Positions 1-64,000 of a stretch of 64,000 nucleotides of DNA are shown here, in pieces. Below the pieces are notes generated by a model. The model worked only from the letters and a program-made list of their open reading frames with translations, did no database searches and was not told the origin of the DNA. Source of the DNA: a virus. The stretch lies in IMG/VR virus record IMGVR_UViG_3300046170_000299; one strand, written 5' to 3'. How positions within the stretch are numbered: position 1 is the stretch's first letter; each line of letters opens with the position of its first letter. Position numbers and translations under genes: made by a program.

Positions 1-71
1 AAGTCAACACACAATTGCGTATTAATACTTATATAATATACTATATAAGTTTAGTATGGGATTGAAAGATC

Positions 72-242
72 ATGCCCCTGACTCAACAAAAGCATTACAC
101 AATTGGTTATTACGACAAGCAACATATTCACCACGAAATGTGTGGGTATGCGATGGACGTACATGAAGCCATAGAGAATTTAAAAGAGGATGTAGCTCTC
201 CTAAGAGCGCATCCTCATTTTATTGACTACTGCAAACCATAG
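72..242 (+). CDS. small hypothetical protein (56 aa), resembles a conserved picocyanobacterial/cyanophage protein
   Basis: Below the ORF-track cutoff. Hand translation: MPLTQQKHYTIGYYDKQHIHHEMCGYAMDVHEAIENLKEDVALLRAHPHFIDYCKP*. The resemblance is from recall. Confidence 0.6.
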   Translation: MPLTQQKHYTIGYYDKQHIHHEMCGYAMDVHEAIENLKEDVALLRAHPHFIDYCKP

Positions 243-252
243 GATATTGATA

Positions 253-360
253 ATGGACAAATCAAAAACATTTAAATTCAAATATCTACTACAAGGATGG
301 TGGTTGATATTAATTGTAGCAATGATTGCTTACGTACCTTCGATGGCATATGCAGGATGA
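253..360 (+). CDS. small membrane peptide (35 aa)
   Basis: MDKSKTFKFKYLLQGWWLILIVAMIAYVPSMAYAG*; the stop overlaps the next ATG (ATGA at 357-360). Confidence 0.45.
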   Translation: MDKSKTFKFKYLLQGWWLILIVAMIAYVPSMAYAG

Positions 361-518
361 CACATCATATTTTATTATTTGTTAGACACACCATGGACAA
401 TTCATGGTCACTTGGATTTCTATCTTTATCATTAGTAGTAATTCCTATCATTGGAATGGATCTTGTCCATAAACATGGATGGGAACATTGGGAACCTTTT
501 GCAAAGGGACACAAATGA
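357..518 (+). CDS. hypothetical membrane protein (53 aa)
   Basis: Track ORF 297-518 with the start moved to the ATGA-coupled ATG at 357; one hydrophobic segment. Confidence 0.6.
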   Translation: MTHHILLFVRHTMDNSWSLGFLSLSLVVIPIIGMDLVHKHGWEHWEPFAKGHK

Positions 519-595
519 TAAGTGGTATATTCGTATTTTCTTTTGTGTTATTACTCACGATAGGAATGGAAATTACTTGGCCTGTTAAGAAATGA
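515..595 (+). CDS. single-TM peptide (26 aa)
   Basis: MISGIFVFSFVLLLTIGMEITWPVKK*; ATGA overlaps with the neighbouring genes at both ends. Confidence 0.45.
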   Translation: MISGIFVFSFVLLLTIGMEITWPVKK

Positions 596-801
596 ATTTA
601 TTACTACGACCACTTGAGAACGCCAATAATCCTGTATGGTCAGTGATTATCATGGTAATCATTGCTGTTGGGATGGCACTAGGTTATGTCATATACATAC
701 TAAGACAAGCTTTTGCAGAATTAAAAGATGGGAGCAATGACACCACCGAGCAGGAAGTCCTGCTACAACTTCCGAGTGACGGAGATCAATCGTGTCCTTG
801 A
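592..801 (+). CDS. hypothetical membrane protein
   Basis: 69 aa, one TM segment, ATGA-coupled start. Confidence 0.65.
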   Translation: MNLLLRPLENANNPVWSVIIMVIIAVGMALGYVIYILRQAFAELKDGSNDTTEQEVLLQLPSDGDQSCP

Positions 802-1189
802 TGGTGATACTATCGATGTCACTATTGACCTCGGGTTTGATTTATACAAGAAAGAAAGAGTTAGAGTTGCAGGCGTTGATACGCCAGAGAAAAGGACCCG
901 AAACTTAGAGGAGAAAGCACTTGGAATCGACGCAACCAACTGGCTCAAAGAAAAACTCGAAGGCACGTTGGCTGGTGATGATGAGTTGTCTGTTAGGACT
1001 GAACTTGTTGGTGGCACTGGGAAATACGGGCGTCTTCTGGGTTGGCTTTACATTGGGGACGACCATGTGTCCCTTAACGAGCAAATGATTACAGAAGGAT
1101 ATGCTCACGCTTATGATGGAGGCACCAAGGATATGAACCTTGAAGCACTACGTGAGATTCGCAGAGCACATGGAACTTTAACGGAGTAA
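728..1189 (+). CDS. thermonuclease (staphylococcal nuclease family)
   Basis: Motifs VLDGDTIDV, RVAGVDTPE, GKYGRLLG and LNEQMITEGYA. Confidence 0.85.
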   Translation: MGAMTPPSRKSCYNFRVTEINRVLDGDTIDVTIDLGFDLYKKERVRVAGVDTPEKRTRNLEEKALGIDATNWLKEKLEGTLAGDDELSVRTELVGGTGKYGRLLGWLYIGDDHVSLNEQMITEGYAHAYDGGTKDMNLEALREIRRAHGTLTE

Positions 1190-1194
1190 ATACT

Positions 1195-1395
1195 ATGAGA
1201 GACAAAATGATTAGCGCACTTAAGCAACATGCCTTAGGTCAAATTGAAAAACATAAAATTAATGTTGAAGTTTATCTTCAAAATCCCGTAGGAATTGGAG
1301 AACATCCAGACGTTATGTCTGCATTAGAAGCTGAAGTAGATGCTATTTCACATTGGCATGATCAAATAGAGGTTATCGAAAAGTACATCAAATGA
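1195..1395 (+). CDS. conserved hypothetical phage protein
   Basis: 66 aa with NPVGIGEHPD motif. Confidence 0.75.
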   Translation: MRDKMISALKQHALGQIEKHKINVEVYLQNPVGIGEHPDVMSALEAEVDAISHWHDQIEVIEKYIK

Positions 1396-1622
1396 ACAAC
1401 ACAGATCCTAATTATAATTATGATGAGGATTGGTATTGCGAATTTAAAATGGGTATACATGACGTTAAATCATTATACTCTGTAATCTGCTATTCTTTGG
1501 AAATGTGGCCAGGTTCTCCTGCACGTCCCGCTGAAGAGCAAGAATATTTACATATGATCAAGCAACAATTATTTGCTATGCTTGCTGATTATACTTTCAC
1601 ACATATAGAAGTGCAGGAGTAA
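1392..1622 (+). CDS. hypothetical protein
   Basis: 76 aa, ATGA overlap with the upstream gene. Confidence 0.6.
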   Translation: MNNTDPNYNYDEDWYCEFKMGIHDVKSLYSVICYSLEMWPGSPARPAEEQEYLHMIKQQLFAMLADYTFTHIEVQE

Positions 1623-1624
1623 TT

Positions 1625-1909
1625 ATGGAATTTTCAAATTTAAAATTGGAAAGGAAAGAATGCGAAAAATGTGGAGCAACATGGATTAATGGTACACATG
1701 TCTGGCGTGGTACTGGAGCTTCATCTGATTCTAGTGAACTTGATCTTGCTGGTCTTGTTTGTAACAAGTATGGAAACGATCAGTGCATCAATCCCATGAA
1801 GGGGAAAGATGGTGGACAGACTTGGGAATATAGATCAGGGTATATTGATGGTATGCTCAAAGGAAAGAAAGATGCTATGGAAGAACTTAACAAGAATTTT
1901 GATTTCTAA
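1625..1909 (+). CDS. hypothetical protein with Cys motifs
   Basis: 94 aa, CxxC and LVCNKYGNDQCINP. Confidence 0.7.
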   Translation: MEFSNLKLERKECEKCGATWINGTHVWRGTGASSDSSELDLAGLVCNKYGNDQCINPMKGKDGGQTWEYRSGYIDGMLKGKKDAMEELNKNFDF

Positions 1910-1912
1910 ATA
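1907..1912 (+). promoter_or_regulatory. T4-type late promoter core (TAAATA) upstream of gp17
   Basis: CTAAATAC lies 25 nt upstream of the GTG start at 1937. Confidence 0.6.
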
Positions 1913-1936
1913 CTAGTAGTGAACTAGATTTTTGTC

Positions 1937-3587
1937 GTGGCAAGTAATGATGTATACTTGGGTAATCCCAACCTGAAGAAGGCTGGGACCCCAATACAGT
2001 TTACAAAGAAGCAAATTGATGAGTGGATCAAGTGTAAGAATGATCCTATCTATTTTGCAATGAACTATATCAAGATCATCTCGCTGGATGAAGGTTTGGT
2101 TCCTTTTGAGCATGTATGATTTTCAAAAAAAGATTCTGAATGATTTTCATGAAAACAGATTCAACATCGCAAAGCTCCCAAGACAGACTGGTAAAAGTAC
2201 CACCGTGGTTGCCTATCTTCTTTATTACGCAATTTTTTATGATAGTGTTAACATTGGTATTCTTGCAAACAAAGCATCTACTGCTAGGGAACTGTTAGGA
2301 AGATTACAACTTGCGTATGAAAATCTACCAAAGTGGATGCAACATGGAATATTAGTATGGAACAAAGGTAATGTCGAACTCGAAAACGGATCTAAAATAT
2401 TGGCTGCTTCTACCTCTGCTAGTGCGGTTAGAGGTATGTCCTTCAACATTCTATTCCTTGACGAGTTTGCATTCGTCCCTAACCATGTCGCAGAACAATT
2501 CTTTGCATCAGTATATCCTACTATTACTTCTGGTAAATCAACGAAAGTAATTATTATCTCTACGCCCAATGGCATGAATCACTTCTACAAGATGTGGGAG
2601 GATGCTAGTAGAGGTAGAAATGATTATACTACAAATGAAGTACACTGGTCTCAAGTACCTGGCAGAGACAGCAAGTGGAAAGAAGAGACAATTAAAAACA
2701 CTTCACCCAGACAGTTTGCACAAGAGTTTGAGTGTGACTTCCTTGGATCTGCTGATACCTTAATCAGTCCATCCAAATTACAAACTATACCATTCCATGA
2801 CCCCATAGCTAGCAATGCAGGACTTGACGTTTATAAGAGAGCAGAAAAGGATCACGAATATATTATTACTGTCGATGTTGCCAGAGGAATTGGTGGCGAC
2901 TATTCTGCTTTCCTCGTGTTTGATATCACCAGTGTGCCGTATCAGATCGTTGCGAAGTACAGAAATAATGAGATTAAACCTGTACTGTTTCCCTCGGTCA
3001 TCTTCCAAGTAGCAAAAGAATATAACAACCCATATATTTTGGTAGAAGTAAATGACATTGGAGATTCAATTGCTGCTACTCTTAATTACGATCTTGAATA
3101 TCCTAACGTTCTTATGTGTGCGATGCGTGGAAGAGCGGGGCAAGTTGTGGGTCAAGGATTCTCTGGATCAAAAACACAACTAGGTGTCAAGATGAGTGTA
3201 ACTGTCAAGAAGATCGGTTGCTCTAATCTTAAAGCTATTATTGAAGAAGATAAGTTATTGTTTAATGACTTCCAAATTTTCCAAGAGCTAACTACGTTTG
3301 TACAAAAGAAACAAGCATGGGAAGCAGATGAAGGTTATCATGATGACCTCGTAATGTGTATGGTATTGTTTGCATGGTTAGTCATGCAGGAATATTTTAA
3401 AGATATGACTGACCAAGATATTAGAAGGAGAATCTATGATGAACAAAGAAATCAAATTGAACAGGATATGTCTCCTTTTGGTTTTATTGATGATGGCATG
3501 GGTGATGATACCTTTCTGGATGCAGAAGGCGATCTGTGGGCATACGGAGACAAGCAAGAAGAAGTTGGATATATGTGGAACTACTGA
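1937..3587 (+). CDS. gp17: terminase large subunit gp17, split by a +1 frameshift near 2107-2111
   Basis: The N-terminus (YLGNPNLKKA...GLVPF) is in ORF 1937-2119. The rest (MYDFQ, adenine-binding YxFQ, Walker A PRQTGKST, Walker B LFLDEFAF, nuclease HDDLVM) is in ORF 2088-3587. The two frames differ by one extra base. Confidence 0.93.
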
Positions 3588-3817
3588 TGGATATTGGGGA
3601 GCAGTTCAGTTTAGAACACCTTCTTTTTAAAGAAAGAACTTGTAGATCATGTAATAAAAAGAAAAATTTAATAGAAGATTTTTACATGACAAGAAAATCT
3701 AAACGAGGATTACCGTCAGCATATTCATACGAATGTAAAGATTGCACGATCAACAGAATTCTAAATAATAGAAAGGGGAAACAATCTTTGTCTGATTGGG
3801 TGTATCCAGACTGGTAG
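3587..3817 (+). CDS. Zn-finger hypothetical protein
   Basis: ATG overlaps the gp17 stop; CxxC...CxxC. Confidence 0.7.
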   Translation: MDIGEQFSLEHLLFKERTCRSCNKKKNLIEDFYMTRKSKRGLPSAYSYECKDCTINRILNNRKGKQSLSDWVYPDW

Positions 3818-3837
3818 GTTGTTCATGCATTGTTTCC

Positions 3838-3892
3838 CCTCTAGAGCAAGAGGAATTTCTAAATACATTTAGATAAATTTGATATCTAGAGG
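3838..3892 (+). promoter_or_regulatory. late promoter (TAAATA 3860-3865) inside a hairpin that pairs the gp18 SD
   Basis: CCTCTAGA 3838-3845 pairs with TCTAGAGG 3885-3892; inner stem TCTAAA/TTTAGA. Confidence 0.55.
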
Positions 3893-3901
3893 TAAAAAAA
3901 C

Positions 3902-5812
3902 ATGGCAAGTCAAGTCTCGCCTGGTGTCGTTATTAGAGAACGTGATTTGTCCAATGCAGTTGTAGTTGGTTCTAGTGCCCTTCGTGGTGCTATGTCCTCT
4001 TCATTCCGCAAAGGACCCGTAGGCAAAATTGTACAAATTGGTTCTGAAAGAGAACTTATTGATGTATTTGGAGCACCAGATGAGGCAAACGCTTCTGATT
4101 GGTTAGTAGCATCCGAATTCCTTCGTTATGGTGGAACGTTAGCGGTTGTTCGTGCAGCTACTGGAGTTCTAAACTCAACACTTTCTGGTTCGGGAGTTCT
4201 TATTGGTAGTAAGGATGACTTCGATGCAGGTGTAACTACTGAAAAATTTGCTGCTAGAGATGCTGGCGCAGATGGTAACACCCTTCGTGTTGTTATTGTA
4301 GATAAAGTAGCAGATGCAAAGATGACCAAAGCTGGTCACGGTCTTGCAGTCGGTGGCACAGTTAATGACGGTGCTAACGATCACGAAGTTACTGTTGTTA
4401 TTGATGCTAACACTGTTGGTATTAAAGAAGGTACTGCTCCTGCAGTAACTGGTAACAGTTTCACTAAGTCTGCTTTCACCAACTCTGACTGGAACGCACT
4501 TCCAATCGGATCAACTGGTTTAACATACAAAGCTATTGCTCCTCGTCCTGGCACTTCTGCTTTCGCTTCCGAGCGTCATCTATCTGCTGACGAAGTACAC
4601 GTTGCTGTTATTGATGAAACAACAAACAATATTGTTGAAAGATTGACATATCTTTCAAAACTTTCTGATGCTAAGACACCTGAAGGTGCTTCTTCTTATT
4701 GGAAAGATTATCTTAATGAATTTTCTGGTTATGTTTATGCAGGTCAAGGATTAAGTTCTGCTGAGTTTAGTACACTTGGTGAAGATCCTGGCGCTACTGC
4801 TGCATCTTACGGTGCTACTGCTGCATCTCCATTGGTTATTGCATACATCAAGTCTACTGCTGGTGGATCTCTATCTGGTGGTACTGATGACTATGCATAC
4901 ACTGCTGGTGAAGTACAAGCAGGATACGATCTATTCTTAGACACTGAAGAAACCACTGTAGACTTCGTTCTAATGGGTGGCGACGGTGCTAGTGAAGCAG
5001 ATACAATTGCTAAAGCACAAGCTGTTGCTTCTGTTGCAAATAGCAGAAAGGATTGCATTGCATTCGTTTCTCCTTGGTCTGGTGCTCAAGTAGCTACCTC
5101 TGGTGGCGCTGCACTTACACCTGCAAATCAACTTGCTAACACATTATCCTTTATGGATAATATTTCTTCTAGTTCTTATGTTGTAAAAGACAGTGGACTT
5201 AAGTACACATACGATAGATTTAACGATAAGTATCGTTACATTGGTTGTAACGGTGACGTTGCTGGTCTATGTGTTTCTACTTCAGCAATTCTAGATGATT
5301 GGTTCTCTCCTGCAGGAACTAGTCGTGGTGGTTTACAAAATGTTGTAAAACTTGCTTTCAATCCTAACAAGGCACAGAGAGACGATCTTTACACCAGTGC
5401 AGTAAACCCAATCGTTGCTTTTCCTGGCGCAGGTCCTATCCTATTTGGTGACAAGACTGCACTAGCATCTCCCTCTGCATTCGATAGAATTAACGTTCGC
5501 CGTCTCTTCCTCAACGTTGAGAAGAGAGCTAGAGGACTTGCAGAAGCAGTTCTATTTGAACAGAATGATGAAACAACTCGTTCAGGGTTTGCTTCCTCTA
5601 TTGGTTCTTACCTTGCTGAGGTTCAGGCACGCAGAGGTGTAACTGATTTCCTAGTTGTTTGCGATGATACCAACAATACTCCTGAAGTCATTGACAGAAA
5701 TGAGTTTGTTGCTGAACTCTACCTCAAGCCTACACGCTCGATTAACTACGTAACAGTTACTGTAACTGCTACAAGAACGGGTGTCTCGTTCGCTGAAGTC
5801 GTCGGTAGATAA
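3902..5812 (+). CDS. gp18: tail sheath protein gp18
   Basis: SPGVVIRERD N-terminus, WFSPAG, FGDKT, FDRINVRRLF, YLKPTRSINY. Confidence 0.97.
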   Translation: MASQVSPGVVIRERDLSNAVVVGSSALRGAMSSSFRKGPVGKIVQIGSERELIDVFGAPDEANASDWLVASEFLRYGGTLAVVRAATGVLNSTLSGSGVLIGSKDDFDAGVTTEKFAARDAGADGNTLRVVIVDKVADAKMTKAGHGLAVGGTVNDGANDHEVTVVIDANTVGIKEGTAPAVTGNSFTKSAFTNSDWNALPIGSTGLTYKAIAPRPGTSAFASERHLSADEVHVAVIDETTNNIVERLTYLSKLSDAKTPEGASSYWKDYLNEFSGYVYAGQGLSSAEFSTLGEDPGATAASYGATAASPLVIAYIKSTAGGSLSGGTDDYAYTAGEVQAGYDLFLDTEETTVDFVLMGGDGASEADTIAKAQAVASVANSRKDCIAFVSPWSGAQVATSGGAALTPANQLANTLSFMDNISSSSYVVKDSGLKYTYDRFNDKYRYIGCNGDVAGLCVSTSAILDDWFSPAGTSRGGLQNVVKLAFNPNKAQRDDLYTSAVNPIVAFPGAGPILFGDKTALASPSAFDRINVRRLFLNVEKRARGLAEAVLFEQNDETTRSGFASSIGSYLAEVQARRGVTDFLVVCDDTNNTPEVIDRNEFVAELYLKPTRSINYVTVTVTATRTGVSFAEVVGR

Positions 5813-5850
5813 TCTAAAATATAACGAGAAAAAACACGAGGTAAAAAACA

Positions 5851-6438
5851 ATGGCAACAGTCAATAACGTAAGTTCGTTTTTACAGAATATCGGGCAAGG
5901 CGTCAAACCTAACATGTTTATGGTTGACATCAAGTTTCCTGATGTTCTAGATAAAACCGAATCGCAAGACTTGATCAACGTAATGTGCAAGTCTGCAGCA
6001 CTTCCAGGTTCTAACTTGGGTGTGATCGAAGTTCCTTTCAGAGGAAGAACAGTTAAAATCGCAGGTGATCGTACCTTCGATACATGGACTGCAACATTCT
6101 TCAACGATAAGGATCTTAAACTACGCTCCTTCTTTGAGCAGTGGGCAAATACCATCAATACTCACGATGATAACTCTGCTCCTCTGTTCAAACCTAACAA
6201 GAGTGATGGTTACATGGGTGAACTAATTGTTAAGCAACTTGAAAAGGATGCTTCTGCAGGTGGAGCTGTCTTAAGACAGTATACACTACTGCATTGCTTC
6301 CCAACTAACGTTTCTCCAATCGATCTTGCTTATGATAGCAATGACCAGATTGAAGAATTCACAGTTGAGTGGCAGTATTCTTACTTCACTGCACAAGGTG
6401 GTTCACGCGACGGCGTAAGTAGCATCGGCGTGGTTTGA
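5851..6438 (+). CDS. gp19: tail tube protein gp19
   Basis: CKSAALPGS, VPFRGRTVKIAGDRTFDTW, IEEFTVEWQY. Confidence 0.96.
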   Translation: MATVNNVSSFLQNIGQGVKPNMFMVDIKFPDVLDKTESQDLINVMCKSAALPGSNLGVIEVPFRGRTVKIAGDRTFDTWTATFFNDKDLKLRSFFEQWANTINTHDDNSAPLFKPNKSDGYMGELIVKQLEKDASAGGAVLRQYTLLHCFPTNVSPIDLAYDSNDQIEEFTVEWQYSYFTAQGGSRDGVSSIGVV

Positions 6439-6444
6439 TAAATA
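6439..6444 (+). promoter_or_regulatory. late promoter core upstream of gp20
   Basis: ATAAATAG immediately after the gp19 stop. Confidence 0.6.
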
Positions 6445-6475
6445 GTTGGAAGCATACTTATTTGAATAGGTAATC

Positions 6476-8179
6476 ATGAGTCAGTTATTTGGCTTCCAAA
6501 TTAATCGCAAGGAGGGTCAGAAGGGTCAGTCCCCTGTCCCTCCTAATGCTGATGAGGCAATTGCCGTAGCAGCAGGCGGATATTATGGAACATATGTGGA
6601 CACGGATAATCAAGCTCGTAATGAGTTTGAGATGATCCGTCGTTATCGTGACATGGCACTACACCCTGAGGTTGATAGTGCTGTTGATGAAGTCGTTAAT
6701 GAATTTATTGTGAGTGATGCTCATGATACCCCCGTCGAAGTTAATCTAGATAATCTAGATGCTGGTATGGGAATTAAAAGAAAAATTCGTGACGAATTTG
6801 AATACCTCAAAAAACTTTTAAACTTTGACCATCGCGCACATGAGATTGTCAGATCTTGGTATATTGACGGAAGACTTTATTATCACAAGGTTATCGATTT
6901 AGATAATCCAAAGAAAGGTATTACGGAACTTCGTTATATTGATCCGATGAAGATCAAGAAGGTCCGTCAAAAAATCGACAACAAACCGAAAGACTCTCTA
7001 GCTCGTGAGGCAATCAAAGGCACTGCGCTTGAGTATGAATACGGTACGTTTGTTGACTACTATCTTTATAACCCAAAAGGTTTTTATAAGGGTGGTGTAT
7101 TAGGACCAGTTGGCGATATGTCTTTGTCTCAGGGTGTCAAGATGGCAACTGATTCAATTACATTCTGTCCCTCTGGACTACAAGATTTAAACAAAAGAAT
7201 GACTCTTGGTTTTCTTCACAAGTCAATCAAGACACTCAATCAACTCAGAATGATTGAAGATTCAATTGTTATCTACAGATTGTCTCGTGCTCCTGAACGT
7301 AGAATTTTCTACATTGATGTTGGTAATCTACCGAAGGTAAAAGCGGAACAATATCTTCGTGATGTTATGAGTCGCTATCGTAACAAGCTAGTGTATGACG
7401 CAAACACTGGTGAGATGCGTGACGACAAAAAGCACATGAGTATGCTAGAGGATTTCTGGTTACCTCGTAGAGAGGGTGGACGTGGCACTGAGATCACGAC
7501 TCTACCTGGAGGACAGAACCTTGGCGAACTTAAGGACGTTGAGTATTTTAAAAAGAAACTTTATAACTCTCTCAATCTTCCTCCCTCTCGTCTCACAGAC
7601 GACAATAAAGGATTCAATCTCGGTAAGACCACTGAAGTCCTCCGTGACGAACTTAAGTTCACGAAGTTCATTGGTCGTCTCCGTAAGAGATTCAGTGAGA
7701 TGTTCCAAGACATGCTCAAGACTCAACTCATCCTTAAAGGAGTAATTGCTCCTGAAGATTGGGATGATATGAAAGAGCATATTCAATATGACTTCTTATT
7801 TGATAATCATTTTAATGAATTAAAAAACATTGAAATGATGAACCAACGTATGATGACTGTCAGTCAAATGGATCCTTTTGTTGGGAAATATTTTTCTACA
7901 GAATATATCCGTAAAGAAATTCTTGGACAAACTGCTAAGGATATGCGTGAGATTGATAAACAGATGAGGTCAGATATTGACACTGGTCTTGCTATCGATC
8001 CTGTAGAAGTCAATGTTCTTGATAACATGCAGCAAACAAATCAGGCACTCGCCCCTGAAATTCAAGGTATGCAAGCAGATGATGCTGCAGAAAGAGAAGC
8101 TGCCTCAGCTGATGCTGCGCTCGAAAGAGATTTAAAAAGAGCAAAATCCGCACCTAAACCTTCTCCAAATAATAAATAA
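6476..8179 (+). CDS. gp20: portal vertex protein gp20
   Basis: YRDMALHPEVDSAV, IYRLSRAPERRIFYIDVG, EDFWLPRREGGRGTEI. Confidence 0.97.
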   Translation: MSQLFGFQINRKEGQKGQSPVPPNADEAIAVAAGGYYGTYVDTDNQARNEFEMIRRYRDMALHPEVDSAVDEVVNEFIVSDAHDTPVEVNLDNLDAGMGIKRKIRDEFEYLKKLLNFDHRAHEIVRSWYIDGRLYYHKVIDLDNPKKGITELRYIDPMKIKKVRQKIDNKPKDSLAREAIKGTALEYEYGTFVDYYLYNPKGFYKGGVLGPVGDMSLSQGVKMATDSITFCPSGLQDLNKRMTLGFLHKSIKTLNQLRMIEDSIVIYRLSRAPERRIFYIDVGNLPKVKAEQYLRDVMSRYRNKLVYDANTGEMRDDKKHMSMLEDFWLPRREGGRGTEITTLPGGQNLGELKDVEYFKKKLYNSLNLPPSRLTDDNKGFNLGKTTEVLRDELKFTKFIGRLRKRFSEMFQDMLKTQLILKGVIAPEDWDDMKEHIQYDFLFDNHFNELKNIEMMNQRMMTVSQMDPFVGKYFSTEYIRKEILGQTAKDMREIDKQMRSDIDTGLAIDPVEVNVLDNMQQTNQALAPEIQGMQADDAAEREAASADAALERDLKRAKSAPKPSPNNK

Positions 8180-8198
8180 AATATACTGAATCATTATT

Positions 8199-8420
8199 AT
8201 GCCTGAAAACACTGAAGTTAATAACGAAGTAGGTGCTGTAGATATCGTTGGAAAAATCAATGATAATCAAAGAGCATCTGCAATCGATGCTATCCATGAC
8301 ATGTTATTTTCCAAAGCTTCCGAAGCTATGGCAGGTTACAAAAAAGTGGTAGCAAATACATTCTTTGACGAACCTACCGAAACGGAAGAACCCGATGAAA
8401 CTGATAACGGAAACGATTGA
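8199..8420 (+). CDS. small acidic protein between portal and prohead protease (position of T4 gp67/gp68 core proteins)
   Basis: 73 aa, preceded by TAAATA at 8173-8178; the assignment is positional only. Confidence 0.6.
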   Translation: MPENTEVNNEVGAVDIVGKINDNQRASAIDAIHDMLFSKASEAMAGYKKVVANTFFDEPTETEEPDETDNGND

Positions 8421-9039
8421 AAACGTTAAACTCCTTACTGAGGAGAAGAACGGAAAAAAACTTCTGTATATTGAAGGTGTATTCCTTCAATCAGAACTAA
8501 AGAACCGCAATGGTCGTATGTATCCTTATAGTGTTCTTGAGCGAGAGGTCAAGAGATACAATGAAGAGTACGTACAATCTAAGCGTGCTTTAGGTGAACT
8601 CGGACATCCAGATGGTCCTACCATCAATCTCGATAGAGTGTCGCATAGAATTATTTCTCTCAAAGCAGAGGGTAATAACTTTATTGGAAAGGCACAAATT
8701 TTAGATACCCCAATGGGTAACATCGCTAAGAATCTACTTGGCGAAGGAGTTCAGTTAGGTGTTTCCTCTCGTGGTATGGGAAGCATTCAAAGAAGTGAAG
8801 ACTGCAACGTTGTTGCAGATGACTTCATGCTTACAACTGCTGCAGATATTGTAGCAGATCCTTCCGCACCTGATGCTTTTGTAAATGGAATTATGGAAGG
8901 TAAAGAATGGGTATGGGACAACGGTCTTTTAAAAGAAAGAGAAGTTGCTAAATACCAGAGATACATGGAAGGTGCTAACCGCCGCTCCATGGAAGAGAAA
9001 ACGCTCAAAGTGTTTGAGCATTTCCTCTCAAATCTTTGA
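8395..9039 (+). CDS. gp21: prohead protease gp21
   Basis: MKLITETIE start, GELGHP, GVSSRGMGS, ADPSAPDAFV. Confidence 0.96.
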   Translation: MKLITETIENVKLLTEEKNGKKLLYIEGVFLQSELKNRNGRMYPYSVLEREVKRYNEEYVQSKRALGELGHPDGPTINLDRVSHRIISLKAEGNNFIGKAQILDTPMGNIAKNLLGEGVQLGVSSRGMGSIQRSEDCNVVADDFMLTTAADIVADPSAPDAFVNGIMEGKEWVWDNGLLKEREVAKYQRYMEGANRRSMEEKTLKVFEHFLSNL

Positions 9040-9042
9040 TTC

Positions 9043-9050
9043 TATAAATA
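9043..9050 (+). promoter_or_regulatory. late promoter TATAAATA upstream of gp22
   Basis: Exact T4 late consensus. Confidence 0.8.
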
Positions 9051-9090
9051 AACTTAGATTAATAATACGGAAATTACGAGGTAAACTCAA

Positions 9091-10248
9091 ATGTCAGACA
9101 AGCTTAACGAAAAGTTTGAGGAATTCGTTACCGAGCAAAAGGTGATCGTAGAGAACGCGGCAGATCCAATGCCTACTGTTTCTGCAACTGTTATCCCTGG
9201 CACTGGTAGTGAACCCACTCAGGTCTCTGACGCACAGACTAGTTCTGGTAGCGGCAAAGATCCCCAACCAAAAGTAGACCCTTCTGCTGCTCCAGCAGGT
9301 CAGTCAGTAACTGATCTTGGTGGTACATCGACTGCTCCTAACGAAGACGACGATGACGGCGAAGAAAATCCTGGCGCTAAAGCCGCTGCACCCATCTCTC
9401 AAGTATCGGGTGATCCTCAACAGCGTGCAGGCGACTCTCCTGATGCTGCCCCTTCAGTTGGTGCTGAAGTTGCATATGGAACCAAGGTAGGTGGTCCTGT
9501 TGGTTATCCTATCAAACCTTCGTTTGAGGAACTTGATGTTTCCGCTGACGTTGCTGCCCTAGTAGAGGGCACAGAACTCTCAGAAGAGTTTGCTGAAAAG
9601 GCAAAGACAATCTTTGAAGCTGCCGTTAAAGCAAAAATTTCTGAAGAGTATGACAAGCTTGTAGAACACTTTGCCACTGAATTGGATAAGCAAGTAGATG
9701 CCGCTAAGGCAGAACTATCCGAAGAAGTTAACGGCACTGTGAACTACGCCATCGGTACATGGATGGAGCAAAACCAAGTTGCTGTGGACCGTGGAATCAG
9801 AAATGAGATTACTGAAGACTTCATCGCAGGTCTGAAGGGTCTCTTTGAAGAGCACTATATCGCTATCCCCGACGAGAAAGTTGACGTGGTAGAAGGTATG
9901 GCTGACTCTATTCGTGAAATGGAAGAGCGCCTTGACGAACAGGTCAAAGCTAATGTGAAATTACAACAACGTCTTAACGAGACTGCCAAACTCAATATTC
10001 TGAACACTGTTTCAGAAGGACTTGCAGATACTCAGAAGGACAAACTCGCTGCACTCTCTGAGGGTGTTGAGTTTACTACCGAGGAAGAGTTCTCCAAGAA
10101 GGTGAAAACCATTAAGGAGTCCTATTTCAAGGAAGCAACTGTAACTCAAAGTGAAGTTGCAGACGAAACTCCAGTAGAAGGAGAGAACGCAGAGGTAACA
10201 CCAGCAATGGCACAATACCTTACCGCACTCAACCACTGGAAATCCTGA
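9091..10248 (+). CDS. gp22: prohead scaffold protein gp22
   Basis: Acidic coiled coil with AKTIFEAAV and GLFEEHYI, lying between gp21 and gp23. Confidence 0.93.
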   Translation: MSDKLNEKFEEFVTEQKVIVENAADPMPTVSATVIPGTGSEPTQVSDAQTSSGSGKDPQPKVDPSAAPAGQSVTDLGGTSTAPNEDDDDGEENPGAKAAAPISQVSGDPQQRAGDSPDAAPSVGAEVAYGTKVGGPVGYPIKPSFEELDVSADVAALVEGTELSEEFAEKAKTIFEAAVKAKISEEYDKLVEHFATELDKQVDAAKAELSEEVNGTVNYAIGTWMEQNQVAVDRGIRNEITEDFIAGLKGLFEEHYIAIPDEKVDVVEGMADSIREMEERLDEQVKANVKLQQRLNETAKLNILNTVSEGLADTQKDKLAALSEGVEFTTEEEFSKKVKTIKESYFKEATVTQSEVADETPVEGENAEVTPAMAQYLTALNHWKS

Positions 10249-10292
10249 TAATAACTAACCCATAAATTTTTAATTCGGAGCAATTAAACAAA

Positions 10293-11717
10293 ATGTTTAA
10301 CTCAAAAGCTCTAACCGAAAAGTGGGCACCTGTTCTAGGTCATGAAGGCTCTGTTGCCATCAAAGACAATTATAGAAAGGCTGTTACCGCTGTTCTGTTA
10401 GAAAACACAGAATCACAACTACGTGAAGAGCGTGGTATGATCAACGAAGCATCCAACACTGTTGGTGCTATCGGTACAAACGCACTATCTGGTAGCGGTC
10501 TCGGTACTCAAACTGGTGGACTTGCAGGTTTCGATCCTGTAATGATCTCCCTAATCCGTCGTGCCATGCCTAACTTGGTAGCATACGACATCTGTGGCGT
10601 TCAACCAATGAGCGGTCCTACTGGACTAATCTTTGCAATGAAGTCACATTACCAAGAGAATGGCGCTGCACTACGCGCTGGTTCAGAAGCACTCTACAAC
10701 GAGCCTGACACCAACTTCTCTGGTAACTCACAGGGTCCTGCAGCATACAACGACCCCGTTTCTCCTCTTGGAGACGGTGGTACTACTGATGCTAACCCTG
10801 CACTGCTTAACGACGCTACAGGCGGCGGCACAACTGCTGCTAACTACGAGCGCCAAGCAGGCAACATCGCTAGAGAAGATGCAGAAGCACTAGGATCGGG
10901 TTCAACCCTATTCAACGAGATGAGCTTCAGCATCGAGAAGACTTCTGTTACTGCAAAGACTCGTGCTTTGAAAGCAGAATACACTCTAGAACTTGCTCAA
11001 GACTTGAAAGCAATTCATGGTCTTGATGCTGAGCAGGAACTTGCTAACTTACTGTCTAGTGAGATCCTTGCTGAAATCAACCGTGAAGTTGTTAGAACCG
11101 TTTACACTGTCGCTAAGTCTGGCGCACAGAACAACGTTGCTAACGCTGGCGTATTTGACCTCGACGTTGACAGCAACGGCAGATGGTCTGTTGAGAAATT
11201 CAAGGGACTTATGTTCCAGATTGAAAGAGATGCTAACGCTATCGCGCAGCAAACTCGTAGAGGAAAGGGCAACTTCATCATCACTTCTGCTGATGTAGCT
11301 TCTGCTCTTGCCATGTCTGGCACACTCGACTATTCCTCAGGTCTAAGCGGCGCTGGTGGTCCTTCCATCGGTGAAGTTGATGACACAGGTAACCTACTTG
11401 TAGGTACAATGAACGGACGCATTAAGGTCTTTGTTGATCCTTACTCTGCTAACGTTTCTAACACCCACTACTACGTAGTTGGTTATAAGGGTTCTTCACC
11501 TTATGACAGTGGACTGTTCTACTGCCCATACGTTCCCCTACAAATGCTCAGAAGCATTGACCCTAGCACCTTCCAGCCCAAGATTGGCTTCAAGACACGC
11601 TACGGTATGGTTGCTAACCCATTCGTTGTACAGAGCAACGGCACACCTGATGCCGAGGCACTTACACACAACCGCAACCAGTATTACAGACGTGTTCGCG
11701 TTGCGAACCTCACCTGA
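10293..11717 (+). CDS. gp23: major capsid protein gp23
   Basis: CGVQPMSGPTGLIFAM, EYTLELAQDLKAIHGLDAE, FQPKIGFKTRYG. Confidence 0.98.
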   Translation: MFNSKALTEKWAPVLGHEGSVAIKDNYRKAVTAVLLENTESQLREERGMINEASNTVGAIGTNALSGSGLGTQTGGLAGFDPVMISLIRRAMPNLVAYDICGVQPMSGPTGLIFAMKSHYQENGAALRAGSEALYNEPDTNFSGNSQGPAAYNDPVSPLGDGGTTDANPALLNDATGGGTTAANYERQAGNIAREDAEALGSGSTLFNEMSFSIEKTSVTAKTRALKAEYTLELAQDLKAIHGLDAEQELANLLSSEILAEINREVVRTVYTVAKSGAQNNVANAGVFDLDVDSNGRWSVEKFKGLMFQIERDANAIAQQTRRGKGNFIITSADVASALAMSGTLDYSSGLSGAGGPSIGEVDDTGNLLVGTMNGRIKVFVDPYSANVSNTHYYVVGYKGSSPYDSGLFYCPYVPLQMLRSIDPSTFQPKIGFKTRYGMVANPFVVQSNGTPDAEALTHNRNQYYRRVRVANLT

Positions 11718-11737
11718 TACGGTTACGAAATCAACAC

Positions 11738-11763
11738 AGGGACCCTACGGGGTCCCTTTTTTT
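11738..11763 (+). terminator. intrinsic terminator after gp23
   Basis: AGGGACCC-TACG-GGGTCCCT followed by a T-tract. Confidence 0.9.
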
Positions 11764-11796
11764 GTGCTTAAATAGAAGCAGTATCTCTGAATTACT

Positions 11797-11961
11797 ATGC
11801 CCCGTGGTAGCTTACATAAAACTGATATGCTTGCAAAGGTGTATAAATTAAAAACAGATTTATACGATGGAGTACACGACAAGAGAACAGGGCAATGGCA
11901 CGATGGTGCTCATGACACTTTGAATACTGTGCTAGATATACTAAACGAATATTCGCAATGA
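11797..11961 (+). CDS. small hypothetical protein (54 aa)
   Basis: MPRGSLHKTDMLAKVYKLK...WHDGAHDTLNTVLDILNEYSQ*; preceded by TAAATA at 11769; ATGA-coupled to the next gene. Confidence 0.65.
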   Translation: MPRGSLHKTDMLAKVYKLKTDLYDGVHDKRTGQWHDGAHDTLNTVLDILNEYSQ

Positions 11962-12140
11962 ACCAATCATTAGTATTATTGTTTTGTTTGTCACCACTAG
12001 CAGTAATTTTTATTGTAATGAAATTTGCTGTCTGGTTATCAGAAGCATCATCATTTAAATCAGAAACTGAAAGGTTAAAACGTATGCAACACGGACCATA
12101 TGAAGTATGGGACGAAGAGGAGGAACTAGATGACTGGTGA
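11958..12140 (+). CDS. small membrane protein
   Basis: 60 aa, N-terminal TM segment and acidic tail. Confidence 0.6.
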   Translation: MNQSLVLLFCLSPLAVIFIVMKFAVWLSEASSFKSETERLKRMQHGPYEVWDEEEELDDW

Positions 12141-12205
12141 TTTAGATAATAAAAATATTACAGATGCTACAAACTCAGACAAAGACTGGGAAGACTTTTG
12201 GAACA

Positions 12206-12526
12206 ATGAAGACAAACCAGACTAACTACACAAAAGAAGAAATTGATATATTAATTGAAGAAGCAGTAGAAAGAGCAGTTAGTGAAGCTAGAAAAATAGA
12301 TGAAGCTTCAATGGCAAAGCATAATCGGGATGCTACTGTTATCAGTATGATCTTAGGATTTACAACTCTTGCATTATTTGTGGATGGTTTACTTCGTTTG
12401 CTTGGTATCATCCCACCGTTCATGCACATAGATGTGGACTTGTTGGATAAAGTTGTTAGTAGAGTTGAATCCGATGTTATTGACAAATTAAAACAAGTTC
12501 CTATTCAAAGAGTATTTCAACGCTAA
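12206..12526 (+). CDS. hypothetical membrane protein (start uncertain)
   Basis: Track ORF 12164-12526; TM segment VISMILGFTTLALFVDGLLRLLGII. Confidence 0.65.
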   Translation: MKTNQTNYTKEEIDILIEEAVERAVSEARKIDEASMAKHNRDATVISMILGFTTLALFVDGLLRLLGIIPPFMHIDVDLLDKVVSRVESDVIDKLKQVPIQRVFQR

Positions 12527-12553
12527 TAAATACTTATAGCTTGGGAAGTTGAT

Positions 12554-13075
12554 ATGTCTGCTGAATGGTATAAAGAACAACCTAGGAATAGGAACTTCTT
12601 AAACCCTATTGGTTATCTCCTCAAATTAGAAAAATTTGCAGGGGTAGATTTCTTTTGCCAATCAGCAAATGTTCCTGACGTACAAATGCCAACCACGGAA
12701 GTACCGACTCGTTTTAGAAACGTGCCTGTCATTCCTGGCGGTGGAGTAACGTTTGGGGATTTTACTGTGCGTTTTATTGTTGACGAAGATCTAGTCAATT
12801 ATAACTCTATTCATAAATGGATGAGAGATAATGGCAATGCAGATCAGATGCAACGTACAACAAATGAGTTAGACATTTACACCAACGCACAATTACATAT
12901 TGCTACTTCGCAATACAATCCAGCATTTGTTGTAGAGTTTCGGGATATATTTCCTGTATCTTTGAGTAACCTACAATTTGATGCTACAATAACTGATGTG
13001 GAATATATTACTGCAGAGGTGACATTTAAACACCAGCAGTTCTTCCTTCGTGATAAACAAATGAAATCTTTATGA
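12554..13075 (+). CDS. gp3: tail completion / tube terminator gp3
   Basis: NRNFL, VDFFCQSANVP, FIVDEDLVNY; preceded by TAAATA at 12527. Confidence 0.88.
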   Translation: MSAEWYKEQPRNRNFLNPIGYLLKLEKFAGVDFFCQSANVPDVQMPTTEVPTRFRNVPVIPGGGVTFGDFTVRFIVDEDLVNYNSIHKWMRDNGNADQMQRTTNELDIYTNAQLHIATSQYNPAFVVEFRDIFPVSLSNLQFDATITDVEYITAEVTFKHQQFFLRDKQMKSL

Positions 13076-13545
13076 ATTTTGAATCTCTTCGTAATAAATT
13101 TGAAAAATTGAGAGAAGACTGGGCGGAAGATTCTGCAGTTGACTTTCAATTCAAGAACAAACAGTATAGCACAGATCTGGGACAACTCGCTTTAAACATC
13201 CCTTTCCAACACAATAAATACTTAAACCATTACACTGACATCTCACAGATCAAAGCTTCACTTGAATTTGAGATCCGTAAATTGGTTAGGGAAAAGCGCG
13301 AGTATTACTCTGGAGAGGCAGACGCCAAAATCTACGCCGCTAAACCATTTGGATCAAGCATTAAGACTTCCGAGAAAATGAAAACATACCTTGAGAGTGA
13401 TGATGAGATCATCAACCTTGAGGCAAAAATCAAGTATCTAGATCAGATGTTGTACTGGTTGGATCAAGTCATGCGTCAAATTTCTAATAGAGGGTTTCAG
13501 GTCAAGAGTGCCATTGAGTGGGAGAAATTTGTTAACGGACAATGA
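13072..13545 (+). CDS. uvsY: recombination mediator UvsY
   Basis: EYYSG, YLESDDE, RGFQVKSAIEWEKF. Confidence 0.88.
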   Translation: MNFESLRNKFEKLREDWAEDSAVDFQFKNKQYSTDLGQLALNIPFQHNKYLNHYTDISQIKASLEFEIRKLVREKREYYSGEADAKIYAAKPFGSSIKTSEKMKTYLESDDEIINLEAKIKYLDQMLYWLDQVMRQISNRGFQVKSAIEWEKFVNGQ

Positions 13546-15014
13546 TGACCACCCTTTCTATTAAGAAGAAGAACGAAGTTTACATTACGATTAATTCTAA
13601 GGAACCACATGTTCATCAAGAATTGTCTGATTACTTTACCTTTGAAGTTCCTGAAGCTAAGTTCTTAAAAAAGAATCCCAGATACAAATACTGGGATGGA
13701 ACTATTCGTTTGTATTCACCAGGTACAGGTGAATTGTATCATGGTTTAAGAAAACATTTAGAGACATGGGCATACGAAAGACAATACCATATTGAGTATG
13801 AAAAGAATGATTGGTATGGAGATGTAGAAGACCCAAACGGTTTTGTTTCTCCTGCTGGTGTAAAGACATTCATGGATAGAATTGTCCATGGCGATATTAA
13901 ACCTCGTGACTATCAATATCGTGCAGTCTACGAAGCTATAAAAAATAATCGAAAGTTACTTCTTTCTCCTACGGGATCTGGGAAGTCTCTTATGATCTAT
14001 GCCCTCGTCAGATACTATACTGCTACCAACAAGAAGACGTTGATCATCGTCCCTACTACGTCCCTCGTAGAACAAATGGTCAATGACTTTAACGATTACG
14101 GGTGGAATGCTGACGATCATGTGCATAAGATATATTCAGGCAAAGATAAAAATACTGACAAACCAATTATTATTTCAACCTGGCAATCAATCTACAAGTT
14201 CCCAAAAAGATACTTTGATGATATTGATTGTGTTATCGGTGATGAAGCACACCTATTTAAGTCGAAGTCCCTCACAGGAATCATGACTAAGTTACACAAT
14301 GCCAAGTACCGTTTTGGTTTTACTGGAACACTTGATGGTAGCAAAACACACAAGTGGGTACTAGAAGGATTGTTTGGTGATTGTGAGCGTGTAACTAAAA
14401 CAGATGATCTAATCAAATCTGGTTATCTTTCTAAATTTAGGATCAAAATTTTACTTTGTAAACATGCTCCGCAACACTTTGAATCATATCATGATGAGAT
14501 TGATTACTTGGTAGAGCATCGTGGAAGAAATAATATTATTAAAAACCTAGTTAAAGATATTGAAGGCAATACCCTAGTACTATTTAACTACATTGAAAAG
14601 CATGGGGAACCACTTTATGAGTTGATAAATAATACCATAGACCCCGAACGAAAACTATTTTTTGTTCATGGTGGTACTGATGTAGAAGATAGAGAAGCTG
14701 TTCGTCAAATTACCGAGACGGAAAATAACGCTGTTATTATTGCTTCTTACGGAACTTTTTCTACAGGAATTAATATTAAACGATTACACAATATTATATT
14801 TGCTTCTCCAAGCAAGTCACGCATTCGTAACCTCCAATCAATTGGTCGTGTACTTAGGAAAGGTGAAGGTAAAGATATTGCAACTTTATACGATATCGCT
14901 GATGACATCGGCGGTCAGAATTATACGCTTCGGCACTTGAATGAAAGAGTCAACATTTATAATGATGAAAATTTTAAGTATGAGGTAATAAAAGTAAACC
15001 TTAGAGCAAGTTAA
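13542..15014 (+). CDS. uvsW: SF2 helicase UvsW
   Basis: PRDYQ, SPTGSGKS, DEAH, FSTGINIK, LQSIGRVLR. Confidence 0.96.
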   Translation: MMTTLSIKKKNEVYITINSKEPHVHQELSDYFTFEVPEAKFLKKNPRYKYWDGTIRLYSPGTGELYHGLRKHLETWAYERQYHIEYEKNDWYGDVEDPNGFVSPAGVKTFMDRIVHGDIKPRDYQYRAVYEAIKNNRKLLLSPTGSGKSLMIYALVRYYTATNKKTLIIVPTTSLVEQMVNDFNDYGWNADDHVHKIYSGKDKNTDKPIIISTWQSIYKFPKRYFDDIDCVIGDEAHLFKSKSLTGIMTKLHNAKYRFGFTGTLDGSKTHKWVLEGLFGDCERVTKTDDLIKSGYLSKFRIKILLCKHAPQHFESYHDEIDYLVEHRGRNNIIKNLVKDIEGNTLVLFNYIEKHGEPLYELINNTIDPERKLFFVHGGTDVEDREAVRQITETENNAVIIASYGTFSTGINIKRLHNIIFASPSKSRIRNLQSIGRVLRKGEGKDIATLYDIADDIGGQNYTLRHLNERVNIYNDENFKYEVIKVNLRAS

Positions 15015-15015
15015 T

Positions 15016-15414
15016 ATGGATGAAGAATTTTATGCAACAATAAAATTAACAACTGGAGAGGAGATAGTATCTAAAGTCTGTTACTTAGAGGATGAAGACA
15101 AAGTACTATTAGAAAACCCGCTCCAAGTTCTAGCTGCAAAACAAAGGAAAGGTCAATTAGAAGTATCTGGTTTTTCTTTTAGTGAATGGATCAGCGCCTC
15201 GTTTGATAACATGTATATTATTAAACGTGATCATATTATGACGATGACTGAAATCGATGGACAGATTCTAGAGTTCTATGAAAAAACCTTACAAAGGTTA
15301 GAGAATGGAAAGAGTCTAACTGGAAGAGCAGGAAAATTACCTCGCGAATCTGGTTACTTAGGTTCAGTAAATCAAATGAAAAAATCTTTAGAGGATATCT
15401 TTAATAAAAGCTAA
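15016..15414 (+). CDS. Sm-like fold protein
   Basis: IKLTTGEEIVSKV...LLENPL...W...I..DHIMTM pattern, shared with the ORFs at 28988, 29332 and 29699. Confidence 0.65.
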   Translation: MDEEFYATIKLTTGEEIVSKVCYLEDEDKVLLENPLQVLAAKQRKGQLEVSGFSFSEWISASFDNMYIIKRDHIMTMTEIDGQILEFYEKTLQRLENGKSLTGRAGKLPRESGYLGSVNQMKKSLEDIFNKS

Positions 15415-15442
15415 TACCTTGACCTGAACCTCTACAAGGTTA

Positions 15443-15471
15443 ATTGTACTCAGTTTATGAGGTTCTGTCAA
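15443..15471 (-). promoter_or_regulatory. antisense sigma70-type promoter
   Basis: Minus strand reads TTGACA (15471-15466), 17 nt spacer, TACAAT (15448-15443). Confidence 0.7.
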
Positions 15472-15476
15472 GCCCC

Positions 15477-15505
15477 TTTACAAATCCATTTCATTGTGCT
15501 ATTCT
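15477..15505 (+). promoter_or_regulatory. sigma70-type promoter for gp55
   Basis: TTTACA, 17 nt spacer, TATTCT. Confidence 0.6.
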
Positions 15506-15530
15506 AAGTACATGATAATGGTAACAAACC

Positions 15531-16037
15531 ATGGCATATGCAGTAATGACCCGAAAAAAGACTGAATACTACGTCAACAATAAAGAGTTCCTTGCTGCGA
15601 TCACTGACTATCGGCAGAAAGTTCATGCCGCTAAAGAAGCAGGCAACCCACGCCCACGAGTCACCAATTATATTGGTTCTTGCTTTCTAAAGATCGCAAC
15701 ACACCTATCTTATAAACCAAACTTTGTCAACTATATGTTCCGTGAGGACATGATCTGTGACGGCATTGAAAATTGCCTCCAGTATATTGACAACTTCGAC
15801 CCAGAAAAATCCAAGAACCCATTTGCTTATTTCACTCAGATCATTTACTACGCATTCTTGCGTAGGATCCAAAAAGAAAAGAAGCAGCTAGAGATCAAAG
15901 GCAAGATCCTAGAGAGGTCAGGATATGATGAGGTTATGCACACAGACACATATGATGGTAGTATGTCTGGTATGAATGCTTCCTATTCTGATATGGGCAG
16001 CATCAAAGAAAATATTGAAACTAAAATGAATCGTTGA
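15531..16037 (+). CDS. gp55: late-transcription sigma factor gp55
   Basis: YVNNKEFL, NYMFREDMICDGIENCLQY, NPFAYFTQIIYYAFLRRI. Confidence 0.96.
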   Translation: MAYAVMTRKKTEYYVNNKEFLAAITDYRQKVHAAKEAGNPRPRVTNYIGSCFLKIATHLSYKPNFVNYMFREDMICDGIENCLQYIDNFDPEKSKNPFAYFTQIIYYAFLRRIQKEKKQLEIKGKILERSGYDEVMHTDTYDGSMSGMNASYSDMGSIKENIETKMNR

Positions 16038-16195
16038 TGACTGACCCGAATGCCCTGTGGGAAGATATGAGGAGGTTAAACTCTTTGTATGAAGAACTTT
16101 GTTGGGACCATGATGATGAACTTGTGTTCACACATGATGGTAACCGAGTGATTATCCTTAATAAAACACAAGAAAAACATGAGTGGAGATTATGA
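16037..16195 (+). CDS. small hypothetical protein (52 aa)
   Basis: MTDPNALWEDMRRLNSLYEELCWDHDDELVF...*; the ATG overlaps the gp55 stop. Confidence 0.55.
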   Translation: MTDPNALWEDMRRLNSLYEELCWDHDDELVFTHDGNRVIILNKTQEKHEWRL

Positions 16196-16418
16196 AACCT
16201 ACGAATGGCATGAAACGCCCTATGGAGAATTCCGTGTCGAGAAGAAACGCTTTGGAACGTGGACTAGCTTTAGTAAAGACGGTAAGGAACTCATCACAGG
16301 ACTTACGAGGGAAGCTGTCACTCAAGGAACACCATTTCATCTCGAAGGAGTCGCTACAAATTGGGCGAACTGTCGCACATCAGACCCGTATGACGGAACA
16401 GTTGGAGGAAAATTATGA
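16179..16418 (+). CDS. hypothetical protein
   Basis: 79 aa, Trp/Tyr-rich, coupled to the next ORF. Confidence 0.7.
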   Translation: MSGDYETYEWHETPYGEFRVEKKRFGTWTSFSKDGKELITGLTREAVTQGTPFHLEGVATNWANCRTSDPYDGTVGGKL

Positions 16419-16642
16419 AACAAACTGAAAACTATGAACAACTGATTGAGCGTTTCACAAAGAGAACTAATCAGTTAACTGAGAAAAAAGAACTCTTACA
16501 AGAAGCGTATGAGGAATACATTAGAATTGAAAGAGACCTGACTAGACTGGAAGGTTCTCTACAAGCTATTGAATATGTTGCATATGGTAAAATGCCAGGC
16601 GACGGTAATCATGATAAGTTTAAAGATCATATTCCTCAATGA
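16415..16642 (+). CDS. hypothetical coiled-coil protein
   Basis: 75 aa, ATGA overlaps on both sides. Confidence 0.7.
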   Translation: MKQTENYEQLIERFTKRTNQLTEKKELLQEAYEEYIRIERDLTRLEGSLQAIEYVAYGKMPGDGNHDKFKDHIPQ

Positions 16643-16896
16643 AACTAACACAAGAAGTTATTGACCAGATCCAAGAAGCAATGAACCATACTAAAAAAGA
16701 TGGTTCATTTAATTGGAAAGATGATGATGAAATTCGAGTCAGTATTGCAGGTACATTTGCTGCTGATAAGTTTATTGTGATACACAATACATCAAAAAAC
16801 CCTTGGGTGCCATCTGCCCCACATCCTAGATTTGATTACGAAAAAGGAGAGTTTATTAAAGATGAAGATAGCACTAATAACGGATCAGCATCTTGA
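16639..16896 (+). CDS. hypothetical protein
   Basis: 85 aa, ATGA overlap. Confidence 0.65.
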   Translation: MKLTQEVIDQIQEAMNHTKKDGSFNWKDDDEIRVSIAGTFAADKFIVIHNTSKNPWVPSAPHPRFDYEKGEFIKDEDSTNNGSAS

Positions 16897-17902
16897 TGGA
16901 CGGAAGGGTTCTTTGCCCTTTTGGAATTACTTCCAGAAATTTTATGACAATGTATTCTTTCCAACCCTTGAAAAGGAAGGTATCGATACTATCATTGATC
17001 TAGGTGACACTTTTGATAATCGAAAGTCAATGGATTATAATACCTTTAATCGTGTTGACACTAATTATTTCAAACGATTAGTAGATTATAACGTTCATAT
17101 GATCTTGGGTAATCATTGTACTTACTATAAAAATACAAACAAAATTAATTCACCCGAACTTCTTCTGGAGAAGTATACCAACATCAACATCTACGCTGAA
17201 CCAAAACACATTAAGCTTGGTAGCAAAAAGTTTTTGATGATGCCATGGATCAATTCAGAAAATAAAAGTAGTAGCGTAGATGTTATGACAAACTCTGACG
17301 CTGATATTATGTGTGGTCATCTAGAGTGTGATGGATTTGAAGTTACACCTGGCATGAAATTTGATGGTGGATTTAGAGTTTCTGATTTTAAAAACTTTAA
17401 ACGAGTATGGTCAGGACATTTTCATCATAAGTCAAAGCATGGGAATGTCCAGTATCTTGGTAACCCCTATCAGATGTTTTGGAATGATTATAAAGACTCT
17501 CGCGGTTTCCATATCTACGATACTGAAAGTGATAGACTTAAGTTTATCAGAAATCCGTATGAAATCTTTGAAAAGATCTTCTATGATGATGCAGCTACCG
17601 ACTACAACAAATCAGATGTATCTGATTATAAAGACAAGTTCATCAAACTCATCGTTGAAGAAAAACGTGACTACCAAATGTTTGAAACATTGGTTGATCG
17701 CCTTTACAACGTAGGTGCTCATGATGTAAAAATTGTTGAGACTTTAGTTGATGCAGATAACATCGAAGATGCAGATCTTGAAACTAAAGACACAATGACT
17801 CTTCTCAATGAATATATTGATGAAGTAGAGATTGCCGTAGACAAAAGTGAACTCAAGTCCTTGATGAGAACACTATATATTGAAAGCTGCAATGTTGCAT
17901 AA
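16862..17902 (+). CDS. gp47: recombination endonuclease gp47 (Mre11/SbcD-like)
   Basis: MKIALITDQH, DLGDTFD, ILGNH, SGHFHH phosphoesterase motifs. Confidence 0.95.
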   Translation: MKIALITDQHLDGRKGSLPFWNYFQKFYDNVFFPTLEKEGIDTIIDLGDTFDNRKSMDYNTFNRVDTNYFKRLVDYNVHMILGNHCTYYKNTNKINSPELLLEKYTNINIYAEPKHIKLGSKKFLMMPWINSENKSSSVDVMTNSDADIMCGHLECDGFEVTPGMKFDGGFRVSDFKNFKRVWSGHFHHKSKHGNVQYLGNPYQMFWNDYKDSRGFHIYDTESDRLKFIRNPYEIFEKIFYDDAATDYNKSDVSDYKDKFIKLIVEEKRDYQMFETLVDRLYNVGAHDVKIVETLVDADNIEDADLETKDTMTLLNEYIDEVEIAVDKSELKSLMRTLYIESCNVA

Positions 17903-18168
17903 TGTTTGTTCTAACATTAGAAAATCATCCAGATGGTGTATACTCTGTGTTTGATGCGGCAGAGGATAGGGTTATACCTATCTTTATGGACAATGATGAT
18001 GCAGCAAGATACTTGATGATGATGGAAGAGGATATTGAATATCCTCCAATGCAGGTTGTGGAAATGGAAGATCATGTTATAATAGGAGCATGTCAAGACC
18101 GTGGTCAAAAATTTTCCATCATCACGCCTGACGATTTTTTGATACCACCTGAAGATTCTGCAGAATGA
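17902..18168 (+). CDS. hypothetical protein
   Basis: 88 aa between gp47 and gp46. Confidence 0.7.
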   Translation: MFVLTLENHPDGVYSVFDAAEDRVIPIFMDNDDAARYLMMMEEDIEYPPMQVVEMEDHVIIGACQDRGQKFSIITPDDFLIPPEDSAE

Positions 18169-19910
18169 TTATTTTTGAAAAGATCCGTTGGAAGAACTTT
18201 TTGTCCACGGGTAATGTGTTTAGTGAAATTAATTTAGAAGAAGGTAGAACAAATCTAATCGTTGGTGACAACGGAGCAGGAAAGAGCACCATTTTGGATG
18301 CTCTTACTTTTTCTTTGTTTGCAAAACCATTTCGTAAGATTAGTAAAGGGTCTCTAGTCAATAGTATTAATGAAAAAAATTGTGTAGTTGAAATTGAGTT
18401 TCGTATTGGCAAGCTAGACTATAAAGTTATTCGTGGTATCAAACCTAATAAGTTTGAGATCTATTGTAATGGACAACTGTGGAATCAGGAAAGTTCTGTA
18501 AACGATCAGCAGAAAAACTTTGAGCAGAACGTGCTCAAGATGAATTACAAATCATTTACGCAAATTGTTGTGTTGGGATCCTCTACGTTTATCCCATTCA
18601 TGAAATTGCCTGGTGGTCAACGTCGTGATATTATTGAGGACATCTTGGATATCCAAGTATTCTCTACTATGAATGTTCTCTTGAAAGATAAGATGCGTGA
18701 GAACAATGATGAAGTTCGTGACATCAACTATCAACTAGATCTTCTAAAAGATAAGATTGAATTGCAAAAGCAAACTATGCTTACTTTAGAAAAGAGAAAT
18801 CAAGAAGAGATTGATCGCAAGAAAGAAAAGATATCTGTATATAAAAAAACTGAGCTACAGGGTGTGGAAGATGTTTCTCTTTTGACACAACAAATCTGTA
18901 ATCTTAATGAAGAAATGCATGAGTACCAGCAATCAAACGGGAAATTGCAAAAGTTGAACACATACTTGATCAAGGTAACACATAAACTGAACACATGTAA
19001 GAAAGAACTTGAGTTCTTTGAGAACAACCATGTGTGTCCTACGTGTACACAAGACCTACATGAGGATTTTCGTAATCTAAAACTGGACGAAGGTCGGGGT
19101 AAAGTTGATGAAATGCTTGTAGGATATAATGATATCCTCTCTGCTATAGGAGAAGAAGAAACTAGGTTTAATAAATTTACTGAACTTTCTACTACAGTAA
19201 ATGATATCAACACTACAATTTCACAAACCAATTTTCAACTGATGACAATTCGTAAACAAGTGGAATCACTTGAAGAAGAAATTGTAGAATTAAACAGTGA
19301 TAATGTTGACAAGAAATCAGAGTATAACAAACTAGAACTTTTGGTTGAAAACAAAAAGAGTTTGAATAAACAACAAGCTAGTTTGAAATCTGATCGTGAT
19401 GTTCTTACAACAGCGGGTCAACTCCTTAAAGATAATGGTATCAAGACTAGGATCATCAAAACCTATCTTCCTACTATGAATAAGTTGATTAACGATTTCT
19501 TACAACGTATGGAGTTTTATGTCAATTTTACCCTAGACGAGAACTTTGAGGAGCAAATCAAATCTAGATACCGTGATGTGTTCTCTTACGATAGTTTCAG
19601 TGAAGGCGAAAAAGCTCGTATTGATATCGCTCTTCTGCTCACTTGGCGTAGTATTGCTAAGCTTAAGAATAGCGTGGATACTAACCTCCTTATTTTAGAT
19701 GAGATCTTTGATGGATCACTTGACACATCGGGTACATCTGATCTAGGATGGATCCTAAGAAATTTTGATGACAGCACCAAGGTGTTTGTAATCAGTCACA
19801 AGCAGGGTATGGACGATAAGTTCGACCGTACTATCTCTGTGGAGAAGGTCAAAAACTACTCTACCCTCAACGTGACAGTTAACGAAGTGACACACGGACT
19901 GGTTGGCTAG
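18165..19910 (+). CDS. gp46: recombination ATPase gp46 (Rad50/SbcC-like)
   Basis: GDNGAGKS, zinc hook CPTC, signature FSEGE, Walker B LILDEIFD. Confidence 0.96.
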   Translation: MIIFEKIRWKNFLSTGNVFSEINLEEGRTNLIVGDNGAGKSTILDALTFSLFAKPFRKISKGSLVNSINEKNCVVEIEFRIGKLDYKVIRGIKPNKFEIYCNGQLWNQESSVNDQQKNFEQNVLKMNYKSFTQIVVLGSSTFIPFMKLPGGQRRDIIEDILDIQVFSTMNVLLKDKMRENNDEVRDINYQLDLLKDKIELQKQTMLTLEKRNQEEIDRKKEKISVYKKTELQGVEDVSLLTQQICNLNEEMHEYQQSNGKLQKLNTYLIKVTHKLNTCKKELEFFENNHVCPTCTQDLHEDFRNLKLDEGRGKVDEMLVGYNDILSAIGEEETRFNKFTELSTTVNDINTTISQTNFQLMTIRKQVESLEEEIVELNSDNVDKKSEYNKLELLVENKKSLNKQQASLKSDRDVLTTAGQLLKDNGIKTRIIKTYLPTMNKLINDFLQRMEFYVNFTLDENFEEQIKSRYRDVFSYDSFSEGEKARIDIALLLTWRSIAKLKNSVDTNLLILDEIFDGSLDTSGTSDLGWILRNFDDSTKVFVISHKQGMDDKFDRTISVEKVKNYSTLNVTVNEVTHGLVG

Positions 19911-19929
19911 GTTGTTTATTTGTTATGAT
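19872..19929 (+). promoter_or_regulatory. early/middle promoter with upstream imperfect palindrome
   Basis: GTGACAGTT-AAC-GAAGTGACAC, then an extended -10 TGT-TATGAT at 19924. Confidence 0.5.
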
Positions 19930-19952
19930 GTATACATCAGCAACAGAGACAC

Positions 19953-22133
19953 ATGTCAAACAACAAAGAAATCAAAGGTAACCTCGCCCGTCTTCTCGCT
20001 ACAGAGAATCTTGTTGTAGAGCATAAGCAGTGCTACACAGCTTCCTTCGACGTTGACCGTCGTATTTTGACTCTCCCTAACTGGGACAAAGCATCAGACA
20101 CTGTGTATGATATGCTTGTCGGTCACGAAGTGGGTCATGCACTATTCACTCCCAACAAAGACTGGAGAGACATTGCTGACTGTCCTAAGGATTTTGTCAA
20201 TGTAATTGAAGACGCTCGCATTGAGAAATTAATGAAGCGTAAGTATCCAGGTCTTCGCAAGTCATTCGCTGGTGGTTACAAAGAATTAAATGACCGTGAC
20301 TTCTTTAATATTCAGGGAGAAGATCTTACTAAACTCAGTTTGATTGACCGTATCAATCTACACTTTAAGATTGGTGCTAATGCACTTATTCCTTTCTCTA
20401 CTGAAGAAAAATTATTTGTTGCTCGTACTGATCTCGCAGAAACTTTTGAAGAAGTTTTACAGATTGCGGTTGACGTACATGAGTTCAGTAAGCAGTTTGA
20501 AGAAACGGTTGCTAATATTCCTCAAGCTTCTCCTGAACAATCTGATGAGGAAGAAACTGAAGAAAATGAAAATGCAGAAGGAGTAGAATCTGCTGAGGAA
20601 GCATCTGGAGAATCTTCAGATAAAGATCAACCTGATATCCAACCTAACTTTGGTGGTGCAGGATCTACATCTAATGCAGATTCTATTGAGGATGAAGAGT
20701 ATGACGAAGATGATGACGAAGATGATGGTTCTGGAGGTGGAGACACTTCTTCAACTCAACGTTCTTTCGATCAGAAAGCAGAAAATCTTTCCTCTCGTAA
20801 TTACGGTCGTAGCACTACATATATTGAGATCCCTAAAAACGTTAACCTAGAAAACCATCTTGTAGATTGGACTGTCCTTCATGATTGGATCGACAGTCAA
20901 GCATCTGATCCTAATGTCTACTCTGATGTTGATAGTGACTATCATAATTTTCGTAAGCAATCACAGAAAGAGGTAAACTATCTTGTTAAGGAATTTGAAT
21001 GTCGTAAGTCTGCTGACGCTTATGCTCGTGCTGGTCAATCTAAGACTGGTGTGCTTGATACTTCAAAGTTACATACTTATCTTTATAACGAAGACATTTT
21101 CAAAAAAGTAACTGTTGTTCCTGATGGTAAGAATCACGGTTTGATTTTTATCCTTGACTGGTCTGGTTCTATGCAGCATGAGCTACTGCCAACTGTCAAG
21201 CAACTTCTTAACCTCACTGCATTCTGTAAGAAAGTACAGATTCCATTTGAAGTTTATGCATTCACTAATGAGTGGATTGCAGCAAAACGTGCTATGGCAA
21301 ATATAGCAGGTGAAACTCCAGACGATAACTATGACTCTTACTATCGTAGTTGGGACGGATTGAAAAAGAATGAGTTCTTTATTGATCCTCATTGTTTTCA
21401 TTTGATGAACTTTATTTCTTCTCGTTCTAACTCTCGTGACTATGAGCGTATGTGTAGAAACTTGTATAGAGAAGCAAACTACTATAAAAATTATAATAGT
21501 TATCACAATACAATTGGTGTTACTCTTTCAGGAACTCCTTTAAATGAAGCGATTGTTTTGCTTAATTACATCATTCCTCATTTCAAAAAACAGAATGATC
21601 TTCAGAAAGTCAATGTTTGCATCTTAACTGATGGTGAAGGATGTCAATCTGCTTATGGTAGAGAGCAGTACATCGAACATAAAGATGAGATTATCATTCG
21701 TCCTTCTCGTATTGACTGGGGTAATTGCCTTCGTGATCGTCAGACTGGTCGTGTCTATCCTGAGTTTGAATATGACACTATCACTAATATCTTCATCCAG
21801 CAGGTTCGTGATCGTAACCCTGATGTAAATGTAATTGGTTTCCGTATTCTGCAGGGCAGTCAGTTGTCTAGTTTTGTTGGACGCTATGCTGACTTTAGAA
21901 AGTACACTGAAATTCAAAAGCAGTGGAAGAAAGAAAAATCAGCAATCATTCCTAACCCTGCAGCTTTCTCTGCTCTGTATGCTATTAGTAGTAATTCTCT
22001 AAACCAAAATACAGAGTTGAACGTTGAGTCTGGTGCTAAGAAAACTGAGATCTCTCGTGCATTTAAAAAGATGCTTGCTAGTAAGTCTACTAACAAAAAA
22101 CTACTCAACTCTTTCGTAGAGTATGTCAGTTGA
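19953..22133 (+). CDS. metallopeptidase-like plus vWA domain protein (CobT-like partner of the AAA+ ATPase)
   Basis: HEVGH zinc motif, acidic linker, MIDAS LDWSGSM, GTPL and LTDGE. Confidence 0.85.
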   Translation: MSNNKEIKGNLARLLATENLVVEHKQCYTASFDVDRRILTLPNWDKASDTVYDMLVGHEVGHALFTPNKDWRDIADCPKDFVNVIEDARIEKLMKRKYPGLRKSFAGGYKELNDRDFFNIQGEDLTKLSLIDRINLHFKIGANALIPFSTEEKLFVARTDLAETFEEVLQIAVDVHEFSKQFEETVANIPQASPEQSDEEETEENENAEGVESAEEASGESSDKDQPDIQPNFGGAGSTSNADSIEDEEYDEDDDEDDGSGGGDTSSTQRSFDQKAENLSSRNYGRSTTYIEIPKNVNLENHLVDWTVLHDWIDSQASDPNVYSDVDSDYHNFRKQSQKEVNYLVKEFECRKSADAYARAGQSKTGVLDTSKLHTYLYNEDIFKKVTVVPDGKNHGLIFILDWSGSMQHELLPTVKQLLNLTAFCKKVQIPFEVYAFTNEWIAAKRAMANIAGETPDDNYDSYYRSWDGLKKNEFFIDPHCFHLMNFISSRSNSRDYERMCRNLYREANYYKNYNSYHNTIGVTLSGTPLNEAIVLLNYIIPHFKKQNDLQKVNVCILTDGEGCQSAYGREQYIEHKDEIIIRPSRIDWGNCLRDRQTGRVYPEFEYDTITNIFIQQVRDRNPDVNVIGFRILQGSQLSSFVGRYADFRKYTEIQKQWKKEKSAIIPNPAAFSALYAISSNSLNQNTELNVESGAKKTEISRAFKKMLASKSTNKKLLNSFVEYVS

Positions 22134-22181
22134 CAAACTGGTACACATGGGGTCGTCAGTGACCCCTTCATACCCTATACT
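22123..22181 (+). promoter_or_regulatory. sigma70-type promoter with upstream palindrome and hairpin
   Basis: ATGTCAGTT-GAC-AAACTGGTAC; hairpin GGGGTC-gtcagt-GACCCC with the -35 in its loop; TATACT at 22176. Confidence 0.6.
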
Positions 22182-22206
22182 ATATTCATAGACAACAAAA
22201 CACATC

Positions 22207-23310
22207 ATGCCTTTCGCTCCTGTTCCAGTTTCAACTGAAGACCTCGTTACTTACCTTTCTGACAAAGTTGGTACTGAGGTAAACACCAAGCAATTGTTTG
22301 AAGCATCTGAGCACTTCAACTGTTCTCTTGCTACTGTTAAAAAGAGACTCAAAACTTATAAGCAAGGTATTGGCAAGTGGAACTTGACTGTTCAAGAAAA
22401 ACTTGAGCAAACTTATCAAGCACCTGCAGCTATTCCTGCTCTAGAGCAAAACCTTATTCCTGACAAGGATCCTAATTTTATTCCTTTTGGTAACTTTACT
22501 GATGTAAAGAAAATTATCCAATCTAAATTGTTCTACCCTACATTCATTACTGGATTGTCAGGAAACGGCAAGACTTTCTCTGTTGAGCAAGCATGTGCTG
22601 CTCTAAATAGAGAACTGATTCGGGTAAACATTACCATTGAAACTGACGAGGACGATCTTATTGGTGGGTTCCGTCTTGTTAACGGCGAAACTGCTTGGCA
22701 TAATGGTCCTGTCATCGAAGCTTTGGAACGTGGAGCTGTGCTGCTTCTAGATGAAGTTGACCTTGCATCTAACAAAATCCTCTGCTTGCAATCTGTTCTA
22801 GAAGGCAAAGGTGTATTCCTTAAGAAGACTGGTCGTTATGTAAAACCAGCATCAGGATTTAATATCATTGCTACTGCTAATACTAAGGGTAAGGGATCTG
22901 AAGACGGTAGGTTCATCGGTACTAACGTATTGAATGAAGCATTCCTTGAGAGATTTGCTTTGACTTTTGAGCAAGAGTATCCTTCTCCTGTTACTGAAAC
23001 TAAAATTCTTCAGAAAGCAGCAGGTAACCTAGGTGTTCTTGATGAAGAGTTCTGCACCAACCTTGCCAACTGGGCAGACATTATCCGTAAGACTTTTAGG
23101 GATGGTGGTATCGATGAAGTGATCTCTACTCGTAGACTTGTTCACATCATCCGTGCTTTTGCTATCTGGCAGAATCGTATGAAAGCTATCAAGGTTTGCG
23201 TAAACCGTTTTGATGATGAGACTAAGCAGTCATTCATCGAATTGTATGATAAGATTGATGCTGATGTAAACACTACTGAGGAGGAACAAGATGGCGATGT
23301 CTCTTTCTGA
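22207..23310 (+). CDS. cobS: CobS/MoxR-like AAA+ ATPase
   Basis: GLSGNGKT, LLLDEVD, ATANTKG, EAFLERF. Confidence 0.9.
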   Translation: MPFAPVPVSTEDLVTYLSDKVGTEVNTKQLFEASEHFNCSLATVKKRLKTYKQGIGKWNLTVQEKLEQTYQAPAAIPALEQNLIPDKDPNFIPFGNFTDVKKIIQSKLFYPTFITGLSGNGKTFSVEQACAALNRELIRVNITIETDEDDLIGGFRLVNGETAWHNGPVIEALERGAVLLLDEVDLASNKILCLQSVLEGKGVFLKKTGRYVKPASGFNIIATANTKGKGSEDGRFIGTNVLNEAFLERFALTFEQEYPSPVTETKILQKAAGNLGVLDEEFCTNLANWADIIRKTFRDGGIDEVISTRRLVHIIRAFAIWQNRMKAIKVCVNRFDDETKQSFIELYDKIDADVNTTEEEQDGDVSF

Positions 23311-23473
23311 TAAATTCCATGGTTACATGGGTCGTCTCGTAATTTTGCGAGGCACCCAGTGCCGTACCGCTAAAATTGTAGGTGGCAAAGGTATAGAACT
23401 CTATATGCAGGGGATTGACGGCAGCGTATTTAAATGCTACCATGATAATATTGAATATATTTGGGAACGATGA
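23291..23473 (+). CDS. hypothetical protein
   Basis: 60 aa, coupled to its neighbours. Confidence 0.55.
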   Translation: MAMSLSDKFHGYMGRLVILRGTQCRTAKIVGGKGIELYMQGIDGSVFKCYHDNIEYIWER

Positions 23474-23757
23474 GTTTAAAATATAATGAAGAAGCTCTGT
23501 TAGCAGAGCTACGTGATTACATTACAGGAACCTATGGACAACACTATTCTGCTGGCAACGATGCCATTCAAACGTTAGACTTGATTGAAGCATGTGGAGA
23601 CGCTGAGGCATTCTGCCGTTGCAACATCCTCAAGTACGCTTCACGCTATGACAAGAAAGGCACTGCCCGTCGTGATATCATTAAGATCTTACACTACGGT
23701 CTACTCCTTCTTCACTTCTCTGACAAATCAAACATTACTGAATCCTATCCTCAATGA
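23470..23757 (+). CDS. DUF3310-like hypothetical protein
   Basis: YGQHY...FCRCNILKYASRYDKKG...DIIKILHY pattern. Confidence 0.75.
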   Translation: MSLKYNEEALLAELRDYITGTYGQHYSAGNDAIQTLDLIEACGDAEAFCRCNILKYASRYDKKGTARRDIIKILHYGLLLLHFSDKSNITESYPQ

Positions 23758-24428
23758 GCAAAGTTATCCTTTCCAGAAAAACTCTAGATGTCCTTAAGAA
23801 TTTTTCTACGATCAATTCGTCAATCGTATTTCGTCAAGGGAGCACAGTACGAACCATTAGCAATGCAGAAAACATTCTGGCAAAATTCACTGGCGAAGAA
23901 GTATTTCCTAGTGACTTCGCAATTTATGATCTCAGTCAGTTCCTTAGCGGTATTTCTCTGTTTAACGATCCTCAACTGGAATTCACATCTAGCGATTTTG
24001 TTTCTATCCGTGGCGGTCGTCAGTCTGCTAAGTATTATTTCTCTGACCCTGAGATTACGCTCAAGTCTGCACCAGAAAAAAATGTAAAGTTTCCTGGTTC
24101 TGATGTAGAGTTTAATCTTTCCTCTGATGATCTTGTAGCTTTGCAAAAAGCATCTGCTGTTTATAGTTTGCCAGATCTTACTTTCTATTCAGAAAAAGAT
24201 TCTGATGAAATCAAACTCATCCTTAGAGACAAAGAGAATGATACCAGCAATACTTACGATATCACCGTTGCTGGTTCTAGCACTGGCACCTTTAGTCTTG
24301 ATCTCAAGATTGAAAACATTCGTGTCCTACCAGGTGACTATACTGTTAAAGTATCTCAGCATCTAATTTCCGAATGGATTAATAACGATGTTGATCTTAC
24401 ATATTATATTGCCCTTGAACCTAATTGA
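23754..24428 (+). CDS. gp45: sliding clamp gp45
   Basis: LKNFSTINSSI, FAIYDLSQFL, YYIALE. Confidence 0.95.
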   Translation: MSKVILSRKTLDVLKNFSTINSSIVFRQGSTVRTISNAENILAKFTGEEVFPSDFAIYDLSQFLSGISLFNDPQLEFTSSDFVSIRGGRQSAKYYFSDPEITLKSAPEKNVKFPGSDVEFNLSSDDLVALQKASAVYSLPDLTFYSEKDSDEIKLILRDKENDTSNTYDITVAGSSTGTFSLDLKIENIRVLPGDYTVKVSQHLISEWINNDVDLTYYIALEPN

Positions 24429-24934
24429 ATATTTTTGTAACAGACCCTGATCCCACTATCTCAGCACAGTGCTTGCCTGACAAACACATTGTCAAGATGC
24501 CATTAGAGACATGTCAAATGCTCTCTATTGTTTGCTCTGAAGAATGGGGTCATAGTTATGGTAGAATACATCGCAACGATGGTCAACCATACAAGACAGA
24601 GAAAGGTGCATTCCGTAATCACCCTTGCACTATCTGGGCAAATGATTCTCTAGAAAATGCATGGTGGTTACTTACACATGGTCTTTCTCTGTGTGCTGAG
24701 TACACACACAGATACGGTAAGGTTCATTCTTGTTCTAGACCACTACTAGAGGCAACACATCTCTTACCATCAGCAGACAATACTATGCATACACCTTTTG
24801 TGTTTGCAGGTCCTGATGAATTCAAGTATGATACTGTTGATATCTACAGCAAGTACAAAATGTATATTGCATCTAAACCTTGGGTAGCTACCAACTATCT
24901 TCGTGCTCCAGAACGTAAACCTGATTGGATTTGA
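24425..24934 (+). CDS. pyrimidine-dimer DNA glycosylase family (DenV-like) protein
   Basis: MNIF...DKHIVKMPLETCQMLS, HPCTIW, EYTHRYGKVH; TTG start. Confidence 0.8.
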   Translation: MNIFVTDPDPTISAQCLPDKHIVKMPLETCQMLSIVCSEEWGHSYGRIHRNDGQPYKTEKGAFRNHPCTIWANDSLENAWWLLTHGLSLCAEYTHRYGKVHSCSRPLLEATHLLPSADNTMHTPFVFAGPDEFKYDTVDIYSKYKMYIASKPWVATNYLRAPERKPDWI

Positions 24935-24936
24935 TT

Positions 24937-25881
24937 ATGAGTAAAGAATTTTTGTGGGTGGAGAAATACCGTCCAAGCATTGTCGAAGATTGTATCCTCC
25001 CAGAAACTATCAAGGAAGTTTTTCAAGGTTTTGTTAACCAAGGAGAACTACCTAACTTGCTACTGAGTGGCACAGCAGGTGTTGGTAAAACAACTATCGC
25101 TAAAGCTTTGTGTGAGGAGATTGGTGCTTCTTACATTGTGATCAATGGATCTGATGAGGGACGCTTCCTAGACACTGTGAGGAACAGAGTCCGTCAGTTT
25201 GCCACCACTGTCTCTCTGACCTCTGGAGCGTCTCACAAGGTCGTTATCATCGATGAGGCAGACAACACAACTAATGACGTGCAACTGTCCTTGAGGACTG
25301 CTGTAGAGGAGTTTCATGGAAACTGTCGTTTCATCTTTACATGTAACTTCATTAACAAGATTATTGAACCGTTGCATTCTCGATGCACTGTTGTTGATTT
25401 TAGAATCAAACCTGAACAAGCAGTAGCTTTGCAGGGTCAGTTCTTTACTCGTCTCCAAACTATTCTGACTAACGAGAATGTTGAGTATGAAGATAAAGTT
25501 CTCGCTAAAATTACTAAGCGTTATTATCCTGACTGGAGGCGTCTTATTAATGAGTGCCAACGCTATGCCGCTACTGGTGCTATTACGTCTGCTATTCTTG
25601 TGGATGTTGCTGATGTCAATCTTGACACTCTCCTTTCGTCCTTGAAGAAGAAACAGTTTACTGATGTTAAGAACTGGGTTGTTCAGAATATGGACAACGA
25701 TCCTACAATGGTGATGCGTAAAGTTTACGATAGTTTGTATGTTGTATTGAAACCTGCTTCTATTCCAGAAGCTGTTCTTGTGATTGCCAAATACATGAAC
25801 AGTATTCCTATTGTTCCTGATCAAGAGATCAATCTTTTGGCATGTCTTACTGAAATTATGATGGGGTGTGAATTCAAATGA
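24937..25881 (+). CDS. gp44: clamp loader large subunit gp44
   Basis: LWVEKYRP, GTAGVGKT, IIDEAD, SRC motif. Confidence 0.96.
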   Translation: MSKEFLWVEKYRPSIVEDCILPETIKEVFQGFVNQGELPNLLLSGTAGVGKTTIAKALCEEIGASYIVINGSDEGRFLDTVRNRVRQFATTVSLTSGASHKVVIIDEADNTTNDVQLSLRTAVEEFHGNCRFIFTCNFINKIIEPLHSRCTVVDFRIKPEQAVALQGQFFTRLQTILTNENVEYEDKVLAKITKRYYPDWRRLINECQRYAATGAITSAILVDVADVNLDTLLSSLKKKQFTDVKNWVVQNMDNDPTMVMRKVYDSLYVVLKPASIPEAVLVIAKYMNSIPIVPDQEINLLACLTEIMMGCEFK

Positions 25882-26051
25882 TCGAATTTTTAATTGCGTG
25901 TTCTCCTGCTATTCCTTCACCAGGAATGTTTAGTGGTCCAGTCACTAACTGTGGTCCTGGTGACACAGAACTTGTGGAAGAACGAAAAGAAAGTCGAGTG
26001 GTAATTCCTACAAAACAGATTACTATTGTTGATTGGAAAATTCCATTATGA
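25878..26051 (+). CDS. small hypothetical protein (57 aa)
   Basis: MIEFLIACSPAIPSPG...VDWKIPL*; ATGA overlaps at both ends. Confidence 0.5.
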   Translation: MIEFLIACSPAIPSPGMFSGPVTNCGPGDTELVEERKESRVVIPTKQITIVDWKIPL

Positions 26052-26191
26052 CACTACTCAAATTTATTGAAAAAGATCCTAAACAATTAATGATGGAGGA
26101 AATGATTGAAAGACTTGAAAACGAATCAGCAAGACAATGGGCATACATCCAAAGTCAAAACAACACCCGAAAATGTTCAGGAAGCAAATGA
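26048..26191 (+). CDS. small hypothetical protein (47 aa)
   Basis: MTLLKFIEKDPKQLMMEEMIERLENESARQWAYIQ...*; ATGA-coupled. Confidence 0.45.
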   Translation: MTLLKFIEKDPKQLMMEEMIERLENESARQWAYIQSQNNTRKCSGSK

Positions 26192-26363
26192 AGCATTGTT
26201 TCATGCTACAATGAACCTACCCCACGCTGCTGTTCATTGTGGAATGACAGAGCGTGAAATGAAAATGATCTTTCGCGAATACCTTAAATACCATGCCCCA
26301 GACATTGAAGTCATTGAAGACACCCCTCAGGTATCCAGGCGGGAAGAGTCGTGCCCTGAGTAA
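26106..26363 (+). CDS. hypothetical HTH-like protein (start uncertain)
   Basis: KTTPENVQEANEALF...MNLPHAAVHCGMTEREMK. Confidence 0.6.
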   Translation: MKDLKTNQQDNGHTSKVKTTPENVQEANEALFHATMNLPHAAVHCGMTEREMKMIFREYLKYHAPDIEVIEDTPQVSRREESCPE

Positions 26364-27132
26364 ACTCTTTCAGTATATTCCAAACCTGAAAGATTACACT
26401 GAGTATCGTGAACCATTCTTGGGTGGTGGATCTGTAGCACTAGAAATTGGTAAACGATATCCACACCTAGATATCTGGGTAAACGATTTGTATGGACCAC
26501 TCTATAACTTCTGGCGAGTGCTTCAGGATCAAGGACGAGAACTTCGTGATCAGTTGGTTCAACTTAAGTATCGTCATCCAGAACCAGTATCAGCAAAACT
26601 ATTATTTCTAGACGCTAAGGAGAAACTAAACGATGATTCAACATCCGACTTATCTGCTGCTGTGTGTTTTTATATTGTTAATAAGTGCTCTTTCTCTGGT
26701 CTCACTGAGTCCAGTTCCTTCAGCAAGCAAGCGTCAGATAGCAATTTCTCGATGCGAGGCATTGATAAACTCCCTGAATATTCAGGAATGATTTCTAAAT
26801 GGAAGATCACTAACGTTAGCTACGAACAACTTCTTACTGATAGTAAGAATGCTTTTACTTACTTAGACCCACCATACGAGATTGGATCTAATCTCTATGG
26901 CAAGAGAGGTAATATGCATAGTGGATTTAATCACGACCACTTTGCTGTCAAGTGTGACCGATTTGTTGGTCCACAACTTGTGTCTTACAATTCATCACAA
27001 CTAATCAGAGATCGTTTCGCTGAGTGGACAGCTGCTGAATTTGCACACACTTACACCATGAGGAGTGTGGGGAGTTATAATACAGATCAAGCAGCTCGTA
27101 AGGAACTAGTCCTTTTTAATTATGAAGTGTGA
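26293..27132 (+). CDS. dam: DNA adenine methyltransferase (Dam family)
   Basis: PLRYPGGKS, EPFLGGGS, YLDPPY. Confidence 0.93.
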   Translation: MPQTLKSLKTPLRYPGGKSRALSKLFQYIPNLKDYTEYREPFLGGGSVALEIGKRYPHLDIWVNDLYGPLYNFWRVLQDQGRELRDQLVQLKYRHPEPVSAKLLFLDAKEKLNDDSTSDLSAAVCFYIVNKCSFSGLTESSSFSKQASDSNFSMRGIDKLPEYSGMISKWKITNVSYEQLLTDSKNAFTYLDPPYEIGSNLYGKRGNMHSGFNHDHFAVKCDRFVGPQLVSYNSSQLIRDRFAEWTAAEFAHTYTMRSVGSYNTDQAARKELVLFNYEV

Positions 27133-27265
27133 AGTCAAACTTTTTAAAACAGGCACTGTCTTCACTGAAGAAGTCATTGCTCGTGATTACCAAGACGCAC
27201 GTAAGGTAGCTCTTGCTCGTAATCCTGGTGCTACCGTAATAGGTGTCACTGCTACTTTTAAATAA
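27122..27265 (+). CDS. small conserved cyanophage/cyanobacterial protein (47 aa)
   Basis: MKCEVKLFKTGTVFTEEVIARDYQDARKVALARNPGATVIGVTATFK*. Confidence 0.7.
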   Translation: MKCEVKLFKTGTVFTEEVIARDYQDARKVALARNPGATVIGVTATFK

Positions 27266-27272
27266 ATTTATT

Positions 27273-27404
27273 ATGAAACTAACAATGAAAAATACCAAAG
27301 CAGAATTATACAATGCTTTGCAAGAAACTAAATCTGTAGAAGAAGAAAAAACAGCATTGAAATTTATTGCTATATTTTTCTTTATCACTACTTGTCTTTT
27401 TTAA
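27273..27404 (+). CDS. small protein with C-terminal hydrophobic anchor (43 aa)
   Basis: MKLTMKNTKAELYNALQE...FIAIFFFITTCLF*. Confidence 0.45.
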   Translation: MKLTMKNTKAELYNALQETKSVEEEKTALKFIAIFFFITTCLF

Positions 27405-27626
27405 ATGAAAGAACTTTGGAAGATCTGGAAGTACGCTTTAGGATCATTCAATGATAGTACAACTAGAAGATATGATGATATTGTATGCATCATTAGAACT
27501 ATTATTTTTGCTCAGTTGGTAATTACCAACTTCTTTATTATTGCTGGAAACATAAGACACTGGAATGACGTACCAACTGAAAGATTATCTCTACTCAATC
27601 AACCAATCCAAAAAGAATATTCTTGA
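27405..27626 (+). CDS. hypothetical membrane protein
   Basis: WKIWKYALGSF..D...IIRT...ITNFFIIAGNIRHW. Confidence 0.7.
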   Translation: MKELWKIWKYALGSFNDSTTRRYDDIVCIIRTIIFAQLVITNFFIIAGNIRHWNDVPTERLSLLNQPIQKEYS

Positions 27627-27957
27627 TGACGATATAGATGCTGAGAGAAAGTATCCTCCATATATCGTTAACAGATGTCTGTCTTCTTTTACTGATACTA
27701 TTCTTTATGTCAATGAACTGAATAAGAATCCCCATCTACCAAAGAAGTTACAGTATGACTTTTTGCTAAATAGTGTGAAACCGAGGAAGCGTTTCTCTCC
27801 TTGGGCACGTAAAGATTCTATTGATTATATTGAGTTAGTTAAAGAGTATTATGGTTATAATGACGATAAAGCTCTACAGGCACTCAGAATTCTCACCAAG
27901 GATCAACTAGATCATATTACAAAAGCATTGAGTAAAGGTGGTAAACATGAGCGGTGA
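27565..27957 (+). CDS. gp62: clamp loader small subunit gp62
   Basis: LKDYLYSIN, YPPYIVNRCLS, QYDFLLNSV, VKEYYGYN. Confidence 0.92.
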   Translation: MTYQLKDYLYSINQSKKNILDDDIDAERKYPPYIVNRCLSSFTDTILYVNELNKNPHLPKKLQYDFLLNSVKPRKRFSPWARKDSIDYIELVKEYYGYNDDKALQALRILTKDQLDHITKALSKGGKHER

Positions 27958-28378
27958 AATTGAAATTCAGTGGAAGCAAACTGATATGGTCGAAGTGGTT
28001 CTTGGTGAACCAGATGACTTTCTTAAGGTAAGGGAAACACTAACAAGGATTGGTGTTGCATCAAGAAAAGAAAAAAAGATTTATCAATCTTGCCACATTC
28101 TTCATAAGCAAGGAAGATATTTCATCGTACACTTCAAAGAGTTGTTTGCTCTTGATGGCAAGAACACTAATCTTTCATTGAATGATGTGCAACGTCGTAA
28201 TCGTATTGTACAACTTTTAGTTGATTGGGGACTGGTTAATATCTCTACAGAAAGTCAGGAAAAAATTGCTGACTTAGCTCCTCTAAATCAAATTAAAGTT
28301 CTCTCCTTTAAGGAGAAAGGTGAATGGACGCTTGAGTCCAAATATAATATTGGTCGTAAGAAGCAAGAAGGCGAGTAA
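27947..28378 (+). CDS. regA: translational repressor RegA
   Basis: DDFLKVRETLTRIGVAS, CHILHKQGRYFIVHFKELF. Confidence 0.96.
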   Translation: MSGEIEIQWKQTDMVEVVLGEPDDFLKVRETLTRIGVASRKEKKIYQSCHILHKQGRYFIVHFKELFALDGKNTNLSLNDVQRRNRIVQLLVDWGLVNISTESQEKIADLAPLNQIKVLSFKEKGEWTLESKYNIGRKKQEGE

Positions 28379-28430
28379 ACCGTATACTTTTAATAAGGAA
28401 AACCGTTATTTAACTTTAAATGTTTATTGT

Positions 28431-28486
28431 TAAATAAGACTGTGATGCCTAACGGGTCACAGTAAACAGTCGCTTATTTAAGGACA
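28431..28486 (+). promoter_or_regulatory. late promoter plus structured hsp20 leader
   Basis: TAAATA at 28431; ACTGTGA..TCACAGT hairpin; alternative long stem TAAATAAG-ACTGT/ACAGT-CG-CTTATTTA ending at the AGGA SD. Confidence 0.55.
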
Positions 28487-28894
28487 ATGGTAAACAATTA
28501 TGCATGGCAACAACTTTCCCCATTTTCACTCGGGTTCGATGAAACATTCCACAGACTTGAATCTCTTGCGGGAGCAGGAACAAGCTACCCTCCTTACAAT
28601 GTCATTAATGGATCTGGTGGTAGAACAATATTGGAGGTCGCTCTTGCTGGATTTTCAGAAGGGGATCTAGATGTAGAGACGGAACGAAACGTCTTAACAG
28701 TATCTGCTAAAAAAGCACCAGCAGATAAAGAAAGAAATTACGCACATAAAGGAATTTCATATAGAACGTTTTCACGTAACTGGCAGATGGCAGATGATGT
28801 AGAAGTCGAGACCGTAGAGTTTAATAATGGTCTATTGATAATCACATTAAAAAAAGAACTACCAGAAAAACAGCAACGTAAAAAACACTTCTAA
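28487..28894 (+). CDS. hsp20: small heat shock protein Hsp20
   Basis: YPPYNV, LEVALAGF, HKGISYRTF, NGLLIITL. Confidence 0.93.
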   Translation: MVNNYAWQQLSPFSLGFDETFHRLESLAGAGTSYPPYNVINGSGGRTILEVALAGFSEGDLDVETERNVLTVSAKKAPADKERNYAHKGISYRTFSRNWQMADDVEVETVEFNNGLLIITLKKELPEKQQRKKHF

Positions 28895-28914
28895 ATAAAT
28901 CATATCGTCGCCGC

Positions 28915-28956
28915 GAGGAGCACCTGCCAACAAACAGGTTGACTCCTCCTTTTTTT
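28915..28956 (+). terminator. intrinsic terminator-like hairpin after hsp20
   Basis: GAGGAG-c-ACCTG...CAGGT-tga-CTCCTC followed by a T-tract. Confidence 0.7.
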
Positions 28957-28967
28957 GGTGGTATAAT
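28939..28967 (+). promoter_or_regulatory. sigma70-type promoter for the Sm-like trio and gp43
   Basis: TTGACT, 17 nt spacer, TATAAT. Confidence 0.85.
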
Positions 28968-28987
28968 AAAATCAAACTCTTATAGCT

Positions 28988-29335
28988 ATGGCAGTATCTA
29001 TCGTTACATTAAAAACGGGAGATCGAATCATTACTGAGTTGAAAGAAATCTTTGATGAAGAAGGTGAAGACCGTAAAGGTGTTTGTCTTTTGATGGAAGA
29101 TCCTTACATCTTAAACCTTGATGATGGTACTCCTCAATATCTAACTGAATCTCATGGTATGGAATACCAAGTCAGGTTTAGCAAGTGGAATCCTTACACT
29201 CCAGATTGGCAATTTAAAATTCCATATGATAGTGTGATGACAATTAGCACTCCTGAACCAGGATTGCAAAACGCATATGAAAATAAAATTAAAGAAAAGA
29301 AAGAAGGTGAAACTATTAATCCAGAGGTATTATGA
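28988..29335 (+). CDS. Sm-like fold protein
   Basis: IVTLKTGDRII...LLMEDPY...W.PY...F.I...VMT. Confidence 0.65.
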   Translation: MAVSIVTLKTGDRIITELKEIFDEEGEDRKGVCLLMEDPYILNLDDGTPQYLTESHGMEYQVRFSKWNPYTPDWQFKIPYDSVMTISTPEPGLQNAYENKIKEKKEGETINPEVL

Positions 29336-29736
29336 CTGAGCAAAAAATTCCCCCACTAAAAACTAATCACAGTATTCGTATTGTTACATTAGCAAACGGA
29401 GATCACATTCTTTGCATGTTTGGCGAAGTTCGTAGTGATGATGAAGATAAAAAAGTTGTTGGATATCGTATGCTATATCCATACAAATTGACTCTTGGGG
29501 AAGAGAGTGATGAAGGTACTATTCCCATCTCGTATGCACGTTGGTGTCCTTTCTCTCCAATTGAAGAACATCGTCTTGGAGGAGAACATATCATTAGTGT
29601 TGTTTTCCCTGACAATAACATTGTTGACAATTTTGCGGGTAGACTTCGTGAAGTGGGATTAACAGATGCACAAATTTTCTTCCCAGAGGAGGCACCAAAT
29701 GGAACTGAAAGCGAACCTGCTGAAGCTAGCGAATGA
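29332..29736 (+). CDS. Sm-like fold protein
   Basis: IVTLANGDHIL...MLYPY...WCPFS...HIISV. Confidence 0.65.
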   Translation: MTEQKIPPLKTNHSIRIVTLANGDHILCMFGEVRSDDEDKKVVGYRMLYPYKLTLGEESDEGTIPISYARWCPFSPIEEHRLGGEHIISVVFPDNNIVDNFAGRLREVGLTDAQIFFPEEAPNGTESEPAEASE

Positions 29737-29956
29737 GTGGATCATTGCTCAAGTGGAACCAGTTGAGGGGGACACTTTATCAGGTGACCCTGATGTGTGG
29801 TTAATCAAACCTTATCTGGTAGACTGTGAAGGTCAACTAACTCCTTGGGCAACCCACTCATCGGAGACTGAGTTTAATGTTAGATCTTCTGACATTACTG
29901 TTGTGACTAATCCAAGCAAGGTACTTCTTGCTCGTTATATTGAATGTCTTGAATGA
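29699..29956 (+). CDS. Sm-like fold protein (85 aa)
   Basis: LLKLANEWII...LIKPY...PW...FNVRSSDITVV. Confidence 0.6.
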   Translation: MELKANLLKLANEWIIAQVEPVEGDTLSGDPDVWLIKPYLVDCEGQLTPWATHSSETEFNVRSSDITVVTNPSKVLLARYIECLE

Positions 29957-32442
29957 ATTTTTACACTAGTGTTGAGCAAGCAGGCAATCGTCTGCTTGTC
30001 CGTGGTTATGAGAATGGCAATCGTTACAGCGTGAGGGTTCCTTTCAACCCTACGCTGTATTTGCCTAGTAAAAATTATTCAGAGTGGCGTACACTAGAAG
30101 GAGATTGTGTAGAACCACATAAGTTTGGTTCTATCACTGAAGCGAGAGATTTTATAAAACAGTATAAGGAGGTAGAGGAATTTAAAATATATGGTAACTC
30201 TAGATTTTTGTATCAATACATAGCTGAGCAGCATCCTGAAGAGGAACTCAAGTTTGATAGTACAAAAATCCGTGTATTTACCATTGATATTGAAACCGCT
30301 GCAGAAAACGGATTTCCCAATATCGAAACTGCCGATCAAGAAATCCTTGCCATATCCATCAAGGATAGTTTCACTGGTCGAATTATTGTGTTCGGAGCAC
30401 GTCCATACAATAACAAAGACCCCATGGTGGACTACATGCATTTCCGATCAGAAGAAGGTATGTTGGGCGCATTCCTTGAATACTGGCAGGAGAATTTTCC
30501 AGATGTAATTACTGGATGGAACGTGCAGTTGTTTGATATGCCTTACATATGTAATCGTATCGAACGTATTCTTGGTGATAAGTTTGTAAAGCTATTGTCT
30601 CCTTGGAAACTTGTTTCTCAGCGTGAGATTTATATTAAAGGTAGAAAACAATTAGCAGTTGACACTCTTGGAATTTCTACTCTAGACTATCTTGAGTTGT
30701 ATAAGAAGTTTACTTATACTAACCAAGAATCGTATCGTCTAGATCATATTGCTTTTGTTGAACTTGGATCTAAGAAACTAGATCACTCAGAGTTTGATAC
30801 ATTCAAAGAGTTCTATGAGAACGACTGGCAGAAATTTATTGATTACAACATCCATGACGTTCGTCTGGTAGATCAACTAGATGATAAGATGAAGTTGATT
30901 GAACTTGCATATACCATGGCATATGATGCTAAGGTAAACTACGAGGATGTATTCTCGCAGGTTCGTATGTGGGACAACTACATTTACTGTGAACTTCTTA
31001 GGCGTAAGATTGCAATCCCTCCTAAGACACAAAACGATAAATCTGAGAAGTATGCGGGGGCATATGTTAAAGAACCGAAGCCTGGATTCTATGATTGGGT
31101 GGTCTCTTTTGACCTTAATAGCCTGTATCCTCATCTTATTATGCAGTACAACATCTCACCTGAAACCCTCAAGGATAAACGACATCCAGAAGCTACAGTT
31201 GATAAAATACTTCGTAAGGAGATAAGCATCGACGGTGAGTATGCTGTTTGTGCAAATGGTGCTCAGTATAGTAAAGATAAGCACGGGTTTTTGCCACAGA
31301 TGATGAAGAAGATGTACGATAGTCGTGTTATCTTTAAGAAGAAGATGATCAAGGCAAAGCAACAGTATGAGAAAACTCCCACTGTTGAACTCATGAAAGA
31401 GATTGCTCGCTGTAATAATATTCAGATGGCAAAGAAGATTTCTTTGAACTCTGCTTATGGTGCTATCGGTAATGAACACTTCCGATACTATCGTCTAGCA
31501 AATGCTGAGGCTATTACTCTATCTGGTCAGGTATCAATTCGTTGGATTGAAAACCGTATGAACGGATACCTAAATAAACTACTCTCCACTGAAAAGGAGG
31601 ATTATGTCATTGCATCCGACACTGACTCAATCTATCTTAATCTCGGACCTCTTGTTACTAAATTTCTTAGTCATAAGTCTGGTGATAAAGCAGCAGTTGT
31701 TGGTTTACTTGACAAGATCTGCGAAGAAAAACTGGAACCTTTTATCGAACGTTCATATCAAGAACTTGCGTCGTATGTATCGGCGTATGAACAAAAGATG
31801 AGTATGAAGCGTGAGAACATCGCTGATCGTGGTATCTGGACTGCAAAGAAGCGTTACATTCTCAACGTTTGGGACAGTGAGGGGGTTAGATATAAAGAAC
31901 CCAAGATGAAGATCATGGGTCTTGAAACCGCTAGGTCATCGACACCAGCGTATTTTAGAGACAAGTTATATGCAGCGTTTAAGATTATTATCGGCAACAC
32001 AAATGATGAACTTATCACTTTCATCAATGTTGTGCGAACAGAAACGAGGGAACGTCCCTACGAAGAAGTTGCCTTTCCCAGAGGAGTTAACAACCTTGCC
32101 AAGTACCGTCACCCTACGGAGATCTATTCCAAAGGAACCCCAATCCATGTGAGGGGTGCTCTCCTGTACAATCATTATGTGAAAAAACATAAGGTAGAAA
32201 ACAAACATGCCTTGATACAGGAAGGTGAGAAGATCAAGTTCATGTACCTTAAGACACCAAACCCACTCCATGAGAATGCTATTAGCTTCTTTGGTGAGTT
32301 GCCGAAGGAGTTTGGTATTGAGAAGTATGTGGATTATCAAACACAATTTGAAAAGAGTTTCTTGGAACCTTTGAAGAATGTGCTACAATGCATAGGATGG
32401 AAGCATGAAAAGACTATTAGCATTGGGAGTTTCTTTGAATGA
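29953..32442 (+). CDS. gp43: family B DNA polymerase gp43
   Basis: ExoI DIET, SFDLNSLYP, KISLNSAYG, ASDTDS, KKRY. Confidence 0.98.
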   Translation: MNFYTSVEQAGNRLLVRGYENGNRYSVRVPFNPTLYLPSKNYSEWRTLEGDCVEPHKFGSITEARDFIKQYKEVEEFKIYGNSRFLYQYIAEQHPEEELKFDSTKIRVFTIDIETAAENGFPNIETADQEILAISIKDSFTGRIIVFGARPYNNKDPMVDYMHFRSEEGMLGAFLEYWQENFPDVITGWNVQLFDMPYICNRIERILGDKFVKLLSPWKLVSQREIYIKGRKQLAVDTLGISTLDYLELYKKFTYTNQESYRLDHIAFVELGSKKLDHSEFDTFKEFYENDWQKFIDYNIHDVRLVDQLDDKMKLIELAYTMAYDAKVNYEDVFSQVRMWDNYIYCELLRRKIAIPPKTQNDKSEKYAGAYVKEPKPGFYDWVVSFDLNSLYPHLIMQYNISPETLKDKRHPEATVDKILRKEISIDGEYAVCANGAQYSKDKHGFLPQMMKKMYDSRVIFKKKMIKAKQQYEKTPTVELMKEIARCNNIQMAKKISLNSAYGAIGNEHFRYYRLANAEAITLSGQVSIRWIENRMNGYLNKLLSTEKEDYVIASDTDSIYLNLGPLVTKFLSHKSGDKAAVVGLLDKICEEKLEPFIERSYQELASYVSAYEQKMSMKRENIADRGIWTAKKRYILNVWDSEGVRYKEPKMKIMGLETARSSTPAYFRDKLYAAFKIIIGNTNDELITFINVVRTETRERPYEEVAFPRGVNNLAKYRHPTEIYSKGTPIHVRGALLYNHYVKKHKVENKHALIQEGEKIKFMYLKTPNPLHENAISFFGELPKEFGIEKYVDYQTQFEKSFLEPLKNVLQCIGWKHEKTISIGSFFE

Positions 32443-32615
32443 GTAAGAAAATCTTTGTTGTGACATGGACTAACCATCTTGTCGGACAAGTAGGACCAGA
32501 GGACATTAAGTGCTTTGAGAACTACGATACTGCTCGTGCGTTTGCAAAACTCATGAGCAATAATTATACTTATGTAAACTTTTACGAGGATGAAGCAACA
32601 CAATGGGATTCTTAA
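32439..32615 (+). CDS. small hypothetical protein (58 aa)
   Basis: [26 protein letters not shown]...*; ATGA-coupled to gp43. Confidence 0.6.
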
Positions 32616-33616
32616 ATTCTGTAATTAAAGATAGTGGCAATGAATTTGCTGGTTTGGTTAGTGAAGGAGTCGCTGCTGGCGACATTACTGATTATGTCGA
32701 TACTGGCAGTTATATTTTTAACGCCTTGGTTAGTGGTTCGCTTTTTGGAGGTTTGCCTTCAAACAAAGTCACCGCTCTTGCAGGAGAATCAAGCACTGGG
32801 AAAACTTTTTTTGCTCTTAGTGTCGTTCGTAATTTCCTTCGTGATAATCCTACAGGCGGCGTCATTTATTTTGAAACTGAATCCGCCATTTCCCGTGACA
32901 TGATTGAGTCGCGTGGTATTGATTCCCAACGTATGGTTTTGTTTCCTGTCTCAACCATTGAAGAGTTCAGGACTCAAGCTTGTCGTATCGTTGACAAGTA
33001 TATGAAAGAACCTAAAGACAAACGTGAACCTATGATGTTTGTGTTAGATTCTTTAGGTATGCTTTCAACTAACAAGGAGATGGAAGACGTTGCTAATGAT
33101 AAGCAAGTTCGTGACATGACAAAGAGTCAGTTGATCAAGGGTGCCTTTCGTGTGCTGACACTTAAACTGGGTCAAGCACAGGTGCCTATGATCGTTACCA
33201 ACCATACATATGATGTGATCGGTTCCTATGTTCCTACTAAGGAGATGGGTGGCGGCACAGGTCTTAAGTACGCTGCATCTACTATCATCTATCTTGGTAA
33301 GAAGAAAGAGAAAGATGGTACTGAATTGGTAGGTAACATTATCAAGTGTGAAGCAAAGAAGTCACGTTTAACTAAGGAGGGCAGTAAGATTGAGACACGT
33401 CTATTTTTTGACGACCGTGGACTTGACAAGTATTACGGGTTATTGGAGTTGGGTGAACAATACGGAGTCTTCCAGCGGGTTGGCAATCGTATTAAGGTTG
33501 GTGAATCTTCTGTTTATCCTAAATCTATTCTCTCGAATCCTGAGAAGTACTTCACTGAAGAAGTGATGGCAAAATTAGAAGAGGCAGCTAAACAAGAATT
33601 CACCTATGGCAATTGA
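32603..33616 (+). CDS. uvsX: RecA-like recombinase UvsX
   Basis: [32 protein letters not shown]. Confidence 0.96.
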
Positions 33617-33628
33617 CAAGCTGTCTAC

Positions 33629-33663
33629 AGGGGGTTGCACGACCCCCTTTTTCATTGTATAGT
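33629..33663 (+). promoter_or_regulatory. terminator-like hairpin overlapping a sigma70-type promoter
   Basis: AGGGGGT-tgcacg-ACCCCCT followed by a T-run; TTGCAC (33635), 17 nt spacer, TATAGT (33658). Confidence 0.7.
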
Positions 33664-33690
33664 ATGTCTATCAACCATCGAGGATTACCC

Positions 33691-34380
33691 ATGGATCTCA
33701 CAACATTCAAGCAAAAATTTGATGCGATCAAAGAACGTGGTTACATCAAATCCCATCGCAAAGGTAACACAGGTGTGGGACACACTCTTGAACAAGAACT
33801 AGGACTGACTGAGAACTGTATTTCTGGTCCTGACCTTGAGGGTAATGAACTTAAAGCAGCACGTAAAGGCGCTGGTGGTAAACAGACATTGTTTACTAAA
33901 GAGGGTGATTGGGTTGTACCCCAGAGAGATTATATTGAAACATATGGTTTCCCTCACACCACAAAAATTGGTGAGTTGAGTGGACAATCTACTGTAACTA
34001 AAAACGTTAATAAGCGTGGTCTTCAGATCGTGACTACTGATGACTACTGTGCTATCTGTCATGACAATGTTATTATTGTTATGTGGGATTGGGACACATT
34101 GATTGATCAGTTTGCTAAGAAGTTTCCTGCATGTGTGAAAGTATTTGCTGACGTTGAGAAACGTGACGGTGTAGAATACTTCCACTACAATGAAGCATAT
34201 CGTTTCATTGGTACTGACAAGAACTTGTTTCGCACTGCAATCGAGAATGATATGATTGCTATTGATATTCGTATGCGTACACAGAAGATGATTGGTAAAT
34301 CTCTTCGTAATCGTGGTACTGCATTCCGTATGAATCATGGTAAAATGGAAGAACTATTTGTTAAGGAGATCATCAATTGA
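33691..34380 (+). CDS. MvaI/BcnI-family restriction endonuclease (229 aa)
   Basis: KGNTGVGHTLEQELG, catalytic GPD-LEGN-ELK, TLFTKE; SD GAGGA 6 nt upstream of the ATG at 33691. Confidence 0.82.
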   Translation: MDLTTFKQKFDAIKERGYIKSHRKGNTGVGHTLEQELGLTENCISGPDLEGNELKAARKGAGGKQTLFTKEGDWVVPQRDYIETYGFPHTTKIGELSGQSTVTKNVNKRGLQIVTTDDYCAICHDNVIIVMWDWDTLIDQFAKKFPACVKVFADVEKRDGVEYFHYNEAYRFIGTDKNLFRTAIENDMIAIDIRMRTQKMIGKSLRNRGTAFRMNHGKMEELFVKEIIN

Positions 34381-35234
34381 AGGATACTATTCTCTACGGT
34401 GACTGTCGCGAAACTCTTAAAGAGTTTGATAGTAAAGCTAGAATGTGTGTTACCTCACCACCTTACTATGGTCTACGTAACTATGGTGGTGAAGAAGATC
34501 AGATTGGTCTGGAACAAACACCAGAAGAATATGTTGACAATCTTGTAAAGGTTTTTCGTGAGGTAAGAAATTGTCTTACTGATGATGGAACATGCTGGGT
34601 TAATCTTGGTGATAGTTATTACAACTATAGACCAGGTAAAGGTCAAGCTATTCATAAACAATCAGTATCTAAAACTAACCAAGATTTACCTAGCACATGT
34701 GCCAGACGAGGTAACAAACTAGAAGGTCTTAAAGAAAAAGATCTTATTGGTATTCCTTGGATGTTTGCTTTTGCCATGAGAGCAGACGGATGGTATCTAA
34801 GACAAGATATTATTTGGAATAAACCTAATCCAATGCCAGAGAGTGTGAGAGATAGATGCACTAAATCTCACGAGTATATTTTCTTGTTTAGTAAAAGTCA
34901 AAATTATTATTTTGATGTTAATGCTATCAAAGAATCAACTGTGGATGGTAAGGGGTTGAAGCGTAAGAAAACTGTATGGGAAATTAAAACTAAACCATAC
35001 AAGGGAGCACACTTTGCTGTGTATCCACCAGAGTTAATTGAACCATGTATTAAAGCTGGTAGTGAAGAAGGTGATCTTGTATTGGATCCATTTATGGGAT
35101 CTGGTACTACTGCCTTAGTTGCCAAATCATTACAAAGACATTATTTGGGTTGCGAATTACATGAAGACTATGGTAAACTAATTCAAACAAGGTTAAGTGA
35201 AAAATCCTTTGCTAGGTTAAATTTTAATGATTGA
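34377..35234 (+). CDS. beta-class N4-cytosine/N6-adenine DNA methyltransferase
   Basis: Motif IV TSPPY precedes motif I LDPFMGSGTT; IIWNKPNPMPE, HFAVYP; TTG start with an AAGGAG SD. Confidence 0.93.
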   Translation: MKDTILYGDCRETLKEFDSKARMCVTSPPYYGLRNYGGEEDQIGLEQTPEEYVDNLVKVFREVRNCLTDDGTCWVNLGDSYYNYRPGKGQAIHKQSVSKTNQDLPSTCARRGNKLEGLKEKDLIGIPWMFAFAMRADGWYLRQDIIWNKPNPMPESVRDRCTKSHEYIFLFSKSQNYYFDVNAIKESTVDGKGLKRKKTVWEIKTKPYKGAHFAVYPPELIEPCIKAGSEEGDLVLDPFMGSGTTALVAKSLQRHYLGCELHEDYGKLIQTRLSEKSFARLNFND

Positions 35235-36612
35235 ACGGATTGAAGAAACTATCCTAAGAAACCTCCTACATAACGAGGAGTATTATCGAAAGGTAGTCCC
35301 ATTTCTCAAAGCAGAATACTACGAGAACTATCATGAGAAGATTATCTTTGAGGAGATTGCCGAGTTTTCTTCTAAGTACGACAAAGTTCCTACTAAAGAA
35401 ATCCTTACGATTAATCTCCAGAATCGTAATGACCTTACTGACGAATCGTTTCAAAGTTCGGTACAGACGGTATCCTCCCTATCAGACGACTGGGTTGACT
35501 ACGACTGGCTCCTTGACGCAACCGAAAAGTGGTGTCAAGACAGAGCAATCTATCTCGCCCTTATGTCCTCGATCAAGATCGCAGATGGAGGCGATAAAAA
35601 ACTTTCGAGAGATGCGATACCCTCCATACTCCAAGAAGCCTTGGCGGTATCGTTCGACGAACACATAGGACACGACTATATTGAACAAGCAACAGACAGA
35701 TATGAATTCTACCATCGCAAAGAAGAGAAGGTTCCCTTTGATCTTGAAAAGTTTAACTTTATCACGAAAGGTGGTATCTCTAACAAGACTCTCAATGTCG
35801 CTCTTGCTGGTACAGGTGTCGGGAAGTCTCTATTCATGTGCCATGCAGCTGGTGCCGCTCTCTCACAGGGGTACAACGTTCTCTACATTACATGTGAAAT
35901 GGCAGAGGAAAAAATTGCTGAACGAATTGACGCAAACCTTTTAAACGTTGCTGTAAAAGATATTACAGAATTACCTGAGGTTCTTTTTACTAGTAAGGTA
36001 AATGAGATTGCTAGGAAAACTCAGGGCAAACTTATTATTAAGGAGTACCCAACAGCGTCTGCACATGTCGGACATTTTAAAGGACTTCTAAGCGATCTCA
36101 GATTAAAAAAAGATTTTAAACCAGATCTTATATTCATTGATTATTTAAATATATGTGCAAGCGTGAGGTACAAAGGTGCCGTTGTTAACTCGTATACCTA
36201 TGTTAAGGCGATTGCTGAGGAGCTTCGGGGTCTTGCTGTGGAAGCTAACGTCCCTATTGTTAGTGCTACTCAGACCACTCGTTCTGGTTTTGGCAATAGC
36301 GATCCAGATCTTACCGATACTTCTGAGTCTTTTGGTCTTCCTGCCACTGCTGATTTTATGTTTGCCCTTATCTCTACTGAGGAGTTGGAACAACAAGGTC
36401 GCATCATGGTCAAACAACTTAAAAACAGATACTCAGACATCGTTACCTCACGAAAATTCATGGTGGGAATTGACAGATCGAAGATGAGGCTGTATGATGT
36501 TGCTGATGATGCCTCAGCTATTGGCATCAGTGAAGAAGCTCCTGGTGAGGACTTCCAGCAATTTGCTGACACACAATCTAGACTATCTAAATTTGCCGAG
36601 TGGAACGTATGA
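35227..36612 (+). CDS. gp41: replicative helicase gp41
   Basis: LAGTGVGKS, IFIDYL, SATQTTR, QLKNRY. Confidence 0.96.
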   Translation: MIERIEETILRNLLHNEEYYRKVVPFLKAEYYENYHEKIIFEEIAEFSSKYDKVPTKEILTINLQNRNDLTDESFQSSVQTVSSLSDDWVDYDWLLDATEKWCQDRAIYLALMSSIKIADGGDKKLSRDAIPSILQEALAVSFDEHIGHDYIEQATDRYEFYHRKEEKVPFDLEKFNFITKGGISNKTLNVALAGTGVGKSLFMCHAAGAALSQGYNVLYITCEMAEEKIAERIDANLLNVAVKDITELPEVLFTSKVNEIARKTQGKLIIKEYPTASAHVGHFKGLLSDLRLKKDFKPDLIFIDYLNICASVRYKGAVVNSYTYVKAIAEELRGLAVEANVPIVSATQTTRSGFGNSDPDLTDTSESFGLPATADFMFALISTEELEQQGRIMVKQLKNRYSDIVTSRKFMVGIDRSKMRLYDVADDASAIGISEEAPGEDFQQFADTQSRLSKFAEWNV

Positions 36613-37013
36613 CTATTAATTTTGAACGCTATGAAGAGTTTGTATCAGCAGTTACTTCAGAAGCTTCTACAAACTTTGTTGATTTCGCTGACCGTATTGG
36701 TGATCTGGATCGACAAGGTGCCAATATTGAGAGACTTCTTACTGCTGGGGTTGGAATTAATGCTGAGGGTGGTGAGTTCCTTGAGATCATTAAAAAAATG
36801 GTCTTCCAAGGAAAACCGTGGAACGAAGATAATCGTGAGCATCTCATTATTGAGTTGGGTGACGTTATGTGGTATGTTGCTCAAGCTACAATGGCACTTG
36901 ATATATCCTTCGATGAAGTAATCGAAACCAATGTCAATAAACTGAAGAAGCGTTATCCTGGTGGTGAGTTCAATGTTCACAACTCAGAAGTTCGTGCCGC
37001 TGGCGATAGGTAA
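36609..37013 (+). CDS. mazG: MazG nucleotide pyrophosphohydrolase
   Basis: GINAEGGEFLEIIKK, IELGDVMWY, NVNKLKKRYP. Confidence 0.93.
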   Translation: MTINFERYEEFVSAVTSEASTNFVDFADRIGDLDRQGANIERLLTAGVGINAEGGEFLEIIKKMVFQGKPWNEDNREHLIIELGDVMWYVAQATMALDISFDEVIETNVNKLKKRYPGGEFNVHNSEVRAAGDR

Positions 37014-37213
37014 TGCTAACACTTTGGATCCATACGGTAGCATTCTTTCAAGTGGTTGTGATGAATTGTATCCAACCAGTTAACTGGCAATACTGCTATC
37101 GTGTTGACCAGTGGTTGTTACCAGAACTCCATGAAGGATATAAAATATGGACAGGTGAATCACACCCTTACCAAAATGAAAAAGAATATCTCAAAGACCT
37201 CTCATCTAAATAG
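37013..37213 (+). CDS. hypothetical protein
   Basis: 66 aa; TAATG overlap with the mazG stop. Confidence 0.65.
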   Translation: MLTLWIHTVAFFQVVVMNCIQPVNWQYCYRVDQWLLPELHEGYKIWTGESHPYQNEKEYLKDLSSK

Positions 37214-37230
37214 TTAGACGGGAGGTTTTT
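37193..37230 (+). promoter_or_regulatory. hairpin with a late promoter at its apex and the SD in its 3' arm
   Basis: AAAGACCTCTC pairs with GGGAGGTTTTT; inner stem TCTAA/TTAGA; TAAATA at 37207-37212; GGGAGG at 37220-37225; ATG at 37235. Confidence 0.75.
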
Positions 37231-37234
37231 TCAT

Positions 37235-38476
37235 ATGAAAGCAGGAGATTTTTTCAGAAATGGTGGAAGGTATCTTGATCGTATGGATACCTTATTTGAT
37301 AAAGCTTTAAGACGTAATGGAAAAGAAAATCTTTTCTCAACAGACATTGGTGTTGTTGAGGTAGCAGGATTTACAGTCACTCGTAAAAATGCAGGTAAGT
37401 ATGTAACTTCACCCTTTCAAGATTTTCATAGTATCAAAGGAAATGCTGGTAAAGAAAATTCTGCAAAGATGCTTTTTGATGCTGTGTGTAGAGAAGGTCT
37501 TCGTGGTAAAAATAATATTGAATTTACATGCAATTTTCCTACAGGAAAAAATGTGTCTCGTGCTGTAAGTAGTGTTGATATTTACTTAGACTTAGAAGAC
37601 TTTACAAAAACTGGTGAGTTTGGTGGACAAATCAAAGGTGGTAAAAAAATTAATATGGGTAATGTTTATGAAGATGATCTTACTCAATCCTTAATTGATT
37701 ATTGTTCTGGTAAAAAACCTAAAAAATATCCAGATCATGTCAATATGATTATTGATGCCATGGTCAAAAAATTTGGAGAAGGACCTACCTTCGCAAAAGG
37801 TGAGGGTGAAAAGAATCAAAAACGTCCTCTTAAAAAGAAAGGAAGTAATATTGTTATCTCTGCTGGTGGTGCAACTACAAATGATATCGGAAAGACAATC
37901 ACAGATATTACACTGACAGTTGCTGACAAACCAGTATACATTTCAGTAAAGTTTGGAAGCACATTATCTTTCTTTAACTGTGGTGTACGTAGTAGTGGTA
38001 AAGATAATCTAGCATTATTTCCAGAAGCAAAATTAAAACTGGGTGAAGTACCTGATGATGGTCAAGAATTTCTAGAAATGTTTGGTATAGATCAACAAAA
38101 ATTTTTAGATGTATTTGCTAACTACGGAACTAAAAGTGGTCCTACAGTAGAAAATCATGTTGATGATACTAAACTATCAGTTTCTGGTAAGGCAGCATTA
38201 CAGGATATGATTAAGAGTGGGGTTGGTTATGGATATTGGATGGCGCACTATACAGGATCTCATTTAGAATTTTATGAGATCGATGAAGACTATATGAACA
38301 AAGCTGCTTCTCTTGTTAGTAATACCGTTGAAATTAATTATGGTGGTGCTACTGGTAAAGGTAAACGTATTGATATGTTATTTGAAACTAAATCATATAA
38401 TTTCAAATTTAATATTAGAAACAAACAAGGTGGAGTTTATCCTACACATACCAATGGAGATTATTATAAGAAGTAA
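37235..38476 (+). CDS. hypothetical protein, possible PD-(D/E)XK-like nuclease
   Basis: The 413-aa ORF is solid. The nuclease idea rests only on the TDITL...YISVK segment. Confidence 0.6.
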   Translation: MKAGDFFRNGGRYLDRMDTLFDKALRRNGKENLFSTDIGVVEVAGFTVTRKNAGKYVTSPFQDFHSIKGNAGKENSAKMLFDAVCREGLRGKNNIEFTCNFPTGKNVSRAVSSVDIYLDLEDFTKTGEFGGQIKGGKKINMGNVYEDDLTQSLIDYCSGKKPKKYPDHVNMIIDAMVKKFGEGPTFAKGEGEKNQKRPLKKKGSNIVISAGGATTNDIGKTITDITLTVADKPVYISVKFGSTLSFFNCGVRSSGKDNLALFPEAKLKLGEVPDDGQEFLEMFGIDQQKFLDVFANYGTKSGPTVENHVDDTKLSVSGKAALQDMIKSGVGYGYWMAHYTGSHLEFYEIDEDYMNKAASLVSNTVEINYGGATGKGKRIDMLFETKSYNFKFNIRNKQGGVYPTHTNGDYYKK

Positions 38477-39669
38477 TGTCAAACATTAAACAGCTAAAAC
38501 ATTTAGAACATCTAGAAGATGAAATGCTCAACTATGGAGTTGAGGGTTGTAAAGCTGCTGTGTCTTTTTTAAAAGAACTTAAGAAAATGTTGGGTCATCA
38601 AGAGAGTGGTGGTTTTATGCAAACAAAATGGGATGGTGCTCCTTCAGTTATTTGTGGCACAGATCCTCAGACAGGAATGTTTTTTGTTGGCACTAAATCT
38701 GTATTTGCAAAGACTGCTCCTAAACTTTGCTATAGTGAAGAACAGATTGATGGGTGGTATGAGGGTGACCTAGCAGAAAAATTAAAATTCTCTCTTCGTT
38801 ATTTTTCTACTTTGGGTATTGAAGGTGTGGTACAAGGTGATCTTTTATTTACTTCTGATATTAAAAGGGAACGAATTGATGGGGAGGATTTATATACATT
38901 CAGACCAAATACTATTACCTATGGTATTCCAGTAGATCATCCTATTGGTAAGGCAGCAGGTATTGCAAAAGTTGGTGTAGTATTTCATACTCATTATACT
39001 GGAGACGTAGTTGCTGACATGCAAGCAAGAGCTGGTGCAAAAGTAAAAGGATCTGCCGAAGCTTTAGTAGTTCAAAATGATACACCAATGCATAGAGTTG
39101 GTTTTTCTCGTGCAGAAATGAGTGAGTTTGATCGTTATATTTCAAAGATCGAACGCATGTGTGGTATCTGTGGTCCTTTCCTTGATGAATTAGTTACCAA
39201 GACAGGTACTACTGGTGATGCTAAATTCCACATCGCATCTTATCTAAAGCAGTTCTTTAACAATGAGATTAAGAATGCTCGTAGTATCGGCAAAATTGAT
39301 GAGGCGATGTATGACATGTTGAACTTCTACGAAGAGAAAACAAGTAAAGAACTTGCCAAGATCAAGACAGTTGCAAACCTGACTAAGAAGAGAGCTCTTG
39401 TATATGGTAGTCAGAATTATGTTGTGGATAATGTATACAAGTTCAAAGCAATGCTAACACTGTACAAAGAATTGCAAGCAGTGAAGCAAATGGTTATAGA
39501 TAAACTTGACCACCTAGAAGAGTTCAGGACTTTTGTCCAGACAGAGAAAGGATATAAGGTCACAACTCCTGAAGGATATGTTCTGCATAAGGATGGCAGT
39601 ATGATTAAGTTTGTTAACCGTATGGAGTTTGCATACAACAACTTTACTCTTCAGAAGCAATGGCGTTAA
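38476..39669 (+). CDS. DUF6267-like protein with covalent nucleotidyltransferase (RNA-ligase-type) motifs
   Basis: Motif I TKWDG, III VQGDL, IV PEGYV, V IKFV; N-terminal KHLEHLED. Confidence 0.7.
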   Translation: MSNIKQLKHLEHLEDEMLNYGVEGCKAAVSFLKELKKMLGHQESGGFMQTKWDGAPSVICGTDPQTGMFFVGTKSVFAKTAPKLCYSEEQIDGWYEGDLAEKLKFSLRYFSTLGIEGVVQGDLLFTSDIKRERIDGEDLYTFRPNTITYGIPVDHPIGKAAGIAKVGVVFHTHYTGDVVADMQARAGAKVKGSAEALVVQNDTPMHRVGFSRAEMSEFDRYISKIERMCGICGPFLDELVTKTGTTGDAKFHIASYLKQFFNNEIKNARSIGKIDEAMYDMLNFYEEKTSKELAKIKTVANLTKKRALVYGSQNYVVDNVYKFKAMLTLYKELQAVKQMVIDKLDHLEEFRTFVQTEKGYKVTTPEGYVLHKDGSMIKFVNRMEFAYNNFTLQKQWR

Positions 39670-40223
39670 ATTGTAACAAGTGCTATTTTACATTTGGTAG
39701 GTTTCAACCACCTACTACAGGACACAAAGAAAACTTTGCTGGCGTAAAAGCAGCTGCAGGGTTACACGATTATCGTATCTACATTTCACAGACTGTAGAT
39801 ACAAAAGGTAGCAATCCATTGCCGCCAGATCGTAAAAAGTTTTATATGGATAAGATGTTTCCTGAACATAAAGGTAAAATTTATAGTGGTCCTAGAGATC
39901 CAGTTAAAATTTTACAGGACATTATGCTTGCAGGATACAATGAAGTTATATTCCTTGTAGGTTCTGACAGAGTTGCTGCCATGCAGTTCCTCCATAAATA
40001 TAATGGTAAAGATTTCTCATTCCGTAAAATTGATATCCAATCTTCTGGAAGTAGAGACGCTGATGGTGATACCTTTGCCATTTCTGGAACTAAGATGAGA
40101 CGTGCAGCACATGCTGGTGACTTTGATACATTCAGAAAGGGTATTCCTAGAGCATTAAATGATCGTGATTGTCGTGCTCTTATGGCAGAGATTGCAATGG
40201 CACTACCTAAGAATTTTAAATGA
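39660..40223 (+). CDS. cytidylyltransferase-like (HIGH family) nucleotidyltransferase
   Basis: FGRFQPPTTGH, LVGSDR, ISGTKMR. Confidence 0.88.
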   Translation: MALNCNKCYFTFGRFQPPTTGHKENFAGVKAAAGLHDYRIYISQTVDTKGSNPLPPDRKKFYMDKMFPEHKGKIYSGPRDPVKILQDIMLAGYNEVIFLVGSDRVAAMQFLHKYNGKDFSFRKIDIQSSGSRDADGDTFAISGTKMRRAAHAGDFDTFRKGIPRALNDRDCRALMAEIAMALPKNFK

Positions 40224-40447
40224 AAGATTTTAAGAAGCTGCGTGAAGAAGCACTCCGTCAACAACAACGACAGGATGAAGTTTTCAAAGAAGGTGACATT
40301 GTTATGTCATCACGTACAGGAGACAAAGGACACATTCATAGAGCAGGTGGTAACTATGCCATCATTATTTCTGAAGAAGGAAATATGTTCCGTGAATGGA
40401 TAAAGAACATTAGATCTATAAATAATACGAGAAGAACCTCCCTTTAA
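40220..40447 (+). CDS. small SH3-like hypothetical protein
   Basis: FKEGDIV...GDKGHIHRAGGNYAIIISEEG; ATGA-coupled. Confidence 0.65.
   Translation: MKDFKKLREEALRQQQRQDEVFKEGDIVMSSRTGDKGHIHRAGGNYAIIISEEGNMFREWIKNIRSINNTRRTSL
40417..40424 (+). promoter_or_regulatory. late promoter TATAAATA
   Basis: Exact consensus upstream of ORF 40451. Confidence 0.75.
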
Positions 40448-40450
40448 GAA

Positions 40451-41242
40451 ATGAAGAAGCCAGATCCTATTAATAAAGTAAGACACAGTGATGAGTTTTC
40501 ATCTGGACTGATGGAACAGTATGGTAAGTGGATGGGTGGCGATTGCTTCCAGAATACTGACATGCCCGACCTCCATGAAGCACCTTTCGATGGCATGGAT
40601 CCGCAATCCAATGGTGCTGAGATTGAGGACACTACTAAGAAAAAGAAGAGTGCTAAGAAAGAGTCTCCTAAAGCACAACTTGATACTAAGGAAGAGTATG
40701 AAGTTTTAGAAAGAGAGGAGGTTGAAATTGATGGCGAACTTTATGTTCTAGAGAAGAGGAGATATGCTACTGAAGGTATGGCAGCAGCTCGTGATAACGT
40801 TGGTGCTTCTACATGCTGGAAAGGATATAAGGCAAAGGGAACTAAGAATAAAGGTGGTAAAGAAGTTCCTAACTGTGTAAAGGAAGAGGAAGTAGCAGAG
40901 CATCATCAAAAAGATGCTGACGGTAAGGTCATTGAGCATGATGGTGAAGAGCTAGAAGAAGCAAAGAAAGGACTTTATGCTAATATCCATGCTAAGAGAA
41001 AGCGTGGGGAAGCACCTGCAAAAGCAGGTAGTGAAGACTATCCTGCCAAGGATGCATTCAAGAAAGCAGCAAAGACTGCTAAGAAAGAAGAGGTTGAACT
41101 AACTGAGAAGAAACTCGATCCAGTTGGTAAGGCAGATGCTGACATCGATAACGATGGTGATGTAGATAAGTCTGACAAGTATTTACATGCACGTCGTAAG
41201 AAGGTTACTAAGATCATCTCAATGACGAAGAAGAAAAAATGA
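40451..41242 (+). CDS. highly charged modular late protein (candidate internal head protein)
   Basis: K/E-rich modules CWKGYK...VPNCV, GLYANIHAKRKRG and DADIDNDGDVDKSD. Confidence 0.65.
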   Translation: MKKPDPINKVRHSDEFSSGLMEQYGKWMGGDCFQNTDMPDLHEAPFDGMDPQSNGAEIEDTTKKKKSAKKESPKAQLDTKEEYEVLEREEVEIDGELYVLEKRRYATEGMAAARDNVGASTCWKGYKAKGTKNKGGKEVPNCVKEEEVAEHHQKDADGKVIEHDGEELEEAKKGLYANIHAKRKRGEAPAKAGSEDYPAKDAFKKAAKTAKKEEVELTEKKLDPVGKADADIDNDGDVDKSDKYLHARRKKVTKIISMTKKKK

Positions 41243-41601
41243 AATCCTTTGATAAGTTCCGTGAAGAGTGCGGTTGCGATGAAAAGGAAAAGAAGGTAAA
41301 ATCTAAACTAAAGAATAAAAAGTCTGGTAATGTAGAAGTGATGCCTAATATTCCTGATGGTAAGAAAGGGATGACCACCCGCGCAACTAATGAAGCAAAG
41401 AACTATCAAGGTCCTTTGTATGCACCGTGGTCTTCTGTTGTAAAAGGAAGAGGATTTGATCCTATTGAAGAAAGAAAAGTAAAAGAATCATTTGAGGGTG
41501 GTGTTCAAAAAGCACGCCGTGACTATCGTTCTGGTACGTTATTAACTTTCAAACAATTCATGTCAAAGATTACTGATATCTTAGATGAGTGGGAGAAATA
41601 A
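41239..41601 (+). CDS. hypothetical late protein
   Basis: 120 aa, Lys-rich, ATGA-coupled. Confidence 0.65.
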   Translation: MKSFDKFREECGCDEKEKKVKSKLKNKKSGNVEVMPNIPDGKKGMTTRATNEAKNYQGPLYAPWSSVVKGRGFDPIEERKVKESFEGGVQKARRDYRSGTLLTFKQFMSKITDILDEWEK

Positions 41602-41628
41602 ATAGGCTATGCAATATGATTTAAGATT

Positions 41629-41829
41629 ATGCTATCCTTTCTATTACCACTCGCAACAAAAGTAATTTCAGACGCAGTTGCCAAGATCCCTGAAAATGAG
41701 GAACTTGGAGAAAAACTGATTGACATCTGTTTAGTTATTCTCGGCAAGGCAGTCAAATTGACTAAGACCGATATGGATGACAAACTACTTGAAACTGTTA
41801 CTGCTGCTATTAAAGCAAGAGAAGAGTGA
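41629..41829 (+). CDS. conserved hypothetical protein
   Basis: 66 aa, preceded by TAAATA at 41599. Confidence 0.7.
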   Translation: MLSFLLPLATKVISDAVAKIPENEELGEKLIDICLVILGKAVKLTKTDMDDKLLETVTAAIKAREE

Positions 41830-41835
41830 TACTCT

Positions 41836-41857
41836 GGGGGAGCAATCCCCCTTTTTT
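41836..41857 (+). terminator. intrinsic terminator
   Basis: GGGGGA-GCAA-TCCCCC followed by TTTTTT, running directly into the late promoter TATAAATA at 41857-41864. Confidence 0.85.
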
Positions 41858-41900
41858 ATAAATAAACATTAGATAATAGTAATATTCGGAGCACACGTCA

Positions 41901-42518
41901 ATGTCCCTTTACGGAAGAACTGACAGCAATGCAAACAAAACCAAAGCTGGTGTGGGCATTGCAGCGTCAAGTCAAGCAAAAACAACTGTCTTTGTTGATA
42001 AAACTGAGGCGCAACTAGCAGAAACTAGATCTCGTGGTATCACCGCTCCTGGTTGGTGGTCCTATTTCACATATACTGATGCGGATGGCAACACTCGCCA
42101 TAAAGCAGAGCAACTTGTGAACATCGCTAACCCTGATCTCAACTCCAACGAGACTCAAACAGATGACACTATCGCAGCAGATGTAGCATCGGCAGTAACA
42201 ATTACTGCACAACCTGCTAACTCCACATCTTCTTCTGGTGCTGGTACATATACTCTTAGCACATCTACAACAGGAACACCTGGAACACTTGCGTATCAGT
42301 GGCAGCGTCAAACTGCAGGCGGTAAGCGTTGGACTAACATCACTGCTTCTCTTGACACTGGTATCACCTATGCAGACTTCACGACAGCAACTCTTGCTTA
42401 CAGTGGCCTCGCTGGCGCTACTCTGGACGGTAACAAGTTTAGAGTCAAGATCACCTCTGCGGGTGGTACTGAAGAAGTAATTTCTAACGGCGCAGCAACA
42501 CTAACATTCGGTAGCTAA
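41901..42518 (+). CDS. virion structural protein with C-terminal Ig-like domain
   Basis: N-terminal PGWW.Y..YTD..G..RHKAE; Ig-like ITAQP...LAYQWQ...FRVKIT...VISNGAATLT. Confidence 0.75.
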   Translation: MSLYGRTDSNANKTKAGVGIAASSQAKTTVFVDKTEAQLAETRSRGITAPGWWSYFTYTDADGNTRHKAEQLVNIANPDLNSNETQTDDTIAADVASAVTITAQPANSTSSSGAGTYTLSTSTTGTPGTLAYQWQRQTAGGKRWTNITASLDTGITYADFTTATLAYSGLAGATLDGNKFRVKITSAGGTEEVISNGAATLTFGS

Positions 42519-42521
42519 TGA

Positions 42522-42878
42522 ATGAATATAAGTGAACTGAACCATGAAAACTGGTTATTCTTTGCAATTCAAAATTATAACAACCCGTTGTCCGTAACTT
42601 ATTCAGATTTTGAAGAAGACTTAAAGAGATTTAAGTATATTAAAAGACTACTGAAGAGATACGAGACAACGGGAGAGTTAAAGACTCACCTATTACTTAA
42701 TCATGTGATAGTTTTATATAATGTTTTTGATGATGCAGCAACCCCACTGCTATTTTACAGAATAGAAGCAACATATTGGTCTGTAATCAAGGCGTTCATG
42801 TTGTTTCTAAATAGATTACCACCCAAACTTAATGAGGATGTTGACCAGGAATGTCTAAAGGAACTAAACCTAATATAG
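42522..42878 (+). CDS. conserved T4-like hypothetical protein
   Basis: FEEDLKRFKYIKRLL, LLNHVIVLYNVF. Confidence 0.8.
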   Translation: MNISELNHENWLFFAIQNYNNPLSVTYSDFEEDLKRFKYIKRLLKRYETTGELKTHLLLNHVIVLYNVFDDAATPLLFYRIEATYWSVIKAFMLFLNRLPPKLNEDVDQECLKELNLI

Positions 42879-42883
42879 AAGAA

Positions 42884-43555
42884 ATGATTAATTCCGCAGG
42901 GGATGGTTCTGGTCTCCAGTTACCACCTGCATTTGTCATGGTAAATCCTAGACAACATCGTGCATATAAAAAAGGTAATGAAAATATTGACGGGCGCTCT
43001 AAAGGTGCTCGCTCTCTCTTCGACCGTATCCAAAAAAGAAAAATGAAAGAAGACACAAACGTAACCGAAGCTCTGTCTACAGATACTGAGAGAGCTCAAA
43101 AACAGATTACTCAGGGTAAGAAACTGGGTCGTCAAAAAGATCTCCAGAAAAAACGTGGAGAAGCAAAAGAAAAAATGATGCGTAAATCTAAAGAAATGGA
43201 TACGCTTATGAAAGCACGTCTTTCTGATTTTAAAAAGAAAGCGTCTGATCAAACAAAAAAACTTAAGAAAGAAGAAACTGAAGTGACTACTAATACTATG
43301 AATGAAAACCAAGATGTAATCCAAGTTGCACTTGATGTTGCAACATCTGAACTTAACCCTGCAGGTGAAGGTTCATTTGCTAAGATCCAGTTCTCTGATG
43401 GTGGAGTACAAAACCTAGATAATTTCTCTGCTAAGAGAATTGCTGCTTGTTATGCACAACTAGACGACACACATAAGCCACAGTTTCAGTACATGCTGAA
43501 TAAAAATGCTGCTTCTTATCAATCTGCTCTAGATTTTGCTGTTCGCAACGTCTAA
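42884..43555 (+). CDS. hypothetical protein (coiled coil, Lys-rich)
   Basis: Track ORF 42851-43555; the ATG at 42884 lies clear of the upstream gene. Confidence 0.7.
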   Translation: MINSAGDGSGLQLPPAFVMVNPRQHRAYKKGNENIDGRSKGARSLFDRIQKRKMKEDTNVTEALSTDTERAQKQITQGKKLGRQKDLQKKRGEAKEKMMRKSKEMDTLMKARLSDFKKKASDQTKKLKKEETEVTTNTMNENQDVIQVALDVATSELNPAGEGSFAKIQFSDGGVQNLDNFSAKRIAACYAQLDDTHKPQFQYMLNKNAASYQSALDFAVRNV

Positions 43556-43561
43556 AGGAAA

Positions 43562-43960
43562 ATGTCGGACATTAATTCAGCAATTTTAGAAAGACTAGAA
43601 AAAGTAGTAGACTCATTACAGGAAAATTCTGTAAAGATGGGTCAATTGCTTGCTGTACATAATGAAAAACTAGCTAAACAAGGTGAAGTCGATGGAATTC
43701 TATTTGAAAAGATAGATAGAATTCATTCAGATCTTAATAAGGAGACTGATAGTATAAAAAAGGGATGTGAGAGAGACATCCGTCTTGTAGATGACAGACT
43801 CAGGATGATGGAGAAAAAGATGTGGACTATCTTTGGTGGTCTCGCTGTGATCTCATTCTTGGTCAGTGTGCCAGGTCAATCTTTGCTTAGGACATTGACA
43901 CCTGCTCAACCTTCTGCTAATATGAGCGCAGTGCAAACCTCTCTCATTGAGTTATCTTGA
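43562..43960 (+). CDS. coiled-coil protein with one C-terminal TM helix
   Basis: ILERLEKVV...VHNEKL coiled coil followed by WTIFGGLAVISFLVSV. Confidence 0.7.
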   Translation: MSDINSAILERLEKVVDSLQENSVKMGQLLAVHNEKLAKQGEVDGILFEKIDRIHSDLNKETDSIKKGCERDIRLVDDRLRMMEKKMWTIFGGLAVISFLVSVPGQSLLRTLTPAQPSANMSAVQTSLIELS

Positions 43961-44936
43961 CGTTAAGTACATAAATTTAATATCCCCTCGCTTGACTCTT
44001 TTCAGTCGTAAGAAGGCAGACCTGTATAATTTCAGGTGTCCTTACTGTGGTGACTCGCAAAAGAGACGCAACAAAGCGAGGGGGTATTTGTTTAAGATTA
44101 AAAACAATTTTACTTATAAATGTCACAATTGTGGCGTAGGTAGATCTCTTGCTAATTTTTTAAAAGATCAAGATACACATCTCTATGATCAATATATCAT
44201 GGAGAAATTTAAAGAAGGCAGCACTGGCAAGGGTACTGCAACTCCAAATCCAAAACTTATTTTTTCCAAACCAAAATTTGTTAAAAAAGATATAGATCTT
44301 GAGAAGATTTCAGAGCTAAATAATTCTCACCCAGCACGAGTTTATCTTGAGCAACGTGGTATCAAAGACCTAGATTATTTTTACTATTGTCCAAAATTTA
44401 AAGAGTGGACAAATAATAGAAAGAGGACATTCGATACCTTAAGACAAGATTCACCACGTATTATTATTCCATTCAAAGATAAAGACGGAAACCTCTTCGG
44501 TTACCAAGGCAGATCGCTCGCCCCCAAGGCAAAACTAAGATACATTACGATCATGCTTGACGAAGATCAACCTAAGATCTTTGGTTTGGACAGAGTAAAA
44601 ACAGATGAACCCATTTATATCGTCGAAGGACCCTTCGACTCGATCTTCATTAAAAACTCGGTTGCTATGGCTGGGTCCGATGCTGATATTCGGACGTTTG
44701 GTTGGAGCAATCATATTTGGGTTTTTGATAACGAACCACGTAACCGAGAGATCGTCGCCAGAATCTCCAAGTCAATTGACAGAGGAGATAAAGTAATCAT
44801 CTGGCCAAAAAATATACAACAAAAAGACATCAATGACATGCACTTAGCTGGACATGATGTACAAACTTTGGTAGAATCAAATGTCTATCAGGGATTAACC
44901 GCAACCCTTAAATTTAACGACTGGAAAAAAGTATGA
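43947..44936 (+). CDS. gp61: DNA primase gp61
   Basis: Zn-binding RCPYCGDS...CHNCG; TOPRIM VEGPFDS, VFDNEPRN, KDINDM. Confidence 0.96.
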   Translation: MSYLDVKYINLISPRLTLFSRKKADLYNFRCPYCGDSQKRRNKARGYLFKIKNNFTYKCHNCGVGRSLANFLKDQDTHLYDQYIMEKFKEGSTGKGTATPNPKLIFSKPKFVKKDIDLEKISELNNSHPARVYLEQRGIKDLDYFYYCPKFKEWTNNRKRTFDTLRQDSPRIIIPFKDKDGNLFGYQGRSLAPKAKLRYITIMLDEDQPKIFGLDRVKTDEPIYIVEGPFDSIFIKNSVAMAGSDADIRTFGWSNHIWVFDNEPRNREIVARISKSIDRGDKVIIWPKNIQQKDINDMHLAGHDVQTLVESNVYQGLTATLKFNDWKKV

Positions 44937-47248
44937 CAAACGGGCATGGAATTAACGTTCGCAAGCGTGATGGGTCTGAGACCGCCCTCAACCTAGATAA
45001 GATTCATAAGGTAGTAGAAGAAGCTTGCGAAGGGTTAGGGAGCGGTGTGAGCGCCTCTCAGGTGGAGATGAACTCTGGTCTGCAATTCTTTGATGGAATT
45101 GAAACCAAAGACATTCAAGAAATTTTGATTCGTTCTGCAAGTGATCTGATTAATTTAGATTCTCCTAACTATCAGTTTGTTGCTGCTCGTCTTCTACTTT
45201 ATGCTGTCTACAAACAGGTTTTTGGATCCGAATGGGTCCAAGGTCTCCCTAGTGTTTATGATCATGCATGTCACTGCACTGATAAACAAGTTTATGATAA
45301 TGATATCCTAGGTAAATATACAAAGGAAGAGTGGAGCAAGATCAATTCTTGGATTGATCATGAACGTGATATGATATTCACCTATGCTGGTTTACGTCAG
45401 GTAGTTGATAAATATCTTGTTCAGGATCGTAGCTCTGGTGTGGTTTACGAATCACCCCAGTACATGTACATGATGATTGCAGTAACACTATTCCAAAATT
45501 ACACAGACAATCGTCTTGAATATGTCCAAAAATACTACAACGCAATCAGCAAACACAAAATCAACATCCCAACGCCAATCATGGCAGGTGTTAGAACGCC
45601 TCTTCGGCAGTTTGCGTCTTGCGTTCTGGTTGATGCTGACGACACCTTGGATAGTATTTTTAGTAGTGATATGGCCATCGGTCGCTATGTCGCTCAGAGG
45701 GCTGGCATTGGTATCAACGCAGGTCGTATCAGGGGCATCAACGCTAAAATCCGAGGCGGAGAAGTACAGCACACTGGCGTTGTTCCTTTCCTTAAAAAAT
45801 TTGAATCGACTGTACGATGCTGTACGCAAAACGGAATCAGAGGAGGATCGGCAACAGTCCACTTCCCAATCTGGCACCAAGAAATAGAAGACATCCTTGT
45901 TCTCAAGAACAATAAGGGTACAGAAGACAATCGAGTGAGGAAACTTGACTACTCAATCCAAATTTCAAAACTTTTCTACGAACGTTTCATTGAGAATGGA
46001 GAGGTTAGCTTATTCTCACCGCATGACGTACCAGGTCTCTATGATGCTTTTGGTACTGATGACTTTGACACTCTATATCGGATGCATGAACTCAATGATG
46101 CTGTTCCGAGAAAGACTATCGGGGCACAGGAATTAATTCTTTCATTGCTTAAGGAGAGAGCAGAGACTGGTCGTATCTATATCATGAATATTGATCACTG
46201 TAATGAGCATTCTTCTTTCAAAGATAAAATTAATATGAGTAACCTCTGTCAAGAGATTACCCTACCTACTGTACCACTTAACCATATTGATGGTGAAGGA
46301 GAGATTGCATTATGCATTCTATCTGCTATCAACGTTGGTAAGATCAGCAAGTTAGATGAATTGGAAAATCTCTGTGACCTAGCAGTCCGTGGTCTAGAGG
46401 AATTGATTGATTATCAGAACTATCCTGTAGAAGCTGCAAAGCGTAGCACTATCAACCGTCGTTCTCTTGGTATTGGTTACATCGGACTAGCACATTACCT
46501 AGCAAAACATGGATATAAATATGACGACCCTGCAGCATGGAAATCAGTCCACGACTTGTCTGAATCTTTCCAGTTCTATCTACTCAAGTCAAGTAACACC
46601 CTTGCCAAAGAAAAAGGTAAGTGTGGTTATTTCGATAGAACAAAGTATGCAGACGGTATCCTCCCAATCGACACTTACAAGCGTGACATCGATGAGTTCT
46701 GTGGGGCGGAGTTAAGTCATGATTGGGAAAATCTTAGAGAATCTATCGTCACCCACGGTCTTAGGCACTCAACACTGTCCGCACAGATGCCTTCAGAGAG
46801 TAGTTCCGTTGTGTCAAACGCAACCAATGGAATCGAACCACCTAGAGGATTCTTGTCCACTAAAAAATCAAAGAAAGGACCTCTTAAGCAGATTGTTCCA
46901 CAGTATGGCACATTAAAAACTAATTATACATTGCTATGGGATATGAAGGATAATGATGGGTACATTAAAATTGTATCTGCCATGCAAAAATTCTTTGACC
47001 AAGCAATTTCTGGCAACTGGAGCTACAATCCAGAAAATTATGACAATAATGAAGTACCTGTATCAGTTATGGCAGGTGACCTTCTTAAAACATATAAGTA
47101 TGGATGGAAGACTTCCTACTATCAAAATACATACGATCAAAAAGGAGAAGAACCTGAATTTACAGAAGAAAAGAAACAGAGTATAGAAGATTTACTTACA
47201 AACATTTTGGAAACAGAGGAAGAAGATTGTGACAGTTGCAAAATTTAG
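44933..47248 (+). CDS. nrdA: class Ia ribonucleotide reductase alpha subunit
   Basis: ATP cone, FASCVL, SNLCQEI, QMPSESSS, C-terminal CDSC. Confidence 0.97.
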   Translation: MTNGHGINVRKRDGSETALNLDKIHKVVEEACEGLGSGVSASQVEMNSGLQFFDGIETKDIQEILIRSASDLINLDSPNYQFVAARLLLYAVYKQVFGSEWVQGLPSVYDHACHCTDKQVYDNDILGKYTKEEWSKINSWIDHERDMIFTYAGLRQVVDKYLVQDRSSGVVYESPQYMYMMIAVTLFQNYTDNRLEYVQKYYNAISKHKINIPTPIMAGVRTPLRQFASCVLVDADDTLDSIFSSDMAIGRYVAQRAGIGINAGRIRGINAKIRGGEVQHTGVVPFLKKFESTVRCCTQNGIRGGSATVHFPIWHQEIEDILVLKNNKGTEDNRVRKLDYSIQISKLFYERFIENGEVSLFSPHDVPGLYDAFGTDDFDTLYRMHELNDAVPRKTIGAQELILSLLKERAETGRIYIMNIDHCNEHSSFKDKINMSNLCQEITLPTVPLNHIDGEGEIALCILSAINVGKISKLDELENLCDLAVRGLEELIDYQNYPVEAAKRSTINRRSLGIGYIGLAHYLAKHGYKYDDPAAWKSVHDLSESFQFYLLKSSNTLAKEKGKCGYFDRTKYADGILPIDTYKRDIDEFCGAELSHDWENLRESIVTHGLRHSTLSAQMPSESSSVVSNATNGIEPPRGFLSTKKSKKGPLKQIVPQYGTLKTNYTLLWDMKDNDGYIKIVSAMQKFFDQAISGNWSYNPENYDNNEVPVSVMAGDLLKTYKYGWKTSYYQNTYDQKGEEPEFTEEKKQSIEDLLTNILETEEEDCDSCKI

Positions 47249-48410
47249 AACTAACGAACCCATGAGTAGTGTAGAAGGCATGACAGTATTCAATACTGAT
47301 CAAGTAGATACAACTAAACAAACTATGTTCTTTGGTCCTCCTCTGGGAGTACAGAGATATGATAAATTTAGGTATCCCATTTTTGATAAGTTGACACAAA
47401 ATCAACTTGGTTTTTTCTGGAGACCTGAAGAGGTATCTCTGCAGAAAGATAGAGCAGATTATCAAACATTAAACAATGCACAAAAACACATATTTACTAG
47501 CAATCTCAAATATCAAATCCTCTTGGACTCCGTACAAGGTCGTGGTCCTGGCATGGCTTTCATGCCTTATTGTTCTTTACCCGAGCTAGAAGGATGTATG
47601 AACATCTGGCAGACTATGGAGATGATTCATAGTCGTTCATACACACATATTATTAAAAATGTATATCCAGACCCCTCTGTTGTCTTTGACCACATTCTAG
47701 ACGACGAGAAGATCCTCTCACGAGCACAATCAGTTACTAAAGCATACGATGAGTTTATTAATATTGCTCAGAGATATGGAACTGGTAACATGTGGAAGGA
47801 TACTTGGAAAGATTCTCCAACAGCAAAGTGGGAAATCAACGATCTCAAGAGAAATCTATATAGAGCAGTCGCTAATGTCTACATCCTTGAAGGCATTAGA
47901 TTCTACGTATCTTTCGCTTGTTCTTTTGCTTTCGGTGAACTTAAACTCCTTGAAGGATCAGCTAAGATCATTGGTCTTATTGCGAGAGATGAATCTCAAC
48001 ACATGACTGTTACTCAAAACATTCTTAACAACTGGAAAAAAGACGATGACCCTGAAATGAGGGAAATTGCTAAGGAAGAAGAAGAGAATGTATATCAAAT
48101 GTTCCGTGATTCTGTAGAAGAAGAGAAGCAGTGGGCAGAGTATCTGTTCAAGGATGGATCTATCATTGGTTTGAATGATAAATTACTACAGAAATACGTT
48201 GAGTGGACTGCTAATCGTCGTTTGAAGTCTATCGGACTCAATGCAATCTTTGATACTCCTATTACCAACAACCCTCTTCCTTGGACTGCACACTGGTTAT
48301 CCTCTAAGGGTATGCAGGTAGCTCCACAGGAGACAGAGGTTGAATCTTACCTAATTGGTAGTATTAAACAAGACGTAAAGAAAGATACTTTTGCAGGATT
48401 TAAATTATAA
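47229..48410 (+). CDS. nrdB: class Ia ribonucleotide reductase beta subunit
   Basis: FFWRPEEVSL, EMIHSRSY, LEGIRFYVSFA, RDESQH, APQETEVESY. Confidence 0.97.
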   Translation: MTVAKFRTNEPMSSVEGMTVFNTDQVDTTKQTMFFGPPLGVQRYDKFRYPIFDKLTQNQLGFFWRPEEVSLQKDRADYQTLNNAQKHIFTSNLKYQILLDSVQGRGPGMAFMPYCSLPELEGCMNIWQTMEMIHSRSYTHIIKNVYPDPSVVFDHILDDEKILSRAQSVTKAYDEFINIAQRYGTGNMWKDTWKDSPTAKWEINDLKRNLYRAVANVYILEGIRFYVSFACSFAFGELKLLEGSAKIIGLIARDESQHMTVTQNILNNWKKDDDPEMREIAKEEEENVYQMFRDSVEEEKQWAEYLFKDGSIIGLNDKLLQKYVEWTANRRLKSIGLNAIFDTPITNNPLPWTAHWLSSKGMQVAPQETEVESYLIGSIKQDVKKDTFAGFKL

Positions 48411-48412
48411 CT

Positions 48413-49039
48413 ATGGACCTTTGGAAAAATTACAAAACATCTCTTGCAAACGTTTTTCCAGACATGAAATTTGTTCAGCGACATGCTGAATGGACTAATG
48501 ATAAAGATGTAAACTTGACTGCTGATTTGTATTCAGGTAAACATCTAATCAAATCAAGACAAGTTGAAATTTGGGACAATAAATCTTGCAGCATTTATAA
48601 CAACATATTGTATCCCAGAACAGGATCAAACTTACCCTGTTTTGGTATGGATCTTATGGGAATGAGTGACAAGAGAGTTGTTATTGTGTTTGATTTTCAA
48701 CACCCTGTAGAAAAATACTTGTTTTATACATCAGATCTACCTAAAGTAGAAGGAACGTATAGATTTTTTGAAGCAGGCAATCATTTTTCTGACAATCTTA
48801 TTGTTAGATATTGTAAACCCGATGAGGTAGATGAACATCTGCCTTTGTTTACAAAATATATTCAATACTATAAAAACATGCTAGATGAGCATCAACCAAT
48901 TGGTACTGATACTACACAGTATGTTGATTTTGACAGATACATGATAAGACTTGATCCTATATCTGGGTATTTGTCCAATAGATTTGGCAAGGAAAAATCT
49001 CAAACCTTGATTAAAGAATTCTTTTTCAGTTATGCTTAA
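48413..49039 (+). CDS. pebS: phycoerythrobilin synthase PebS
   Basis: YN.ILYP.TG..LPCFGMDLM, FDFQHP.EKYLF, YRFFE.GNHFS, YCKPDEVD, LDP..GY; matches the remembered P-SSM2 PebS including both catalytic Asp. Confidence 0.9.
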   Translation: MDLWKNYKTSLANVFPDMKFVQRHAEWTNDKDVNLTADLYSGKHLIKSRQVEIWDNKSCSIYNNILYPRTGSNLPCFGMDLMGMSDKRVVIVFDFQHPVEKYLFYTSDLPKVEGTYRFFEAGNHFSDNLIVRYCKPDEVDEHLPLFTKYIQYYKNMLDEHQPIGTDTTQYVDFDRYMIRLDPISGYLSNRFGKEKSQTLIKEFFFSYA

Positions 49040-49041
49040 AA

Positions 49042-49731
49042 ATGGGAAGACAAATAATTAATGACTTAGCTAGTATCATTCGTAAACATCAAAATACTTT
49101 ACCTAACATAGAGGAATTAGATGTTGATGATGAATTCAAAGAAGTCTATAAAGAAACACAGGATGGTAGATTGACCATCGAAAATGATATGCACATGTGT
49201 ACTGGATTACGTAAGGTACATATGGAAATTGCTAGTCTAGGACCACTTGATATCTTACATTGTATTTGGTATCCAGATCCTGAATTCGATTTGCCTATTT
49301 TTGGTGCTGATATCATAGCTAACAAAAATATTGTTACTGCTGCTATCACAGATATTTCTCCTGTTGATGATCTATGTCATCCAATCTATGAAGACATTGC
49401 TGATATTAGTAGATACTATTGTTTTAAACATAACAGGGAGATTCCTGCATGGGGTACAATCTTTTCACCTTACTGTAAGTTCGCAAGACTGGATGATGAT
49501 CAAGAAATTGACACATTTTGTCATGTAGTTGATGAATATCTAGATGCATTTGTTGGTGCTGTTTGGAAATCAACTATGGATAGCTGTGGAGCAGAACAAA
49601 GATGGGTAGCACAGTCAAATTACTGCAGTAACCAGAAGAAAAATGACAAAACTAGAAAAATTTTAGAAAATTATTTTGGTGTTCCTTGGGCAGATCATTA
49701 CATCAATAAAGTATTATTTGACGAACCCTAA
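49042..49731 (+). CDS. pcyA: phycocyanobilin:ferredoxin oxidoreductase PcyA
   Basis: LRKVHMEIA, DILHCIWYPDPEFDLPIFGADI, AAITDISP, PAWGTIFSP, Q..YC..Q..NDKTR. Confidence 0.9.
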   Translation: MGRQIINDLASIIRKHQNTLPNIEELDVDDEFKEVYKETQDGRLTIENDMHMCTGLRKVHMEIASLGPLDILHCIWYPDPEFDLPIFGADIIANKNIVTAAITDISPVDDLCHPIYEDIADISRYYCFKHNREIPAWGTIFSPYCKFARLDDDQEIDTFCHVVDEYLDAFVGAVWKSTMDSCGAEQRWVAQSNYCSNQKKNDKTRKILENYFGVPWADHYINKVLFDEP

Positions 49732-49756
49732 ATATTGGAGATGATATGATGATCAT

Positions 49757-50236
49757 GTGGAAAAATATAAAGAATATGAGAATGCCTGGATCTATCATGG
49801 CAGCGTCTTTGACGGGTCTCTTATTGGGGACAACTATGGTTTTGTTTACAAAATTACCTGTAGCACCACCAACCGTTCCTACATCGGTAGAAAATACTTT
49901 TGGCAAAAACGAAAGCCTAGAGCTGTGGGTCAAACTACCAAGCGGCGAAGAGTTACTAGTGAAAGTGACTGGAGAAAATACTACGGAAGTTGTCCAGAGC
50001 TTAAAGAAGATGTTAAAAAGTATGGACGGGAGTCTTTTGCTAGAGAAATCCTCTCCCTACACAGGACACCTGGAAGGGTCAACTACGAAGAGACTCGACA
50101 GCTCTTCCTCCATGACGTTCTAACAAAAGCCTTGACAGACGGCACTCCTGTCTACTATAATTCAAACATACTCGGTCGCTACTACAGGAAAGACTATTTT
50201 GATTTTGGAAACGATTCTGGCGTTGACGCCTGCTGA
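49757..50236 (+). CDS. GIY-YIG family nuclease-like protein
   Basis: GFVY.I......YIG.K, W..YYGS, F.REIL, E. Confidence 0.75.
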   Translation: MEKYKEYENAWIYHGSVFDGSLIGDNYGFVYKITCSTTNRSYIGRKYFWQKRKPRAVGQTTKRRRVTSESDWRKYYGSCPELKEDVKKYGRESFAREILSLHRTPGRVNYEETRQLFLHDVLTKALTDGTPVYYNSNILGRYYRKDYFDFGNDSGVDAC

Positions 50237-50588
50237 CTATGACCACCTTGCGCGAGCAGTACAGGTTGAAGCAGCGACTAATACAATGGATGAATACTGT
50301 GTTGCAGTCTCCATTCTAAATAGAGTCAGGTCACCTAGGTATCCTAACACTGTTGCTGACGTAGTGTATGCTCCTGGTCAATACGAAGGTTTCTTATACC
50401 GTCGTCCAGCTGCCAAGACTTCTACAATCACTCGTCTGTTAGATACAAATAAGATGCTTACGGCATATAATATCATTGGAGACAGAACTAATTTTAAAGG
50501 ACAACGTATGTTGCCTTATCGTGTAGTTGCAGAAGATCCTATGTGTGATCCTAAAGGTAATTTCTTTCATTATTATTGGCAATCGTGA
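50199..50588 (+). CDS. SleB-like cell wall hydrolase (Hydrolase_2)
   Basis: LARAVQVEA, VAVSILNRV.SP.YPNTV..VVY.PGQY. Confidence 0.82.
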   Translation: MILETILALTPADYDHLARAVQVEAATNTMDEYCVAVSILNRVRSPRYPNTVADVVYAPGQYEGFLYRRPAAKTSTITRLLDTNKMLTAYNIIGDRTNFKGQRMLPYRVVAEDPMCDPKGNFFHYYWQS

Positions 50589-51127
50589 TATACTCGATAT
50601 TTAATTACAACTTCTTCGCTCAATTTCAAGCAGTTAATCATGAAAAATTAATAGCAGAATTGAATAGAGAAGTTGTACTTGGTGTTAATGATTATGCATG
50701 GTCTGCTAAGTGTGATGTATCTACAAAAAGATTAGATACAGGTAAGTACACTGAATTACTACAACCAAGCATCAATAAATTTGCAGATACTCTTCAAAGA
50801 AAATTAAATTTTGCAATTGATGAAGCATGGTTAAATAGTTATCAAAAAGGTTCTTATCAAGAGATTCATGATCATGTCCCTTCAGATATATCATGTGTAT
50901 TATTCTTGAATCATGGAAAAAACTTTTCGGAATTTTATTTTAGGGATAGGTACAGTTCAGATGTCTCATTTAGATTGAGACAAACATTAGGTTTTACAGA
51001 TCTATGGACTCCACAAATTAAAGCAGGAGATATATTATTTTTTCCTTCTAATGTTCTTCATGGAGTTTCTAAACATAAGAGTGATACGTTGAGAAAAACG
51101 TTTTCATGTGATATAATAATCAAATGA
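50585..51127 (+). CDS. 2OG-Fe(II) oxygenase (TIGR02466-like)
   Basis: WLNSY..G..Q..HDH, SCVLFL, GDILFFPS..LHGV, R.TFS; GTGA-coupled start. Confidence 0.8.
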   Translation: MIYSIFNYNFFAQFQAVNHEKLIAELNREVVLGVNDYAWSAKCDVSTKRLDTGKYTELLQPSINKFADTLQRKLNFAIDEAWLNSYQKGSYQEIHDHVPSDISCVLFLNHGKNFSEFYFRDRYSSDVSFRLRQTLGFTDLWTPQIKAGDILFFPSNVLHGVSKHKSDTLRKTFSCDIIIK

Positions 51128-51198
51128 CTCAGTAGCTCAGTGGACAGAGCAACTGCCTTCTAAGCAGTCGGTCGTTGGTTCGACCCCAACCTGAGTCG
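51126..51198 (+). tRNA. tRNA-Arg (anticodon UCU)
   Basis: Acceptor GACTCAG/CTGAGTC, anticodon arm ACTGC-CTTCTAA-GCAGT, T-loop GTTCGA; no encoded CCA. Confidence 0.95.
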
Positions 51199-51201
51199 TT
51201 A

Positions 51202-51284
51202 GTCGGTATGGCGGAATTGGTAGACGCGATAGATTTAGGTTCTATTGTCTTTATGGCGTGGAGGTTCAAGTCCTCTTACCGACA
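51202..51284 (+). tRNA. tRNA-Leu (anticodon UAG)
   Basis: Acceptor GTCGGTA/TACCGAC, anticodon arm ATAGA-TTTAGGT-TCTAT, long variable arm, GTTCAA. Confidence 0.95.
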
Positions 51285-51287
51285 TTC

Positions 51288-51359
51288 GGGTGAATAGCTC
51301 AGCGGTAGAGCATCTCCTTTACACGGAGGCGGTCGGGGGTTCGATCCCCTCTTCACCCA
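51288..51359 (+). tRNA. tRNA-Val (anticodon UAC)
   Basis: Acceptor GGGTGAA/TTCACCC, anticodon arm TCTCC-TTTACAC-GGAGG, GTTCGA. Confidence 0.95.
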
Positions 51360-51389
51360 TCACTTCACAGAGAGGTTAAATGCTTAACA

Positions 51390-51638
51390 ATGTTAACGGC
51401 ACGATGCAAACTATGCAACAAAGAACTGACAAGCACTAGCAAAGTTCAGTTCTGTGGTTGTCCAAATCAGATGAGAGTTTTGGATGATCATGTTGGAGCT
51501 ATTGACTTAAGTCAAGTAGTTCTTACAAAACATAAAGAAAGTATTAAATATAACGGGATTCTTACATCTGATGACCTAAAATACCAAGAGGAACGACGCA
51601 AAAGAAAAGTGCGTCGTATTAAATTCGAGGAACGTTAA
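51390..51638 (+). CDS. Zn-ribbon hypothetical protein
   Basis: RCKLCNKEL...CGCPN. Confidence 0.75.
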   Translation: MLTARCKLCNKELTSTSKVQFCGCPNQMRVLDDHVGAIDLSQVVLTKHKESIKYNGILTSDDLKYQEERRKRKVRRIKFEER

Positions 51639-51850
51639 TGATCAATCTTGATGAACGGTATCATTCATACCTAATGACAAACAAATGCTTCTATATTGAT
51701 GGTGTTTGTGAGAAAGTTAAAGGTTATGGTTATAACTGTGACAATACCGACATTATTGGTTACTACGTACTCACTACAAAACATAAATTATTCTACAATC
51801 TTGAGGAAAAATTTCTTCGTAAAGAGCTTCTTCCTACGGTTACTATATAA
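51638..51850 (+). CDS. hypothetical protein
   Basis: 70 aa, TAATG-coupled. Confidence 0.7.
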   Translation: MINLDERYHSYLMTNKCFYIDGVCEKVKGYGYNCDNTDIIGYYVLTTKHKLFYNLEEKFLRKELLPTVTI

Positions 51851-51868
51851 AAAACATTTTTGATTATT

Positions 51869-52516
51869 ATGCGAATTTTTCTAGACACTGCTGACTACGA
51901 AGCAATTGCTGAACGCTATGAGACTGGTCTAGTCGATGGTATTACTACAAATCCTACATTAGTTCGTAAGTCAGGTGTAAACTACCTTGACTTTATCAGG
52001 ACACTTGCTTCTGAATTTCAGTTTGAAAGTATTTCTGCTGAAGTTGAAGGTGATACTGATGTAGAAATGATTCGTAATGCCCAACAATATATTGAGGTTG
52101 GAGAAAACGTTACGATCAAACTGCCCCTCACTAAAGATGGGTTATCTGCATGTAAAGTTCTCACTGATGATGGTATTGAAACTAATGTTACCTTGTGCTT
52201 CAGTGTTGCTCAAGCAATCATGGCAGCGAAGGCAGGTGCCACGTATATCTCACCCTTTGTGGGTCGTTTGAATGACAACTCTTTCAGTGGTGTTGAACTT
52301 GTTCGTGCTATCTCTGGTCTGTATTGTTCTCAGGGTGTAGATACTAAGATTCTTGCTGCTAGTTTGAGAGATGTTCACCATGTCTCTCGTTGTTTCTTGT
52401 ATGGTGCTAATGTATGTACGTTGCCACCAGCTGTGTTTGATAAAATGTATAACCATGTGCTGACTGATTCTGGTCTAGCAATCTTTGAAGAAGACTTTAA
52501 AAAACTAAAAGAATGA
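51869..52516 (+). CDS. talC: transaldolase TalC
   Basis: IFLDTAD, GITTNPT, Schiff-base TIKLP, TNVTLCFS, YISPFVGR, ILAASLR. Confidence 0.96.
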   Translation: MRIFLDTADYEAIAERYETGLVDGITTNPTLVRKSGVNYLDFIRTLASEFQFESISAEVEGDTDVEMIRNAQQYIEVGENVTIKLPLTKDGLSACKVLTDDGIETNVTLCFSVAQAIMAAKAGATYISPFVGRLNDNSFSGVELVRAISGLYCSQGVDTKILAASLRDVHHVSRCFLYGANVCTLPPAVFDKMYNHVLTDSGLAIFEEDFKKLKE

Positions 52517-52755
52517 TTATAATCTATTCAAAATCTGGTTGTCCATATTGTGTAAAGATAAAAAAAGTGATGGAGATTGAAGAACTCCAACACATATCAT
52601 ATGAACTTAATCGTGACTTTACAAAAGAAGAATTCTATGCTAAATTTGGTGAGGGATCAACCTTTCCACAAGTCACTCTAGATGATCTTCATCTAGGTGG
52701 GTGTCAGGAATCTATTAAACATATGCAAAAGGAGAAAATCTGTTGTCAGCTATAA
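52513..52755 (+). CDS. nrdC: glutaredoxin
   Basis: CPYC, TFPQV, LGG. Confidence 0.92.
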   Translation: MIIIYSKSGCPYCVKIKKVMEIEELQHISYELNRDFTKEEFYAKFGEGSTFPQVTLDDLHLGGCQESIKHMQKEKICCQL

Positions 52756-52955
52756 TCGAAGTTCCGTTTGCTGAATTTGAAAAAGACTTTGATGCTTACA
52801 TGGATCGCATTGAAGCAGGCGAAACATTTATTGTTCGCAAACCAGATGGAACTGCTGTCATGGCAGTCCCTGCTGAAGAATACAAAGAACTAACAGATCA
52901 GGTTACTGATTTAGATTGGGAAAATATGATGACGAATCACGATGATGCTAGTTGA
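52743..52955 (+). CDS. Phd/YefM-like antitoxin-fold protein ('plasmid stability' family)
   Basis: EFEKDFDAYMDRIEAGETFIV...AVMAVPAEEY. Confidence 0.7.
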   Translation: MSAIIEVPFAEFEKDFDAYMDRIEAGETFIVRKPDGTAVMAVPAEEYKELTDQVTDLDWENMMTNHDDAS

Positions 52956-53985
52956 AACATTAAAATCTATTGCTACGAATGAACTCTACATGGGTTACAT
53001 TTTTGGTATTATGATCTTGGGTGGATTCATCCGTGAACATAGTGCATTAGAAGATGTATATTCTTTAGCTAAAAAGTATGTAAAGGATCATCGTATTCTT
53101 GTTATTATTACCTCTTTGTTGGGTGGTATTCTTCCTATTCCTGGTCGTGTTGCTCTCTCAGCACCACTCCTTGATGCCATCGCACCACCTGATAAGGAGA
53201 GGCGTTCTGCTTTTGGTGTGATTGATTACCTATCAGTCCACCATTACTATTGGTGGTCCCCACTAGAGAAGACAGTTGTCCTGCCTATGGCAGTGATGGG
53301 TGTATCTTATGGAACTTTCCTAGGATATACTATTATTCCTTTGATTATCACCTTGACATATACATGGTGGTATATTTTCACTAAGGTTCCTGCAAGATCT
53401 GTTGTTCCTAATTTAGAACACGTAAGAGATTTTAACTGGCGTCGTGCTCTTACTGGATGGGCACCACTTATTGCCACTGTTATTCTTCTATTGAATACGG
53501 GTAAGGCAGGAGCACCATTCTTCTTCCCTTGGTTCCTTGGTATGTCAATCTATTACTCGATTGTATATAAGGATTGGAAGTGGGGCAGATGGTTGGATGG
53601 TAAGTTTGCTATTATTGCAACTGTTGTCCTTGCTCTTGGTGGTGTGGTTGGACTGGTCAAAGGACCTGTTATGGAATATCTAAAGGCAGCAACGCCTGAA
53701 ATGCTTATTCCTGCTTCTCTAGTAGCTATGGTTGCTGCTTACATCATGGGTTCATCTGGCAAGTACGCTGGCATGACTTCTGTGCTAGTATCGATCTTCG
53801 GTCCTCAGTATCTCGTGTGGTTCCTCTGCACTGAGTATTCTGGTTATCTGATCTCACCTGCACACAAGTGTCTCATGATTGGACAGCAGTATTTCGGTAC
53901 ACCAATTCGGAAATACTACGTTGTCCTTTCTCGATTGTGTGCTATACTTATTGCATACGCAGCAATCACCACCTTCATCCTATGA
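52942..53985 (+). CDS. multi-pass membrane transporter, DUF401/ion-transporter superfamily-like
   Basis: About 9-10 hydrophobic segments; GGILPIPGRVALSAP, WWSPLE, GYLISPAHKCL...QYF. Confidence 0.75.
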   Translation: MMLVETLKSIATNELYMGYIFGIMILGGFIREHSALEDVYSLAKKYVKDHRILVIITSLLGGILPIPGRVALSAPLLDAIAPPDKERRSAFGVIDYLSVHHYYWWSPLEKTVVLPMAVMGVSYGTFLGYTIIPLIITLTYTWWYIFTKVPARSVVPNLEHVRDFNWRRALTGWAPLIATVILLLNTGKAGAPFFFPWFLGMSIYYSIVYKDWKWGRWLDGKFAIIATVVLALGGVVGLVKGPVMEYLKAATPEMLIPASLVAMVAAYIMGSSGKYAGMTSVLVSIFGPQYLVWFLCTEYSGYLISPAHKCLMIGQQYFGTPIRKYYVVLSRLCAILIAYAAITTFIL

Positions 53986-54218
53986 AACCCGAAGTCATCC
54001 TTGAACGCTATCCTTACCGTTACGTCCAGTGCGGTACGCTAGAGATCAACGGTATGCCAGACTATCGCATCCAGAAGTACAACGACTGGACTAAGCGTTA
54101 TGCTGATATGTACCTCATTGACAATGCTATTCAACTAGATTATGTCATCGAGGACTTTGAATACACCAAGTGGTTAGACCCCGACCCTGAAGTGGGTGCC
54201 TATCGTAAATACAACTAA
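53982..54218 (+). CDS. conserved hypothetical protein
   Basis: ATGA-coupled; RYPYRYV..G....NG.PDYRIQK. Confidence 0.75.
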   Translation: MKPEVILERYPYRYVQCGTLEINGMPDYRIQKYNDWTKRYADMYLIDNAIQLDYVIEDFEYTKWLDPDPEVGAYRKYN

Positions 54219-54225
54219 GGTTATT

Positions 54226-54594
54226 ATGAGCGTTACATCACAACTAGAGAAAGCAGAAGAAGCTATCCGTCAGGCATTGATCAACGCTCTTGCAGAGGGC
54301 GAAGATGAATACCTTTCTGAACTGTTTGATTCACTTAATTCAGTTCGAGACCTGAGGACAAAGATCAACAACACCATTCGTTTCAGTGATAATACTGACG
54401 ACTTTTATGACCGATTGAATGATCCTAATTATTCTTTCAACTTGTCATCTCCTTATTTGAGCAGTCTGAAGATTGGAAAAGATTTGGATGCTTTGGATAA
54501 TCTTGACTTTGGTGCAGCAGCAGGTCCAGTCTATGGTTCTGCAAGCGAAGACGTAATTTCTTTTGAAGATTACAAGTCCCGAGATGACTCATAA
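54226..54594 (+). CDS. hypothetical protein
   Basis: MSVTSQLEKAEEAIRQALINALAEGED. Confidence 0.7.
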   Translation: MSVTSQLEKAEEAIRQALINALAEGEDEYLSELFDSLNSVRDLRTKINNTIRFSDNTDDFYDRLNDPNYSFNLSSPYLSSLKIGKDLDALDNLDFGAAAGPVYGSASEDVISFEDYKSRDDS

Positions 54595-54596
54595 AC

Positions 54597-54735
54597 TCGC
54601 TCTGGTGCGGATGGGAAACTCTCCTGCCTGGTTTTTTATTTCCAGTTAAAGAATAAATGGTGGATCCAAATTGACCCCTTCCGTGTGGATGATTTCCTGT
54701 TTTGCATCTAAACTAAAACAGGTGGCGTGCATGGT
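54597..54735 (+). ncRNA. structured RNA, wcaG/manA-class cyanophage motif candidate
   Basis: Three TGGYG words and two tandem H-type pseudoknot units with compensatory changes. The family name is from recall only. Confidence 0.65.
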
Positions 54736-54741
54736 AGACCT

Positions 54742-55326
54742 ATGAGCAAAGTTCTTAATTATTATTACTTACCTACTGCAGTAGATACTTCTGTTAGTGA
54801 GGTAATTGTTAAACAATTATCTAAACTAAAGTTAGAAGAAGCAGAACTTCGACTATCTCCTACAAAAGTTAATTCAGATGGTAAAAGTGATAAAAAAATT
54901 AGGGACTGCCTGACCCAAGGCATCCCTGCAGATCATTGGGTATCAGGAATGCTCTCACACTTTGTCAATTGTGCCAATACTAATCTGTTTCATTTTGATT
55001 TGTATAACTGGGCGAGCTTTATTCACCTATGTGTATATAATAAAAAAGGATCGCATTATGATTGGCACACTGACCTTGCTTCTGCACTGTACACAGAACC
55101 AAAAAATCATATACGAAAATTAAGTATTAGTATGTGTCTATCATCTAAGAATGATTATGATGGTGGTGAATTCCAACTGTATGTTGGTAGAAAAATGTTT
55201 AGTTTTAAAATGGATCGTGGTGATGCCATTATATTTCCCTCAGATTGTATGCATAGAGTTAGACGAATTAACTCTGGCAGTAGAAAATCATTAGTTGGGT
55301 GGTACGGCGGTCCTCCATTTAGATAA
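54742..55326 (+). CDS. 2OG-Fe(II) oxygenase (PKHD/prolyl-hydroxylase type)
   Basis: YDWHTD, RKLSIS, YDGGEF, IFPS..MHRV, RKSLVGW. Confidence 0.88.
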   Translation: MSKVLNYYYLPTAVDTSVSEVIVKQLSKLKLEEAELRLSPTKVNSDGKSDKKIRDCLTQGIPADHWVSGMLSHFVNCANTNLFHFDLYNWASFIHLCVYNKKGSHYDWHTDLASALYTEPKNHIRKLSISMCLSSKNDYDGGEFQLYVGRKMFSFKMDRGDAIIFPSDCMHRVRRINSGSRKSLVGWYGGPPFR

Positions 55327-55368
55327 ATACTTCTAGCTTAGTGTAACTGTCTTCAGGACTGGAAGTAT
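55324..55368 (+). promoter_or_regulatory. late promoter plus hairpin covering the start of the fibre gene
   Basis: TAAATA at 55324; ATACTTCTAG (55327-55336) pairs with CTGGAAGTAT (55359-55368), which includes the A-T of the ATG. Confidence 0.55.
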
Positions 55369-57325
55369 GTCAAAAATTCTTGCAAATGAAATCGCCAATT
55401 ATGGTGATAATGCGCCTATAGATCTTAAGGAAGGTCTTAATATTCCTGCTGGTAAACCCATCCAAGCAGCAGGTAGTGCAGGAAGTTCGGGACAAATCCT
55501 CAGCACAACTGGATCTTCTATCGCTTGGGTAACACCTTTTGATGGAAGTTATAATAGTCTAACTAACAGACCTAGTATTCCTGCAGCACAGGTAAACTCA
55601 GATTGGAATGCTAGTGGTGGTGTTGCAGTTATTCTTAACAAACCCTCTGTTCCTCCACTACCTAGTGTAATTACAGCAGCTGCTTCTAGTGGTGGTGCTC
55701 TTGCTTATAACTCTGGCAATGGACAGTTTACATTTACACCACCAGATCTTTCTAACTATGACACAGCATATGGTTGGGGAAATCATGCGTCAGCAGGATA
55801 TCTAACTTCACTTGGTGATGCTGCTGGTGTTACTACATCTAAGATTACCAATTGGGACGCAGCATATAGTTGGGGTAATCATGCATCTGCGGGATACTTA
55901 ACATCTTATCTTGAGAGTGACACACTTGATAGTGTTCTTGAAAGAGGTTCAACAACTACCAGAAATATTACTACTACTGGTAAAATACTATACGCTAACA
56001 ACTATGATAACCTAGGAGATCTTCCTGGTGCATCTACTTATCATGGTATGTTTGCACATGTACACGGTACAGGTAAAGGATACTTTGCACATGCTGGTGC
56101 TTGGACTGAATTGCTAGATATCAATTCTTCCATGGCAGATCTTGGAGATGTTGACCTTACCGTTGCACCTACTGATGGTCAGGTTCTTAAGTGGGAACAA
56201 TCTTCTGGTTCATGGAAAGCAGCTAATGATCTTACTGGTGGAGGTGGAGGTGGTCTAGCACTAACAGATCTTTCTGCTTCAAATGCAACTGCATCTGGTG
56301 GTGGATCTCTTTCTTATAACTCTGGTAGTGGTGCATTTACTTTCACACCACCTGATCTCTCTAGCTATCTAACAACAGAAACTGATCCTGTATTCTCTGC
56401 ATCAGATGCAGCAGCAGTAACTTCTGCACAAATTGCTAATTGGAACTCTGCATATTCATGGGGTAATCATGGATCACAAGGTTACCTAGTTGGATATGGT
56501 GCAGTTTCTAATCACAGTGATGTTGCTATCACTGGAGCATCTAATGGTCAACTACTACAATATAATGGTAGTAACTGGGTAAACACCACACCAAACTATC
56601 TAACTTCTTTCACTGAAACTGACACACTTGATAGTGTTCTTGCAAGAGGAAGTGACAGTGTAAGGGACTTGCATTTAACTGAAGGTGGAGAACTAAGACT
56701 TGGATCTGTTGTCTCTGGTGGTTATGGTCAGATCTGGTTAGCTTCTAACACAATGTATGTTAGAAATATTAATAACACTGGTGCTGGTGGAGATATTTAC
56801 TATGCTAGTAGATCAGGACATCATTTCTATAGTGGTGGTACTGCTGGTGGTAATAATTGTCTGAGTTTGACTGGTAGTGGAGTTTGTACTCTTAAGTATC
56901 TTGGATCTGATAGATTAACAACTACCGCTGCTGGTGTTACTATTGGTGGTACTGTTACTGCAACTTCATTCATCAAGTCTGGTGGTACATCATCTGAGTA
57001 TTTGATGGCAGATGGATCTGTCACTACTGGTGGTGGAGGAAGTGGAGCTAGTGTAACTATCTCAGACACACCACCTGCTGCATCTGCTGGTGATCTATGG
57101 TGGGAAAGTGATACTGGTCGCCTCAAGATTTATTATCAGGATACTGATACGACGCAATGGGTTGACACTAATCCACCACTAACTCAAGATAGAATTGCAT
57201 CTTCATCTGCTCCATCTTCTGCTACAGATACTGGAACTCCTGGTGACATTAGATATGATTCTGGTTATGTTTACATCTGCATCTCTAATAATACTTGGAA
57301 GAGAGCAGCACTTACAACATGGTAA
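55367..57325 (+). CDS. repeat-rich fibre/virion structural protein
   Basis: G/S/T/A-rich; three WGNH.S.GYL repeats, two ETDTLDSVL.RGS repeats, FTFTPPDLS; C-terminal GDIRYDSGYVYIC...WKRAAL. Confidence 0.8.
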   Translation: MSKILANEIANYGDNAPIDLKEGLNIPAGKPIQAAGSAGSSGQILSTTGSSIAWVTPFDGSYNSLTNRPSIPAAQVNSDWNASGGVAVILNKPSVPPLPSVITAAASSGGALAYNSGNGQFTFTPPDLSNYDTAYGWGNHASAGYLTSLGDAAGVTTSKITNWDAAYSWGNHASAGYLTSYLESDTLDSVLERGSTTTRNITTTGKILYANNYDNLGDLPGASTYHGMFAHVHGTGKGYFAHAGAWTELLDINSSMADLGDVDLTVAPTDGQVLKWEQSSGSWKAANDLTGGGGGGLALTDLSASNATASGGGSLSYNSGSGAFTFTPPDLSSYLTTETDPVFSASDAAAVTSAQIANWNSAYSWGNHGSQGYLVGYGAVSNHSDVAITGASNGQLLQYNGSNWVNTTPNYLTSFTETDTLDSVLARGSDSVRDLHLTEGGELRLGSVVSGGYGQIWLASNTMYVRNINNTGAGGDIYYASRSGHHFYSGGTAGGNNCLSLTGSGVCTLKYLGSDRLTTTAAGVTIGGTVTATSFIKSGGTSSEYLMADGSVTTGGGGSGASVTISDTPPAASAGDLWWESDTGRLKIYYQDTDTTQWVDTNPPLTQDRIASSSAPSSATDTGTPGDIRYDSGYVYICISNNTWKRAALTTW

Positions 57326-57357
57326 TTCTAAATAATACGGAAGGAGCATACTAAGCA

Positions 57358-58413
57358 ATGGCAATTAATTTTCCCTCAACAGCAGGGCAGGCAACTGACG
57401 GTTCGTATACTTATACAGTAGCGGGTATTGTATACGCATGGAATGGATCATCGTGGGAAGCAGCAGGCGCTGGCGCTAGTGCAACTGACAGAACTTTGTT
57501 TAGTGTCACTCAAAATGCTGTTGGAACTGCAGCTCTTTCTTATACTAGTGGCACTGGTGTTTTTAGTTACACTCCTCCTGATCTTTCTGGTTACCTAACA
57601 GCAGAGGCAGATACTATTGATACGGTAACTGGTAGGGGTGCTTCTACTTCAAATAGTATTTTCTTAGGGGATAATACCAAACTAGGTCTTGGTTCTAATG
57701 GTGCTCGTGGCAATGTTGAATTATATTTTGATTCAACAAACACTAGACTTACTTTTGAAGACGTTTCTGGATGTGAATTTAGATTTGAAAATAATATTGG
57801 TGGTAATGCTACTGCTTTCAACTTCCTCAAGAGTGGGAATCCTCTGGCACAAATGTCAGCATCAAGTGTTAGCTTATGGGCTGGTGGAACTCAAAGATTG
57901 GAGACAACATCATCTGGTGTAACACTTACTGGTGCTCTTACTGCTGGTGGTCTCACTTATCCAACTAGCAATGGAACTAATGGACAAGTCTTGACGAGTG
58001 ATGGAGCGGGTGGCGTAACATGGACTGCTGGTGGATTGCAATCAAGAACTACAGCATCTGTAACACAATCGATTGCTAATGCAGGTTCTTCTGATGTTTC
58101 TATTACAACACCTTCGGGTTATGCATTACTTTCTATCGCAACATCACATGCTGCATGGGTAACTCTTTATAGTGATACTACTAGCAGAACAAATGATTCT
58201 ACTAGAGCTATTACTAATGATCCTTTACCAGGATCAGGAGTTCTTGCAGAGGTAATTACAACTGGTAATACTACTCAATTGATTACACCAGGAGTTATTT
58301 GTTTTAACTCTGGTGGTGCTGGTCAGAATACTACTTACGCAAAGATTGTAAACCGAAGTGGTTCTACTAATAACATACAGGTAACCCTTACGTACATCAC
58401 AATCGAGGCTTGA
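57358..58413 (+). CDS. fibre/virion structural protein
   Basis: MAINFP, YPTSNGTNGQVLTSDG, SYTPPDLSGYL; TAAATA at 57329. Confidence 0.78.
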   Translation: MAINFPSTAGQATDGSYTYTVAGIVYAWNGSSWEAAGAGASATDRTLFSVTQNAVGTAALSYTSGTGVFSYTPPDLSGYLTAEADTIDTVTGRGASTSNSIFLGDNTKLGLGSNGARGNVELYFDSTNTRLTFEDVSGCEFRFENNIGGNATAFNFLKSGNPLAQMSASSVSLWAGGTQRLETTSSGVTLTGALTAGGLTYPTSNGTNGQVLTSDGAGGVTWTAGGLQSRTTASVTQSIANAGSSDVSITTPSGYALLSIATSHAAWVTLYSDTTSRTNDSTRAITNDPLPGSGVLAEVITTGNTTQLITPGVICFNSGGAGQNTTYAKIVNRSGSTNNIQVTLTYITIEA

Positions 58414-58414
58414 T

Positions 58415-60604
58415 ATGTCGGAAAAAATCTACATCGTCACTCTTCATAAGAGAGAAGACTTAGAAGGTTTCTATTCAGAGATGGTAGAGAATGGTTTTCG
58501 TCTAAACATGAAGCGTCCAATGAGTAGATGCACTCATTATTGGATGACTTCCGAACAAGCAGAAGAATTAAAAAAAGATCCTAGAGTCTGGGATGTAGAA
58601 TTGAATCCTGATGATGCTGGATATGAGATGGTTCGTCATTCGTATCCCACTAGTTTAAATCATTCTACTATTCAATTAACAGGTCAATATTGGAAAGATG
58701 ATACTATTGCACCTGTTACAATTGATCCATCTGTAGATACCAACTGGGGACTATATCATCATGCTGGCGTATATGGTATTGGATTTCCTACTAGAGATAA
58801 GAATAATTTTGGAGCAGGTGCGACAGAAAAAATTGGAGATGATATTATCTGGCACAATGATGGTTCTGAAGTTGATGTAGTTATCTGTGATGATCCCGTG
58901 TCTAGTGATTGTGGTGAGTGGTTGAATAGAGTTAATAGACAACCACTACAAGGAGCAGGAACTACAAATAGATTTGTAGAATACCAATGGTTTAATAATC
59001 TTAATGCTGCAGTAGGATCTATTGATGATGACGGACAGACACTACCTACTGGATCTGTAACTTACTATACTAATGGAACAAATACTGTTGAACATGGTAC
59101 ACACGTTGCTGGAACAGTAGCTGGTGGTAACTATGGGTGGGCGTCAGCAGCAAACATATATGGTCTACAAGTTCTTGGAACAATGCCTTCGGGTCAATCT
59201 GTACCAGGATTATTAATTTTTGATTACCTCAGAGCATTTCATAGTGGTAAAGCAATTGATGATAACCTAGGAATTAGAAGACCTACTATCACTAATCATA
59301 GTTGGGGATATGGAATCGCTGCTAATAGTGAAACATTCCCAAACGGTTTTAGTATTGCTGACATCATTGAAATCCAATACCAAGGTGCGATTTATAACTC
59401 ATCTAATCCAGGACCATCTGGTTGGAACATATACGGTATTGAAGTTGATTTTGGTATTGGACAATATAAAACAAAATTTCCTGTACACTACACCTCAATC
59501 AATGCAGACGTTGAGGATGCTATTAAAGATGGAGTTGTCATTATTTCAGCTGCAGGTAATGATAATTTTAATGTTGTTCGTGATGGTGAAGCAGATTGGA
59601 ATAACTATGTCAGAATTAGTGGAGTGAATGGTGGTAGTCAATTATATTACAATAGAGGTTCATCTCCAGCATCATCTCCCAACGCTATTTCTGTTGGTGC
59701 AGTAAGTAAGTATGCAAATCAGAGGAGAGCTAGTTTTTCTAACTATGGAACTGGTGTAGATATCTTCGCTGCTGGACAGAATATTCTTTCTTGCTGGCCA
59801 AACCCTGCTACAATTACTGGTGACTATGCAGGTATTGGATTAGTTGATGTAAAATATAGTCAAGGAACTGGTGACTGGATGTATCCTATCAGTGGTACTA
59901 GCATGGCAAGTCCACAAGTTGCTGGTATCATAGCGTGTGCTGCTACAGGAAAGAATAGATTTACTCAAGAAGATGCTTTTGGTGTTATTGAAAGAGGTCA
60001 TCAAGAAAACTTAATGACTTTTGACACGGGTATTGGTGGTGGATCTATTGCTCTTACATATGATGTAACAGTTACATCACCAAGTTCTGCTTACTATACT
60101 CTTAACGGTCAAACTAGAGATGGAACTATTAGTGGTAACGATATTACTGTTAGGATTTTTGTAGGTGATACAATTAACTTTAATTTGAGTGGAGTTGGTA
60201 GTATTCACCCATTCAAAGTGAGACAGTCTCCTGGCGGAGCGGATGTAAATAATCCTACTATTCCTAACAATGGAGCTACGGGAACAACAACTGTTGCTTG
60301 GACTCCTGCAGCAGCAGGAACTTACTACTATCAATGTAGTGTTCATGCTAGTATGCTTGGTATTATTCAGGTAGATGATTTCTCCACTCCACCGCCAGGA
60401 TCATTTGTTGATGATTCATGTGCAGCAGGCACATTAAATAATACTATTGAGTATAAATTTACTAGGTGGCAGGGCACAGGTGACTGGTCAGGTGGTGGTA
60501 TCGCTGGAGTAGCTGATGATTTTAAGGGTAGAAGAAAACTAAATCAAAACTCATTAGCATACCCACGTAGGAACACTTTATTCCAACCTGCAGTTGGACC
60601 TTAA
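58415..60604 (+). CDS. S8 subtilisin-like serine protease with propeptide and cupredoxin-like domain
   Basis: Triad VDVVICD, HGTHVAG, GTSMASPQVAG; oxyanion AAGND; HPF...YYYQCSVHASM. Confidence 0.88.
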   Translation: MSEKIYIVTLHKREDLEGFYSEMVENGFRLNMKRPMSRCTHYWMTSEQAEELKKDPRVWDVELNPDDAGYEMVRHSYPTSLNHSTIQLTGQYWKDDTIAPVTIDPSVDTNWGLYHHAGVYGIGFPTRDKNNFGAGATEKIGDDIIWHNDGSEVDVVICDDPVSSDCGEWLNRVNRQPLQGAGTTNRFVEYQWFNNLNAAVGSIDDDGQTLPTGSVTYYTNGTNTVEHGTHVAGTVAGGNYGWASAANIYGLQVLGTMPSGQSVPGLLIFDYLRAFHSGKAIDDNLGIRRPTITNHSWGYGIAANSETFPNGFSIADIIEIQYQGAIYNSSNPGPSGWNIYGIEVDFGIGQYKTKFPVHYTSINADVEDAIKDGVVIISAAGNDNFNVVRDGEADWNNYVRISGVNGGSQLYYNRGSSPASSPNAISVGAVSKYANQRRASFSNYGTGVDIFAAGQNILSCWPNPATITGDYAGIGLVDVKYSQGTGDWMYPISGTSMASPQVAGIIACAATGKNRFTQEDAFGVIERGHQENLMTFDTGIGGGSIALTYDVTVTSPSSAYYTLNGQTRDGTISGNDITVRIFVGDTINFNLSGVGSIHPFKVRQSPGGADVNNPTIPNNGATGTTTVAWTPAAAGTYYYQCSVHASMLGIIQVDDFSTPPPGSFVDDSCAAGTLNNTIEYKFTRWQGTGDWSGGGIAGVADDFKGRRKLNQNSLAYPRRNTLFQPAVGP

Positions 60605-60652
60605 AGGATAAGACATAAATAAACCTGAGCACTAGTATTTGTTGGTAGTTAA

Positions 60653-63600
60653 ATGGCTGACCGCTTTCCGTTAATTGTAAATCCAGTTTCACAAAAGATT
60701 GAAGAACTGATTTCTGGAGATAATTTAGACCTTACAGGTAACAATTTTGTTATCAGTGGAGACACTGGTAACGGTAAATATCTGACGAGTGATGGAACGT
60801 CAGTTTTCTGGGGAACGCCAGGTAATGTATACCTCACACAAACACAAACTCTCACAAATAAATCATTTGAAGGTTGTACTATTGTTGGTACGCTCAACAC
60901 ATTAACCAACATACCAAACAACTCATTAATCAACTCACAGATTACTGTAAACGGAACCGCTATTGCTCTAGGCGGAACAGTAACTACTCCAGACAACAAT
61001 ACTACCTACGCTATCTCTGCTCAAGATGGTTCTGGTGCTTCTCAAAAAATTCTTAGATTAACATCTGGTGGTAACGCTGGTGCAGGTGTTGATGATGATG
61101 TTATTCTTGCAGTTGGAGTTCCTTCATCTGTTCCCGCTGGTAACAAAGCACTTAGTTTATTCCTTGATAGAAGTGGTGAGGCTATCACAATTTCTGGTTA
61201 TCAAGAAGATGACAATACTGTAACTACACTACAATCTGCTACTGGTGGTACAGCACAGAGTGGTGATATTACTATTGCAGCTGCAGGATCCTCTATTATT
61301 TCTCAGGACGCAGCAACAAAAACAATTACAATTACGTCTAGTTATGTTGATACTATTACTAGACTGAGAGCAACTACTGGTCAGGTATTTGCTGACGCAG
61401 ATTTTACTTTCTTGGATGGTGGTGCAACCACAGTAACTCAAGGTGTTGATGGTAATGGTGATCCTACTATTACATATAGTTCTACTGATACTATCACTAG
61501 ACTCAAGGGTGGCGGCGCAGGATCATTCGTAACTGGTGATACAACAATTACTGGTGGTACAAATGTTACAGTATCACAAGCTGGTAACACTATCTCTGTT
61601 GCAAGTATAGACACAGATACTATTACCAAACTAGGTGCCAATAACGGAGTAGTTTCTTCTGGTGACTTCCAGTTCTCAGGTGCTGGAGCAACTAGTGTTA
61701 GCTCACAAACAGTTGCTGGTGTCACTACATTTACATTCACATCTGCTAACGATGATACAGGTGCTACGCTAACTGCTTCTGGTGGTGTAATTCTTTCTGG
61801 AGTAGATTTTAGAATTAAAAACTATAGTAATTTCAGTGGTAACACTGTAATGAAATGGGATGCAGGTAACCTACAGTTAACAGATACTTTAATTACTGAC
61901 AATGGATCTACAGTCACAATTAATGGAGACTTAGTTGTTGAGGGAACTCAAACAATTCTAAACACTTCTACTTTACAAGTGGAAGATAATGATATTGAAT
62001 TAAGAAAGGGTGTTAATCTTACTGGTGCTAATGGTGGTATCACTCTTAACAGGACATCCGATCCTTCAGGTAACATTACATCATATGTTTCTCTACAATG
62101 GAATGAGTCTTCTGGATACTGGAGATCGTGGGATGGTTCTGTAGAGAAGAGATTTGTTACTGAAGGTGAGACGCAAGTTCTAACTAACAAAACTCTTACA
62201 GCACCAACATTAACTGCACCTATTCTTGGAGCAGCTACAGCTACATCAATCAATGGACTTGAGATTGCTTCTACTGCATCTGCAACTTTAGATATTGCTA
62301 CAAGTAAAACTCTAGATGTTGATAGAGATCTTGTTCTTACATCTGATAACAGTACCTCTTCTATTAGTGTAAACTTCAGGCAAGGTGGTAACGTTGCATT
62401 TACATCAGATACTTTAGCATCGTTTGCATCAACAACATCCACACAGTTACGTGGTTTGATTACAGATACTACTGGTCTTGATAAGTTAGTATTCCAAACA
62501 AACCCAACAATCTTAACTGGTATTACAACAACATCACCTGGATTTAATTTATTAAATTCTGGTGTAACTAATCTAACCATGGCAGGTGCAGCTAGCATCA
62601 TTACAATTGGTGCTGCTGGTGGTACAACAACATTCAATCAAAGTGTAACTGTAAACGAAGACCTGACAGTAGGTGGTGCTTCAACTGATAATCTTTTATG
62701 TAATGCACAGTTTAACTCTGAAAATGCTGACCTGTTAATCAGAGGAACTGGTACTGATCCAATGAGAGTTGGACGTGGTGGTAGTGCTGTCAATACAAAC
62801 ACTGCAATGGGTGTAAGAACACTCAACAGCGTTACTTCTGGATCTCAAAATACTGGTTATGGATACGAAACATTATTCACAACAAATTCAGGTGCATCCA
62901 ATACAGCTTTTGGACACAGGGTTTTAAGAGCAAATGGTATCGGCGCAAACAATATTGGACTGGGTAAAGATGTACTACTGGTCAATACTGCTGGAAGTAG
63001 GAACATAGGTATTGGTAACAATGCATTAGAGCAAAACGTTGATGGAAATCACAACGTCTGTATTGGACACTATGCTGGTTTCGATGTTTTTGGTGACGGT
63101 AACGTTCTTATTGGTCCTGCATACAATGAAAACTCTGGTGATGTAACATTCCGTCCACCTAATATTAGTGGAGACAACCAACTTGTTATTGGTTCAGGTG
63201 GTCAAGCATGGGTTAGAGGTGATTCAAACTTCGATGTTACTTTCAATAATGATGTTACTGTTGACGTTGATCTAACAGTTAAAGGTAATTTAAATGTTCT
63301 AGGACAACAGACAATTACTCAATCTAATATTGTAAGAATTGCTGATAAAAATATTGAACTTGCATACGTTGTAAGTAGACAGTTTGTAGCTACTGCTGTT
63401 ACTGGCACTGCAAACATTACTGCAATCAACCCCACTGCAGGTTTGATTCCTGGTATGGAAGTTACAACTTCTACAAATGGATTTACAGTTCCACCAAACA
63501 CAACAATTGTTTCTATCACTGCTAACGCTGCTGTTCTTTCTAACAACATCACTGGTAGTGGACAGATTACATTAACTGCCATTGGTCCTTCTGATGCTGC

Positions 63601-64000
63601 AGCTGTTGACGGTGGTATGATTGTTAAAGGCACCACTGACAAGTCGATTCTCTGGAAGGGAGCAGACGCTGGTGTCACATATAACACTTGGGTTTCTTCT
63701 GAACACTTTGATCTTGCTTCTGGAAAGTATTTCTCACTGAATGCAATTAAAATTGCAGATCCAAATACATCAACCATCGGACCTAATGCAGGAGCAGCAG
63801 CAGGACAGATTGATGTTGCTGGTGGAACTGCTGGATATACTTTAGGTAGTGCAACTACTGGTGCTGGTGCAACATCATTCAACTTTACTGGAACAGGTGA
63901 GGTTAAGCTACCAGTTGGTGCAACTGCAAATCGTGCTGGAGAGACTGGAAATACTGCAGCACTTGTTGGTATGCTGAGATATAATACTGAGACAAATAAA
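60653..64000 (+). CDS. large tail-fibre/virion protein, 3' truncated by the window end (at least 1116 codons)
   Basis: ATG at 60653 after TAAATA at 60616 (MADRFPLIVNP...). The same frame ends GMLRYNTETNK at 64000. It is absent from the track, consistent with no in-frame stop. Contains QTLTNK repeats and NTAxG/NIGIG solenoid repeats near 62790-63120. Confidence 0.85.
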   Translation, partial: MADRFPLIVNPVSQKIEELISGDNLDLTGNNFVISGDTGNGKYLTSDGTSVFWGTPGNVYLTQTQTLTNKSFEGCTIVGTLNTLTNIPNNSLINSQITVNGTAIALGGTVTTPDNNTTYAISAQDGSGASQKILRLTSGGNAGAGVDDDVILAVGVPSSVPAGNKALSLFLDRSGEAITISGYQEDDNTVTTLQSATGGTAQSGDITIAAAGSSIISQDAATKTITITSSYVDTITRLRATTGQVFADADFTFLDGGATTVTQGVDGNGDPTITYSSTDTITRLKGGGAGSFVTGDTTITGGTNVTVSQAGNTISVASIDTDTITKLGANNGVVSSGDFQFSGAGATSVSSQTVAGVTTFTFTSANDDTGATLTASGGVILSGVDFRIKNYSNFSGNTVMKWDAGNLQLTDTLITDNGSTVTINGDLVVEGTQTILNTSTLQVEDNDIELRKGVNLTGANGGITLNRTSDPSGNITSYVSLQWNESSGYWRSWDGSVEKRFVTEGETQVLTNKTLTAPTLTAPILGAATATSINGLEIASTASATLDIATSKTLDVDRDLVLTSDNSTSSISVNFRQGGNVAFTSDTLASFASTTSTQLRGLITDTTGLDKLVFQTNPTILTGITTTSPGFNLLNSGVTNLTMAGAASIITIGAAGGTTTFNQSVTVNEDLTVGGASTDNLLCNAQFNSENADLLIRGTGTDPMRVGRGGSAVNTNTAMGVRTLNSVTSGSQNTGYGYETLFTTNSGASNTAFGHRVLRANGIGANNIGLGKDVLLVNTAGSRNIGIGNNALEQNVDGNHNVCIGHYAGFDVFGDGNVLIGPAYNENSGDVTFRPPNISGDNQLVIGSGGQAWVRGDSNFDVTFNNDVTVDVDLTVKGNLNVLGQQTITQSNIVRIADKNIELAYVVSRQFVATAVTGTANITAINPTAGLIPGMEVTTSTNGFTVPPNTTIVSITANAAVLSNNITGSGQITLTAIGPSDAAAVDGGMIVKGTTDKSILWKGADAGVTYNTWVSSEHFDLASGKYFSLNAIKIADPNTSTIGPNAGAAAGQIDVAGGTAGYTLGSATTGAGATSFNFTGTGEVKLPVGATANRAGETGNTAALVGMLRYNTETNK

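What the first reader, a model, noticed from the sequence alone, without database searches (positions are those of the whole stretch)
37235..40447. Late operon of putative nuclease, RNA-ligase-like protein and HIGH nucleotidyltransferase: an uncharacterised cut/activate/seal module
Seen: four overlapping, coupled ORFs. ORF 38476 carries the ordered covalent nucleotidyltransferase motifs of RNA/DNA ligases and capping enzymes: KxDG (K51 at 38626), GD, EGYV and K. ORF 39660 has GRFQPPTTGH and ISGTKMR, typical of NMNAT/PPAT/cytidylyltransferases. ORF 37235 has a D...ISxK segment. mazG lies just upstream. Established: T4 uses Pnk and Rnl1 to repair tRNA cut by a host anticodon nuclease. Inference: these genes are usually annotated separately as hypothetical or cytidyltransferase, but together they look like one pathway, such as RNA/tRNA repair, nucleotide or NAD-type capping, or nucleic-acid or protein nucleotidylation late in infection. 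The substrate cannot be read from the sequence.
Basis: partly seen in the sequence, partly recalled or inferred. Interest (0 to 1): 0.75.

Follow-up and report, generated by a model that had tools for sequence, protein, structure and literature searches.

The report
Hidden ligase-like late module in cyanophage
A T4-like marine cyanophage, from a group long described as having no ligase gene, carries a late-expressed operon whose constant core is an unrecognised ligase-like enzyme (DUF6267) paired with a nucleotidyltransferase, preceded by a swappable restriction-enzyme-like nuclease.

Summary
Four translationally coupled ORFs (37235-40447) lie behind a conserved hairpin that carries a late-type promoter box.

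- **ORF3** is a HIGH-motif nucleotidyltransferase with no assignable subfamily.
- **ORF4** is a small domain often fused to ORF3 in other phages.
- **ORF1** folds like the restriction enzymes HinP1I and MspI.

The constant core is ORF2+ORF3+ORF4. They are adjacent in 65/65 and 79/79 related contigs, and fused in both orders elsewhere. ORF1 is one of at least five unrelated cassettes that occupy the same slot; one of the others also matches a restriction-enzyme model.

P-HM2 orthologues are transcribed late. The ORF3 orthologue was found in S-SM1 virions. Many non-cyanophage relatives carry a T4-type capsid-targeting tag, but this window's ORF2 and ORF3 do not.

Eight of nine DUF6267-bearing genomes have no canonical DNA ligase. 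The substrate remains unknown. Earlier agents of this scan reported the same module on other genomes.

The parts
37193..37230 (+). Hairpin at the head of the unit. The late-type box CTAAATA (37206-37212) sits in the loop, the Shine-Dalgarno GGAGG is in the 3' arm, and a T-run follows. It probably terminates the mazG middle unit and hides the ORF1 ribosome site in read-through RNA, while late transcripts that start inside it are translatable.
   Evidence: RNA fold -17.6 kcal/mol, z -3.97, 0 of 200 shuffles as stable. The same element lies 26-29 nt upstream of the slot gene in 54/56 related contigs, against 1.6% of random 60-nt windows. Late-type boxes also head the module in S-CAM4, Syn9, S-PM2, P-HM2, Melnitz, DLP_6, C48C1 and HTVC008M.
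37235..38476 (+). ORF1, 413 aa. A restriction-endonuclease-like PD-(D/E)xK protein (phrog_8438) and an exchangeable cassette. Candidate catalytic residues are E146 (helix), D224 (start of a strand) and S237-V-K239 (next strand).
38476..39669 (+). ORF2, 397 aa, DUF6267. A divergent ligase-superfamily covalent nucleotidyltransferase: motif I K51-W-D-G, motif III D122, motif IIIa Y149, motif IV E366-G, motif V K378. A helical domain of about 135 aa (212-347) is inserted before motif IV. There is no OB domain.
39660..40223 (+). ORF3, 187 aa. A HIGH-motif (TFGRFQPPTTGH ... ISGTKMR) nucleotidyltransferase, the 'cytitidyltransferase' of cyanophage annotation (T4-GC190). Subfamily and substrate are unassigned.
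   Evidence: phrog_3041 E 2.5e-65. PF01467 scores only 14.7 bits against a cut-off of 21. Invariant motif residues. Only weak PDB profile hits: MJ0951 E 0.03 and NadR NMNAT E 0.22. T4-GC190 is a cyanophage core gene and was detected in the S-SM1 virion.
40220..40447 (+). ORF4, 75 aa. A small domain that is fused C-terminally to the nucleotidyltransferase in Syn9 gp184 and Melnitz g17. It is mislabelled 'RNR alpha/NrdB' in databases. Its N-terminus, MKDFKKLREE, resembles a capsid-targeting tag.
   Evidence: phrog_4808, and part of phrog_395. Fusions. Directly downstream of ORF3 in 79/79 contigs. No Pfam support for an RNR assignment.
40417..40424 (+). Canonical T4-type late box TATAAATA, 27 nt upstream of ORF5.
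40451..41242 (+). ORF5, 263 aa. A Lys/Glu-rich modular protein that travels with the module. Pieces of it are fused to the nucleotidyltransferase in Melnitz g17.
   Evidence: Present in 79/80 contigs. Matches in S-CAM4, Syn9, S-PM2 and Melnitz. Hits 12 PHROG families of unknown function.

Best explanation
This is a late transcription unit of a T4-like cyanomyovirus (Kyanoviridae). Its constant core is a two-enzyme nucleotidyl-transfer system. ORF2 (DUF6267) is a divergent member of the ligase/capping-enzyme superfamily. By analogy, K51 takes an NMP (probably AMP) from a nucleotide donor to form lysyl-NMP, passes it to a 5'-phosphate end, and catalyses attack by a 3'-OH to seal the break. ORF3, with the ORF4 domain, is its obligatory HIGH-motif nucleotidyltransferase partner, and I infer that it makes, regenerates or transfers the nucleotide donor. 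ORF1 is a restriction-enzyme-like nuclease in an exchangeable slot at the head of the operon. My most likely reading is that DUF6267 is the long-missing polynucleotide ligase of these phages, sealing 3'-OH/5'-P nicks late in infection, for example in replicated or recombined DNA before packaging. Shown here: the fold, the motif invariance, the gene linkage, the late promoter element, and the late timing and virion presence of orthologues. Inferred: catalysis, the nucleotide used, the substrate (DNA or RNA), and the role of ORF3. Sub-probabilities: ligase-superfamily enzyme 0.85; ORF2-4 a functional unit 0.9; ORF1 an exchangeable cassette 0.9; late unit 0.85; polynucleotide sealing as the function 0.5; DNA as the substrate rather than RNA about 0.3 against 0.2.
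For: - Motifs I, III, IIIa, IV and V are invariant in 108 diverse sequences.
- The best local profile alignment to T4 Rnl1 places E366 on E227 and K378 on K240. The K51 and K99 spacing fits the structural ranges.
- Linkage: ORF2 lies upstream of ORF3 in 65/65 contigs and ORF4 downstream in 79/79.
- Fusions exist in both orders: DUF6267-NTase (S-PM2 d138, P0125) and NTase-X-DUF6267 (most of the 65 long forms).
- The synteny holds in Syn9, S-PM2, P-HM2, Melnitz, HTVC008M, C48C1 and DLP_6.
- No PF01068, PF01653 or PF09414 hit in S-CAM4, Syn9, S-PM2 or Melnitz, and no PF01068 or PF01653 hit in C48C1, HTVC008M, P-HM2 or P-SSM2. The T4 control finds gp30.
- Literature: cyanomyoviruses have no g30 homologue and 'distant homologues not yet identified' are possible (PMC2984593).
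- T4-GC71 (DUF6267) is present in all 16 cyanophages compared.
- Late timing: P-HM2 S2 Table (PMC5082946) and the conserved late-box hairpin.
Against: - Stenotrophomonas phage DLP_6 has both a canonical ATP-dependent DNA ligase and DUF6267, so DUF6267 is not a simple substitute everywhere.
- There is no OB domain or motif VI, which all DNA ligases have. The architecture is RNA-ligase-like.
- A replicative ligase would be expected among middle genes, not late ones.
- The ORF3 orthologue is a virion protein, and many relatives carry capsid-targeting tags. That points to action at entry rather than in DNA maturation.
- The host ligase could suffice, as Clokie et al. thought more probable.
- No role for a HIGH nucleotidyltransferase is known in any ligase pathway.
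Confidence: 0.45

Rival explanations
1. A virion-delivered kit. The module proteins are made late so that they can be loaded into the capsid and injected with the DNA. They would then act in the first minutes of the next infection, for example by repairing or protecting the incoming genome or countering a host defence. This rival concerns when and where the enzymes act. It is compatible with ORF2 being a ligase.
For: - 54 of 147 family representatives start with a tag like MKSFKQFLTE, against about 2 expected from shuffles.
- T4 IPII and IPIII start MKTYQEFIAE, and IPI starts MKTFKEF.
- The tag is on DUF6267 of Melnitz, DLP_6 and C48C1, on the Syn9 NTase gp184, and on neighbouring module proteins.
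- T4-GC190, the ORF3 orthologue, was detected in S-SM1 virions (PMC3037559).
- Orthologues are late genes.
Against: - None of 120 close cyanophage DUF6267 proteins has the tag, nor does this window's ORF2 or ORF3.
- T4-GC71 (DUF6267) is not flagged as structural in the three virion proteomes compiled.
- The tag is a short motif, and cleavage and packaging have not been shown for any of these proteins.
Confidence: 0.2
2. An RNA repair system like T4 Pnkp/Rnl1. A host anticodon nuclease or other RNase cuts tRNA or mRNA, and DUF6267 rejoins it.
For: The closest folds are RNA ligases, including T4 Rnl1, T4 Rnl2 and fungal tRNA ligase. Motif IV is EGYV as in Rnl1 and Rnl2. There is no OB domain, as in RNA ligases.
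Against: No Pnkp-like end-healing enzyme was found in five genomes, although this is a weak single-sequence search. Expression is late, not early. The gene sits among replication and virion genes. RNA ligases may rank first only because they are the minimal form of the fold.
Confidence: 0.15
3. A nucleotidylation system that does not ligate. ORF2 uses lysyl-NMP chemistry, and ORF3 HIGH-type chemistry, to cap or tag a nucleic-acid end, a protein or a small molecule. Examples would be 5'-adenylylation of DNA ends, an NAD-type cap, or synthesis of a dinucleotide.
For: - The obligatory pairing with a HIGH nucleotidyltransferase has no precedent in ligase pathways.
- ORF3's motif GRFQPxxxGH recalls archaeal/NadM-type NMN adenylyltransferases (my own knowledge), with a weak NadR hit at E 0.22.
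- The second lysine of ligase motif V is not conserved; the motif reads K378...R382.
Against: All the other ligase motifs are invariant. ORF3 fails the NMNAT model by a wide margin (13.7 bits against a cut-off of 341). No target can be named.
Confidence: 0.15
4. The genes are merely neighbours with unrelated functions. DUF6267 is a non-catalytic structural or scaffolding protein that retains a ligase-like shape.
For: There is no biochemical evidence. The module lies next to virion genes (head protein gene at 41901).
Against: Recurrent fusions in both orders, strict synteny across distant phages, and invariance of exactly the catalytic residues.
Confidence: 0.05

Closest known systems
ATP-dependent RNA ligases: Naegleria NgrRnl (Rnl5, 5cot), Trypanosoma REL1 (1xdn), T4 Rnl2 (2hvq), T4 Rnl1 (9do4), fungal Trl1 ligase domain (6n0t)
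   Different: No sequence-level membership: Pfam and PDB profile searches find nothing. A helical domain of about 135 aa is inserted between motifs IIIa and IV, where known RNA ligases instead have an N- or C-terminal appendage. Motif V reads KxxxR rather than KxK. An invariant N-terminal HLEHLED helix is present. The family is obligatorily paired with, or fused to, a HIGH nucleotidyltransferase. It is expressed late.
T4 gp30 and other ATP-dependent DNA ligases (PF01068)
   Same: Same superfamily and catalytic motifs. They are the functional role that Kyanoviridae genomes appear to lack.
HIGH-motif nucleotidyltransferases (PF01467 clan: NMNAT/NadR/NadM, PPAT, glycerol-3-phosphate cytidylyltransferase, TmcAL/UPF0348)
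   Same: ORF3 has the HxGH and ISxxxxR motifs in the right order and a length typical of the Rossmann-like domain.
   Different: ORF3 scores below the Pfam cut-off. No subfamily model matches. Family-specific invariant motifs (NPLP, VGSDRV, YNG, SxGxRDxD) are present. Orthologues are virion-associated.
Monomeric Type IIP restriction endonucleases HinP1I, MspI and HhaI (PD-(D/E)xK)
   Same: ORF1 shares the fold over about 180-196 residues. It has the helix-Glu, strand-Asp and strand-(S)xK arrangement, with a non-acidic middle residue as I recall for HinP1I (QxK) and MspI (NxK).
   Different: ORF1 is 413 aa with extra N- and C-terminal conserved regions. There is no adjacent methyltransferase. 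It sits in a phage late operon and is swapped with unrelated cassettes among near-identical phages.
T4 late-gene translational control by RBS-sequestering hairpins (genes e, 49, soc)
   Same: A hairpin buries the Shine-Dalgarno sequence and a late promoter lies inside it, so only late transcripts would be translatable. The comparison rests on my own knowledge of T4.
   Different: The box is CTAAATA, not TATAAATA. The transcription start has not been mapped.

Membership tests
Covalent nucleotidyltransferase superfamily (ATP/NAD ligases, capping enzymes) | Motif I KxDG with the nucleotide-accepting lysine | tested here: met
   K51, D53 and G54 are invariant in 108 sequences. Same context as T4 Rnl1: TKEDG against TKWDG.
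Covalent nucleotidyltransferase superfamily (ATP/NAD ligases, capping enzymes) | Motifs III, IIIa, IV (EG) and V (K) in order after motif I | tested here: met
   D122, Y149, E366-G367 and K378 are invariant. E366~E227 and K378~K240 of T4 Rnl1. The second basic residue of motif V is R382, not Lys.
Covalent nucleotidyltransferase superfamily (ATP/NAD ligases, capping enzymes) | Nucleotidyltransferase fold | tested here: met
Covalent nucleotidyltransferase superfamily (ATP/NAD ligases, capping enzymes) | Formation of a covalent lysyl-NMP intermediate | not testable with these tools
   Needs a labelled-nucleotide assay with wild type and K51A.
DNA ligases (ATP- or NAD-dependent) | OB-fold domain with motif VI after the nucleotidyltransferase domain | tested here: not met
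   The protein ends about 19 residues after motif V. The model shows only a short helix there. No PF01068 or PF01653 match.
Pfam RNA ligase families (PF09414 RNA_ligase and others) | Sequence match above the family threshold | tested here: not met
   Only PF19782 matched, at E up to 0.1. A PF09414 search of four Kyanoviridae genomes and DLP_6 was empty.
DUF6267 (PF19782) | Full-length match above the gathering score | tested here: met
   404.9 bits against a cut-off of 27, profile positions 2-376 of 376.
HIGH-motif nucleotidyltransferases (PF01467 CTP_transf_like) | HxGH and ISxxxxR motifs | tested here: met
   T19-x-G21-H22 and S142, K145, R147 are invariant in A3.
HIGH-motif nucleotidyltransferases (PF01467 CTP_transf_like) | Score above the Pfam gathering threshold | tested here: inconclusive
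   The window protein scores 14.7 bits against a cut-off of 21. Relatives pass: Syn9 gp184 24.8, P0121 28.8.
NMN adenylyltransferase (NadR/NadM type) | Match to the equivalog model | tested here: not met
   TIGR01526 scores 13.7 bits against a cut-off of 341. PDB NadR E 0.22.
PD-(D/E)xK nucleases (restriction-endonuclease-like) | Core alpha-beta-beta-beta-alpha-beta fold | tested here: met
PD-(D/E)xK nucleases (restriction-endonuclease-like) | Catalytic Glu on the first helix, Asp at the start of strand 2, (D/E/S/Q/N)xK on strand 3 | tested here: met
   E146 is in helix 141-157, D224 precedes strand 225-229, and S237-V-K239 is in strand 232-240. All are invariant. Residue equivalence was not checked by superposition.
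T4-type capsid-targeted internal proteins | N-terminal tag of about 10 residues, M-K-x-(F/Y)-x-x-(F/Y)-(I/L)-x-E | tested here: not met
   The window's ORF2 starts MSNIKQLKHLEH and ORF3 starts MALNCNKCYF. None of 120 close relatives has the tag. It is met in 54 of 147 more distant family members.

The most novel reading that the evidence does not exclude
DUF6267 plus its HIGH nucleotidyltransferase form a new kind of two-enzyme joining system. The partner would make or regenerate the nucleotide donor, or would directly adenylylate the 5' end. In many marine T4-like phages the whole kit, including a variable restriction-like nuclease, would be loaded into the capsid through a T4-type targeting tag and injected with the genome. 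That would make it a virion-delivered cut-and-seal or counter-defence toolkit.
Probability: 0.2. Interest if true: 0.85.

Novelty: new variant of a known kind. Interest (0 to 1): 0.62.

Why it matters
T4-like cyanophages are among the most abundant viruses in the ocean. Reviews since 2005-2010 note that they lack the ligase T4 needs for replication and packaging, leaving open whether a distant homologue exists or the host enzyme is used. DUF6267 is a core gene of the group (all 16 genomes in Sullivan 2010, 468 phage records here) and has about 2,270 cluster representatives in metagenomes. It is a concrete, testable candidate. Its fixed pairing with a HIGH nucleotidyltransferase has no counterpart in known ligase pathways, so the chemistry could be new. 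A compact ligase with unusual cofactor or substrate preferences could also be a useful reagent. The variable nuclease slot, framed by a conserved late-promoter hairpin, is a clean natural example of cassette exchange in phage genomes.

Tried and rejected
- **Sequence and profile searches of the PDB** for ORF1, ORF2 and ORF3 found no relative.
- **hhalign of the family profile against single T4 ligase sequences:** no significant overall score. Only the local motif IV-V match to Rnl1 was useful.
- **Strict TATAAATA search:** none lies before ORF1, and I first concluded the unit was not late. This was wrong. The P-HM2 transcriptome and the relaxed CTAAATA box overturned it.
- **ORF1 as a CCGG cutter:** CCGG is absent from the whole window (0 against 31 expected) and MspI is a top fold match. 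Rejected, because contigs without ORF1 are equally depleted and some with ORF1 contain CCGG.
- **Remote homology among the five slot families:** none by hhalign.
- **ESM Atlas** for ORF3 and ORF4 returned only viral clusters with propagated names and no structures.
- **PADLOC:** no hit for ORF1-3.
- **Own-genome search:** the assembly is not held, and the nearest record is a 29% fragment.
- **T4 Pnkp search** of five genomes was empty, with no positive control in the same call.
Full report
**Setting.** The window is from a T4-like cyanomyovirus. Its nearest records are Synechococcus phages S-CAM4 and ACG-2014j, at about 79% nucleotide identity over the region. The gene order is uvsX, gp41 helicase, mazG, the finding, a head-protein gene, then gp61 primase.

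**Observation.** All four ORFs exist as described and overlap by 1, 10 and 4 nt.

**ORF2 (38476-39669).**
- It is a full-length DUF6267 (PF19782, E 5e-121). The paper library holds nothing on this family.
- The family is large: 2,268 representatives at the 50% identity level.
- In an alignment of 108 members sharing 30-61% identity, the invariant residues are H12, K51, D53, G54, G61, F70, K74, D122, Y149, H171, E366, G367, K378 and F385.
- AlphaFold2 gives a confident model (pLDDT 94.9, pTM 0.91). It has a beta-rich domain built from residues 47-198 and 351-379, with a helical domain (212-347) inserted between them.
- Foldseek found nothing significant.
- Using T4 genes taken from the T4 record, the best local profile alignment puts PEGYVLHK-DGSMIKFV on Rnl1 IEGYVAVMKDGSHFKIK. 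That gives E366~E227 and K378~K240.
- K51 (TKWDG) and Rnl1 K99 (TKEDG) lie at matching offsets within the structurally aligned ranges. That these Rnl1 residues are catalytic is from my own knowledge of the Shuman laboratory mutagenesis.
- There is no OB domain or motif VI, so the architecture is RNA-ligase-like rather than DNA-ligase-like.

**ORF3 and ORF4.**
- ORF3 has invariant HxGH and SxxKxR motifs, but it scores below the PF01467 cut-off.
- It fails the NMNAT equivalog model.
- It gives only weak PDB profile hits. It is a HIGH-superfamily enzyme of unassigned subfamily.
- ORF4 is a 75-aa domain. Its database label (RNR alpha/NrdB) has no support.

**Linkage.**
- In 80 related viral contigs, DUF6267 is directly upstream of ORF3 in 65 of 65 with room. 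ORF4 is directly downstream in 79 of 79, with the same overlaps.
- S-PM2 d138 is a DUF6267-NTase fusion. Syn9 gp184 and Melnitz g17 are NTase-ORF4 fusions.
- Most of the 65 long homologues are NTase-X-DUF6267 proteins. Their N-termini begin with one of two kinds of HIGH domain.
- The arrangement recurs in P-HM2, HTVC008M, C48C1 and the non-Kyanoviridae Stenotrophomonas phage DLP_6.
- ORF2, ORF3 and ORF4 are therefore one functional unit.

**ORF1 (37235-38476).**
- It has no Pfam match.
- Invariant E146, D224 and S237-x-K239 sit on the helix and the two strands where this superfamily places its catalytic residues.
- ORF1 is not a fixed partner. It is in 24 phage records against 468 for DUF6267.
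- Among contigs whose ORF3 is at least 85% identical, the slot upstream of DUF6267 holds five families: ORF1 relatives (30), phrog_1462-type proteins (20) and three others (5, 3 and 2). Profile comparison finds no relationship among them.
- One alternative family is shared with DLP_6 and matches a PADLOC Type II restriction-enzyme model at E 6e-10. So at least two slot families are restriction-like.

**Timing.**
- I first doubted 'late' because no TATAAATA precedes ORF1. That was a mistake.
- In the P-HM2 infection transcriptome, mazG is a middle gene. The slot gene, DUF6267, the NTase and the next gene are all late (PMC5082946 S2 Table).
- In the window, a CTAAATA box lies 23 nt upstream of ORF1, in the loop of a hairpin whose 3' arm is the Shine-Dalgarno sequence. 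The hairpin folds at -17.6 kcal/mol, z -4.0.
- The same element is present in 54 of 56 related contigs, whichever cassette follows.
- Late-type boxes head the module in all eight more distant phages examined.
- The cyanophage late consensus is given as NATAAATA (PMC2984593).

**Virion link.**
- Sullivan et al. 2010 report T4-GC190, the cluster of the ORF3 orthologues, as a cyanophage core gene detected in S-SM1 virions.
- T4-GC71 (DUF6267) is present in all 16 cyanophages but is not flagged as structural.
- I followed a lead from an earlier agent of this scan. 54 of 147 DUF6267 representatives begin with a tag like MKSFKQFLTE, against about 2 expected by shuffling.
- That tag matches the N-termini of T4 IPII and IPIII, MKTYQEFIAE, read from the T4 record.
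- The tag is also on the Syn9 NTase and on neighbouring module proteins of Melnitz and C48C1.
- It is absent from this window's ORF2 and ORF3 and from all 120 close relatives.

**The missing ligase.**
- Four Kyanoviridae genomes (S-CAM4, Syn9, S-PM2, Melnitz) have no PF01068, PF01653 or PF09414 match.
- Four more (C48C1, HTVC008M, P-HM2, P-SSM2) have no PF01068 or PF01653 match.
- In T4 the same search finds gp30 at E 9e-35, and T4 has no DUF6267.
- DLP_6 has both a canonical ligase and DUF6267.
- Clokie et al. 2010 state that cyanomyoviruses lack a g30 homologue and allow for unidentified distant homologues.
- No later paper in the library identifies one.

**Conclusion.**
- DUF6267 is very probably a ligase-superfamily enzyme, and it is the only such gene in these phages.
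- Its substrate and the role of its HIGH partner cannot be read from sequence.
- I favour nick sealing late in infection. Delivery through the virion, RNA repair and non-ligating nucleotidylation are live alternatives.
- The finding is real and uncharacterised in the literature. Earlier agents of this scan have already reported it on other genomes.

Noticed in passing
window 33613-35234: A complete Type II restriction-modification pair lies between uvsX and gp41. The 255-aa ORF matches PADLOC REase_II at E 9e-17, and the 285-aa ORF matches MTase_II at E 3e-110. In S-CAM4, uvsX abuts gp41 directly, so this is an insertion in this phage lineage.
   Followed up: partly
whole window: CCGG occurs 0 times in 64 kb (about 31 expected) and GGCC 6 times (about 30 expected). 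The same depletion is seen in related contigs and in Syn9, S-PM2 and P-SSM2, but not in T4 or DLP_6. It looks like general avoidance of host restriction sites by marine cyanophages.
   Followed up: yes
window 40220-40447 and 41239-41601: ORF4 (MKDFKKLREE) and the 120-aa ORF6 (MKSFDKFREE) have N-termini resembling each other and the T4 capsid-targeting tag MKTYQEFIAE. They might be head-packaged small proteins.
   Followed up: no
window 40220-40447: Database labels for this 75-aa protein ('ribonucleotide reductase alpha subunit', 'NrdB', 'possible cytitidyltransferase') appear to be propagated misannotations. No Pfam or NCBIfam support exists.
   Followed up: partly
whole window: All 14 CTAAATA matches are on the + strand, the coding strand throughout. 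The total count equals the chance expectation for both strands together.
   Followed up: partly
window 41836-41864: A strong terminator-like hairpin (GGGGGAGCAATCCCCC plus a T-run) is immediately followed by TATAAATA, 37 nt upstream of the head-protein gene at 41901. This is a clean terminator and late-promoter junction.
   Followed up: no
window 40451-41242: ORF5 is a Lys/Glu-rich mosaic that matches 12 different PHROG families in pieces. One piece, with a CWKGYK...VPNCV motif, adjoins a DUF5824 domain in Melnitz g17 and in long DUF6267 fusions.
   Followed up: no
L005 (Melnitz phage locus): GATC occurs once in 9.2 kb of the Methylophilales phage locus. Cyanophage loci have about 5 per kb, which suggests strong GATC avoidance in that phage.
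   Followed up: no
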